From assembly GCA_965285935.1 (NCBI GenBank), contig OZ260663.1:30318001-30382000 (forward strand): a DNA stretch of 64,000 nt, written 5' to 3'. How positions within the stretch are numbered: position 1 is the first letter of the stretch; every line of letters starts with the position of its first letter. The stretch is from Ophelia neglecta. Lineage: Eukaryota. A program made the translations under genes and the position numbers. Positions 1 through 64,000 of the stretch are shown here, piece after piece. The notes under the pieces are model-generated. The model was not told the DNA's origin and made no database searches. It saw only the letters and a list, made by a program, of their open reading frames with translations.

Positions 1-302
1 GGTGAATTGTAGTTCAAGTTTGCTGGATTACTGCTCTTTGGCAATAAATACTTTAAATTAGCTTAAATTAAAGTCAAAAGGGCACCCAAGACATCATTTC
101 ATTTTAAAATTGACTTCCATAGAGAATGCACATGTAGAAATGTGTTCCAATGTCGCAAATGACTTTCAAACATTCTATAGTAAACCAGAACTTTTTCGAT
201 TATTGTTGAGATTATAGTTGACATTATAGCTGGATAAATTAATTTTGCAAATTTCAGTTTCTTATAGTTGTACCTCATGTAGAAATAATATGTTCATTGT
301 AG

Positions 303-497
303 GAAGTGATTCTGTCAGAGATGCCTGGCGTCCATGAAGTTGTTGCTCTTGGAGGTGTAGAAGGAATGCAGGAAGTAGTATCATCCTCTCAGATCATACA
401 GTTTGAAGAGAGACAGGCAGCAAACACACATGAGATAGTTGTTCATTCAGAAGATGTGGAAGCTGCTGCTAATGCTTTGACAAATCTACTGGGCTGA
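303..497 (+). CDS. Terminal coding exon of an unidentified gene entering from upstream of the window
   Basis: Acceptor ttcattgtAG at 301-302, then an open frame EVILSEMPGVHEVVALGG...DVEAAANALTNLLG* to TGA 495-497 with protein-like acidic composition. Product not recognised. Confidence 0.6.
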   Translation, partial: EVILSEMPGVHEVVALGGVEGMQEVVSSSQIIQFEERQAANTHEIVVHSEDVEAAANALTNLLG

Positions 498-1406
498 AGA
501 TCTCTTAATGAACATGTAGATGTATAGGACCGTCTCTATGAGTTTATTTGTATAAAGACTTTCTGAACCCCCTGTAAAGATATCAATGGTCATCTTATGT
601 ATAGTCTTAGTAGTTTTGTGTTGTCCTGTTCGTGAGTTGTAATAGATGAAATAAGAGTTATCTGATCAAGATCATGTTTTGGCGGTGAAGGAAACTAACA
701 TGATTCTATTGATGAAGGAAGTGTTAAAGAAACATTCATCATTATCAGATTGTGAATTGTTATGGGTTTAGCAACCATGATACCATGCTTAACTGTCTAG
801 CCATTTTTTTTTTTTTGTACATCCTGATTATAATTCGGAGTGATAAAAGATCAATTTGCGAGGTCATTGTCATGATTTAGATATCACAAGTTGTTGAGAG
901 CATGAACATATCACCCAGGTCATGAATAATCAACAGCTGGACACCAATGTCGGAGCTTTGAAATAGTCCACTTTAAACTGTACATAATTATAGGCAGTAT
1001 AGTAGGACTAAAACATTGTATGCTGATTAATTTGAAATTTGTGATATAAATTTGTCTTGTAAATTTTGGGAAAAATGCACATAAATTATTTTACTTATTT
1101 GTATAGGTGCTCTGGAGTTTTCTTTTTAATGGAACTTGTTAAGAAATGATTGGGAGGGAAAGAACATGAATTCCAAAGGTATGCATCTTGTAGTTGAATT
1201 GGAGACGTGGCTGTCGGACATTGTGATTAAAAAACATGGGTGGTAGCGGGTTGATGAGGAATACCCTGTACTGGCCTACTGTACAGGACGACTGTAAAAC
1301 CCGTTAATTTTGCGGTCCATAATGTTTGCAGTTTTGCACACAAATTATTTTGCTGGCCGTTTTATAGGCAACTTCAATCAGTTCTCACTAGGCAACTAAT
1401 GTTTAA

Positions 1407-1586
1407 AGGCACACCATCTTTAGTTTTGCTGAAAAGATGATGTTTTCTTTTTTGCAGTTGTATAACCAATTGTTCAACTCATTGATTATTCCATAACTAT
1501 AACTCTTAATACAATTTATACCATAAATTATGACTAAATTATTAGAATGTAGTCCATATTTTTAGCAAACTAGAGAAAGGGAGCCT
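1407..1586. mobile_element. About 180-bp MITE with TTAA target duplication and AGG...CCT ends (Kolobok-like)
   Basis: TTAA (1403-06) AGGCACACCATCTTTAGTTTTGCT ... AGCAAACTAGAGAAAGGGAGCCT TTAA (1587-90): imperfect terminal inverted repeats of about 24 bp. Confidence 0.5.
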
Positions 1587-1967
1587 TTAATTTTTGTGGT
1601 TTTGACCCTACTAGTAGGGGTCACAGGGTAGTGTCTACATACTTAAACATTTGTCCTTGTCACTTTTATCAGGATCTTACACATGTGTAGGGGCCTATAT
1701 TTATTTAAACTTATTAGACTATTGATGTAAATTGAATAGTATTTGTAGTAATTTGATATAAATGTTAGTATTTATCATCTTTTGTCCACAAAAGAGAGCA
1801 GGTAGTATAATAATGTAGTAGGTTGAGAAATGTATGAAATACATGAGTGTATTAACAATGTCATAACAAGATCTGAATAAATTGATGATATAAAAATCAT
1901 ACACACCTTAATCAGTTTGTTAATGATGTACATGTACCAGAAAACCAGAAAAGGCAATGATTATATC

Positions 1968-2215
1968 CATCTTTCACCATCGCCTACCACCGTCTACCAT
2001 TTATTTTACCACCGCCTACCATTACCATGTTTACCACCATCGTAGACATCACCGCTTTTTTTTTATATTTTACCATCGCCTGGCATTTCTTACCACTGCC
2101 TACTATCGCCATTTTCCACTATTACCAACCGCCTACCTTTGTCCATCGCCTATTTTAAAATAAAAATCTTAGCCTACTATCTTCCAATTTGGCTGAAGTC
2201 AAAGTGTCAGTTGGC
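1968..2215 (+). repeat. Dispersed repeat built from ACCACCGCCTACCATT-like units
   Basis: Several degenerate (T)ACCACCGCCTACCAT units ending in CTTCCAATTTGG; related inverted copies at about 8455-8620 and 10285-10350. Confidence 0.7.
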
Positions 2216-5200
2216 CTAATAATTATAATGTGATCGGATATATGGTCTTTATGGAGACGTAAGGACTGGAACCATACAATCATATCCTGGCACTACTGGA
2301 TTAACAATGATGGCAAATTAAAACTGTTACTTATCAGATGATCACCCAGTGAACTAAACTGGTCTTGCACGATTTCTTTGGAAGAAAATTGGTTTTGCAT
2401 CTTCTATATCTCGGGTTCTAACCTATATGAAAAGTCAGGAGCGACAGAGCTAGATAACAGGCTCGTCGTTCTCTACACTTGTTGTGGATCATTACAAACG
2501 AAATTTAAAATCTTGTTACACAGTTTTCTTCATCGAAAAAGCTCTTGAGCCCATTGCGACTTTTCTTCCTTCTGTTCTTCACCGGAAGATGGAAGGATTT
2601 GTAAACAAACTGGCCAGTTTTGGACCATTTACAGTCCAGGTGCCACCTACCACCCTACATCAGTGTTCATAAATTGCAGCAACAAATTTATTCGTCAGAG
2701 GACACAGAGAGCGTCTATAATCATGCATTAAATCACCCTCTCGAAAGGAATAATATAAGAAATAAAAAAATAATCGTCTAAGGATAGAGATGCTTTCCTT
2801 GTGCTTCACTATGTAAACCGTTTGATTTCAGGTATAAAAATGTGCCAGTTAACGAAGGGAGAAAAATGCTGAGTCAAATTTTTATTCACACTAAAAACAA
2901 ACAACTTTTTTTATGAAAACAATAGATTTTCCTGAGTACATTGGGTCATCATAAAAAGTATCCGAAAACAGAGTGCAGAAAAGCTCATTAATGCCCCAAA
3001 TTCCCCGTGAAAATTCCACTGTGATTTTTGGTAAAATAACCAACAATGCCTATTTAGATTATTCACAATAAATGAGTCATTAGCCCAGGCAATGTGGCCC
3101 TATGTATATACGTAGAACTGTAGTGTATTATTGTATTTTTGTGACAGGTCTACGTATATAATATGCATATCAATATCAATATCAATGTGAATCCTCCGAA
3201 GTGTTTGTTGTTCCCTGTGTTCGTGTTTTCTTCTCCTTTTCTGCACTTTTTTTGTTTTTTGTTTCTCTCCCTTATATATTTATTTATTATTCATATTATG
3301 TTATTATATAGCTCAGGCAAATAAGCTGTGTTACAGCTTCGCCTTATTGTTACGTTTATACATTATGTTTCATTGTTCTTCTGTATTTTATTTAGTAACA
3401 AAAAACCGTTGAAATTGAAATTGTACCGATGTATTCCGTTGGAAACGGCTCATAATGTTATTTATATCCCTACAGCCCACACCCCTACTGCCCCGCCCCT
3501 AACACACTTATTAATGGCTTTATTGATATATTTTTCCCTAAAGGAACAGTTGATCTAATACTGAAACGACAATGCGCTGACGACAGAAAAAAAACAAAAC
3601 ACGACATAATGAATGAACTACCGATAATTGGTCAAAATTTAATAGTGGCCAAACACCGAAACCGAGGCAACAGAATTTAAGCTGCTATCTGAGAACCATA
3701 GTTGACGTTTTTTCAATTATTGATTCAAGTATTCTTCAACCTTTCGTAATCAGCAATTTTTGCAGTCAGTTCTCCCGTTTAACCGAGCTTATCGTAGATG
3801 AACCCTTGATCATATGAACACATTCTCGGTGTCAGATCATGGGTCTGGTGCTTATCTCTCCAGACCTTTAGCATCAATTAACATACCCTCCTAAATACTG
3901 TGTAAATTTCAGTAACCTTAAACAACAGGATCGTAGTTAGTTAGTGAAGCATTTGACTTTCGCTCTGCACTTCCTCATAGGAAGTCGCAAAGAGGAACTT
4001 CTTACATTCGGAAAACTAGATAAGCATGAGCACTGACCTACCCTAATGTAAAGATGCATGCCGACATATTGGCTGGTATAGTTTTATATTTCTGGATGAT
4101 TAATTAAATAAGGCATGAAACTAATTTAAGATCCAAGGTTTCAGGAATTTCAAAATAATGGTTTATGTAACTGACGATATGCTGAGATAAGGCCATGGGG
4201 CCTCTGCACATGACAAATTTCGGTTGCCGTAGCCCGGTACTTAGTGTATTTATGAATAATAATCTTACAAAAATATTTAATTTTACCATTTTAAATGCCA
4301 TCATGATTGTCTCAAATGTTTTAAATTGAAACAATATTGTTTGTGCATTAACAAGTCGGAAATGCGTAATTATGTCTGAGTTTAGGCCCCTACTATACTT
4401 TATTGGGGGCTCATTAGGTAAAATGAATTGATATTCTATAATGGAGACAGATAACTTTGTCTGTCAAATTGTTTGAGGTTTTTGGACTTCAGATTTGAAA
4501 AAAAAGTTCCAGAAATAGTTCAAAATAGACCCACATTGTTTTTAACTTACACAAAGACAGCCTAATATAATATATCCATATTGCAAACCAACAACGTTTA
4601 CGTGCGTACGAAAATTCTTCTCATGTCAACGAAAAATAAAATCATTTCAATACACACACATTTACATTTTGGATATATTATGGCATACAAAAACGACGTA
4701 ATATGATACTTTTCTCTTCTCAAACACTGAATAATAGCACATTCTTATAAACTCACGTTCCAACAATATGTGTTGTGACTAAATAAAACAGAAATAAAAT
4801 CTTTTTCCCACTGAATATATTTGAAACTTTTACCCATATAGCTTATTATGAATTTACTTTTTCAGGTACCTTACCTTATTAAATACCAGAGCACTTGAAT
4901 ATACATTTATACTAATGTTTCGACAGGTTATACATTAAATTAGCGTACGGTTGAGGTAAATTGTTTGTTTGCTGAACATGCTGGGAAAAAATTGTGTTTC
5001 AAGATGTGTCGTAAAAGAAACATTTTTCAAATAATTGCCGTAATCAAAGGCACATAGATTCTAGTATAAACCGTTCAAATAGGAATAAAAAGTATATAAC
5101 AACCAACTCAAATCAGGGTTTAGTTGCAATAGGGATAATTGTTAATCCAAAAATTCAAATTGATCATATTATCAAAATAAAAAGAAAAAAGAAGAATAAT

Positions 5201-8200
5201 ACTACGTGCATTTGTTAACATGTTAGTGTCAAAGTGTCGACCCATCTGCTATAATAAGAGTTATTTCATAAATTACATGAAATGTATAGGCCTAACCTAC
5301 GTAAAGTCGCACCAAAACGAGAATTTAACAATCTAGTTGTTGAACAGTACATATGTAACAACGGAAATTCGTTGCCGTCAGTTTTGGATTGTTCAAAAAA
5401 ATCTATTAGAAATATATGCATTGCTTTGAAATCACAATGAGGTTGGTTGTGACAAGCGCTAAGTACCTGATGCCCATATTCGTCTGTTACATTGGAGACT
5501 TGAGTTGTCATATCTACCAGAACCCACCCGTGTTACAGCCAACCCCGCTCTCCCCTAGAGTCTACTGCTAGTGGTACCCGAAGACATGAAGTAAAGCCTT
5601 AAGTTGTTCGTTCAAAGGCCGAACTAAAAAAATCCAAAAGCAGCTTATTAATATAAGTGGTTGATAATGTCGTCTGCTTTCTAGCCCGGGTGCAGTACCC
5701 CTACTTTAAAACATAATGAACTGCTCCAAACCAGGTGTTTGGCATTCAAACGTGTAAGAATTACATTAACTTAAGAAACAAATAAATAAATAAAAACACT
5801 CAAAATTGTAATTCCCTTAACAAATTTTGCTTATGAGGAACAGGATATTTATCCAGTAAGCACGTAAAAACTAAAAGCAAAATATCAGCCTGTCTTGTTT
5901 TGTTTGCAATCATGGCAAAAGAGGAAGTAATTGTTCGAAATTTCCTAAGAAATTACCCAGTAACATTTTACATAAGCACTGCTTGTATTAACATGTTTGG
6001 CTTGTGTTTAGTATATACACACACGTCCGTGTTACGATATAGTAATCGGTTAAGCTAGATACAGTCAGTGTACATATAAAGACATTTTTAGGCCTAGTTA
6101 AGCTGCTGTTTGCCTGTGAATCTGTCTTGTGGGTGTCTACTTTACACGTAATACCCTTAGTGATATAGCCCTGTGACAAGCTTAATTCAGTAGTATGCAT
6201 ATATAGTAACAACCATAGAAACACATATTACTTAATGGTCGGATGTGTAGGCCTACAGAGATTGCAAAAGGTATAACATTTAAAGCTCGTTTTGCTTTCG
6301 CATGTTTGGAGTCAGATCGAATAGAAAGTATCCTTAATTTGTTTACACTTTCAGCTACTTCCATTTTTCTGCCATCATCCTGTGCGCGCATTGATTGCCT
6401 AAATATGTCTGGCCCTTTTTTTATATCTATATAAATGGTGAATCATTCTTAAATGTAAAATCATGGCTACAAGTGAATCACAGAAACAAGCCTGTGGTAA
6501 AGGTGGTTTGGGATAATTTTTTGCCGGAATATATGCCTATATTTAACCGAGAACAAAACGGACAAGAAAATTTCATTCACGAGGTATCACAGCATGCCAA
6601 GCGGACAGTGCCTATATATATAGGCCTACTGACACCCGAGACTGGCACTCACGAGAACACACCCGCATAATTCGTAATGTCTCCGGTTTCTCGGCGATAT
6701 TTGGTTACAGGACATGATATATATAATTGTCACTAAATAGCTCTAAATGTTTCCCTTTACATAATTGTACAATTTTATTTTGAACCCAAATATGGCATGG
6801 ATGGAAGTGTACATCACCGGGTATTTGATTGTATAGCTTCATTACACGATGGCCATCCTTAAAACGGCTTTAAAAAGCGCCCCTCCAATTAATTGTCACA
6901 ATCTTCCTGAGTTTATTAGGGGAAATAACACACACGCTCGGGATAAGAATCATATTTTGTAAAGGTATATAGTTTAACAGATTTATTGACAACTTCCGAC
7001 GTATTCTAGAATGTTCCGCGACGATACCCATGTTAAGATTGTATCATTATAATTCCTATGAAATGCAGAAAAACGTGCACAGTAAAGCGTGTTCCTGACA
7101 TTTACGACCCAAATAGGTAGCTAAGAATATCCTCCCGAATATTTGTCTTGTTTTCATGAGCATTTCCAGTACATAATGGTGCCATGATAGCTAAGAAAAC
7201 CACATATTTGTTTTCAATTGTTTTTTATTTTATTTTGGGGTTATTGTTACGCGCTTTTGTGTACTTCGTAAGGGCTCGGTCACAAATTACCAAGTGGGGG
7301 TGGGGGTTGGGCACAATTTTATTTCAATAAATGAGCCTCCACCCCAACATCGGTGAATAAAATGGATGATTCCCCCCTGGTGATTGAAAACAAAATCATG
7401 ACCCCCATCAAAAAAAAACTGTTATTATTGATACTAAACATTGCCATTCGTCTTTCGGGGAAACAAGTGGTGGGAATTAATTTGATGAGCTTGACATTTA
7501 AGCTAATACAAAGAAAGTATTCAAGATCGCCACTATATTAATACTTTGCATATGATTTCTCACGTGTGGTCACTATACTATATTTGATATGTCCATAATG
7601 CACTGTTAGTCATTAGAAGAGGCACAGGAGATTTTCTTTTTAAAATGAGACCAAAATCAATTGCATATCACTTATTGACTCCTTGTTCATCAATATGACT
7701 CAGTGGTCCATACATTTGATACACCTTGTCTGCACCAATATGCCATTACCAGACGTAGAGGTATGAAGTAATCTTAAATTAACCTGGAAAATGTGACCAA
7801 GGTCAAAGGTATGAGGTTCCGATTGGATTAAGGCTGTTTGCCGTGTATGGTCATCGACCAAAAAGTTTGCAAAGGTCACTATCCTTATCATTAGGAGTGC
7901 GGTGCCCATTTCAAATGAATCTGAATCAGTTCCTTTCGGCATAACCCATTGTCTATTGATTCTTTTTCCTCTGCTAATTAGCGAGAAAAAAACTTCGGAA
8001 AATGTGATGCCATAAGCCGAAAATATCAGGTGCACGTATTTTTTCCGGGATATATACTTTTAACAGTGTTGATTAGGAATTAGGCGTACGTATACAAAGG
8101 TTGCTTAGAGCTTATTGTGATCAACACCAGTGTCACTAAATATATCTAGGCTTTATGTCAGAGTGTGTCAACTGTGATTATTAACTAACATTTGATCATG

Positions 8201-8454
8201 TGTCAGAAACTACTGGTTTGTGTGTATCAGAACTGGTCCCGTGTAACTATTTTTGAAATTTGAACCGTCGGGCGTATAGAGATATAAGGTCAAACTCAAA
8301 GTATTTCGATATCGATTACTTACATACTTGATATGTCGATCAATCGCTTTTCATTCGGTATTCCCACACAAGTTTTGGCATATATGCAGGTAATATTTTC
8401 CCCATAACTTCCACTTAGCAGAAGTGATGGAATTTTTTTGTTGGCCATTAAACA

Positions 8455-8620
8455 AGCAAACCGACCCTTGGACCGCCACCAAATTGGAAGGCGATTGCAG
8501 GCCGTGATATACGATGGTGAAAAATGGTAGGCTGTCGTAAAAAATTTTAAGTGGTAGTAGGCATTCAGTGGTAAAAATGGTAGGCGGCGGTAGCTCACGT
8601 TAAAAAAAAGGCAGGTGGTA
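8455..8620 (-). repeat. Inverted copy of the 1968-2215 repeat family
   Basis: CCAAATTGGAAG followed by repeated AAAATGGTAGGC(GGCGGT) units, the reverse complement of the 1968-2215 motifs. Confidence 0.65.
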
Positions 8621-8699
8621 TCTTTCACTAAAGGAATAATTGCCAGGTAATTGAAAATTGCCCTGGTCGTGCCTATATATTAAAGTGAAGATCCCAAGT

Positions 8700-9900
8700 T
8701 ATTAACAAACTATAGAACTGAGTCTGTTTTATCTATGTTCTCAAAATATTTGAAAAGTCATATAAAACAGGCTGTTGTCCTTTATTAATGCAAATTATCA
8801 TCGGTATGCTAATCAGTCCGGCTTCAGACAAGGCCATTCTACAACCTTTGCTTATTATGATTGTTGATAAAAGCTCTGTTGCACGTGAAAAGGGCGATGG
8901 TCCCATTTTTTTTTACTTTTCCAAGGCCCCTTGACACACTCGACCCCACACTTCTGTCACAAAACTATACCTCTATGGGGTAAGAGGTTTAAAGATTATC
9001 TTTTTGAAAGAAAAACAGTACGCTGACTTTCCAAATAATTTCTCAAGGACTGATCTATTCCGGTGTTGGGTTCACCAGGGATCAATACTAGATCCTTTTG
9101 TTGATCCTACTTTACATCAATGATTTGTCCTTTTTTTCTGAAAAAATTCTTAGCTATCTTATTTGCTGACGATTCTAATTCATATGTCGCGGGGAAAACT
9201 TTTGATAATGATATTTCTGTCATGAATGGGGAAGCAAACAAAGTGCTGCTTTGGCTAGAAGTCAATAAACTTTTAAACTTCCAGAAGACAAATAATATGC
9301 TATTTCCGAATCGTATGAATAAAGAATTGTTGACCAATAAATTTTGTATCAAATGTCAAGCAATTAAAAGAGTAAACACAACTTTCCTGGGTGTAAAACT
9401 TGCTGGTTCTCCGCTACCCAGATAATAAAAGTAAGATGAAAGAATTCCCATTGTCTTGGTATTTTGTGTAAGGCCAGAAAAATCTATGCAACAAATAAAT
9501 AATATTAACATGATATTATTCTTTTATTCACCCATATCTTCTCTATTGTAATGAAATAATCTATAAAACAATGATATTTTTGAACCCATCTTGCAAACCA
9601 TTGACCAACAGTTCACCGAGTTAAACCTTTTGGCGGTGGGGCAGCTATATATCTATCACATATCTCTATTTATGTATAAATATTTCCATGGCCTGCTCCC
9701 AGAAGCGTTCATTTCGACGTTTGCCATGAATTCTGTTTCACGTGTTATTCTAGAAATGCATGTTTGCCTAAATCACCCAATTATAATCACAGTTGTATTA
9801 AAAGTTCAGTCAAATATCAGGGTGTTTTGATTTTGAATAAATTAAATGAAACCTTAAATTTGAAATGTTCTAAATTAAAATCGTCAATAAAATTGTATCT
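8700..9900 (+). mobile_element. Decayed non-LTR retrotransposon RT fragment (CR1/L2/Crack-like)
   Basis: Frameshifted RT motifs in the expected order: NYR..SVLS.FSK(I)FEK (~8708), NQSGFRQGHST (~8812), FSKA..DT (~8918), GVHQGSILDP (~9068), LFADDSN and WLEVNKLLN..KT (ORF 9120-9425), LFMYKYFHGLLPE (ORF 9591-9830). Confidence 0.85.
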
Positions 9901-10639
9901 TCTTGTTGAATTAAATGTTTGAATCTACTTTACTCATAATGTTTTGGGCTATAGTTAAAGGCATTTATATTTATTATCTGTACTTGGATTTGTTGGATAT
10001 ATAATCGTTCTTCGTTTTGCTGGATTTCCAAAATTAATTAAACCATTTTTTGGTATATAGGCCTTTATGTATTATATGGGATATAGAAGAATGCATGTGC
10101 TTCTGACCCAAAGTTAGAAATATATTGCCTTTATAATGAGTTATATATTATAATCTATTATAATCTAGATATTCATATTGTCTAATGTGTATATGCTAGT
10201 TAACGTTGTATTTTGTTATACATGTATTTAGTTGTTCATTTTTTTCAATAAACATTCATTAATCATTTGTTCATTCATTATAACTGAAAAAGCGGTGGTA
10301 AGAAATAGACTGAGAAGGACGACGGTGAAAAATGGTAAGCGGTGACTAGAATATGTAGTCGATGATGAAACATGGTTATTTCTATTCAGGTGGTCCAAGT
10401 GGCCTTTGCCTTTAAACACATTGATAGAAACATATACTGAAGCGACTTAGATCTACTTTCATATGAGAGCAAAGGAACAGCATGCCACACAGCAGGCCAT
10501 TGCAGGTATGATAATGCCATTTAAAAACTTCTTTGGCTGGCTTGCTATTTAAGTCAAAAATACTGGTTAAATAGTTTAACTCATTGGTCGAGATACTTGA
10601 ATGGCCATTTTAAAATCCATTTACATCTATTTTTTCCAT

Positions 10640-11460
10640 GTACTTTTGTAGTATTATGGCATTACTACACTTTACTCTAGTAAACTATGGTTAGCTATAA
10701 TTTTCACTATTATATGTATTACAGTATGTACTGTAGTATGTATAATAGTATGAGTTATGCTCTTTATAATAATATACTGTAGTATATGTTCTGCAGTATA
10801 ATATAATATAGTCTATACTATAGTTTGTACTAAGCTATAGTTTGTACTAAGCTATAGTGTGTACTATTGGCTGTACTACAGTGTGTACTAAAGTGTTTAC
10901 TATAGTTTGATGTATGTACCATAGTGTACTATTATATAATAAATAACTTATAAGTATGCACTATAGAACATAGTATAGTAAACAATAGTAAATATCTAAG
11001 TTAACTACAATTTACTGTAGTGGTACTATATTTCACTGTATTAATACCATAGTTTCACAATAGGAATACTATAGTAACACTACAGTTTATTATAGTTATA
11101 CCATAGTTTAATTTGGCACTATTACAGTATTTGTACACTTTACTATAGTGTAATTATAGTGCAACTATAGTATACACTAAAGTAGGTACTATAGTATGTA
11201 CTACAGTGTTTACTTTGGTATGTACTATAGTATGTACTACAGTGTTTACTTTGGTATGTTCTACAGTATGTACTGCAGTGTGTACTTTAATTTGATGCAT
11301 ACACGTATAGTGTACACTATAGTGTAAACTGTAGTGAATGTTATGGTCAATTCTTTAGTAGATCTATAGTATGTACTATTGAACATATTATAGTGAAACA
11401 TATGTTCTTATTACTATAGTAAGGAATTCCCTTAAAGTACTATAATATACTACAATACTG
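10640..11460. repeat. Degenerate ACTATAGT/TACTATAG-rich satellite
   Basis: Dense palindromic ACTATAGT and ACTACAGT cores; exact internal duplications of 17 bp (TATAGTTTGTACTAAGC x2, ~10819) and 36 bp (GTACTATAGTATGTACTACAGTGTTTACTTTGGTAT x2, ~11186). Confidence 0.85.
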
Positions 11461-11865
11461 GTCTTTATAATATCAAACTAGGGAAACGTTTGCTGTCCAA
11501 GCCACTTATGTTCTTTTTATATAAATTTTATGAATGACCCTAAATAGACAATATTCGTATTTACTTTCCAGGGTTGCTGCCCATAAAAAATAAAGTTAAG
11601 CACACATAGGCCTATACAAGTTTTTTCCTTGCATATAGGCATTTGGGTGGTTTTTTATTTTACTACTTATTAATCCCACAGGCAACATGTAGATATTAAC
11701 AAGTCGGTAATCGCTGCACACTGGCCTATATTCTCTAATGACTATCCTGCAAAAGCAGGCACAGAGTGACATTTGTAATACCAGGTTTTTTTTACCCACT
11801 AACACCCCTGCTGTTTGTGTGTGCGCAGTCATCGTTATCATATTCATGAGTAAATAGCACGTTGT

Positions 11866-11876
11866 GGGGAATCCCC
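11866..11876. promoter_or_regulatory. NF-kB/Rel site GGGGAATCCCC upstream of the IkB gene
   Basis: Matches GGGRNWYYCC on both strands; E-box CACGTG adjacent (11883-88); about 0.9 kb upstream of the inferred IkB TSS. Confidence 0.6.
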
Positions 11877-12746
11877 GAAGGTCACGTGATTGTTGGTAAA
11901 TGCTATCAAGTACATGATCACTACATGGTTAAACGGCCTTACGCCAAACTGTAATGACGAAGTACAAAAAGGCCAACCGTCTATGACGACAGCTGCTTGG
12001 AAAATGTACAATGAGCTTACAACATTATAGTTTGTTACTTCCTTCGTTGGCCTATACGAAGTTAACAGAAACTAGAGCTAACTAGACCATACTAGTTTTG
12101 TAGGGCCTATACACCCAGATTACAGGATTGCACATCTAGTCATTTAAGTTCATCTTATTTTTCCTACGTAGTGTAGCCTCTACCGTAATACAGTCAGCTT
12201 ATATATCATATCTGGCGCAAACAACGCGTGGCACACCGAATCTGGTAAAGTGGGAAATTTTCATGACGTGTTCAAATGCGGGCTGAAAGAGGTTACCTTT
12301 GTGTAACGCGCATCGATTTTGACAGTCAGCACCGATGTGGGAATACGTGGTCCTATTTACCAAGAAGTCAGCATTTGCTCAAGCCAAAAATAACCGGATT
12401 AGTTAGCACAAATAATAGCGCGAACTGTCTTGACCGTTAGTAACCTTAAGCTGGTACACACGAGGATTTGTCATTGATAAATACGGCTTGGTTTTGCTTC
12501 TATAGAAAAACATTGGTCATTACTGATTACAGTTCGGACTATTCTTACGGATTAAATTGCCGTGGTACCTGAGTCACCTTTTTCCAGCCTGTCCAGTTTC
12601 CAGTTCGGCACATCCATTGCCACTCGAGTACATTTTAAGAGGATAACATATGGTATCGGCACTTAGAGAACACACTATGACATAGGAAATGTTCTCCAAT
12701 AATCAGATTTCACATTCGTATATAACGCTATAAGTTTGCATTGGGA

Positions 12747-12810
12747 GAAAAGTCCCCTGGAAATTTTAAGTTGTGTATAAAAAGCTCACGCCGCTTTGAC
12801 AGTATCAGTG
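12747..12810 (+). promoter_or_regulatory. IkB core promoter: kB-like site, TATA box and Inr
   Basis: GAAAAGTCCCC (reverse complement GGGGACTTTTC) at 12747-57, TATAAAAAG at 12776-84, and Inr-like TCAGT with its A at 12807, exactly 31 nt after the first T of the TATA box. Confidence 0.65.
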
Positions 12811-12921
12811 AGCCTACTAACATTTGCCTTTAAGGACATAGTCGTGTGATATAGAGAGCTGCAAGCTAAAGGACTGTATATACAAGGGAACATAAACCCA
12901 ATAAATATCTACGTTTAGAAG
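12807..12921 (+). other. Non-coding first exon (5' UTR) of the IkB-like gene
   Basis: ATG-free segment from the Inr to a strong donor AAG|GTAAGA (intron 12922-13907); acceptor ttttgtctttctttaatAG lies directly before ATG 13908. Confidence 0.55.
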
Positions 12922-13907
12922 GTAAGATCATGATCAATATTCAATGCATGTTAATTATAGTAGTCAGACACACTCTTATGTCTATCGTTGTTAAGCATAG
13001 GCCTATGTCTTCAGTGTCATATGCGTAAACAACCCCTTGTTTAACTTCACATTGAACTTGAACAGCTATATGGAAGGTTTTGGTTGAGTAGACAGGTTCG
13101 CTATATATGACCAAATATGGTATAGTCCCGCTTCAGTGTATCTGCGTACAAACATATGTGTATGACGCTTGTGTACAGACCACTTCATTTATAATATATA
13201 AATATATATATATATATATATTTGAACTCCAAAAATAATAAAAAGTATCTATGTCATAAACCTCTTGACGTAAGTGTGTAGGTGAATGCGGGTTTAATGT
13301 TTATAACATTTATATAACTATATAGCCTCACTCTACAGTCCCCCTGGTACAGTTTTTATACACTGCTTTACCTAGCGGGTCAGTACATGAGCCTGTGAAA
13401 TATTACTGTGGCTGTTGGAGTCTGACTAATACATAAATTTGCTTAGACAAAAGTAAAAGTGTCACTTGTGTGGCCAAGGTTGTTGGATCAACAGTATTGT
13501 CGTTTAAGTAAGTGGCTGTTATTTATTCACGCTCCCAAAATACGGCACTTGCTTTACTTCCTTGTTCGAAAACTACCAATCGACGAAGGGGTGATCCTAT
13601 TTATTAAACACTCACTAACACTCGAGGTACTCCTTATAATAAAGCATTGAACGATATCATTAAGCAGTAAGCCATACTGCCTGTTTTTCTTTTCCTGGAT
13701 AGACATGTTATTGCACATGTTTATATATCTATATAATTTAAACATACGGCACATATAGGAATATTTTTCCAAGCAAATAAGCAAAGAGCACTGAAGTAAG
13801 ATCACGTACGGTAAAATCATTTAAGGATCGATATAACCAACCATTAGATGTGATTATACTATAAGTGCTATTGAATTAATAACACTATTTTTGTCTTTCT
13901 TTAATAG

Positions 13908-15194
13908 ATGACACTAGAGAAAAGTGTACGGTTGAAAGGAACCCCTCGGCTGCAGACTGATGAGGAGCAAACGGGAGTTGGTCAAGAGCAAGTTGCTCTA
14001 CCCAAATCAAACAAATCGGGACATGTTACGGACTACAACTCAGATCATGGGTACTTTAGCGTCTCCAGTCGTGGATGGTGCTCCAACAGCACGGAAATGT
14101 GTCCAGTCAATTCCGGAATTAGCCCGGCTTTTGAATGGAGCATGGCTGGCGTTTCAGCCTGTTTCGGTTCTTCCGCACAGGTTACACAGCATTTGATGAC
14201 TTCTCCAATCGATCTTAGCAGCAGTGTCCAAAACGAAGACGGGGCAGACGAGTCAAAATCAGACGACTTCGAAAGACATGGCTGTTGTGTAGAAAACCCA
14301 CCTGGTGAGACATTCATAACTTTCGAGCCTGCCACCGAACCAGTGCCTGAGAAACCCCCAACCGACTCTAAAACAAACACTGAATGTTCTCAGCAAATAG
14401 AATCGCCTCTGCCAGTGGTGCTCGACGACACCAGTTCGCAGATAGTTGAATGCAAACTTTTTGATCAGAACAAAGACGGAGATACCCTGGTCCATTTAGC
14501 GGTTATTTTCGCGTTGCAAAAGGCAATTTTTCTCTTACTACGTTGGACAAACAAGGGCGATTTACACTCATTGCTTAGGGTTCAGAACGCAATGTTCCAA
14601 ACCCCACTTATTCTGGCAGTTCTTACGGCGCAGTCTCGTGTCGTGCGCATGCTCACTGTACTCGGATCATCGTTGAGCATGCGCGATCGACACGGAAATA
14701 GCGCGCTGCACATTGCCTGCCAAAATGGCGACTTGAGAACATTAAAGGCTCTGACTCAACCTATCTCTCAGCGGGATGAGATAAGCGTGTCGTTATTACT
14801 GAAACAAAAGTGTGCGGAACGTTTGGTCGATTTTGATATCAATGCGATGAATTACGATGGTTACACGTGCTTGCACCTGGCCGCCATGTGTGGTCACGTG
14901 GACGTTGTGGACTATCTGCTGACTGACCTCGGCTGCAATGTCAACATAGGGGATGGATGTAGTGGTAGAACTATTTTACACCATGCTGTCGAGTCCCAGA
15001 ACTATGAAATGCTTCGTTTTCTTGTAACCAAAAGGAGAAAACTCCACCTTGAAATTGACGCTCAAACATATGCGGGTCACACGCCTCTGAAATTAGCGTT
15101 TGGCAGGGGACTTTCGTCAATTACAAGTCTTCTCATTCTGCTTGGAGCCGACGGCGGTGCAGCAGAATCTGACGACGATGTGTCGTCTGAGTAG
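13908..15194 (+). CDS. NFKBIA: IkB/Cactus-like NF-kB inhibitor, 428 aa, six ankyrin repeats
   Basis: Ankyrin motifs DGDTLVHLAVI, QTPLILAVL, HGNSALHIAC, DGYTCLHLAA, SGRTILHHAVE, AGHTPLKLA, with the IkB-typical insertion between repeats 3 and 4. Degron-like DHGYFS preceded by lysines; acidic tail ESDDDVSSE. The symbol indicates family, not proven orthology. Confidence 0.9.
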   Translation: MTLEKSVRLKGTPRLQTDEEQTGVGQEQVALPKSNKSGHVTDYNSDHGYFSVSSRGWCSNSTEMCPVNSGISPAFEWSMAGVSACFGSSAQVTQHLMTSPIDLSSSVQNEDGADESKSDDFERHGCCVENPPGETFITFEPATEPVPEKPPTDSKTNTECSQQIESPLPVVLDDTSSQIVECKLFDQNKDGDTLVHLAVIFALQKAIFLLLRWTNKGDLHSLLRVQNAMFQTPLILAVLTAQSRVVRMLTVLGSSLSMRDRHGNSALHIACQNGDLRTLKALTQPISQRDEISVSLLLKQKCAERLVDFDINAMNYDGYTCLHLAAMCGHVDVVDYLLTDLGCNVNIGDGCSGRTILHHAVESQNYEMLRFLVTKRRKLHLEIDAQTYAGHTPLKLAFGRGLSSITSLLILLGADGGAAESDDDVSSE

Positions 15195-17172
15195 AAAATC
15201 ATAAACAATAACCACAGACAGTTAAATAATACATTTTTTCTTTCCATTTATTCTTGATTTGTGGTAAATGTACGTGTAAGGTGAAACAAACAATATCAGA
15301 ACTGACTCCCCGTGCCATCTCTCAAGGAAGTACAATGGATATACGATTATGGAATTATGACTGCCTGGATACATTTTTAATTGTAAATAACGTTCGTGTC
15401 ATTCCAAATATTCTATGAATTGAATCATATAAACTATGAATATGATAAGGGTATAGTTCAAAGTTGATTAATTATCCAATTTTGTTATTAGTTTTTTTTC
15501 GTATTTAAAATTTCTTACTTTTCTTCCTTGTTCGTACTTTACTTTCCCTTGAAACAAAGCAGGAATTAAAAACAATCATCTGAGTCCTGGTTTTCCTCGT
15601 TGGATGGGGATAAGGGCATAATTGTTTAGTTGTTTAAAAATGCACTCGTATCCAAACTGCTTAGCTATATGATAGAAGAGAAAATGTCGAAATTTAAGTG
15701 TAACTGATCCCCACTATCATTCAATTCGGTTATTATTTTGAGTAGCTCTGTTAAAAGAAGTATACTTTAATTTGCTATTTTAAGCAAAAGAGAGCGTAGA
15801 AATTGGTGGGAAAAAAGCCGTATCGCTTAATAAACGTTATGATAGTATATGCAGAATACTATTATAGTAGTAATTGTAAAACCGAGATCTAGCTGTTTGC
15901 TTATACTATGTTTCCTAGGTAAATTCATTTGCTGGATCTTTGTGTGGGGGAATAATACACACTTGGCTTACCCTATCATGCTTGCCGGGATTGCCTACCT
16001 TCGACCGTGTAAATACAGACGAATGTTTAGAGTTGCTAACATCCTCACCTTTTTTGTTTCTATTGTTTATTTATTAATACTTCTATGCCTTTTTTAATAA
16101 ACTATGTATACATAATATACATATGTATCAAAACGACAATAGTCAGTCTAACAATTATTGAATCTCATTTAAATCAATCGAAAGAGTTAAGCTTGACCCT
16201 CATGTCTTTTTAAAATAAACACATTAGAATTACGCGTTTGAATTATTTCAGAGTAGTTTTGCGTTTGGTGTAAAGGGATACTGATTTACTTGTCCTTATA
16301 GGTAGAGCCTAAGGACCTAAAAATGCCATAATCGGGAAAGAAAATGTATCTCAATAGAATTTCTCTTCATAATAGACAATGTGTACAATACAGGCCTCTA
16401 TTGAGCTTAGCCGGTGATGTGAAGAGTTTTCTTTGATCATTTAGATATGATTTGGGGCTGAGTACATAGGGAGATAAATAAATATAGTGAGCTGTTATAG
16501 GTTAAAAGCTGTCCAGGAAGTAGTAACTATATGTTTAAGCTAGGTATCTAGTACGTGGGAATAATAATGGGTGTCGACATGACTCTAGAAAGCTTGCCAA
16601 TATATCAAAACAGAATATATGCCATTTAATTTTAAACTAAACTCCTTGCTTTTCATTAGAATAGAACAATTGAAATGGAATTTTTGAAAAGTACACACAA
16701 TCCTTTCACATATAATAACCCAAGCTATTTCGGAATTTATATTCATTCAGCCAGTATTTTCTAGTTTGATAATCAATGTATGAAGTGTATATCAATCTGT
16801 ATGCTGTGTTCCTTAAATAAGTAAATATTATAGACTGAAATTATCTAACAAAATTCACATATATGTAATTCACAGGTGGTTGCATTCCGTTGTCATATGT
16901 TATTTTGCGTTGCGTAAGGTGAAACACGTGGTCTTTTAGGCGATTCAGATGGAGTCAAAACCGAAATGTAGTCGAGGTATTTATGAATTTGAATTGCCAA
17001 AAATACCACGGGTTACATCTTTTCGTCTACTGACGAAGTTTCATATGAGTCCAAAGCAATCTAAAGGGTGGACAAAAGTTGATAAGGTCACCTAAAGATG
17101 GGGAAAAATGGACTAGGGTAACATACTGGTGATACTTATCATACACATCAAGTGGGCCCTTGACACAAATTT

Positions 17173-17182
17173 GGGGATTTCC
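17173..17182 (+). promoter_or_regulatory. Consensus kB site GGGGATTTCC about 2 kb downstream of the IkB CDS
   Basis: Exact GGGRNWYYCC match; function inferred only from proximity. Confidence 0.35.
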
Positions 17183-19298
17183 TTATTAATCTAGCTCCTA
17201 GTTTACAAAGAACTCGTGCGAAACAGCACTTACTTGCCCTTTGTGGCATCCGTAATAAGACCTGCACCGGGTAGCGTCGTCAACAATTACTAGTCAATGT
17301 CAATAGACTACTTTCGATATAGTTACAAATCATAGGAAACATTAGGAACTATTTGATGCTAAAACTTGACCTTTAGTGGTTTTGCTTGGTCAACTCGTGA
17401 CATGAGTGCTTCTTCTTGATTGTCAAATACGGATATTGTTACTTATAATGAATAGTAAGTCATCATTCGAATTATCACTTAGTGGGATTACTTTTATGTT
17501 AATATCTTATTAATGCATGGGTGTGCTATGGAGATGAGTTTGGTACAGAATCACACCCTCCCTGTGACCTGATGCTCTGTGTCTAGAGTCGAGATCTTGG
17601 CTTAGGTATGCTAGTTTGCAGGCTTTGTGTCTCCCGGATGTTTCAAATTGTATTATATTTGGCACACTCGTTTATTTATACATCTCACCAAGCTCGTGAT
17701 ACGCACAGCTGAAAAAGGTTGAATGCAGGAGCTAATGTCTTTGACGTCATACGGAAATATTACACAATTGATTTAAAGCTAGGAAAGATATATTGGCAAA
17801 CGAAACCCATTGTTCCACGTCAATATAAGTTGAACATATATGTGGATCTACATATCGTGTGTCACTTAAGTGCTCCTATTTCTAAACATGTAATTGAGCC
17901 CTTGAGGCTTTACACTGGTTTCCGAGAAATGGTACAAAAGGAAGAAAGGTCCCAATAAACATGATTTGTTTTCGCACAAGTGTCTCCGCCTATTCGGCTT
18001 TGCATTGCATAATGTTCAAAGAAATGTCAAAATGATAAACATCGAAGGGACACGATTGTGTTTACGTCGTTACATTAGAATCTGTCTCGCTAAATTTTAA
18101 CTTGGGGATTGCATTACAAACTTTGATATGAAGATGCATCCAATTCTTAGATTTTTCGTGGAAGCAGCTAATAGTTCGCACACCAGGGTTGTTCAAAGTT
18201 CTAGTCGTCTAACTGCTACATTTTTGTTTGCTTTCTGTATAATTATATTGACGAAGTTCATGCTTGTCGGATGCTGATAGAGACATTAACAATACAGTAA
18301 TACTCTGACTATAAGTGTTAAAGAAACGAAGTGTTTCCATACTCTACAGCTCGAACCATATAACGCCACAGCAGCAATATATTAAAGAAAAAATAGGGGA
18401 GTGCTTCAAACGTAACAAGTTTCCTAAGCGCCACACGTTGGGTTATTCATATACTGAAACATTGTTTAAGCGTTATCCTCCACGCCATGAAATCTATGTT
18501 GAAAGCATAAAACTATCTATACGAAAGTGTGTTTGCAAAGCTTACTTTTCTATTTAAAACATATTCAGCAAAGAATAACGAAAAGTGAAGGGTGGTATGA
18601 TTCAAGGATAGTAATTTTCATGATCTTTTATATAACCATGGTATTCCCAGTCCATGGTATTCCCAGGGCTTCAAGGACCTATTTGTGTCTATTTTTCATT
18701 TCAGTTTGCATACAAATGTTGATTAAGAAACCCGACATTGTATAATGATCGAGGAAACTTTCCTGATAATGGAAATTTCGTTCATGTGTAACAAAGAACG
18801 AATACTTTATATCACTTATTTACAGGGAAGCCCTGTTGTTATTGCAATATAGTGTGTTTAACACAGGGATGGCTACGGCTTATCAAAACATTGTATCTTA
18901 TATTGATTGTTGGAAAAAAAATGCCAAATATTTTATCAAACTAATTACACTACGATGACTGTTTTGTTCCTTTTAATTGCGGTAGATAGTAATGGCACTC
19001 GGGGGAAGTTAAAACAAAGGGTAAACAGATGGAGGACCTGCTGACGTACAGGCAAAAACGAACCCTGCTTTACTCAATATAACACTCCAAGATGTGAATG
19101 CGTATGGATTCATTACCATTTGAGTATCAAAACCAAACTCTTACATTAACACGCCCTTAAATTAATAATATTAACACATTAACACACAAATATACCCACT
19201 CTTTGCTAGCAGTTCCATTTAACGGAGCATGTCTTCTACAATATATAGTCCGGGTCCCGTTATTTTTAGCATTAGGAACCGCAAGACAATCGTTCTGT

Positions 19299-19341
19299 GG
19301 GGGTGGGGTGGGGGTGGGGGTGGGGGGCTTGTGGGCTGGGG
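19299..19341 (+). repeat. G-tract (GGGGT)n with G-quadruplex potential
   Basis: Seven runs of 3-6 G, the first five separated by single T. Confidence 0.6.
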
Positions 19342-20929
19342 CTCTTAACCTACATTATATACCAGAGGGCCTTTCGAGGATATGGAGCGGATGTCTGGAT
19401 GCCACCACATTCACATCGGAACAGCCTCGTCTTGATCAGACCAAGTTATGAAACTGACTGCTGAGAACAACTCTGCTTATGCAATAAATTTAGCCGATTA
19501 GAAATAATGAGGAGTTCATCTTTTAACGAAACAACTTTAATTGCAATATCAACAAGTATCACAATCCCAAATAATAAGTGAATTATCAACGGAATAAAAG
19601 TATATTACAAGTAAAAGTAACACACCTAGTATAACTGAGTAAAAATACTAAAAGCATTTATAACAAATCACTATCACTCTGCACATCACCTTGACGTCTA
19701 TTCTTAACCTTTTTATATAATGCAATTTAATTGATTTAAATATTCTTATCATTATGATCGATTACACATTTTCGTTGTGGTTTGACATACAACACTGCTC
19801 ACTTGGCAGTTTGAACATTTTGCAGAATTACCACAAGGCATTAAATATAAGGAACTTTAAGTGAGACAGGCGAGGATAAGCAGGATCTAGGTGGTGAATT
19901 TTAATTTTGGTGTCTCCCAAATCAGGCCAACAGTACAACATACTACTGGCATCAATATTTGTTACCGTATAAGCCGACTGAACGTATAGCAGACTAGCCA
20001 GATATCGAAAAGTGCTGCAAAAAGTTTGATGTCTACATAATGATAATTACATCTGGCAACAAGTGAAATAAACATGTTCATAAATAAGTTACATATTAAA
20101 CATATTAGGTGGATGCTTTTTTCGTACACAGCTTTCCATGATGTTAGGCGGCCCACAAATTACATGTAAATTAATTTGTGGTCTTCGTTGGACGAAGATG
20201 AAACGTGCCTGCCATTGAATAAGCTCTCTCAAAAATCCAAGACTACAGCTGAATTTGCTATCATAAATACAAGTTTATTTATATTATACAAGGTGGAACA
20301 TATCATTTATGGCCTAATCAAGAACAGGTTATATATCTTACTAGTGTAACTAATGGGTTGGGCGGGCAGACTTTATTCTTGGGAAACTGAAGTAGTTTCT
20401 AGACGTTCAAGTCTATAGCAATAAGCCAACCAAGTTTTACTCTTGCCTAGCAAGAAGTAGCAACCAGTTTACGGTGACTTGCACTCAATACGTTTCCTTC
20501 AGTCTATATTATAAAAGGAATGTCTTACCGCTCTGTAAGAAGGATTTTCAGCGTTATCAGAATTGCCATACGAATTCTCCTCCCTTATTGGACAGGAAAA
20601 CTATGTGTCCACATAATATTTGTAAACAAATAGTTTCACCGCCAATTTGTCCAACTGGCAAATGATAGTAACAGGACGAAAAATTAGTATAAATCTGTAC
20701 AATAAACCAATCATGATAGGCTTTATAATTAAATGCGATAGTACTGATATTGGTTTTAAATATATATGTTTTGAAACTTACCGATATAGACTATAACCCC
20801 TTATTTATAGGGTCGGAGGGCTTTATGATGCCCCTAATGCCACCTTTCCCTTTCCACTGATGAAAGCAGTATGCGATCGTTTTAGTAATAAACAAAATAG
20901 TCCGCCGGTGTACCTTTCCCATAGCGTGT

Positions 20930-21180
20930 GATTAAACCGCCTGTTTGGCGCCGTACACAGCACCATAGTGAGGCGGTCGCTCGATCGATACACATACACG
21001 GCATTCGGAATATTGCTGTACACGGACAACGACCATCAGCACGCGAGCCTGGCAGACCAGTCTACAGAGCGAGGAAGCCGCCATATTACCAGTAAACAGG
21101 CGGCAATGGCAGCGAATAGTTGTTTGCTGGGGACAGGCTTTAAATAACTCGAAATCGCGGTGATTGAGACTGGACTTGGT
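20930..21180 (+). mobile_element. Decayed Tc1-like transposase N-terminal (HTH) fragment
   Basis: Frameshifted pieces RLFGAVHSTIVRRSLDRY / TISTR / YRARKPPYY / IL..NRRQ..R...WGQAL resemble the Tc1 paired-like HTH and the linker before the DDE domain. Confidence 0.45.
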
Positions 21181-24100
21181 CATGCCACGACTCGAGCATC
21201 CCCAAGACATTCCGACATCAGCCGCCAGAGGTAAGACCGTCAGCCGGCATTATCTCCTCTCAGCCTCATTTATGTTTCCTTGTGTATTGGTCACATGAAG
21301 CCCGCCTAAGTACTGACGTAGTTGATCTAATCCTACTCTAATGCCACCCTTTACAGGTGTGTCGCTTGGAGACTTAAACCAGGTTGTGTCCGTAAACAGA
21401 TCTGTCTTAATAAAGACGACCACAATATACCTTCTTCTTGGAACCTTCAAGAAATAAGCATGGTAATTAAATATTTCCTTTAAATATATTCAACCAGTAC
21501 GGGGTACTTGACAGCTTTCATTGGTCTTATGTGCACAGACACTTGAGCGGGGCTGATAAGGACTGAGCAATAATTTCCATTTCATGGTGAATCTATTTGA
21601 CAAATTGTATATAAGAGCCCATTTTCACTGTGTTCGTAATTCCAAGACAGGAGTCACTGCTTATAAAACAATTGGTATATGTGATCTCTTTATAGTTGTT
21701 AGAGTACTGTCAATCTTGGACTCTCGCAATGAATATTCCTACTTTGTTAACTGACTCGCAGGTTTTGCATTATGAAAAACATCTTTCATTAATTGCACCT
21801 GGTGTCGAGTATCAGTTTTCAAAATTTGCTTTATTCATATTTAGCTTCTGTCTCGTTTTAAGTTGTGACCTGGTTATAGGTAGTTTGTGATCAGCTGACG
21901 AATTTGGATCGCTTCTTTTGTTTCTTCTTGGTCGCAGATTCAGGTTTCTTGCCCGGCACACATTCCTTGTCTTTTGCATTTGGTATCGAGCCATCCGTTC
22001 CAGTCAGTATTCGGAAGACTCTCAGCACAAAATAGTCTTTAATTATTGGGTTACTGGCTAAGTTCTCCTGTAATCGTACTAGAAATTGAAAAACGAAGTT
22101 TAAATAGGCAATAGATCCAACAGTGGAGCTCATAAATATTCTAAAATATATGGCTTATTTCAAAACTGGCATTGACTTTCTTTTCACTAGTAACATTTTG
22201 CACAAACAGCATTGTTGTATTTCATAAAGTTTTCTCCCTTAATCGTTTTCTGCATCAACCTGTCTTAATAACATGTCACTTCGCTTTAGAGCTTGGTATA
22301 CGAAAAATTCAACACATATTTGAATCCCCTTCTTTTAAATGACATGGTCATGTGCAGTTTGATCGTTGCGATAAATTGTAGGCCCTAATGGGCAATTGTT
22401 GCGGCCTATGTATATCTGGAGTTGTCATTGGTGTAGACTTGGTCACCTATTACAAAGAAAATCTTGCTACCGGCCGACTAAGGAAAAACTGGTTGATAAT
22501 AGGCGACTGCTCTTGACCAGTCAGTACAAAAGAGTTCAACAACTTTCAACGGGGATGGGATTAATATAATTGTTTTAAGTACTTTGCCTTAGATATGTTA
22601 TTTTCTATTTTTGTGAGTTCTTGGAACCATCGCATAGCAGTGATATTCTATGAGATGAGCCAGCTTGTCAGGGGCAGTCATTACTTATTGAGCTAGCATC
22701 CATGAAGTCGGAATGATATTGGTAAATGGAAAACATTGATTATAAATACATTGTCTAGGCCCCGTGGTTCCAGCAGGGAACATCAAGAAAGAACAAGCTA
22801 TTTAGTCGATATTGAGTTCTGGATGACACATCTCTGAATGTGCCATCAAGGATCAACCGCAGCAATACTACTTACCAGCTGAAATAAGAAAAAAAAATAC
22901 AACAACTATAGTAAATTTGATTATTAACTGTATGGATTAATAATTTCAACAAACTATCTATTAATATTTCAATAGGACTTAAAGCACTAACGAGAACCCT
23001 TTTCGTCACTCTTGTTTGGTGTCTACGCGACTCGAGACCAGCTGTCATACAAAAGCAACCATCCGTACACTAAGTACTTTAAACGTTTTTTTATTGTCGC
23101 TTTTTTTGCACTTCATCACATTAGTAAATTGCATTATTTATACTTTTATTTGAATTACATTAATTATTTAAATCAAACAAATCAATATCAATATGCAATA
23201 AGACGATCTTAGGCCTTACATGGGAACAAGTGTTTAAACGTCTAGTTCAGTAGTTTCGCCTCTTTTGTACGGCCTTTGCCTCAAGGCTCTAGGGTAATGT
23301 CGCGGATGAACACATAAGCGCCGTCACCACATTGGCTGATCGAGTAGAAAAGGCGCCTAGTCGAGTGCGTCTTTTTTCTGTCTTTTTCTTTTTGTAGGAT
23401 ACTATGATGAAACAATTGCTACACAATATGTCAAAACATTCTTGTTTTGTTTTTTCAATGTCTCCATGTTCCAAATATTAAAGACATGTCATTAAAAAAG
23501 GCACTATACCGGCGGTTGTACACAGCAAATAACCTCGTTATTACGTCACGCCCCCTTAAATTTTAGGAAGTGATGTGTGGTATACGAGGGTCGGTTCGAC
23601 CTAACGCGATTCTCGGGCGAGGCTGTCTTGAATATACAATAAAATAAGTTGTGCTTCCTAAAAAGATGGATTATCATCTTCAAGGAATATGCGCAGGCAT
23701 TTGGTGTATGTCCTACGGGTCAATTCTCGAAGTAAAGCAGTGAACAGCTTATGTTCTCCTGGTGTTAGGCATTGTCCGGTTTCTTTTTTTTAGTTTAGGG
23801 TATCCGCCTAGTTCGAGGCTCGGCACTTCATATTTTACTGATAGGTGCTCTATCAGTCTAAAACCACTTAACTTGAACAACTAAAACAATCATTTCAGAA
23901 TGATTTCTAAGTAAATCCCGCAGACAAATGTTAAACACTAGTTGTCATAAAGATTCAAGGAGTATTTGTACCAAGGCCAATTTACAACCCTTTTCGTCAT
24001 AGAGCACCAGCTACGGCTGTAACCTTTACTCTAATATGCATCTGCAGCACCAAAATCATTGACAGCACAACATGTAAGCCAAATTACCTTTCTATCCCTG

Positions 24101-26009
24101 GGATGTAAGTTAATTTAAACCAGCTTTATTGGATTACCGCTTAGAGTTTTGTTGCCAGATTTGATCCGACATTCAGCTAGTGTATTGCTAATTATCTGCA
24201 ACGAGTGATTACAATCTTGTTACCATCACCTATAGGTCAAGTCGATGTAATACACAATTGAAATGGCTGGCAACAGGAAACCTCGATTAAGAACCCGGGG
24301 AGCCCGATACAGAAAATGACTTCTTCCTGGCATCTTGTCTATTCGTAGACGGGGTTGCCGATTTTATGGTACACATATTGATATTTTCAAAAAAGAAAAA
24401 AAATATACACATCGATTTTCCATATATTTATATTAAATCCCAGAGGATGTTATATATCTCATACGCGTAGATAGCTTGTTGGGATTATTTGGGTATGGGA
24501 ATGTAAAGGGTATTTATCTATTCCTTTGATACTTTATGCTCTCTCCGTGTATTTGCAAAAACACGGTTAATATTGTATGTAAAATGTTTAAAAGATACAT
24601 ACACTCGCTTCAAGTGTAATTGATAATGCACATTATGTATCCTCGCGGCAAAATCGACTTCATACATTTAAATTAATGCCAGTAATGTTATTTGTGATTC
24701 ATTGCGTCAAAAATATGCAGCCCACCATCGAAGTTCCATCATACAGATTCAAAATTCTGCTAAAGTAAAAAAAAAAGGAAAACGGTTTACGTCATTCAAC
24801 ATTTTCTTCGTAACTTTGTCCATTTCTGGTCTGCACCATGTTGAATTTCAGGCCCCTGTTGAACTCGATATATCCTTTGTAGTCGTATTATGTTATCATG
24901 AGGTGTCTAAATGAAATATTTATTCGATAAACTGCAGACACATATTTACATGTCATCGATCACATGTCTCTGCCTGGCTGGCTGGAGGCCTTTTTTTGTG
25001 ACGTAACTAGTCTAACTAAATGCAGTTATAAATCAGACTTTGCAGCTGTCATTTTTTACCATCTGGTGCCATGGGACAAACCAAAATGTGCCTGTATAAT
25101 AACCTGGCGGTGGATTCCTGATCCAGAACTACGTCATTCCCTTTCCCATTCCTCTGGGATATGCCTATCGGGAAAAACCCGGTAACGGATACCTGGCAGA
25201 CGACCGTATATCGGTGATCATGAATAATCCATTAAATCTTACCGAGTCTATCAGGAACATTTAGCTGCAAGTCAAAAACAACAATTCCAGATTCTCGAAT
25301 TGTACATTAACAGCTTAAAAGGTAAAGTTCATGAATATTCAAATCTGATATTATTTAAAATGAATAGTAGTCATATATCTACCCACATATAAGAGTGCCA
25401 GCGGTCAACGTAGCACAGAGATGAACGAGAGGAGTCCACGACGGACAAGGCTCTATTCCGCATGTGCGATTATGTCCACAAACACATTAGTTGAATTTTT
25501 GAATAAAAATGTTCTGTCAGAAGGCAGGCAATTGATCTGTGGGTGCATTTTGGTTCTGTGGAACTCTCGGACCTCAGCAGCAAAGCAACACGTAGAGGCT
25601 CACTGCGGTGCTACAATTTGACCGATACTTCCCGCACATCCATGGCTACGTGGGCGATTATTTAATACAATATGTGGCATGCATTTCGCCATTTTCTAAC
25701 AGGTACAGAATAACCTGAAAGGGAATGAACTTGGGCCTGAAAAGTGAAGCCAGCGACAATGTTAAGAGATTTCTTAAAACAATTCGATGTTCGTGATTTA
25801 TAATTTGTGTCAAATCCTTACAATATACAAAGATATTACACCTAATTTTTGTCTATATCGAAGTTTTTCGATTCAACTCCTTCGTCGTTATATGAACGTG
25901 AATGAATGAGATATGATTCATATGCAGTATATTTGAAATTGATCCCTCTGCAAGCAATGATTAAGATAATGAACGTTCGCTTGGACGCAGAGATAGCCGT
26001 AGTATTATT

Positions 26010-26870
26010 TTATGGTAAAGGACAGTGTCCGGACAGTGTCTATGGCGGACCCTATGGCCATTGGGGAATAATTGTCAATGAAACGTTGCCAGACAGCAGT
26101 ATCTATCAAGCTTACTCGCAAAAGGTAGTAACAATGAGAGATAATTTTGCAGGCGATAGTGTCTCAGTATGATACTCGGATAAACAGGCAATATATATCC
26201 AGGCTACTCTCGCAAAGGGATGTATCTATCAAGGACAATATAACAAACCCGGGCACCAGACAGCTGATGATATCTGCCAGACATACCAAAATCGATTATC
26301 CGAAAATTTGAATGAAATCAGTCCCAAGTAACCTGGGGCCATCAAGCAAATGCGCACATAATTTCAAACGTTAGTTTTGGACAAGGATATTATGGAAAGG
26401 GGCAGTGTCTATGTATTTAACTAGGTATTTGGCAGTAATTTTCAAAGATACTGCGGCAAAAGACACTATTTACCAAAGATACTGTTATTAGCAAATGGTT
26501 AAAACTATCAAGGATGCTTCGGCAAATGGCGGTAACTATCAACGCTACTGTGCAAAATGACAGTAACTATTTATGCCATTCTGACCAATGACAGTCAATG
26601 TCAAGGCTACTCTAACAAATGACAGCATTTTTCGGGCTATGCTGGCAAGAAAGTGTTTTTCCAATATACATTGACAAATGACAGTAACTTTTCAAGTATA
26701 TTATGGTGAATGACAGTTACTGATTAGGGTATCCTGGCAATTGACAGTAATTTTCTATTATGCTCTGGTAATCTGTCAATTTTCAGAAGACTGCTTAATG
26801 GCAGTTGCTTTCCTGATACTATGGCAAATAAAAGGAACGTTCTAAGATAATCAGGCAAATGACAGTTACC
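26010..26870 (+). repeat. Degenerate ~31-bp minisatellite
   Basis: Consensus about GGCAAATGACAGTAACTATCAAGGATACTCT; consecutive 29-32-bp units are clear at 26490-26770 and more decayed upstream. Confidence 0.8.
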
Positions 26871-28356
26871 ATCTACATAGAGCCGTCTAGTGGTGGCATT
26901 CACTGAATTATCGGTCTTTTATCGGCCCTCGTTTGACAGTTGTGTTGCACGATATGATAGTAATGCATTTAATATGATCTCATTGTTAGAGTGTTTAATT
27001 AAGCTTTTCTGTTTTTCTGCTCACATAAGTTTTATATTTTTGTTGGTTGATACTGCCTTATCAGGCTTATCCAACATATTTTATGATATTATGGATGAAT
27101 GGTACTCTTTGAAGACATTTACAATACAGTTTTCTTTTTCATCACCAATGATTTATTGTGGAATTAATTCGTCCCTATTTACTCTTTGTAGAGTTAAATC
27201 TATTTTCAGTTCTTACTTTGTGCCTGACAATTCTCAAATTCTAATGTTGCAGCTAGCAAAAAACTAAGAATGATTTCTAGATAGTTTTATTTTTTTAGTT
27301 TTAAACAAGAAAGGAGTGGATACAGGGCAAAAAAATAAGATCTAATCAAGAACTGTCGACAATATCATCACAAAAAAGCAGCCGCAGCCCTAGCCCCACA
27401 AACAACTTTTTCCAGTTCCGAAAGTACCATGCGCGGCTGAGCCCATTATCCACACTGCTTTATTTGATTACAAAGCTATTTATATTTGTGGAATCGGGAA
27501 TTGGTGTCACTTGGTCTTCCGATTGATGGCTCCTGGGAAACTTGGATCGAATTAACATATTATTTTCGATTACATACTTTGGCTTGCTTTACAGATGCAG
27601 TCCAGTTTTCCCCCTCAGGTTTTCCTTATGACAGCTCAGCTTATGTTTTAATATTTAAGTTTGGGATAACTTTGGATACAATATGAATTTTAGGACAAAA
27701 ATGTTTCTATTCGGTTTTCACCTGGAATCACTCACAAAAGAGAAAGTGATTAATTATGTCTTTAACAGTCATATACGGCGTCAATACATGTATCAATGAA
27801 TGGAAGCCCAATTGTAATCATCACGCCTTGTCTGCTTTGTCCCGTGGTGCCTTCCATAGTGACTACACTCATTCATTTAACATTAATAATTCACAGTCGT
27901 CGGCCATGGCAAAAATATGTGCACTTCGTGTGACAGAGAAACGTCCCAATGTGTCAACGGACCACGTGATAAAAGGCTTGTTATCAAAAGAAATAACTTC
28001 ATTGGAGTCATTGGAGTCCATGCCGCCCTGCTACAAATTAAAGGCAGTGTAAAAAAGGATCCTGCGGCCATTGGAAAGAGCAAAACAATACCTGAGGAGG
28101 CGTCAATTAACGGCTGGATTACCTTAGGAACTACGTTTTGGGCGGATAGTTTCGTAAAAAATCTCCGAAGTGTAATAATGCTTTACCATTACTTAAAATG
28201 CAACGAAGTATTTAGTAAAGGCCCGAATGCACTCAAACACAGGGTAGTTTGCTTTTTAGCTGACCTTCTGTTGATTTGGGTTTCTTCTTATTTCAGGCCC
28301 CCGGGAATACATTTACTGATCTGCTGACACGGCCAGGTATTTATGATTGAATCCTG

Positions 28357-28822
28357 ATGAGTTTTCTGAAGAAACTGCTAAAGAAGGAGGACGAGCGTCG
28401 TCAACGGGCTGACAACGGGGGTCATAACTTGGTAGGTGATGAAGTGTGTCAAAGACAGTCCAGCCCTCTGGCTGTGGAAAAATGCCCAGGGACAGATGAT
28501 CAGGCCTGTAGAGGGTCCAAAAAGCACAGCCCATCTCCTACCCATCACCAAAGGAGTTACAGCTCCAACTCACATCACACCCACCGTAATCACTCCTGCT
28601 CGCCGCGAAAAAGCCCCGACTCCCCTCGCCGACGTAGCGCAGGATCCCAGGGAAGTCCAATCCGACGGCCAAGATCAGCAAGCGTCAACTGCCGCTCTTC
28701 GAATACCAAAATTCCATCTCCCTCCAAATCTCCACGGAGTGCTAACGTCACCACAACTACGGTCGAGATCAAAACCCCGACCAGCAGACACTGCGCTCAA
28801 GTCCTTCCTGGTCTACTGCTGG
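28357..28822 (+). CDS. DUSP19: DUSP19-like phosphatase, coding exon 1 (S/P/R-rich N-terminus)
   Basis: ATG 28357 MSFLKKLL...AQVLPGLLL G|GTGAGT donor (phase 1); joins exon 2 to give LLLGSQEIAQDL. Confidence 0.75.
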
Positions 28823-28961
28823 GTGAGTTGCAGTCTATGTACACTTGCTGTATTATATGTTATTCATCTCTAGAACATAATCAGTCTCGAGGCACTATAT
28901 ATCTTACCGCAATATGAAACAGAACCTAAGCCCAAAAACATAGTCTTGCTTATTATTTCAG

Positions 28962-29362
28962 GTTCTCAAGAAATTGCTCAAGATCTGCATTGGTTGGAGC
29001 GACATCATGTGACCCACATACTCAACATCACAACAGAAGTAGAGAACAGTTTCACCGACAAATTCTATTACAAGAGGATTTCAATCACGGACATGCCCAA
29101 CACTCCCATCACGGTGCATTTTGAGAACGCATTCGATTATATAGAGAACAGTCGGTCCAAAGGCGGATGTGTACTAGTACATTGTTTTTACGGAGCGTCG
29201 CGCAGTGCCTCTATTGTCATGGCCTATCTCATGCGCAAGGAACGCATGCGATACGACGAGGCTCTGAAATACCTGCAGATTTTACGGCCAGGGGTACACC
29301 CCAATGATGGTTTTCATAAGCAACTTAAACTTTACGAGGCCGAGTTGAATCTGATCGGGTAG
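28962..29362 (+). CDS. DUSP19: DUSP19-like phosphatase, exon 2 (catalytic domain); 288 aa in total
   Basis: Acceptor tattatttcAG; GSQEIAQDLHWLERHHVTHILN, general-acid Asp in ITDMP, P-loop VHCFYGASRS, AYLM, RP..HPNDGF..QL. Resembles DUSP19 (LLLGSQDAAHDL..LKK.KVTHILN). Confidence 0.88.
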
Positions 29363-31449
29363 CTAACCATTTTGGCAATGTCACAAAGGCATCCGTGTGT
29401 TCTCTATACTTAAATTATTCCGAGGCAACACTGGCCAACGAACATTTTCCCCAATATAGTCGGGTTCTGCTCCTTTTTCCTCTGCGTCTTTACAATTCTA
29501 TTATCAATGGACTATCGTAAACTTTAATGCATAGTTGGATGGGCAACTATTTGGAACTAACTCTTTCCTGTTTACTATCTAAGTTTGAACTATTTTCTAT
29601 AGAAAGGTCTAGGCAGAATGCCTCTGTTTGAATTCCAAAGGATGACACACCTTTATGAACAGAGGCATGGTACCAAATTGAAATTGTTTTGAAATGAATA
29701 CTTATTTCTTTAAATTAATTTGAATTAAGAGCCTAAAATTCGATAGCACTTTTGAATTATGACTGCATGGCAATGTATACTCTACCCAAACCACAGCCTA
29801 CCTATCGCTTAATTAATGCACCCCACACTTCTTGCTATACATGAAGTGCATATAATGAGTTATATAAGGTAAACACGTGAAAAGTCATTACTTTGCGGTG
29901 CAAAACCCATAATATGCCTTTGTGAGAGCAGCTAAATTGACCGATATGCTATCCTATTGGTATCTGTTTTACAAGCGATTATGTGATGGATATAATTTAA
30001 AGATTTATTTTTTTGGTTTTGACGTGGAATTTCAAATATCTTTTTGCACAATGATGTCGCCTTATTTTTTTGGAACCTCACTTTTACAGCAGACCTATTT
30101 TCTATTCAATATTGATTCACAACTCCATTATGCTTGCGATACCTCACTTAATTGAGTGCCTCACCGCGATCGTGCTAGTTCCATCCAGTCTGCTTTTATA
30201 CATCAGATGATATAATATATATATATATATACATTTGTCTACATATATACATATTTAAATGTGCTGCTCATAAATATAAATAGATATAACTGTCTTGAGA
30301 ACTCTTGCTTTTTACACTACACCGGTCTGTAGCGAAACATGATTGCAAATGCATATTTTATAACTGTCAGTAAACGTGTAAACGTCACCACTAATGCGCG
30401 GCTGTGTTGCTGCTGAGGATAATAAATAGATGACGTCATTTTAAGCCGCAGAGGTCACGTTATTATAAATTAACCTCACACTTGTGCTTTCGCCTTTTTA
30501 CCCAATTATGTTATACTCAGCCGTATTCAGGGCAGTTTATTGGCATTACACGAATGTTTATTGATAATCTTTTCCGTCTTTTTTCCCACCATTCTACTCT
30601 GTACTGGAGATTTATTGTTGTTATCATAATCTCTTAATAAAATGTTCATTTTATGCAATAAACCACAGTCTTGATTTTGTTTTAGGCAGCTGTATGATAC
30701 TTTTTGCAATATGGATGCTGCCCACTGTACATTTATTTCCTACTATATCTTTGTATGTATTTAATAAACTGAGGCAGGATATATTTTCTCATTATAGGCT
30801 GGGACATATAGGCCTTTTTAAACCTACAGCGGAAATCCAAGCGACAATTTCAATTTTTTTGGGTATTTTGAATTTCCAATGTATTGGTATTTATCAGATC
30901 TTTGAAAACGAATCTATTATATTATAAAACCAAGTCTTTTATCACCGCATTTGCATTGGCTTTACTAGATGTCAGTAGTACACTACGAGCGTGCATGCCA
31001 TCCCGTAAAAAGCACTAAATCAATGTTTGCAGAGGTTGATATATAAAATATAAAGACAGGACGAGTGATGGTCCAAGTTCAAATCACCATAATAGATCAA
31101 AAATTATAAATGCAGCCTAGTTGAAGACAATAACGTCTTTAACATTTAACTGAAATCAAGGTTATTTTCCACAAACATTGATATCCATCAACTGGTCTGC
31201 GGGTACTTAAATTCGAGTGCCCAATGCTTGAATTGAAAAATTAAACTGGATTGTTGCAAATGTGTAAGAACAAGTGGAATACTTCTGCAATGAGTTCCTA
31301 AATCAGTGTAAAACAAAGGTCAGCGGCCATGAAGGGGAATAGAGAGCAGTAGATGACTTCCCCCAGGCGCCCGCAGATATTGGAGCGACACAAAATCCAT
31401 CCTCTTTTCCATTTGGTTTAATACACGGCCAAGTTGATATTACAACCGC

Positions 31450-32950
31450 GCAAAAAAGGCATTTGTTTACAAGGCGTTGTCGCTGCGGGCACAATAAGCC
31501 GGCGGATTAGCCAGCAACGGGATAAGGTCCGTTTACAATTTGCTCCTGTCTATCTTCAAACAGACAAGATTGGCAGGGCAATTATCTGTTGGGCCGTTGA
31601 GTATTCGTGCAGACATCGGCAGCAAAAAAGGGCATTGAGTTTCTCCGCAGCCATTTGAATGGTATGATCACTTTAGAACGAGTTTCCTCAGCTCATCTCC
31701 GAATGGAGATAAATATAATTATTAGCTTAGTTTTTGGACACAGTGTTATTATATGTATCTGAATATTATCAAGCCTTTTTCACTGCAAGCTCCATTTCAA
31801 ACAGAACATGGGGATGTATTTTGGTATTCCTCAAAATATATTATTAAAACAACCACCTCCCAACGGGTGGTTTCAAGGATGGTCCAACATCCGTTGAATT
31901 CTAGGCATTGCCTTTTTTGTACTCTGGCATTTTGTCTATGCGACCGGAGCAACCCTGGTTTTCGAATGAAATATTACACTAAAAGTTGCAAAGTACCATA
32001 TGAGACAGCAAGCTGGGTAGAACAGGGTGTGCTCTTTATGACAAACATTGCAAACATACTAAGATTACCAATGAAGCATTTGAAAACTAGGTTCATGGAT
32101 GTAGGGTCAAATGCCGAAGCAATTCAATCTGTCATAAACACAATGTTTTACGAAAAGCAACCATGTCCTCCTCGAGAAAGAGTCTTTCAAGCAAAACCTT
32201 GATCAAATCCGGCATACATTTGCAACATTCATCGTTGATCAATCATACTAAACATCGACAGCAAAGCTGCTTCGACACTTTGGACACAATGGGAAGAGCA
32301 TCGGTATATACATATATATATTTATATATATATACGACAGCAGTCGTGATACATTTCTTAAAAGACAAAGATACATCCAAAATACAAGAAAATAACAGTG
32401 ATCCTTTAATAAACGAATTACCACCAACATCCGAGAGATGAGGTCAGACAGGCCATGATCAAACATAGGTCCGAGTTGACCTTAGCACCACAATTTGTAC
32501 ATTTGACCTTCACATACTGCTCGACAGAATGAGGCCATGGTTAATCAGCAAGGGGTTGTTCTGGGATGATGAACTTTTTGACGTCAGTCAGCTCGTTCGG
32601 ATTGGATCTGTTTAATAATTACGGACTTTACCTCGCCCATATTTTTATTTATCCATCTGGTGCCACATAAATTCCAATCTTACGCCGACCTACCATAATA
32701 ATAGAGGGAAACTTCATCGAATAGAACCCCCTTTACCGATCTTAATGTTAATTCATAACCTAAAGGCACCAGCGGAGCTGTCATCGACATCTTTTGATTA
32801 ATTACCTGCTTTATGTTTGCCATGCCCTTTTCTAGAGACATTCGAGTCAGTTCAGTTTTCCATTGAAATCCAATATGTTTTGTCAGTTGAAGACTGATGG
32901 ATTTCCCTTTTGTCACCCGACGCATAAGGTTGGAATCGTTCCGATAGATG
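31450..32950 (-). mobile_element. Probable highly decayed Ty3/Gypsy pol relic (RNase H and integrase)
   Basis: Minus strand, frameshifted: LQLTKHIGFQW..E and D.S...LGYEL (ORF 32680-32925), then KCQSTK...PWEVV (~31930-31850), then YH.SNG..AEKLN (~31665-31630). Confidence 0.4.
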
Positions 32951-35854
32951 ATTTACTCAATTGTCATGTGATTGGCCTGTTATCCAAATGGAAACAAAAC
33001 CTTGGTAAATGATGAGTTGAAATAATAGGCAGTCCTAAAAAAAGACAGTCGAGTGTCTTTCGCTGGCATATTGAGTCAGACATTTTTATGACTCTATGCT
33101 GATAGAATTCAATGCATACTCATACTGCAAAAGCCACGACACATGGCCTGACAGGTGTATACTGTAAGAACCCTCCCTCTGGCATGGCAAAGCATTTTAA
33201 GTTATGGGTACCTTTCTCCTGAAAGGGGTAAGGCAATGTACAAACTAGGCACCCTTCTTCTGACAAAGGCAAAGTAATGTAAGATTTAAGTAAGTAGGTA
33301 CCCCCTTTTATCCCGCGTCCTCGGGAACATGCAATTGAAGCATAAACCCTCGGGGTTCGAAATCCCCATGATCCCCTAAAAGACGGGCACTATTTGCTAT
33401 TATTTACATCGTCATTGTTTCTACGTTTGGATATATGTTGTTGAAATGTCCATTCATTGAACTGGTCCTCGTTGTTGTGATATTACCTCCTCTACCTTCC
33501 CGACATTCATTTGGTATGCTGCAAATGAGCAATAACGATAGGTTTCAATTCTATAAAAAGTGCCCAGGAGATCTTTATATACCACTCAAATAAAGAGGAA
33601 AAGTCCCTAAATTCCCAACTGACGATTTCTTCCTAGCAGCACATTGAAGACAAGGGATATCAATCAGCTTTCTAAATTGCAAGGAGCGCATATTTTTTTC
33701 GACAACCAAGGCCAACCCCCTTTTGTCAAGCACCGTTTCTGGCCCAGCAGACGGTCATTAAGGCGCCTTTTAGGCGCCAGTTGTCTCCCTAGCCATCTTT
33801 TACACTTAGCCATTCTGCACGGAGTGCAAAAGGAATTTATAAAAGGTCTGGCCTGAGCATGCTATGTCGTTTTATAGTTGTCCCTCCTTGTTTATGAGAA
33901 AAATATAACGGGGAAAATGAGGCAGCCTTTTCAACCCATTTCTTATTAACATTTTTTTCAATGCTTGATTTAGTGAAAGGAATCAGTTTATACGTTTCAT
34001 TAAAAAAGTTTGTTCCTGGACCGATCAGTCATATGACCAGTCCTTGTGGTTAATAAAAAAGGAACCATTGATTTTCATGTGTCGATGTAGATGGAAATAC
34101 AACATGAAATATACCAAGCTCCCATATTTATATATACTTGTTTGGATATAACGAATATAGTATCAATTTTGAACTTGATAAAGGCAGACTTTCTTACATT
34201 AAAAACATTACTGCCCTCTGCAATAAAACTAGATATTGTATTAAAATGACTGACGAATAAATTATAAAAGCCTACAATTGAGTACATATTCGGAAATATA
34301 TTGTCAGTTCTGAAAAGTAACTAAATAAACTCACCACTAAATAGTGCATTTCTTTCATTGATAGACATAAACCTAATTCACTTCGACAGCAATTGCTGTT
34401 TCAAGCAGATTCAGCAATCTCTGGAATGTGAGTGTATTTATAAGTGATATATTTTACCGTTTTTTCATATCACAAAATATCAACTGGAAAATTGTGCAGC
34501 ATACTGTTTAAGCCTGTAACACCAATATCCTGGTTGAGTGACAGCCATTTGTTTGACATAGTCAGTGGTAACATTAGGGATACAATTCCCCTGATTTGCA
34601 GCACTTGGGAGAATTTGATTCGACTGGTGCCATGGCCAAATTGAATGGGAATGTACAATTATCCGCCAGACGTTCCAGCCAGGGATTAGGCAGCCTGAGG
34701 CCCCCTGGCACCCGCCTCTCTCACTCCAGACATGGCGCAACAAGTAGAGGAAAAATGAGAATTTATCTATAAAAGGCATCGCGTTTCGGCGTCGGTGCCA
34801 CTCGACCATTCAAATGTGCTATTTCGCTTTTATTTTCAATACATGAACTGGTGTTGCGTCATTCTGTTTCAGAATGACACTATAATATATCAATAAATTC
34901 CTATTGGCTTGATCCTAGTATTGGGGATTATCAGTAGATAATAAATATGACCTTAGCTTTGCTTGTAGGTTGATATTTCACAATTATGAACTATGACCGT
35001 TGATATATGGGTCCAGATTTTAATGCCTTTAATTTTCAACGTACTCACTCTGCATACTAGATAACTCTTGAAATGACATGTGAAGTCGTTTTGCCTATCT
35101 GGTGGCATGACCATGAACCTGTGCATTAAAAATGTACATCTGATTAAACAAATCAGAGAGCATTTAACACATAAATTTATACATAAATATTGCAACTTTA
35201 TACATATAAGTACCTGTAATGTTCAAGATTTGGCATGAATCATTAAATCTGAAAATTCCTACTCGCCTTAATTCTAACGGGCAGAGGTTAAAATCAAGGG
35301 CGATATGGGATAGTTTGAAATATGTCCATCGTCTTTATAAATCTTCGCCCACATTTCGGTACTCAAAATAACTGTTCGAAAAGCAGAGGGTCAATAAAGT
35401 ATATAAAAAATTATTCCGCAGTACAAATGCCAAATTTAAAGCTTTATACTATCCATCCACCTGCTAAAATAGGTGCTTTTATAAAATTTAAGGGTGCGTA
35501 TATTTTTCCCTAGTTGAATATAGGAATCATACTGACACAAAGCCCCCTTTGACTTTATATTCAATAGACGTTGCCGACTAGGAAATACGCAATGTTGATT
35601 GGAGAATTTGAGCAAAGAATACTGAGATTCTACTAAAATATGCGTCTGAGGCTAATGTTCCCCAAACATTCAACGAACCAACATCAGATAAAATACCCAA
35701 TATTAATCACATAACGTCGATTACGTCTTAATTCACACGGTCGACCGCTGTCTTTATTGATTCCCAAATTGTGTTTACGATATTGTTAGATGATGGTTTG
35801 ATTGCGATCTTATGCAGTTTTTTTTATTTGATATGTCTGTTGCTATCGCACAGT

Positions 35855-35894
<40 letters not shown>

Positions 35895-35906
35895 CATATG
35901 TATATG
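35855..35906. repeat. (TATGTA)n microsatellite
   Basis: About 8.5 near-perfect hexamer copies. Confidence 0.9.
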
Positions 35907-37612
35907 AGGCACATTGAGGATATGTCGTGCACTAAACTATTAAGCCACACTGATCAGCTCATAGATGATGCTGCGTCTTGGATGTCGCCGGATTGTACTA
36001 AGATTATTGGAAATTCCGGAAAGAAATGTTGAGGGAAAATGTGATAAACAAGGTAATCTATCCAGGTCAGACCTGACGTCAAAACAGGCTCCTTGAAGAA
36101 GCATTTCCTTTACAAAATCACTATATATCTTCAGTTTCTAGAGCAAAAACAAGGTCACATTGTCTATGCAACAACGTGATGGACTGGCCGGGTATAAAAG
36201 AGAACAAATTTTCCTAGCGAATATGGTGTTTCCGGCAAAACATTACAGTAATGCTAAAATGGGCGGTCTTCTGTGTAGAAATGAATTAAGATTGCCAAAT
36301 CGATAATGCACTATAAAACACATGTGTAACTCATAGGTAGAGAATGTAATCTGGCTTGACCTGTTCTCACCTAGACGAACACCTGTGTGACTCTTTTAGA
36401 TTACGCATATTATTAATCGCTTGTAACAATCATCAGGTAAACATGTAAAAGTCTAATAAGGTGATTTTAATTTAAAGACTTTTATCTCGGTCTAACAACA
36501 TTTTACTTTTTTTTAATAGCATAACCAAATTTCATGGTATCACCTTCATCCTGGGGCTTTTTCACTTTCCTTAAAATTAGCGTGGATTCGGTCTTCAACT
36601 TCCCTTTGCAAGTGATGTTATCTATAGAACTGGGTTTTATTGCTGGATCCATTTGATCAGCCTGGTGAACTTGGAACAATTTGCATCTTCTCTTATTCAT
36701 TTTCCCTGCCGAGTATCTTTTCTTAATTTTTCTCCAATACATGGTGAGCCTGCAATTATGCTGTTCCGGACATGACAAGGCGCATCCTGGGGTCCTGCAA
36801 TTGAGAATTTCGGCTCTAGAGTCCTTCGCATGTGGCTTATAGTATATGAAAGTGATCGAGTGGCTGATTTCCTGTTTTCAGAGGTCGGTATTGGTAGCAG
36901 ACTTTCAGAGTGGGCCGCTGCAGTCTGAGCTTAGGTACCCGGTCCAAGCAGTCATCCGGCTCAAGCTATCGATTATATACTGTTAAAAACGGTTGAAACT
37001 GAGTGTGTGATCTGTCTAGCTGGTTGATTGCTGGAGCACAAACAAACTGAGGGATATATAATGAGCAGGAATTAGCTACAAGAGGAAGGACGAGGATGAA
37101 AACAAAACATTACTGACAGGACTTTAGGGCATGGTTATTTTACACAATGCCTAAAGGAGATGGGGAATTTATTGGAAGGTTTAGGTCCGTCGGAAAGTTG
37201 GTTTATGGTAAGCCGACTGCTTTTATATTCATGAACGTTTCTGTGTTATTAAGACTTAAGTTTGTTTTTTAACCAGGAAGGAATTGGGAAAATTCCAGTT
37301 GGTACATTGATCTGGCCGCCCGTCCAATCACTTTTGACCGGCGTGATGGTAGGTACTAAATTTCTCGGCATTCCAATTTTTTTTTACCAAATCATTGCAT
37401 TAGATCACGCAGCGGTGCAGTTTGTCATTAAGTCCCCCTTAGAAGCACCAGATATTGTCTGTGGGCCTGTTTAACTGTGCCAGCATGCCATCTTCATGAT
37501 CGTCGAAAGTCTAATTAGTTCTCAAAGTATTCGTTCCTGCAGTCAATGAAAGTTCTTCAACCTGTCGTTGCCTTCGTTATTATACGACATTCATTTAGTA
37601 ATACTGACAGAG

Positions 37613-37816
37613 TTCCGAGGGGAAGGGTCGGGGATCATTATATTTAGGGCTCGATTGGGCAGGGGCGGGGTTCCCTATATTTAGTGCTCCGAGGATATAG
37701 GGGTGGTGCTCCCTATATATATGTAGCGCCCTGTTGGGAAGGGGCGGATTCCCTTAATTTAGACCTCCAAGGGGTAGGGGTGGGGTTCCTTATATTCAGG
37801 CGTTGGGTATCCCTAA
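37613..37816 (+). repeat. G-rich ~37-bp tandem repeat with alternating A/B units
   Basis: About 5.5 units of [TCCRAGG or TTGGG]..AGGGGYGGGGTTCCCTATATTTAG. Confidence 0.7.
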
Positions 37817-39659
37817 TCGGAGTTGAATTATGCGGTTCTGTTAGTACTAAGTCTCCAAATGCAGCACTGTCGGATTTACTGTTATGGGTTGTTGGCTTAT
37901 ATGAATATACGTTACCCCAGAATAACACTCTTATATCATAATTATGTGATATCTCGTTTAAAAACGAGACCATCTCTGGTATAAACGAGGCAGATAAGGC
38001 ATAATAATCTGGTTGTATACCAGTAATTGTGATAGGCGTGCATATCTGAAATAAATACCATGCCGTGAAAAAAGTCCATGCTGTCACACCAGGGCAGGAA
38101 AGGCTAATATGTATCATACCTATTAACGGTTTCCGTGGTGTTCTCTGATAGGAACGAATCATATAACATAATTTATCAATCTATGATGTAGTTTGATACA
38201 GAGGAGATTATATTGCCGTAAAAGGCTGGGGTGTTCTTACTGCCTCAGAGTGACAAAGCTACATTATTGGACTGTTAGTTTTCATTTATTGCATACTCAT
38301 CTGTTGGTTTGTTGAACACAGCGAAATATTCGGTGTGAGCACACTAAATTTAAGAGGCTCCCAGGCTAGGCTCCTAAATTAATAAACCGAAAATGGAGTA
38401 TTTTTTTCAATTAAAACAAGAACAGACTTATGTTCAGAAATAAGTAAGTATTTTACGAGATAAATAATCATGCCAAACAACAACATATTTGGCATATATT
38501 TTCTCTGAAACATATCAGCTGGAGAGAAAAGTAGTTCCCCTCCATTTTTTGATTGCTATATTACTTATGTTAATTTAGTATATGCATAAGTTTATAAAAT
38601 AGCTTGACACATTATAGGTGAGTACCTTTTTATTTCCTATCTGCAATAATAAAAAGCCGGTTTTTATAGGAGAAAGAACGAGCAAAACAAACAGATTAAG
38701 TGCACGCTTGTCTTGATTTATGACCAGACGGTTATTCAGCGGCCACTTTAGTTCTTACCTCGACATCTTTAGGAACATGCCTTTTTTGGACTAAGACAAC
38801 CTTTGAACTAACGAACAGTATTTAAAATTAAGTTTCAACCGCTTATTCATTTTAGTACTAATTTCCGAAACATAAAGTGTAGTTTGATATCAAGAACTTT
38901 GAAAAATAATATAAGGTGTCTGAAAGGTACTCCGAGCAGTGCTTTGCAAGGCTGTAGTATTGCAAGTCAGGCTTAGATTCCTCTTGCCATCACGCCCATA
39001 AACCACCTGATGAGCGGCGCTCGGTTACATACCCGGCGGACTGCTGATATACTGCAAGGCACCACAGTACACGACATAAACAAAACCACATCGATAACCA
39101 TCCGACTACTAATGAGTCGGTACCAAAGTAATGAATAATCACAATGAAAGCCCATAGCAAACCCCAATATTTATATATATAGAAAGATAAAACAAACATC
39201 CAGATTTAAATGAATAGTTTAAGACACAACAAACATTAATTCCTGGTATAGGAGTGATTATGATGAACTTTGTGTTTAAATATCAATGTCCGTTTCACAG
39301 GCGATTGTGTGATGCTTCGTTATGTTAGTTTTCACTTAATTCCTTCTTGCTAATCTGCTAGTGACTTAACAGCTTTCAACCCATATATGTGTGTATCTCC
39401 AAATGTCATCATGGTCCGCCCTGTGGTTGCTAGTTTACGCACACGTCATTCATGATTTAACGGAGGTCACGTTAGGTTATTTGTATTTTACTTCTCTTTT
39501 GTGCATCCGTCTTTTACCCAATGCTACAATTCCATTATATGCAAATTAATCTAATGTAAATATGTTATTACAGTTTCCTTTTATTGCCATGAAACATAGT
39601 CTTCCATTTTCTTCCTTTTTTGTTCGGAACCTACATAAGATTAATGATTATGATTTATG

Positions 39660-40340
39660 ACTCAATTCTCTTCCTTTTGATTCACACCCAGGTGCCATTT
39701 TTTATCATGAGTTCAATGTGGTTAATTCTAGTTCCTGTGAATATAACTTTGAGGATCGGTTCAGAAAGCTTGGTTTAATGCGATATCTATATGGAGAATG
39801 TCTGTCTTGATTTTTTCTCGTCTGAATTACTGAAGCCCTGCTTGATCTTAATAATTGGATAGTTATGTTATACGGGTATTTAATTCTGTTTATAGTTTAA
39901 AGTCTTATCGAAGTGGAGGAGGTTTATCTATTTGTGTCAAACAGAACATTGAATTCAAAGTTACAAATGATATTTGGATAAGCGACAAAATTATTGAGTA
40001 CATATCCATCAAGGTGGAAACAATATTTATCATAATATTTTATATACTATATACCCATCAGGATTACGCATATCGCACTAGACCCAGTCATTTGTGTATC
40101 TGATGATATTTTGAAATAATATTCATTATAATAAAATCAGGCAATTAAGTTTGCCATTTATTAGGCTATTTCCACTACAATCCCATTCAGTATGAATCGC
40201 ATCCAACTTGAATCAGTCAAACATTAATCCATTCTATGAGCGTGTAGAACATGACTGGAATTCTATAGTTGAGTCCACTGATGCTTAGGCAGCTTTATCA
40301 CTACTTTAAAACGCCATCATCAGGTGCCTTCGGATAGAAT
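39660..40340 (+). mobile_element. Decayed LINE apurinic-endonuclease region
   Basis: ORF 39855-40103, SYRSGGGLSICVKQNIEFKV.NDI.ISDKIIEYISIKV, fits the R..GGGV.IYV...E...IEI pattern of CR1/Crack endonucleases. Confidence 0.65.
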
Positions 40341-41539
40341 TTATGAAAACAAGGTTAATGAGGCTTCTATATTTGGCAGAGTATGCATAATCATTTGTGA
40401 CGAGGAAATAATTTCGAACTACATAATATTTTTAATTGATTGACACTGACTATTCCTTATCTATTATTGACTCACTGAATTTGTCAATGGACAAATGTTT
40501 TTCTCCATTGGATAGGCATACCAATAGGGATTGAACACATACAACATTAACTTTTATTGTCTGAAGTCGGCTTCGGTGGAAAAGACAAAACACATTTGTG
40601 CTAGATGGTTTATTACTGCAATCATGGTCTGATTGAGAACCATAGACATGGTACGTGTAGTTTATTTTCTGCCTTTGTTGTCTCGGCTTGAATCAGCTTG
40701 AGGCATATTCCCACAAGGGCGAATGGTATCATTAGACCTTCAGACCAGACACTATTTCTTGCCTCAAATCGACTTTCTATGGTACGACAATACAGTTCAT
40801 CTGTTTTTTGATAAGATTTTCATTGTTTTTTACTGTATGTTTCTGGTCCCATACAAATAGATGAAAAGAGCATTCATACGTGTCGTAAAATCTCCCAGGC
40901 TATACATGAAGCAGTTTACGCCCTCTAGTTCTTTTAATGCAGCAGACCATTATATATCGCACATGAATAAAGCAAAGCAAAGAAATTATTGATATCGCCC
41001 TTGTTTGCATTACACAGAATCAATGACGGACTTGATTAGATATTCTTGTAGGCTGTAGGCTTCCACAATTTGTTTGCAAGCATTTGAATGTCAAACATTA
41101 CTCATAATATGAAACAGGTGATTTAGACATATATACAAAAAGACCATTTCTTCGATGATTATCTGCTACCCGCCGCCAGTCGTAAGATAATGTGCATTAG
41201 CAATATATAATAACATGGGAAATATCCATCCGGTTTACCGTATTACCTTTTAAACCAAGAGCTGCCAACCAACAAGAAATACCTTGACTTCATTACTGTC
41301 ATAGACCTTTCGCGTGGTATGTTTTCCTATATTTATAACAAATGTGCATGAGTAAGCAAATTAGCAATAAGCTGAGCGCTTCATGGCCAAAAGTTCCGTT
41401 TCCAGTCTCTGATCTGGCAACAGGCAAGTGCATCTTTGACAAATATTTTTATTTAAATATGTATTTCCCTACCATCTATGTATTGTTGTAACCCTCTTCT
41501 TCTTTAAAATGTAGCCCAATTATTTTCTCAAATAAAAAC

Positions 41540-41745
41540 CATGAGAAACCGCGCAGGATTTAAGGCGTACTCAATCTTAGGCCCCGGGGCGTTTTTAACC
41601 CCGAGCCGCAATTCCTAGGCGCATCGGGAAGCCTATACAACACCAGTTGGCATGGGGGCTACAATCTTTACAAGTGAAAACGGGACGTGGACCTGGGACG
41701 GAACCAGAGTCGCGAGCGTGGGAATCCGACATCAGCGACATTCAG
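41540..41745 (-). mobile_element. Possible tRNA-derived SINE fragment
   Basis: Minus strand GTCGGATTCCCACGCTCGCGACTCTGGTTCCGTCCCAGG resembles a tRNA anticodon arm plus B-box (GGTTCGATCC-like); no full cloverleaf. Confidence 0.3.
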
Positions 41746-42149
41746 GAAATTTTGCGGCCTTGGGTATTCAACAACCTAAAGGCTTAAATTAAGAACATAG
41801 GTGTTTATACATGAAGAAATGTGGGGAATCTCCCAAGTTTATAAAATGGTCAATGTGGGACAGAGAGGAATTAGGTCCTTTGAGCGTTTAGGATGGTCTA
41901 AGCCCTCGATCCTCTCAAAATTTAGACACTACGGTTAAGATAAAATTGTTTCAATAAACACAGGAGAAGAGAAGAATGTACTACGCTCTTGAATACTAAA
42001 GAAGTGTTAAAAGGGGCATTACATCTCCTTGGTAGTGCACTAAAGTGCATCAAACACTTTCCATTGTGACTCTCTCAGACTCACATATTTTTTATTCAGA
42101 CAAAAATACACGAATTGATATGATGTTCATTCAGTAAGAAGCTATGCAG

Positions 42150-42990
42150 ACGGTTCCTAGCGCTAGGTTGAGCCAAATATATCTCTCATAGCCATAGCAG
42201 GTTTTTAATGTTTAGGTTTTGAAACAATGGTAACTAGAACCTACATCTGTCCTGTCCAAAAGAGAAGAGTCCAGATATGGCTACAATATTCCAGTCTATG
42301 TCTGACTGGTGTGTTTTAAGCTTTTTTATTTTACTTTATTAGATAATTAGTGAAGGTTCCTTCTCCACATTTTCAATGCCCGGTTGGCCTTTGTCTGAAC
42401 ATTGTTTGTTTGGTTGGACAAAGTGAAGTTGTAACTTAGAAGGCAATAATCCCTAAATAATCAAATGGTGCGGCAAGTGTCATTTGCGGTGTCATTTATT
42501 AAACAAAGTAATAATAGTACAGGCTTCAGGCTTTTGCCATGTGGAACGCCTCATTCTAGATCTGACCGCAGCTGAAACTGTTCCTAACCTACACACGCTT
42601 CTACATACACAATGGTTCCTCGAATCCCGTCTGCCAGAAAATGTTAAATTCATGTGTAGGTTTCTTTTTTAATCCTATAGCAATCCAGCTTGTCCGTGAA
42701 GAGCCTATGTTATACCATGTAGACAGATTGGAAAAATCTAACACGGCCAGATCCATCCGGGTCCTGGTGTTTATTGAGCCGGCAGGATCATGGGCTGTGG
42801 CCAAGAGTTGACTTTTGCATGATCTATAGGAACCCATATCTATTGTTCTGGAGGAGGTGACGAGCGTCCATGTGGTTCAAGATATTTCTTACAACCACAT
42901 CCACATGTTCGAGAATTTGACAAGTAAAAAAGCTATGGGCTAGAACTTGGAATATCAAGTCAGCACAAGCGGGCTGGCAGCTGGCCAGGG
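42150..42990 (-). mobile_element. Decayed CR1-like LINE RT fragment
   Basis: Minus strand: ILEHV..RNILNHM...L.NNRYGF, RSCKSQLLATAHD....N...MDLAVLDFS (ORF 42601-42837), YLGII (~42450), LEYCSHIW (~42290). Confidence 0.8.
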
Positions 42991-45900
42991 CCTTTAGTCT
43001 TTTCTGCCTTGATATTTAACGTTGTACTTACGAGCAGGATACCTCATGTTAACAAAGTGGAATTTAGCATGTCATTGTGTAAAAGAAATATTAAAAAAGA
43101 TATATTTCAAAGGCATTTATTTGCGCAGAAACCGCAGAAGCCAAATAATTATGGAGAATCAAGATCGGCTTTAGTGAGTTATGGTTTGTTTTTTGCTGAT
43201 TGTTGGCCATTTGTATGACCAAGTCTGTAGTAACTTGCATTTAATTACCTATACATGCAGCTTTTGTTGAAGTTTTGCCAGGTGCCAAAATGAACTGGCT
43301 AATTCCAATCAGCAAGCGGACGTTCACCACATCCAGGGATAAGCTAGCCCTGTCCTGGAAACCCACTTAGTTAATTCGCATGTATCTGTGAGAGACATCG
43401 AGTCTCAGTGGATATGAGATCTGAACAGAAGCACAAGGACTCTATGAGCCGAAAGGTCTGACCATGACTGGTACCTTCTTCATGATCCCCTGCACCGCCT
43501 TATTCACTGCTCGAAGTAAAATGAAAAAGTTGCGTTTTATTGTGTATTTCTATAAAAATTGCACAGCACTAGATTATGTTGCAGTTTCAAGAGGTGTTGG
43601 TGTTAGGAGATAGTGTAAAATAAATACATGAGAAATTCATTTCGGATTCCATCTTATTAGCAAAATACATAAATTATTACAAACTTCAACAATTAATTCA
43701 ATATCTAGATATTAAGGACCAACAAATAAATAAATGAATTAAAGATACTAGCAAAATATATTAAGTCTAATTATATGCTATGAATACACATGTGGGATCA
43801 TTATTTCAAGTTGAATATTTGACGAAATGCATAATGGAACAGTGCTCTTTGTACAACGCCAAGTCAGTCAAGAAAAGGACAAACGTGCAGCAGCAAATGT
43901 AACTGTTTTCAAAATATGAATTTTTCGTCATACTGATATTAGCTAGAATTATATCTGTTAAAATGCCAAGGCACACTTTGTATATTTAAATGCACATATA
44001 ATCTGATCGAGAGCCATCACATTAAATGAAGGATGTCCTTGTCGAAATCTAACCATCATTTTTGCTGGTGGGTCATTAAGTTATATCGAATTATGAAAAA
44101 GTAGTGTGGGATTGCTGAATATAAGATAGAAATTATATATAAATCTGGTAATAACAGATAGTACGGATCTTGTGATATCCATGGCTCCTTGATATCGCTC
44201 AGTGGAAAATTTGTCCTCGGCGTGATACCCTTTAGACACTTGGTTTCATATCATAATGTCATTCTGTGTTCGTTGACTATCTCCAAGCCTCGCCAACGAC
44301 ATACATGTAATACCCGAACCAGAAAAGGAATATATTCATTTTCCCAAATATATTAATGTATGTAATAACAGTGGCATGGCGCTTTATAATCCTTGCAGGT
44401 ACAGGCCAGCGGCATGTTTTTAACTTAACTATATGGACCTACACGCAACTCAGGAGCTCCGGGTTCGGTTATGTGCATTCGCGGTAATTCTTGTTTACTG
44501 GTGAATCAAACCAAATAAAACGCCCCAAAACAGTAAAGTCGATCGTAAACTGGGCAGAACAGGGCTTACTGTGGATTACACACAAGATATGACTAGACAC
44601 AAGAAGCCAATAGTAATGACAGAGTATGTATATGAACAATTGACCTCCTATGCTCGAATCCTACTAGACAAAAACTGATTGTACAGGTTGATTTTTGGGG
44701 GTTGGTGAAAACTATGAATTCTCTCAATAACCTCGCCTACTTCGATCGTGACTTGGTTGACTGGCATGGTATCCACATATAAAGTATTTCCTAGTAAAAG
44801 ACATGTTCTATGCACATAAACTTACTGGCAGCCGAATTGATTGGTACTTGAAATGAGTATGAGTTTTGTATGGGCATCCAAATGATAGATATCCCGGTGG
44901 CATTCGCTGCCTTTTAAAAATCAGCTTTGTCTTTGATTCTGTGTGGAAGGAAATCAATATTGTAAAGCCATGATATTGTGTAAAAAAAATCTTTGATGGA
45001 GGCAACTGCTCTTGTTATAAGTTTTATTTATATAGGACTATATCTAAATATCGATGCTCTATATGAAATATCACCTTAAAAGCGTTATAGTTTTAAAAAA
45101 CCTTAAGCAAGAGTAGTGGAAAAGTAGCTCATCCTAAGAGCTATGCAGGGAGAGTAATTATATTGCTAACGCGATATGTTATCTTCATTATATATTTCCT
45201 GATGAAAGAAGTTGTAACTGATAGTTAATCACACGAGATACTGGCACTCCAAAACAGAGAATGAGAAAGGAAGTTCAAGACCCAAAACAGGGCAGATGTC
45301 AGATGTTAATTATCAAATAGTAGTTCATATTCTATATCCTTACAAATACTAATTGTAAAGTTGGGGATGGGAGGGGGAGGGGATCAAATTAACATTATCT
45401 TAATGATTGCATATAAGAACTGGACAAAAATCATAAGCAGGTGGCCAAACGCAATTATGGAGGATACCACTGTAATGCCCGCTAGGCTGCATGTTTCATT
45501 CATTAAAGTATGGCTTTAATTGAAAAGTTTGACTAGTAGTCAAATAATTTGTTTATATGAGGCTGCCTCGATGAATTCGAGAATTTTGGAAACATATGAA
45601 CTAATTTCTAGGCTAAGGCTAAAACAACTCTATTAAATGTATCGATTGTGACAATAACTCATCTTTCAAAGTTAATATTATCGTGGACTTTCTTCGACAT
45701 ATTTATTAATATATTATTAATATATCAAGATTAAAAATTGACAAAAAAAGAGGCAGGCTTTAATCTTTTTTTGATTAATGTTTTGGTTTTTCAGGCTGGT
45801 ATCCACACCCGTTTTTTTTCATGAACCAAGGGTCAAGGCTGAATTTAAAGCAGCTACCATATTGGATTATCTGGCATTCACTTTTTCCCTGTCTGACTTG

Positions 45901-48900
45901 ATTTGACGTTCAGCTAGTTGCAAATAACATGGCACGGGCGGTTTCACTTACGTAACAGCAACTGTTCCTAGGGCAATGTATCAACCGAAGAGATCGGCCA
46001 GGACTTCAATGTTTTGAGATCAGAATTTTGCTTCCTCCTGGAATGTTGGAACGCGGTTTCCTTCGGACACTTTGTTTTTACGACAGCCAAAGACGGCCCT
46101 TTTTTGCCGCTTTGTCGGTGCAGCAGACGACCATTAAGCTAATGGGGTTCGATTCCAGACACCTGTGGTCTACGTTAGTAATTAAGCCCCGGCTTGTTTC
46201 CTTGCACGATATTCTGCCCGGGCAGTAGGAATTTGCAACTGGACTAATTTACCCGGACAGGCTAAAACTTATCCGAAGAAAAAACCCGTCACCATACAGA
46301 AAAGACGAGACAGCGCTTAAAGACGACTGACATGCAATACCCAACAGCAGCATTCCCGCAATGCTGGTTATGGTTTAGGACTTAATCAATATAGCAACAT
46401 TCTGTTCCTCAATAGGGTAACCTTCATATCCTACTAGGTATGTATATTCTAAGTAGATCTTCCGTGCTGGCTGGCGCCCATTTCTATTCCTGAATCAGTG
46501 GCAACGAGACCGAGTTAAGCTTGGTAATTGGCAGCCCTCGGTAGATTTTGATCATTCTGAGGCCATGAGGTAAATTGCTGGGTATGTACAATTAGCCGCC
46601 AGTCGTTCTTGCATCCAGGGATAAACCAGCCCAGAGGCTGGAGTGTCCCTAGTGCCAACCTCTCCTATATCAAGCAAGGCAAGGGGAAAACAAGGGAGGC
46701 GGGGTAGGCCCATTTATCTGTGGGAGCCATCAAGTCAGAGGACCCCGCCAGCAAAATGGATATATCAGACGGTTTATGGTATTTGACTGGTTGATCACAT
46801 CCGAATGTACGTAGAGTCTTAACATATCTTCTACATGAACCGATGCGGAAATAGAATGCGAGGCAAGTAATTCTCCCTTTTTTGTGAGAGGTTGAATATT
46901 TCATGCCGAGAATCGAAATGAGGTGGTCATTTTAACTATATCGGCTACAACAGACTTAATAGGCGTCGAGAGATGCCTTCCTTGGGGTATTTGTGCACGA
47001 CCTGCGGCCTGTGACCCTTTTACAGCCTGACGCTATGGTGTCTTGTGATCGCGAGCGGGATCACTTTGAGCAGCCAGCACAGATTACAGGCGGCATTGCT
47101 TTGTAAGCGCATACAAAGATGCAGGTTGTAAATAATGTCCAGTTTACAAGTTAGTACTAGGTCTATTGCCCGGCGCTGGTGTTAAACTTGGACGTTGCTT
47201 TTTGTTATTTTCATGCTGCTAACATTTTTCGTTGACAATTGGTATTCTCTAGATCTTTCCGGTACCCGGTACAGGTATCCTTTGATCGAAACAAGACACA
47301 TAACTTGAAATACTAGAAAACCTGTGGTTGCCTTCATATTGTTAAGATAAATATGTTTCTCATATTTAAGGGGTGTTGTGGTTCATTCTGGTGGAAAACA
47401 TAAATCATTCAGAAAATAAGTCCAAATAAATATTTTCCTGCAGTAGATGGTTCTGAGAAATAGAGATGATATAATTATGAGCAATGAAACGTGAAGCCCA
47501 CGAGTAGCTCCCAAGTATTCCGGGATTCATATGAAATTGTTTGAGAGTGTCATAAAATTAGCCTCGCGAAATTAAGGTACCTTTTGTGACTAATGAAAGA
47601 AAGTTTCCTATAAAATATTGGGCATAAATTTTGTCTTTATATGGGAGAACCCCCCCCCCCCCCAACACTCACCCTCCCATCGTCCGTCCCATTCAAAAGT
47701 ACACACCATCCTTATTCCCGGCTTATGATGTAAGAATTCTGAATAAGAATATCAAACAGGAATAACAAAACCAATCTATCACAATATGAAGTCATTGTAT
47801 GGGCGTAGAGAAGATTAATTCATTTATCTCACGTTCAACTGCCTTTATTGATTCGTAAATTGAGATTGCGATGGCATTCGTTGCTGGCTAAATTGCATTT
47901 GTGGAGTATCTCATATTTTTGCTAGTGTCAGATTGCGAAGTTTATTATGTTCACTATGAGGCACAATTAATACAAGACGGCAGCTTGTCTTGATCTTAAA
48001 TACTGAGCTGATAGATCAGCTTATAGATGATGATAAGCTCTTGTTGGCCCATGTAGAAATGAAACTCTCAGGCATTATGTGAAATTACACGAATAATATA
48101 GCGGGAGGTATCATAAATCATGTTTCAGAAGAATCGAATGCGAACATGTAGTCATATGAATCGAAGTAGGTCATTACTTAACAAAAGTATATTAGCCATT
48201 GCCAATATAGATATTAATTATACGTTCCAGTAAAACACCACAGCTACTAGGCCTACGTACTAAATTCTCATACGTGTATTTTTCATTTTATAATGTATAT
48301 GTTGTCAAAAGACTCGTAAATGTTAATATCAGTGAGTTCGCCTTCATGAGATGTTCAAGGTTTACTGTTCCTGGTAAGGAAAAAAGTCGCTTGGTAAATT
48401 TCTACAATAAATTTCTACATTTTGTATGCATACATCTTTTTAAACGTAATAAAAACCAATGTTTTTATCAGTTAATTGGAATCAAGAAGGTCTCGGCTCA
48501 TTATGTTATATGAATGTTTGTAGGCTTTAACTATAAAAACTATCTACCTTTTACTATCGAGTTTGTAGTCACTTATTCATAATATAGCTTAGCCTATCTC
48601 GGACTGTCCCAAAGGAGATGAAACCGGGCCTTACTCTACTTTGTTTTTTGCCAAGTTTGACTTTTTTTTTTGAACCAAATATTCAACGAATCGGATTTTA
48701 CATAACTTTTTGTGTCTATTCCTTGTACTCCTTTCTGTGTTTTAATCAATTGTGCAAATACAAATAAATCGAAATTTAAAGACCCCAACCAAGTCTGTAG
48801 GATGAGGATCTTGTCTCTACACTTTACCATTTCTAGGATGCTCTTGGGACTTTTGAAGCAATTGAATTCTGGAAAGTTCAGTCTCCGTAGTGGGGCTGCT

Positions 48901-51705
48901 AGTATGTGAGTGATCGAGAAACTGCCTTCCTATTACCCGAAGCCCTCATGTGCATCTCCTAAGTAGATCACTACAATGCAGCTCTTGGGCACAGAGTCGA
49001 TGCATACACCCGATAACGGACCGAATCTAAAATTTCAATCAATGAGACTACCTAAGACAGCTTTCTGATGGATTGCAAGACGAGAATAGGCACCCATGGG
49101 TAATTTTACTAAACAACAGCTATATGATATAGAATAAGGAATCTGGAATATTTTATGTAAATCAAATGTCTTAAAATTGGGTTTTACATTTCGGAGAAAA
49201 CGCTGTGGCCTGGATAGTTTGAGGGTAAAAAATGGAGGAAAGTCATACCGCGTGACAATCAGTGGTGGAATCCCGAAGTACCTAGTAACAAATCAACCGA
49301 TAGGCATGATAAATTGTTTGTTTTCTGCTAAATCTTAAACAATTACTTCGGAATTGCCGAATTATTAACTGACAACAAATTAAAAAGTCTGTAACAAGTC
49401 ATTTCTATAGTAATAGGTAAAATGTATTAACGTTTGTTATGACATTGCGTTTTAGGTAACGATTGGTGTTTATATAGGTGTGACTGCTGGTACGTTCCTG
49501 AAGATTTCGAACCGATTTAAGAGTCTCCTTTTGAAAATCGCGCTGTTTTGTCTGGCAGGTATCCAATGCGGTTTTGCTTTGGTATATTTAACATTGGTAA
49601 TGTTCTCAGAAGTAATTAAACACTTTAATTGCCATAAGTGATACCATTTATGTTATTGCCTTTTACCATGTACTGTTGCCAGTCTTTTATCAGTTATACA
49701 AGTTTGGTTTTCAAACATTGCAGGTTTAAACGTTATGGTAAATTTACATTATCAGTTGTATTTGAGCTCCGCTCGTGGCGTTTTTGCCTGAATTATTACG
49801 ACATTCGACTGGTTTGTTGCAAATACGTCTCAAGTAGTGGTTTCCCATAAGTTCTTGCGGAAAGCTCAGAATAATCTCCCGTATCAAAAGACAATGTCAG
49901 AGAAGGCCAACTGGGCACAATAGATAGCTTCATGTCGAAAGTGGAACGGCTGAGCTAATTTGTCTGGTAGAGACAGACATCCTTCAGCTGCTTTAATGTT
50001 TACATCGGACATGAAGTTTTTACGACAGCAAACGACAGCCTCGCATTGACAAGCGGCTTCGTCGGAACAGCAGACGATCACTAAGACAATATACTAGATG
50101 TAGCCTGAGGGCTCGTGTTCTATCTGTACCTAATATTGTGTCCTATCGATTGAACATTGGCAATGCTCTAATCATATGTCAAGGGCTTGAAAACCCTATC
50201 TATCACTGACAAGTTGACATTTTTAAGATTAAGTTAGATGCGTCGGCGAAACACAATTTTATCGATTCGCTAAGTCGTCTCAGTGGACATTCTATATTTT
50301 GTTTTCAGAAGAAGAGAGTTTAAAAATAAATTGTCCATAAATCTAATTTTCTAAAAGGGAATTTTAGCGACGTTTTGTTTACAGTGCATGCTATCTAAAC
50401 TAGTCGACTCAAAGAAGTGTATAATATAGATCGGAAAAAATAGTACGTCACGTGGGAACACTGTCTGTTTTAAATGGCTGCACAAGATATAAATATAAAC
50501 AAGATGATTAAAATCAAACGAATCACTAATTAATAATGATGCATGAGAACGAGAATATTTTGAAATATAGTCAAACATAAAAGTATTCAAATAATTCTCC
50601 TTTTACCGCTAGCTTTTTAACCTACTTCTTAGAATAATTGGTGGTCACTTGTGTGCTACAGATGAGCCCAAATATAATTGGTCGTGAACTTGGCTGCCAA
50701 GCGGTCATTTGTATGACTTATGTAGTGTGTGAAATTCTCTCCACGGCATCAGGTGCAGTATACTAGGCAGGTACATTACCTGACGAACATACCGTCCCTT
50801 AAGGGATTAGCCATCTCATGGTCTGAGTAAGTATGCTTTACCCGCCTGTCTCTTATGAGGCAAGACTGTGCAAGGGAAGCAAACGTTTAGCTGTGTGAGC
50901 CATCGAGTCTGCGGGGCTCACAGACTTTAGCGGGCTCTCATTTAATATAGATATTTAGACTTTCTGAACAGCGCATTTTATCTGGTTAGTTCAGATGTTC
51001 AATTAGATCATCTTATAAAGACCAATAAAGAATTCGAAAATCGATCGGATCTATATCACGATTTGCAACTGTATCTCTCTCTATAAGTTAGGTAATTTTC
51101 AACAATTCAGCCCAGAATATGCTCCTATGTAAATAGCGATTCCAATAAAGTACAATTTTATTGGTTAACCTCATGCGGCCTTTCATAAAACATATTTTGT
51201 CTATTGATATTCTGAATTATGTTATTCTAGTTCCAACTGTAATGTTCTCTTAGTTTTTATACAAAGAAGGAAACCGAAAAGCAAATACGACATAATACAG
51301 TACTTTAGGCTTCGATTGGTGCTTTTCCAGGGATAGCTTTTGCATGGTCACCCGTCTGCCTCTTTGTTGTCTGCGATATTATTTCTAAATATTATTTCTT
51401 GGCATCAGGCAGTAGGGATAGTTCCAGAAGATCACCGTGCTCTTCAAGTCGCATTTGGTCTTCACGGTGTAAGAAACTACATTTCTCCACGCTTTAGGTT
51501 TATTTTTTTGTCTAACAATTGTGTTAGCACATGTGGAGGTGTTTTTGTGACTTGGGATCAGTTCCCTCGAAGGGAGTACGTACGCCCATGTAATCAAATT
51601 TCGTCGGAGGGACTGTTTGATCAAATCATCATCTTCACACAATAATCGAATTAGCTAACAGCTACACGAAAGCCAAAAGTCTCTTTGAAATATTCCTATC
51701 AACGA

Positions 51706-51903
51706 NNNNNNNNNNNNNNNNNNNNNNNNNNNNNNNNNNNNNNNNNNNNNNNNNNNNNNNNNNNNNNNNNNNNNNNNNNNNNNNNNNNNNNNNNNNNNNN
51801 NNNNNNNNNNNNNNNNNNNNNNNNNNNNNNNNNNNNNNNNNNNNNNNNNNNNNNNNNNNNNNNNNNNNNNNNNNNNNNNNNNNNNNNNNNNNNNNNNNNN
51901 NNN
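51706..51903. other. Assembly gap (198 N)
   Basis: Run of N. Confidence 1.
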
Positions 51904-54900
51904 CTCGCTGTTTGATAACGTTACAATGGATGTTGATTGATTGCCTCGAAAAGTTCATTTATTACTGTATGAAGGTCTTAAGGTACCTTGGCAGAGTCGA
52001 GAAAAATATGTGCATGTCTTAATTATTCGCTTTCATTGGCTGATTTTCCATGTAGAATCAGGTACATACTTTCGAACATTTTTCTGTTTGTCACGACCTG
52101 TGCCTCCGTAAAATATTGTGTACCAAAGCGGATCATAAGCTTATCCTTTCATGCCCAATTTCACATTTATTATAATAAAAAAAAGGATAATATGAAGAAA
52201 AGCCATAACAAAAAATAGAATAATATCAACCTTAATTTAAATGGTCGGCATTGGCCTGCGCAGCCTGTTACTGTAGCTTAACACACCCATTACGAAATTA
52301 CGGTCATGACAAAGCGACGTTAAGTTTCTAGAACAAAGAAAGTTTCCGATGGGACCGGGCCATTAAGTGATTGACTGGCTTATCACCGCGAGAGGAAACA
52401 CTGTTCTTGATGAATGGCGTGATATAGGCACGTCACATGACATGAAAGGAGGTAGAGTGTCATTCGCTGATTGTTTTGGATGTGGCAATGTCAATGATTC
52501 CTGGAAAAGGAAAATGAAAAGGCTAAAATGGACTTTATGAGAAATTCCAAGGCAATTTTAGACTGATGAATCATTTGCAATCTCCTGTTGTCAAATACTT
52601 AAGACTTAACAGCAGGCTGTCTCCATGGTCAATAACAATATTTAACGTTCACATAACCTCAACATTTATAACATAAAGGGCCCACTTCTGGTACTGAATA
52701 AAGCACGTTCCTTTTTTTATATTTCCTTAACTCTACGAAACTAAATGTTAGCCCAATAACGCGGTCCATCGTTTTTGCTTTCAAGAATATGGCACGAAAT
52801 GCATCATGTGGAGCGCCATCATGTGCCATTCATATTCAGCGTCAGCTTACATGTTTACAACAATTACGACGAAAAGTTTAATGACGAGACGATGTTCATC
52901 AAGGAATGATATGCCCAGTACTGGCAAGTGTTGGCTTCTCCCAACACGTCAGACATGGAGAAGGCGACTCCGAAAGGCGCCACATGCTGGTTTTACATAA
53001 ACGGGATATCCGAAAAAGCTCACACTATAAGTCATGGCTATGAGGGAGAGCGATTTTCCATTACTATGTAAGAGGTCATTGAGAGACGTAGGAAGTATAC
53101 CAGGACCTGTACTACTCAGGCGGCAAGATATTGGAATAAAACACTTCTGAATGGTTGAATGTGCATAGAAACAGGAGGGAGTCAGGCTCAGAAACTACTC
53201 GTATCATCATTTTATGAACCGGAGTAGTATACTGGACATTTTCCAGAGAGCGACAAAATGAGAAAAATAAACATCAAGGGCAGCATTGCGTGCCGTGTTT
53301 ACTTTTAATTCCTACAAGACTATATTCTATTGTATCTCAAATACACAGCCACGAATATGTAGCGGTGTACTTTACATCACTACTGACAATTTGATTCATT
53401 TGAAGCCCCAATCATCTCTTGTCTCCTCCTATGTTAAATTCTGATTGCAAAGTCAGTTTTGTTAATAGAGATATTTCAGTGTCAGAGAGCTAAAACATTT
53501 TGAAATGACCTGTAATTCTGCAAATATTCAAAACTTTCATAATCCCCAATCATAATTTGAGCTAGTCCATCGGAAAGTTTTCCAACACACTCCAATTAGG
53601 GCCTTTCCATAATTTAAACAATATTGCCACAATCCACGTAGCGAGAGAGTGGACTCCTTTTAAATGCCATTTCCCATTTAATAGGGAATCTGTTGGAAGA
53701 CTTTAAGAAATAATTCTTTTAGCCGCTCTTATAGATAAATATGACAAGCAGATATACCAACATACTGTTCTTTTAGTTCAAATTAACCACAGGTGTACTG
53801 TTATTCGTGTTGTTAACGTCGTTCCGGTTATACCAAGGACGTGTGTTGTGTTTGTAAACGTACAGTGTAATTTGTGTACAGTTTATACAATAATTATTTT
53901 CAAACCATTGAACGTATTATTTGTGGTTTAGAAAATTGAATTTTCAACGATATGATATTCTATTGTCAGCTAAACTATAACTAGTCTAAGACTTATTGAT
54001 AACATATTATTTGTTCATAATATAAATAAGGATCACATGCCCCATGTGTTTCTTTCTAAGAATAGTTCTGACCAATTCTCTATTCTTAATATAGGCAGGT
54101 CAACCATCATAAAAACATGCTCTCGTTAACCAGACAGTAATTTTGTCTTCACATAAGTAACTTGGGTCGTTCCTGGAGGAGTGGCTATCGGAAGTTGCTA
54201 CTCTTCGATCCTTGTCTTTTTTATTGTTTATTGTTTCCATTCTCTTGAACCATAGAGTATCATGGACATTGTATATCGCAGTGATATTATTTAAATAAAG
54301 TGTGAGAGTAGCCCATTATGTACTGAACATTTCCCCTTATCACCTTATAAATCTTTATTGTATAGTGGATGCACGCATAATTTAATATATTCCAAAAATG
54401 TTTTAGATACACCAAAGGCTAAATATCTCAATATATTCATAACGTCCGCCAATTCCTATCATAAGATTAACAGAAAAGATAATTATAGTCTTGACTTATC
54501 TACTGGTGCTATAACAAAGCACCATGCACCATGTCAATAACATTGAACAGATTTAAGCGCAATCTCGGTAGCAAAACAAATGAATGAATACAAAAATACA
54601 TTTTAGTCTTATAATACAATTTTTCGTTATTTTAGTGTAACTTACTTATTAGTAATGTTCATTGTGTGATAAAAAATGAAGGTATAAAAAAATAATCTAT
54701 TGGGCCTTGTTTATCTATACGTTCAATCCAAACACATGTAAAGTACATAATAGTCAACCCAGCATTATTGGCCAATTTTATTGTGGCGCCGTCGGGGATA
54801 AAGGTGAAATGATTAGAGCAGACCTATAACCTCAGACTTTAAATGGACTGAATTTGAAGAACAATGGCACAAACAGTTTCTACCTACGCCATTCAACACA

Positions 54901-55005
54901 CCTCTGTATCCTGGTAAGCGAGTTTAAGGTGACCTGTTTAACTAGCATAAAGCTTTTTTGATTTTAGTATTTAATTACGTTTATTAGCCTAGACGACAGC
55001 ATATC

Positions 55006-55271
55006 ATGTTTTTAATGTTTAACCTATTTTTACGCAATGCATATCGACAACTGGATATTGCTGATAACGCAATGAGACAAAGAACAACAGTAACAAGAAG
55101 TGACGACCGCCATGGTCCCAGGACAACGTCCTTGCTGGACAGACTTTTACAGCCATCTTTAACGAGCAGGTCGAGCTTCAGAAAATTCCGGAGTAAGGAG
55201 GGAATACACCAAGAGTGTATCAGACAGAGGACCATCAATCGATATATCATACACCCTAACAGCACCTTCAG
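55006..55271 (+). CDS. HCN: HCN-like channel exon 1 (HCN domain); start could be ATG 55006, ATG 55072 or further upstream
   Basis: LLQPS...KFRSKEGIHQECIRQ...YIIHPNSTFR matches the HCN-domain / IIHPxSxFR signature; donor AG|GTGAGA, phase 2. Confidence 0.75.
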
Positions 55272-55533
55272 GTGAGACCCATCAAATAGAAGGTATATAT
55301 ACCAAAACGAATAAGTAACGGGTGTATCGATATTTACAATTGGAGACGCAAGTCCGACTTCTAGAATATATAGTTCCGGTGTCATATCATATGTATGTAG
55401 ACGACAATTTTGAGAAAATCGTAATTGTAAAAAGGAATAGTTTTCGTCACACCAATTTCTGGTAAACGTCAATATCTTTTGAAGCCATTATAAAACTTAT
55501 GGGTTTAAACACTAACATTTTTTTTCACTGCAG

Positions 55534-55741
55534 GTGGTGTTGGGATTTGGTTTTACTGGTCAGCTTTGTGGTGACTTTTCTCACCAGTCCCGTAGAGATA
55601 GCTTTCTACTCGATTGACAAAAGCGGAGTAGCCGTTCGAGAACTTTACTGGATGATAGTTCATATCGCCGGAGATGTCATCTTTCTCGTTGATGTTTTTT
55701 TCAGTGCCCGTTCAGCGTTTGTTGGTAGAACAACAGGAGAG
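55534..55741 (+). CDS. HCN: HCN-like exon 2 (S1-S2)
   Basis: cAG|G WCWDLVLL...PVEIAF...GDVIFLVDVFF...TTGE; weak donor GTCCGA, phase 0. Confidence 0.8.
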
Positions 55742-56420
55742 GTCCGAAACCCAAGCAACATCTTATTTTAAAATTTGATAAGTGTTCATTGTTTTGAAGC
55801 AATAATATCATATCATCAATTTGATCATTTCAAATTGACCTCGGCGGGAAAATGTTAAGTAATGAATATGTGAATGACCGTAATTGTTTTTAATATTTTC
55901 CCGGTTATTGGAAGAAAATTTAAATAATATCTTATACTGAAATTATACCCTACAGAGGAGTCTTTCCAGTTTAGTGTGATATTGACCAGCCTCCATATAT
56001 TTCAACACGGGGGTTTTATTCATTATTACAGACTTCACCCAAAATATATCCTTGGAAGTTTGTCTTTGATATGTAACTTTAAAGGCAGTGGTTATTGATT
56101 CTAATGGGTAACTCATTATTTAAGTAACCATGTGACGGTGAACGGTTCGTTCATTTTTTCTCTCGGGCCTTTTTCATTAGTGTGGTTGGCAGTATTATGT
56201 GGATCATAAACATATCAAATTTGCAAGGGGCAATTCATATGAAATGCTCCATTTTGCTAATAAATAAAAGGGGGACGACAAGTTTCCTTTTCTTGTTCAT
56301 CTGAGGGCAACTTATCACACGTTCACAAACTAAAAAAAGGCTGGTTATTTTTTATTATATTACAATGCAATATATTTGCCACACTCAAGGAGACTTTTTT
56401 TCATTGATATTTAATTATAG

Positions 56421-56575
56421 GTTGTTTTAGAAAATCGTGCCATAATACCACGTTATTTTCGTACCTGGTTGGTATTCGATTTGGCAGCCAATATCCCCTT
56501 CGAGTATGTTTACGAGAGATTTGTTCCAAAAGGACCACAATCCAGGACAGTGTTTATCACCACCGTTTCTCTCAA
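56421..56575 (+). CDS. HCN: HCN-like exon 3 (S3 and N-terminal half of S4)
   Basis: tAG|VVLENRAIIPRYFRTWLVFDLAANIPFEYV...QSRTVFITTVSL(K)|GTAAAT, phase 2; not in the ORF track. Confidence 0.8.
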
Positions 56576-56687
56576 GTAAATCGGTAGTTTCCACTATTAG
56601 GATATTGACCTTAATTTGAATTCTGTCGAATAAAGAGAATGCTAATTTACAATGTATTTTTCATTACACAATTCTTCTTGCTTGTAG

Positions 56688-56754
56688 ATTGATGGTTCTC
56701 CTCCGCGTTCTGCTGCTACCCAGACTAATGCCAAGTTTTAACAGACTAACAGAT
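56688..56754 (+). CDS. HCN: HCN-like exon 4 (C-terminal half of S4)
   Basis: cttgtAG|(K)LMVLLRVLLLPRLMPSFNRLTD|GTAATT; phases 2 and 0 fit both neighbours. Confidence 0.7.
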
Positions 56755-58515
56755 GTAATTATATATTTTTTTAAATTCAAATTTTTTTTTATTTTTTTTT
56801 CATCGCTTTAAACGAAAGAAAAATGTAAATCATTGACATTTTATTGAAATGGCTGGAAGTTTACCTAACCCAGCCGATATGCGTTAGACTTCGATATAAG
56901 TGAAAATGAGGATACTTGATGAATTAGTACATAGTAGTTGTTTATGTGTAAGCGACAAGAAGACACCAGTAATATGCTTATTTTCTAGGATACGTTTATA
57001 TCAATATAGTACTGTAGTTGAATAGCTGTGAAAATGACCATTTTATCATTCGTACAAATTTTAATTGTTATGCCAAGCCCCCTGATCCCAATGAAATGAT
57101 TTCAATAGGGAAACAATTGGTGACTTGTGGCATTTTGAAATAAAATTAGGGTAATAGGTTGCAAATAATATGATTCCATCCGAGCGTATAATCTAAAAAT
57201 TGTCTAACTTTCTAATTAGACCCATTCCAATGAAACAAGTTCGCGAAATCGCACAATACGCAATTTCAAAGCGCCTCTTACTCCTCAACTCTTAATTATA
57301 TTAATAATCACCTGTCCCTTGATTGATTAATTATGTGAAGCTAATTATGTCATTAAATGAATTAAACAAAGCAACGCATTGGTATCTAACAGTCGTGTTA
57401 ATATTGGTTTTTGATGTCATTTGCTGGACTGTAGCGCAAAGCTACTATGAACATTTCTTTATGGAACGGAAAAGGATTTAAATTAAGGCGGAAGTTTCCC
57501 ATGATGACATCTATAAATACACCTTACAGCTTAAAAGGCAAAATAGATCTTGTTAACAAGGATAATATTTAATTGGGCAAAAATAGCCTCACTATGAGAA
57601 TATCTTTTCACTCCACACACTAGACTCCCACGCTCATTTTTGAATAACTGAAATAGGTATCAAATGTTCTCCCCCAAACCTCAATACAATAAGTTGTTTA
57701 TGGAGGAACAAAAACATATACAGTCCCGCTTGCCGGAAACCGTGGTGATATCGGAACATTATCGCGAGAATGTCGCCTTGATCTTGCGATATTTGTGCGT
57801 TAAATTCACGACCTGTTTCCGATATTTGCCGGCAAAATCGCGACCCCCATCGCAACTTTATCGCGACATCCATCGCAACTTTATCGGGATTTTGCTTAGA
57901 TCGAGACGGGGGGAGAAGGCTGGTCACGGCATATGCCTATCCAAATTACTACGCTGCATTCAACATCTCTGTACTTCCAGGCAGTATGTACATGTATATT
58001 TCCATTAGGCTGAACTGATTTAAGAAAATGGATGTTGATTGCAGATCGGTCCTTATAAGTCTGTATAAATGTGACTGGCTGGACAGCACAACTGGGTTCC
58101 GATGCACAAAATGTTAAAATATATTTTATACTTTATTATGTTTTGTAACACGTTGGCTAGGAAATGTATTGAACCCAGCCCTGTTTGATGTCTTCTCGTG
58201 TTAATATCATGGGCCGATCTGAAACATTCCAATCAGCCTTGCTTGCGGAGGGCTAACACCACGCGCGATCGCCCTGAATGCCGCTAAATTACTAAAAGTT
58301 ATGTGTGCGTGTTACCAGGCACCTTATAGTTTGATTGTGGCCCAGAGACCTGGGTAAATACTGCCTAATTATGTCATTGCCTAATTAAATGCTTCTCACA
58401 GTTATCGAATACAATTGGTGGAAAAGAAAATGATGTTTTTTTACTGGCTGATCAGGAGGTGTACATCTCTAGACTGACTTGCTAGAAGGGACCGACTGGT
58501 TACATATAGTAGTGC

Positions 58516-58674
58516 GGCTTGTTTGATGTGTTAGTCTCCCTTGATTGGTTTAAGTTTAAGTACAAAAGCCAGCCGACACCTAACGAGCGGTATGTTTGTT
58601 GTGTTAATCTCAACTAGTCTCGACTCGACTACCTGTCTATTGTATCAAAGCCCTTGTGTATTGGCCAGTTCACC
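58516..58674 (+). repeat. 159-bp internal direct repeat, copy 1
   Basis: Six mismatches by eye against 59915-60073. Confidence 0.9.
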
Positions 58675-59040
58675 TACTGGCAATAATTGCCGCTAATTCT
58701 TTGATGAGAGTAGAATTTGAACATTATATGAGCACATCCACTATGCAACTGTTGTGTTGTTTGTTGCAAATCGGCTGACATCGGGTGATTTCCCAATTAG
58801 GCGCCTTTTGAGGGTGGCATTCGTGTGAAAACACAATATTGATGTGCTCCTGTGGCGTGTCACTTTGTTAAATTAATGCCTACAATACAGTTCTTGTGAC
58901 AAGCATGCCCACATCACTTCAATGTGGTAAATCCATAAAACCCCTGTTTATTTTTCTTTGACCCATCTGCCCATTGACTACACTTTTATTGAGAGGTATA
59001 TAACCTGAAAGTTACCTATTGGTGAACCAAAGAATTAAAG

Positions 59041-60207
59041 ATGCCACGCCATTCTATTCATACGCGCAAACATATTGTGACATAGAAAACGGCAGTTTGA
59101 TGGACACCCCTAGGAAAGACTGCTTCCGTAAAGCAACGCCAGAGGTTCTTAGGTTCATAGAATCTGAGTACGATAAACTCGAAAATCGACAGGTAAATAT
59201 ATCTTACACTAGATGTTCCATATTTGTATGTATAGGGTACTATACATTATAGAAGTTAAGCTAGACTGTGATATGTGTAGATGTAGCTATTTTTAAATTA
59301 GGATGTGCCAGTGAAGTAGAGTGTTTCCTAAGTTTATTTGTCAAAATGGAGTATTTAATATAATTTTTTTGTGTTTTTAAAGAGAAACCAGGCTTTATTG
59401 TTTTACAGCTTCGATAATTAAATACTTTATTTTAGGTCACATCTACTGCGATGTCCCATGCTATACGCGAGAGGTTTGGCATAGACATACCGGCAATCAG
59501 CATTCGCCGTATTAGACAAAAGATGAAATTCCATGCCTAGAAATCAGAGTTCTCCCTATGATCAAAGACGCTAACAAGCCGAAGAGGCTCGAATTTGCTT
59601 AGATGCTGATAGAGACTGGTGAAACATTCCATAATGTCGTCTTCACAGACGAATCCGCTTTCCAGAGCCACGCCAATTACCACAAATCACTTGTGAAGGT
59701 ATGTTTGTCACATTTATCTGCCTTCTCGCCATTACTAGATTGTGTATATCCGCTGGCCTAATGGTTATGGTCGATTGTAATAAATATATATTTTAAAATC
59801 ATGCTTTCCCTAAAGTAGTTGTTTTAAAATTGATAGATAATGACTATTGTTCATAATGATTATTATTCCCCCCTTTGGTTGCAAACACAATCGGTCACCT
59901 ACAAGCCTAGCGGTGGCTTGTTTGATGTGTTAGTCTACCTTGATTGGTTTAAGTTCAAGTACACAAGCCAGCCGACACCTAACGAGCGGTATGTTTGATG
60001 TGTTGATCTCAACTAGTCTCGACTCGACTACCTGTCTACTGTATCAAAGCCCTTGTGTATTGGCCAGTTCACCGGGCAATGGCTACGTTTTCTAAGTCAC
60101 ACAAGTTGGCGCCTACGGCGGTGAATCAAGCATCATATACAAGTACTTTTCTTTTCCAGGTACTACCCAAGGTCTGTGAGGCCAAAGTAGGTTACACGGG
60201 ATGCTGA
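59041..60207 (+). pseudogene. Intron-containing IS630-Tc1-mariner transposase pseudogene
   Basis: Exons 59041-59192 (MPRHSIHTRKHIVT / ENGSLMDTPRK...ENRQ), 59436-59698 (AIRERFGIDI...RRIRQKM / PMIKDANKPKRLEFA*...ETFHNVVFTDES) and 60160-60207 (VLPKVCEAKVGYTGC*), all with phase-0 GT-AG boundaries. Stops and frameshifts present; second D and E missing. Confidence 0.8.
59915..60073 (+). repeat. 159-bp internal direct repeat, copy 2
   Basis: About 96% identical to 58516-58674. Confidence 0.9.
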
Positions 60208-61078
60208 AAACCAGTTCATTGTACAAAGTCTTACAGAAAAATCTAGGCTTATAATAGCATTAGTATATTTACATAGCTTGTCATTACTTTCTATCAATTG
60301 TCATGCATCAGAAATATTTTACACACGTTCATGAAATTATAATCTTTTCTAATAAATATTGCTAGTGTATCAAATAGTTAAGCGAATTAGTTAATTTAGT
60401 AGAGCGTTGACATTTTGGAATGGTTATAGTTAAATGGCTTATAATGGTTATCTTCCATTCTTCACGTATTTAATTAGCCCAATAAAATGTCAGTAGCCCA
60501 ATATTATATGGTTTCGGTGAGTTGTTAGTAGTAATTGTCATAAAGAAAGAGGCCGTTTTTTGTGGAATGGCCTACTAGGATACACGGCGGCGGCGGCGGC
60601 GGAAAAGCATTTTCCTTTGTCACTACGTTAAAGCTCTTATACTAGAAATTAATGTTATTGAAAGGAACTATATTTTCTGTCGCGTTAATAAACACGGGTG
60701 TAAGTAGGTGAATAGGTATTGGCCTTGGGGCGATCTCGCGATAATGTTGCGACCTACGTCGAGGAAATATCGCAATAATGTCGCCAGGGATGCCGACATT
60801 ATCGGGATATTATTGCGGCATAACGGCGACAGTTTTCCGACCCAACATCGCGATATCACCACGGTTTCCGGCAAGCGGGACTGTAATATAGAGAAACTTT
60901 GATATGTATTTAATTAGAAGTCTGATTTAGTTTATTTAGTATTCAAAGTAAGACCAATTAACTCAAAATAATCAATTTTTCTGTCAATTTCAATATTCAT
61001 AATTTTAATCATATCGTCAGGAACTTTTTAACACAACACGATCATTGATTATATTTTTCAAGATTGTTTTCCTTGTAG

Positions 61079-61237
61079 ATGTTACAATTGGAGGGTTTTG
61101 TCGTTAGGATTTTTAACCTGGTCCTTGTCATTCTCTTGTTTTGTCATTGGAATGCCTGTTTGCAGTGGATCAGTGCCTACTTAGAACATTACCCAGACTT
61201 TCCCAGTACCAGCTGGGTGATCATCGACAATCTTCAG
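61079..61237 (+). CDS. HCN: HCN-like exon 5 (S5)
   Basis: ccttgtAG|MLQLEGFVVRIFNLVLVILLFCHWNACLQW...FPSTSWVIIDNLQ|GTAGGG (compare HCN VVRIFNL...CHWDGCLQF). Confidence 0.88.
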
Positions 61238-62228
61238 GTAGGGTTACCCATTTTCTCTAAGAACTCTTCACATAGCCATGATGTCTACGCCGACCCAGGA
61301 ATTGTGAGCACTGCTGCTTTAAACTTGCATTAAAAGAAGTAAAACAGGAGTAGACACCAGGCAGACAAAGTAAAATCATTATTCCAGAATATCCAGAACA
61401 AGAATATGGATTAATAATCCACGAATGCATCTATAACTTGTAAGATCCTTATGAAAATGCCCATAATATATGACGGAGCCATTACACTATTGATGAACAT
61501 CATTTGCAGAGATCAATGTTAGGTTTTAGCTGCCATTCGTTTATGTTCAAGTAATAGATTGCAATGACATGGCAAATTCCTCGTATTCTAGGGCCTGTGA
61601 CGATGTTCATCTGCGTCATACTGGTATCAAAACAACGACTCTAGGTGAAGTTGTTCAAAAACAACCAAGGCGTCAGTGGTTAAAAGTAGAGATTTCACAT
61701 GAATTTATTTAACTATTGAAGGAATATAAAACCAGTTGCCTTTCAGACTGCAGAGTATTTTCACCACCTTCCTTCTTAAGACATGTGCTTCTGTGTTGTA
61801 CCTCACTAACGAGATGGAGCCTATTGCACCCTAGAATTTCCCAGGGCATATTTTATCTTCTTCTTCCATTGACCACTTATTCATTTGCCTCTCGGTTAAA
61901 TGCACACCACCAACACAATTATAAAGGCTTTACGATTGATAACCACCGCAACCGCGAGACAGCGACTATCCGTGGCCAGACGTACCGAACAATGCTGAGG
62001 CCGGCACACATGTACGAACAACTGGGAGTGGATACCCGGTAGAAAAGCAAAATCATTAATTAAGAATATCCCACTTAAGCGGTCAGGGATCATCAGGAAC
62101 CATCCCTCACAGGCCCTAATACATTATCCCCGTTCAGGAACAGCATTTAAACATGTAATGTAAAGTTTACCCATGTGCTAAATGTATCTTAGCAGTAACA
62201 ATTTCAGTCAGAAGTACTTTGTTCGTAG

Positions 62229-62453
62229 GCTGACGATGTGACAGTATGGTCCAGATACTCCAGAGCCTTATTTAGAGCTTTATCTCATATGTTGTGTATT
62301 GGTTATGGGACCCTTCCCCCTGAGAGCTTGGGAGAAATTTGGATGGTATTGATCAGTCAAACTTTAGGAGCCACCTTCTACGCTCTTTTTATTGCCAGTT
62401 TGTCAGGTCTCGTTATGTCTCGTGATGTATCCGCCAGGAAGTACGGAGAAAGG
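62229..62453 (+). CDS. HCN: HCN-like exon 6 (pore helix, CIGYG filter, S6)
   Basis: YSRALFRALSHMLCIGYGTLPP...EIW...GATFYALFIA...SARKYGER|GTAAAA. Confidence 0.92.
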
Positions 62454-62592
62454 GTAAAATCTTTGAAACTTGGGTCTTGAATTTACGCGTTAAAGTCAAC
62501 TTTATTATTCATCATATATTAAAATGCGTGTTTATGAAAACCAAACTAGAGATGAATGCACGTCAATAATAAATAAGGTGTTTGTTTCAAAG

Positions 62593-62745
62593 CTCTCCGA
62601 GGTTAAACAGTACATGTTGTACAGACGAGTACCCAAAGACATTCAGAAGAAAGTGTTAGAATATTATGACCATAAATATCAAGGAAAATATTTCGACGAG
62701 TTTGCGATTCTCTTCGAACCAACGCTATCTAAGCCTATACAGCAG
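62593..62745 (+). CDS. HCN: HCN-like exon 7 (C-linker)
   Basis: LSEVKQYMLYRRVPKDIQKKVLEYYDHKYQGKYFDE..IL...LSKPIQQ|GTAATA. Confidence 0.9.
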
Positions 62746-63016
62746 GTAATACTTGTTCTCAACTGATATCAGTTATTTTTTTATAAAGTCCCACGACTCA
62801 TTAAATGCAAGTATATGCTTTGTCATATGCATACGCCCTTGGAGGAATGCAGGGAGGGCGATGGGCAAAAAGGGGGCGACGGGTGGGAAGAAATAATTCA
62901 GCAAGACAGTTCTTTTTCATTATTTCGACTTCACTAGCGCCTCCCTTATTAAATAAATCCCATATTGTACTTATTTTGAAATATCAAATGTTAAAACAAA
63001 TATTTCTTGTTAATAG

Positions 63017-63155
63017 GAAATACACATGCACATTTGTAAGAAGCTGGTGGAAACAGTTCCTATTTTCTCATCCGCGCCCCAGGACTTCCTTTACAATGTC
63101 ATGTGTAAACTTAACCATCTGGTGTTTCTTGCTGGGGACTACATTGTCCAGGAAG
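63017..63155 (+). CDS. HCN: HCN-like exon 8 (C-linker and start of CNBD)
   Basis: EIHMHICKKLVETVPIFSSAPQDFL...L...VFLAGDYIVQE G|GTATAT, phase 1. Confidence 0.88.
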
Positions 63156-63312
63156 GTATATTCTTTTCAGGATGTCGTTTACTGTATTGAATTAAGGGGT
63201 TAAGAAGCAAAAAGTAAAATATTTGATTGATATTGTTCCCCTTGATATTGGAAAACCTCACCTGGAAATATAATTAACAGCATAATTATTGTCCTGTCTC
63301 GGTTTGCACCAG

Positions 63313-63417
63313 GGAAAAGAGGGGACTGTATGTATTTTATCAAACACGGAAGTGTAGACGTTATTTTACCTAGTGGCGAAGTGGTAAATACTCTAGCCGA
63401 CGGAGGCTTCTTTGGAG
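63313..63417 (+). CDS. HCN: HCN-like exon 9 (CNBD beta-roll)
   Basis: (G)KRGDCMYFIKHGSVDVILPSGEVVNTLADGGFFG (E)|GTGAGC. Confidence 0.88.
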
Positions 63418-63668
63418 GTGAGCACTGGAATATAAGCATGTTTTAAGTGTATCAGTGGGGATTGAACGGGAGAGAGGGGCGCGGTACTTAGATGTGGATA
63501 GAAACTTCTCAATGTACAATTTTATTTAATATTTGCCCAAACGTTGTTTTCTAATTGTAACTGATATTCATGTCTTCATGTGTGGTTCTCTCCAACGATA
63601 TTGAGACGGTGGCAAGTTATAGAGTATTTTACATATTAGCCTTTTGACTACTTGTTATGTATTTTCAG

Positions 63669-63763
63669 AGATTTCATTATTATTTGCACAACGGAGAATG
63701 GCATCTGTGGTGGCAAGGGAAGCATGTGATGTCTATCAACTTACAAAGCAAGATTTTGATGAG
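63669..63763 (+). CDS. HCN: HCN-like exon 10 (phosphate-binding cassette)
   Basis: (E)ISLLFAQRRMASVVAREACDVYQLTKQDFDE|GT. Confidence 0.88.
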
Positions 63764-63913
63764 GTTATATTACACACTGTTTCGAATACTTCATACATTT
63801 TTTTGCTCATTTGCTAGCCCAATGTATTACAATTTTAAAATGAATAGATATATATGGTCAGTTTACTTAAAACAACCAGATATAAAATGACAGTTTTCCT
63901 TATATGAAAACAG

Positions 63914-64000
63914 GTACTGCAGGACAACCCTGATATGAAAGGGAGGCTTGAAATAATGGCTAAAGAAAGAATGTCCAGCAGTTTACAAACTTCGGCCGAG
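63914..64000 (+). CDS. HCN: HCN-like exon 11 (B/C helices), still open at the window end
   Basis: cAG|VLQDNPDMKGRLEIMAKERM... (compare HCN [20 protein letters not shown]). Confidence 0.85.

Follow-up and report, generated by a model that had tools for sequence, protein, structure and literature searches.

Two neighbouring HCN-type channel genes in Ophelia neglecta with a charge-poor, remodelled S4

The end of the window (the whole stretch of 64,000 nucleotides analysed here) holds a gene of the HCN family, gene A. It lies on the forward strand at 55072-64000 and is predicted to comprise 11 stop-free exons, separated by introns that are all of the GT-AG type with consistent phases. The predicted protein of ~545 amino acids has an HCN domain, a six-transmembrane core with the CIGYG filter, a C-linker, and a domain for cyclic-nucleotide binding (CNBD). 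Exon 1 (55072-55271, donor AG/gt) carries the start codon and the HCN domain, recognised by the Pfam profile Ion_trans_N (PF08412) with 40.4 bits against a cut-off of 27 bits (E-value 2.2e-10). A scan of the genome matched this domain at 55141-55269 and found it at only four loci, one of which is gene A. There is an additional in-frame ATG upstream of the start codon, at 55005. Exon 2 (55534-55741) encodes S1 and S2 and aligns to residues 144-202 of HCN1, whose numbering we use throughout. The family alignment shows that Asp183, Phe186, and Asp189 are retained in this exon, and that the loop between S2 and S3 reads SARSA in place of NFRTG.

The voltage sensor is encoded by the next two exons. 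Exon 3 (56421-56575), whose length and splice sites are identical in the neighbouring gene B, encodes S3, where Asp225 is retained and Asp233 is replaced by Glu, followed by the S3-S4 loop and an N-terminal stretch of S4. This stretch, encoded from about 56538, has no basic residue in register. A Lys codon is split at the junction with exon 4 (AA/gt at the end of exon 3, ag/A at the start of exon 4). Exon 4 (56688-56754) encodes the S4 core, K-LMVLLRVLLLPRLMPSFNRLTD, and is 9 nt shorter than its counterpart in gene C, a third gene of the genome. The phase-2 intron inside S4 interrupts the same codon in gene A, gene C, and the gene of the nemertean Tubulanus. Intron 4 contains a putative transposon-like insert at 57721-60883, and the DNA alignment of genes A and B is broken from 56767 to 61051; intron 4 of gene B is only 728 nt long.

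Downstream, exon 5 (61079-61237) encodes the S4-S5 junction and S5 (VVRIFNL...CHWN), and exon 6 (62229-62453) the pore helix, the CIGYG filter (62295-62309), and S6. The preliminary description of this locus had translated exons 3 to 6 correctly and placed the filter exactly; the last nucleotide of exon 5 is 61237 rather than 61238. It had also reported a preserved C-linker and CNBD. Both are present, yet they are encoded from 62593 to 63763 and further on, past the interval ending at 62453 to which they had been assigned. The C-linker is encoded by exon 7 (62593-62745), found by tblastn with the proteins P0123 and P0033 and 69% identical to gene C, and ends in exon 8 (63017-63155), where the CNBD starts. 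The beta-roll of the latter is in exon 9 (63313-63417; Pfam cNMP_binding 1e-5; CNBD of the sea urchin HCN, 2ptm, 8.6e-5). The phosphate-binding cassette, (G)EISLL..RRMASV, is in exon 10 (63669-63763; cNMP_binding 2.4e-5). Its Glu and Arg are retained, and the position of the Thr is Met in gene A and Val in gene B, gene C, and the rest of their subfamily, so that the cassette reads RRMAS in gene A and RRVAS in gene B. These exons contain a putative cyclic-nucleotide site with the pattern GE...RR[MV]AS in both genes. Exon 11 (63914-64000) encodes the C-helix of the CNBD and a short tail, with a stop codon 45 nt beyond the end of the window; the end of gene B has the same organisation.

Searches were run exon by exon. 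Against the PDB, the best matches of single exons were HCN1, HCN3, or HCN4: 3e-17 for the pore and S6 (3.4e-17 for exon 6 aligned to HCN1 residues 343-409), 3e-8 for S5 (HCN3 and HCN1), 3e-3 for S3, and 2e-3 for S1-S2. CNG channels lack an HCN domain. Since gene A has this domain and is much closer, exon by exon, to HCN than to CNGA, we rejected its identification as a CNG channel. An identity as HCNL proton channel was also discarded: these are recognised by an Arg-rich S4 and the loss of CIGYG, whereas gene A has a depleted S4 and an intact CIGYG.

The S4 of gene A has only three basic residues in register (K, R, and R, at positions 261, 267, and 273 of human HCN1), as previously described for this locus. 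It has prolines at 272 and 276, Val in place of Ser264, and is three residues shorter than the S4 of gene C. The long HCN series of at least seven basic residues, one at each third position and broken by a Ser, is therefore absent from gene A and also from gene B, which has the same S4 plus Arg270, i.e. four basic residues. In 25 other aligned sequences of the HCN family this number is 7-9, the exception being a very divergent beetle protein with five, which makes the three residues of gene A an outlier rather than a product of chance. The changes are not confined to S4, in contrast to what was initially proposed: besides NFRTG to SARSA between S2 and S3, there are substitutions of SS by AA in S3, of EE by TD at the end of S4, and of GH by AS in S6. 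The acidic pair at the end of S4 and the NFRTG loop are invariant or nearly so across the remaining family.

We searched for an alternative Arg-rich S4 exon, whose use in transcripts had been named as a refutation of this picture. A six-frame regular expression for four basic residues, one every third position, had no match on either strand of 54000-64000. A lenient tblastn against the same interval, with the exons that encode S4 in gene C and in the canonical HCN gene as queries, matched exon 4 only. Contigs independent of the assembly, from three runs of one sample (possibly the source of the assembly itself), have an identical exon 4; in their exon 3 there are two variants, one synonymous and the other Thr>Asn. 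The contigs of these runs that hold the locus span introns and are therefore DNA-like, and the run records list none of RNA for this organism. Joints at 55276>55517/55521 were considered as splicing events and rejected: the two genes have 30-mers in common where exon 1 ends and where exon 2 begins, through which contigs of gene B cross-map.

Gene B lies 9.5 kb downstream of gene A, and the lengths and splice sites of the ten exons compared are identical in the two genes. Their divergence amounts to a dS of 0.419 and a dN of 0.060 (omega 0.143, Fisher test p = 4e-33). Constraint extends to the S4 segment, where 15 of the differences are synonymous and 3 non-synonymous (p = 6e-8); exon 4 has 11 and 2, respectively, and its omega is below the overall 0.14. 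The changes are about evenly split between the lineages of A and B (22 vs 15), whose branches are equal in length. Hence, A and B are neighbouring, intact HCN-type genes under purifying selection. Gene A could still be imagined as a decaying duplicate, or as a gene whose transcript uses a different S4, given the putative 3-kb transposon in intron 4 and the Met in the cassette where its kin have Val. The low omega, the 11 open exons out of 11, the splice sites conserved in both copies, the lack of another S4-like exon in the searches above, and the equal branches make this very improbable. The pseudogene reading is thus rejected on the omega relative to gene B, in agreement with the earlier proposal of a divergent HCN paralogue.

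To place these genes, the peptides of single exons were aligned as individual fragments, which were then combined column by column of the alignment, and a careful ML tree was built with KCNH7 as outgroup and root. Genes A and B are within the HCN ingroup and group together with supports of 100/100; gene C joins them with 99/95. The three belong to a subfamily (node 88/94) with proteins of Owenia, Lingula, Tubulanus, Patiria, and Ptychodera, the SpHCN2-like subfamily, whose members other than A and B have 7-8 basic residues in S4. The stem of A and B is about four times longer than the branch of C (1.06 vs 0.25). Gene C, on contig C2, has seven basic residues in S4, Ala at 272, and KLEE rather than QWEE at the end of S4. 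It shares splice positions with A and B, but lacks the last intron and has exons 3 and 4 of different lengths. Identity to the canonical HCN gene of the same genome (contig C8) is only 36% over the exons compared. These results show that A and B are lineage-specific duplicates of the genome's SpHCN2-like gene C. The baseline for their remodelling is accordingly gene C, already with KLEE, Ala272, and seven basic residues, and not the canonical HCN used in the preliminary description.

Searches for A/B-type orthologues elsewhere gave none. In a library of 1.84 billion representatives, the best identity to exon 6 was 67%, and the protein concerned (P0026, contig L011) has a normal S4 like that of gene C. 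In a library of 5.8 billion, identities were at most 57%, over fragments of 41-131 amino acids. In a full-length search with the Tubulanus protein P0123, the only S4-poor protein retrieved was a very divergent one from a beetle. These blanks weigh little, because few relatives of the organism have been sampled and the searches used length filters. We found no S4-poor metazoan HCN channel in the literature.

The close kinship of A, B, and C within one genome also suggests another role for the two duplicates. They could be modulatory subunits, inactive alone, that co-assemble with gene C or with the canonical HCN and make the resulting heteromer less sensitive to voltage. Both CNGB and silent Kv subunits are modulatory in this manner. 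Two copies were retained, and the parts that mediate assembly (HCN domain, C-linker, and pore) are conserved; however, a sequence feature specific to silent subunits is absent, and the filter and S6 look fully competent. We regard this role as unlikely.

What, then, would the remodelled sensor do? Current models of HCN gating involve the charges at 267-276 and a break of the helix at 271/272. In HCN1, most of the gating charge is carried by Arg267 and Arg270, S4 breaks at Leu271/Ser272, and the turn propensity of residue 272 sets the polarity of gating, a high propensity favouring inward rectification (PMC6904216). The N-terminal charges of S4 are chiefly static stabilisers, and neutralising them shifts activation by only ~20 mV each (PMC2217414). 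Gene A retains Phe186, Asp183, Asp189, Asp225, Arg267, and Arg273, to which gene B adds Arg270, and the view of a dismantled S4 is hence too strong: with the counter-charges, the Phe plug, and the core gating-charge sites for the most part still in place, loss of voltage sensing does not follow.

The history of the two genes is a duplication, a burst of remodelling of the sensor, and later purifying selection on both copies. This fast burst, starting from a gene C type, affected the voltage sensor together with its cytoplasmic interface. It reduced the basic residues of S4 from seven to three (A) or four (B), removed one helical turn and the acidic pair at the end of S4, introduced prolines at 272, the site of the helix break, and at 276, and altered the S2-S3 loop. 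The product would be a cation channel, assembled as a tetramer, with the pore of an HCN and a functional CNBD, and each subunit would move far less gating charge than in a normal HCN. From the sequence and published work on chimeras, its S4 probably has a permanent bend at the point where that of HCN1 breaks only upon hyperpolarisation. Reduced gating charge and a bent S4 would together make opening weakly voltage-dependent, or shifted in range, and relatively more dependent on cyclic nucleotides. We favour this explanation as a whole, that A and B are remodelled duplicates of gene C encoding low-charge channels with a bent S4 and a weak or shifted voltage dependence, with moderate confidence. 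The conserved counter-charges, the Phe plug, and Arg267/Arg273 count against it, as they could equally mean retained voltage sensing.

The channels may indeed still be truly hyperpolarisation-activated, a possibility that we hold to be real, if rather doubtful. The two or three S4 charges at 267, 273, and, in B, 270 would then pass the centre formed by Phe186 and the acidic residues, Pro272 would favour a break of the HCN type, and only the slope and midpoint of activation would be altered. The retention under selection of Phe186, Asp183, Asp189, and Asp225, the role of 267 and 270 as main charge carriers, the turn-prone residue 272, and the modest shifts caused by N-terminal neutralisations are all in line with it. 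Gene A nevertheless lacks Arg270, Arg276, the acidic pair, and the NFRTG loop. This alternative partly overlaps the favoured explanation of a weak or shifted voltage dependence, from which it differs in degree. At the other end, Pro272 and Pro276 could fix the break of S4, leaving 2-3 gating charges per subunit in an essentially voltage-independent channel, either cyclic-nucleotide-gated or constitutively open; we put this forward only tentatively.

How S4 movement is coupled to opening on hyperpolarisation in HCN channels is still debated. Here, one genome has three related genes with graded sensors: seven charges and Ala272 in C, four and Pro272 in B, three and Pro272 in A. The pore and the CNBD are conserved in all three, and all are under selection, making them a natural test of HCN voltage sensing. 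If A and B are voltage-independent, they represent an independent and recent transition from HCN to a CNG-like channel, with the unmodified parent gene C alongside. The data also show that bilaterians have a second subfamily of HCN channels, the SpHCN2 type, which spans echinoderms, hemichordates, annelids, brachiopods, and nemerteans.

The name SpHCN2 belongs to the second isoform of HCN in the sea urchin S. purpuratus. Channels of its type are represented here by proteins of Patiria (P0154), Ptychodera (P0159), Lingula (P0152), Owenia (P0153), and Tubulanus (P0123), and by gene C. With A and B they share a length of ~545-720 amino acids, the HCN domain, a GYG or GFG filter, a cassette of the RRVASV type, and Met at the gate position Q398. 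We found no functional description of any member in the literature, where the filter of SpHCN2 is reported as SIGFG and its selectivity is given as unknown (PMC9614928); the Patiria and Ptychodera members also have SIGFG in our alignment. The subfamily motifs are S-I-G-[YF]-G, [KR]-[LIM]-E-E after S4, and RRVA[ST]. Its channels keep Ser264, Ala, Ser, or Thr at 272, and NFRTG (NFFTG in Patiria and Ptychodera), whereas A and B have Val264, Pro272, Pro276, RLTD or RLTN, SARSA or SFRSA, and 3-4 basic residues, and their filter is CIGYG, where the other members have SIGYG or SIGFG.

Canonical HCN channels (human HCN1-4, spHCN1, and the gene on contig C8) resemble A and B in the order of domains, CIGYG, the C-linker, the CNBD, the acidic residues of S2 and S3, and the Phe plug, and differ from them by an S4 with 8-9 basic residues and QWEE. 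The fish HCNL1 and HCNL2 are likewise HCN-derived paralogues with an altered S4 and a CNBD. In HCNL1 the long Arg series is kept, with one Met at its third position; CIGYG is lost, and protons pass through the voltage sensor (PMC7306766). Genes A and B are the reverse, with the filter intact and S4 depleted, which bears out the contrast drawn in the preliminary description. Finally, CNG and prokaryotic CNBD channels are unrelated to A and B at the subfamily level: exon 6 matches SthK at 4e-4 against 3e-17 for HCN1, and the filter of CNG channels in metazoans is TIGE (PMC7576140). Yet, should their voltage dependence be weak, A and B would work like CNG channels, SthK, MloK1, and LliK, with a six-transmembrane pore gated mainly through the C-linker and CNBD.

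Gene A, the HCN-family channel gene of the window (GC around 37%, clearly eukaryotic), has 11 exons on the forward strand, from 55072 to 45 nt beyond the window end. Its model was extended by tblastn with two full-length relatives and by reading splice sites; every intron is of the GT-AG type, the exons join in phase, stops are absent, and the predicted protein is about 545 residues long. The four intervals of the preliminary description translate into exactly the peptides it quoted. Exon 3 (56421-56575) ends in ...TVSL plus AA before the gt, and exon 4 (56688-56754) starts after ag with the A of the split Lys, then reads LMVLLRVLLLPRLMPSFNRLTD. This junction is supported by the same phase-2 intron within the S4 codon in gene C, a related HCN gene on contig C2, and in the NCBI-annotated gene of Tubulanus. 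The peptide proposed for exon 5 was correct, but its true end gives 61079-61237, one base less. Exon 6 (62229-62453) carries the selectivity filter CIGYG at 62295-62309, where it had been placed. When single exons were searched against the PDB, HCN channels came top for the pore/S6 (3.4e-17), S5 (3e-8), S3 (3e-3), and S1-S2 (2e-3). With Pfam, the HCN domain exceeds its cut-off and cNMP_binding is found in exons 9 and 10. A 428-aa open frame with ankyrin repeats (Pfam Ank_2, 1e-26) at 13908-15194 on the forward strand is unrelated to the channel gene.

S4 residues were numbered after human HCN1 with the help of the lamprey protein P0167 and of PDB alignments that leave a gap between residues 246 and 291; the residue numbering of PMC6904216 agrees with ours. 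The S4 of gene A has basic residues at 261, 267, and 273 only, the K, R, R initially reported. As also reported, Ser is replaced by Val (264) and two prolines are introduced (272 and 276). In addition, 270 is Leu and 282/283 are Thr-Asp instead of Glu-Glu. Among 25 other aligned HCN-family sequences, S4 has 7 to 9 basic residues, with the exception of one very divergent beetle protein (5). The preliminary description had considered that transcripts might use a separate Arg-rich S4 exon. None is present in 54000-64000 of the window: no frame there contains a stretch of four basic residues at every third position, and the S4 exons of the two normal genes of this genome have exon 4 itself as top match, which rules out a hidden normal S4 exon in this interval. 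An assembly slip in the S4 letters is unlikely, since three public runs, all on a single sample that may also be the source of the window assembly, have contigs in which exon 4 is identical and exon 3 differs by two variants, one synonymous and one Thr>Asn. These variants, respectively T>C at 56492 and C>A at 56563 (N-terminal part of S4), are probably allelic. The run contigs also show apparent skips of 240-244 nt, from 55276 to 55517/55521. Gene A and its tandem twin, gene B, share identical words where exon 1 ends and where exon 2 starts, so these skips are most likely cross-mapped gene B contigs, and deletion or splicing is disfavoured.

The genome has four HCN-domain loci: a large canonical HCN gene with a normal S4 (contig C8), gene C (minus strand, seven S4 basic residues), gene A, and gene B, which starts 9.5 kb past the pore exon of A. 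Gene A is 82% identical to B, 52% to C, and 36% to the canonical gene. Exon lengths and splice sites are identical between A and B in 10 of the 10 exons compared, and the S4 of B departs from that of A at only three residues: Ile replaces Thr, Arg replaces Leu at 270, and Asn replaces Asp at the end. Splice positions are also common to A and C, except for the last intron, absent from C. Exon 4 of C is 9 nt longer than that of A, so that the S4 of A and B is shorter by one helical turn. Intron 4 has 4324 nt in A versus 728 nt in B, and its extra DNA coincides with a Tc1/mariner-like element (57721-60883), so the insertion is later than the A/B duplication. The canonical gene has two similar tandem S5 exons (G000:C8:54709997-54710152 and 54710757-54710915; L009 500-652 and 1257-1409), which are candidates for mutually exclusive splicing since both align to the same residues of the protein P0033, with 58-65% identity. 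In the proteins P0001-P0003 of other animals, the pore exon is similarly doubled in tandem. Three open frames of 372-578 aa, apparently intronless, lie in tandem at G000:C7:42022121-42031561; they match the S3-to-CNBD part of HCN proteins with 26-30% identity, and seem to form a distinct cluster of CNBD-channel-like genes.

For the phylogeny, 23 full-length relatives were aligned with the exon peptides of A, B, C, the canonical gene, and L011 (a 10.6 kb contig of another sample, ENA ERZ25084518), each peptide entering as its own fragment. The fragments were then merged by alignment column, and a careful maximum likelihood tree was built (LG+C20, 574 columns). A and B group together (100/100) with C as sister (99/95), outside the canonical HCN clade, in agreement with the divergent HCN paralogue proposed at first. 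The three genes belong to a clade (88/94) with proteins of Owenia, Lingula, Tubulanus, Patiria, and Ptychodera and two transcript-derived proteins. We named this subfamily SpHCN2-like because the filter of its Patiria and Ptychodera members is SIGFG, as reported for sea urchin SpHCN2 (PMC9614928). The stem of A+B is long (1.06 changes per site), the tip of C has 0.25, and those of A and B 0.14 each. Searches of sequence libraries found no A/B-type orthologue outside this genome. The nearest relative found there is the gene C-type HCN gene of L011, with a normal S4 (…LTLRILR / TKLLSLLRILRVARLVRYIYKIEE) and a SIGYG filter. A 558-aa protein of the beetle Exocentrus adspersus has an HCN domain and a CNBD, with S4 and filter (NIYLS) both degenerate; it is placed, with uncertainty, within the SpHCN2-like clade, where its branch is very long.

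The charge-poor S4 is older than the A/B duplication and was conserved thereafter. Differences between A and B were counted by the Nei-Gojobori method per exon and then summed, giving 104.7 synonymous differences in 326 sites and 67.3 non-synonymous ones in 1168 sites (dS 0.419, dN 0.060, omega 0.143; Fisher p 4e-33). Over the S4 segment, taken as exon 4 and the final 12 codons of exon 3, 15 differences are synonymous and 3 non-synonymous (p 6e-8). When gene C serves as reference, 22 amino-acid changes map to A and 15 to B, so A is not decaying, in line with the initial argument against pseudogenisation.

Contrary to the preliminary description, the changes are not confined to S4, since A and B differ from the whole family at four other places: the S2-S3 loop (NFRTG is replaced by SARSA in A and by SFRSA in B), S3 (SS to AA, and Glu at D233), the acidic pair after S4, and S6 (IGH to IAS). 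The S2 Phe/Asp and S3 Asp are preserved as described (D183, F186, D189, and D225). Both proteins also retain R267 and R273 (B has R270 as well), the filter, Y386, the Glu and Arg of the phosphate-binding cassette, and the C-linker, 69% identical to that of C. At the Thr position of the cassette, B and the subfamily have Val and A has Met.

Most of the gating charge of HCN1 comes from R267 and R270 as they move past F186, after which the S4 helix breaks at L271/S272; the polarity of gating tracks the turn propensity of residue 272 (PMC6904216). The N-terminal S4 charges serve chiefly as static stabilisers, and activation shifts by about 20 mV when one of them is neutralised (PMC2217414). Of the two main carriers, B thus retains both and A one, and both proteins have a proline exactly at the breakpoint (272) and another one turn later. 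The HCN1 work thus leads us to expect a reduced gating charge and an S4 bent at all voltages. The voltage dependence of such a channel would be weak or shifted, and its reliance on the CNBD greater. A serious rival is that hyperpolarisation gating would be retained in a shallower form, and the conservation of the counter-charges in A and B speaks for it. They may also act as modulatory subunits.

Literature searches turned up no metazoan HCN channel described as combining a charge-poor S4 with an intact pore. CNG and prokaryotic CNBD channels may resemble A and B in function, but are not close kin. Fish HCNL1 is the mirror image, as its S4 is conserved with one Met, the CIGYG is lost, and protons cross the sensor (PMC7306766), whereas in A and B the S4 is depleted and the CIGYG is intact, which bears out the contrast in the pore drawn initially.
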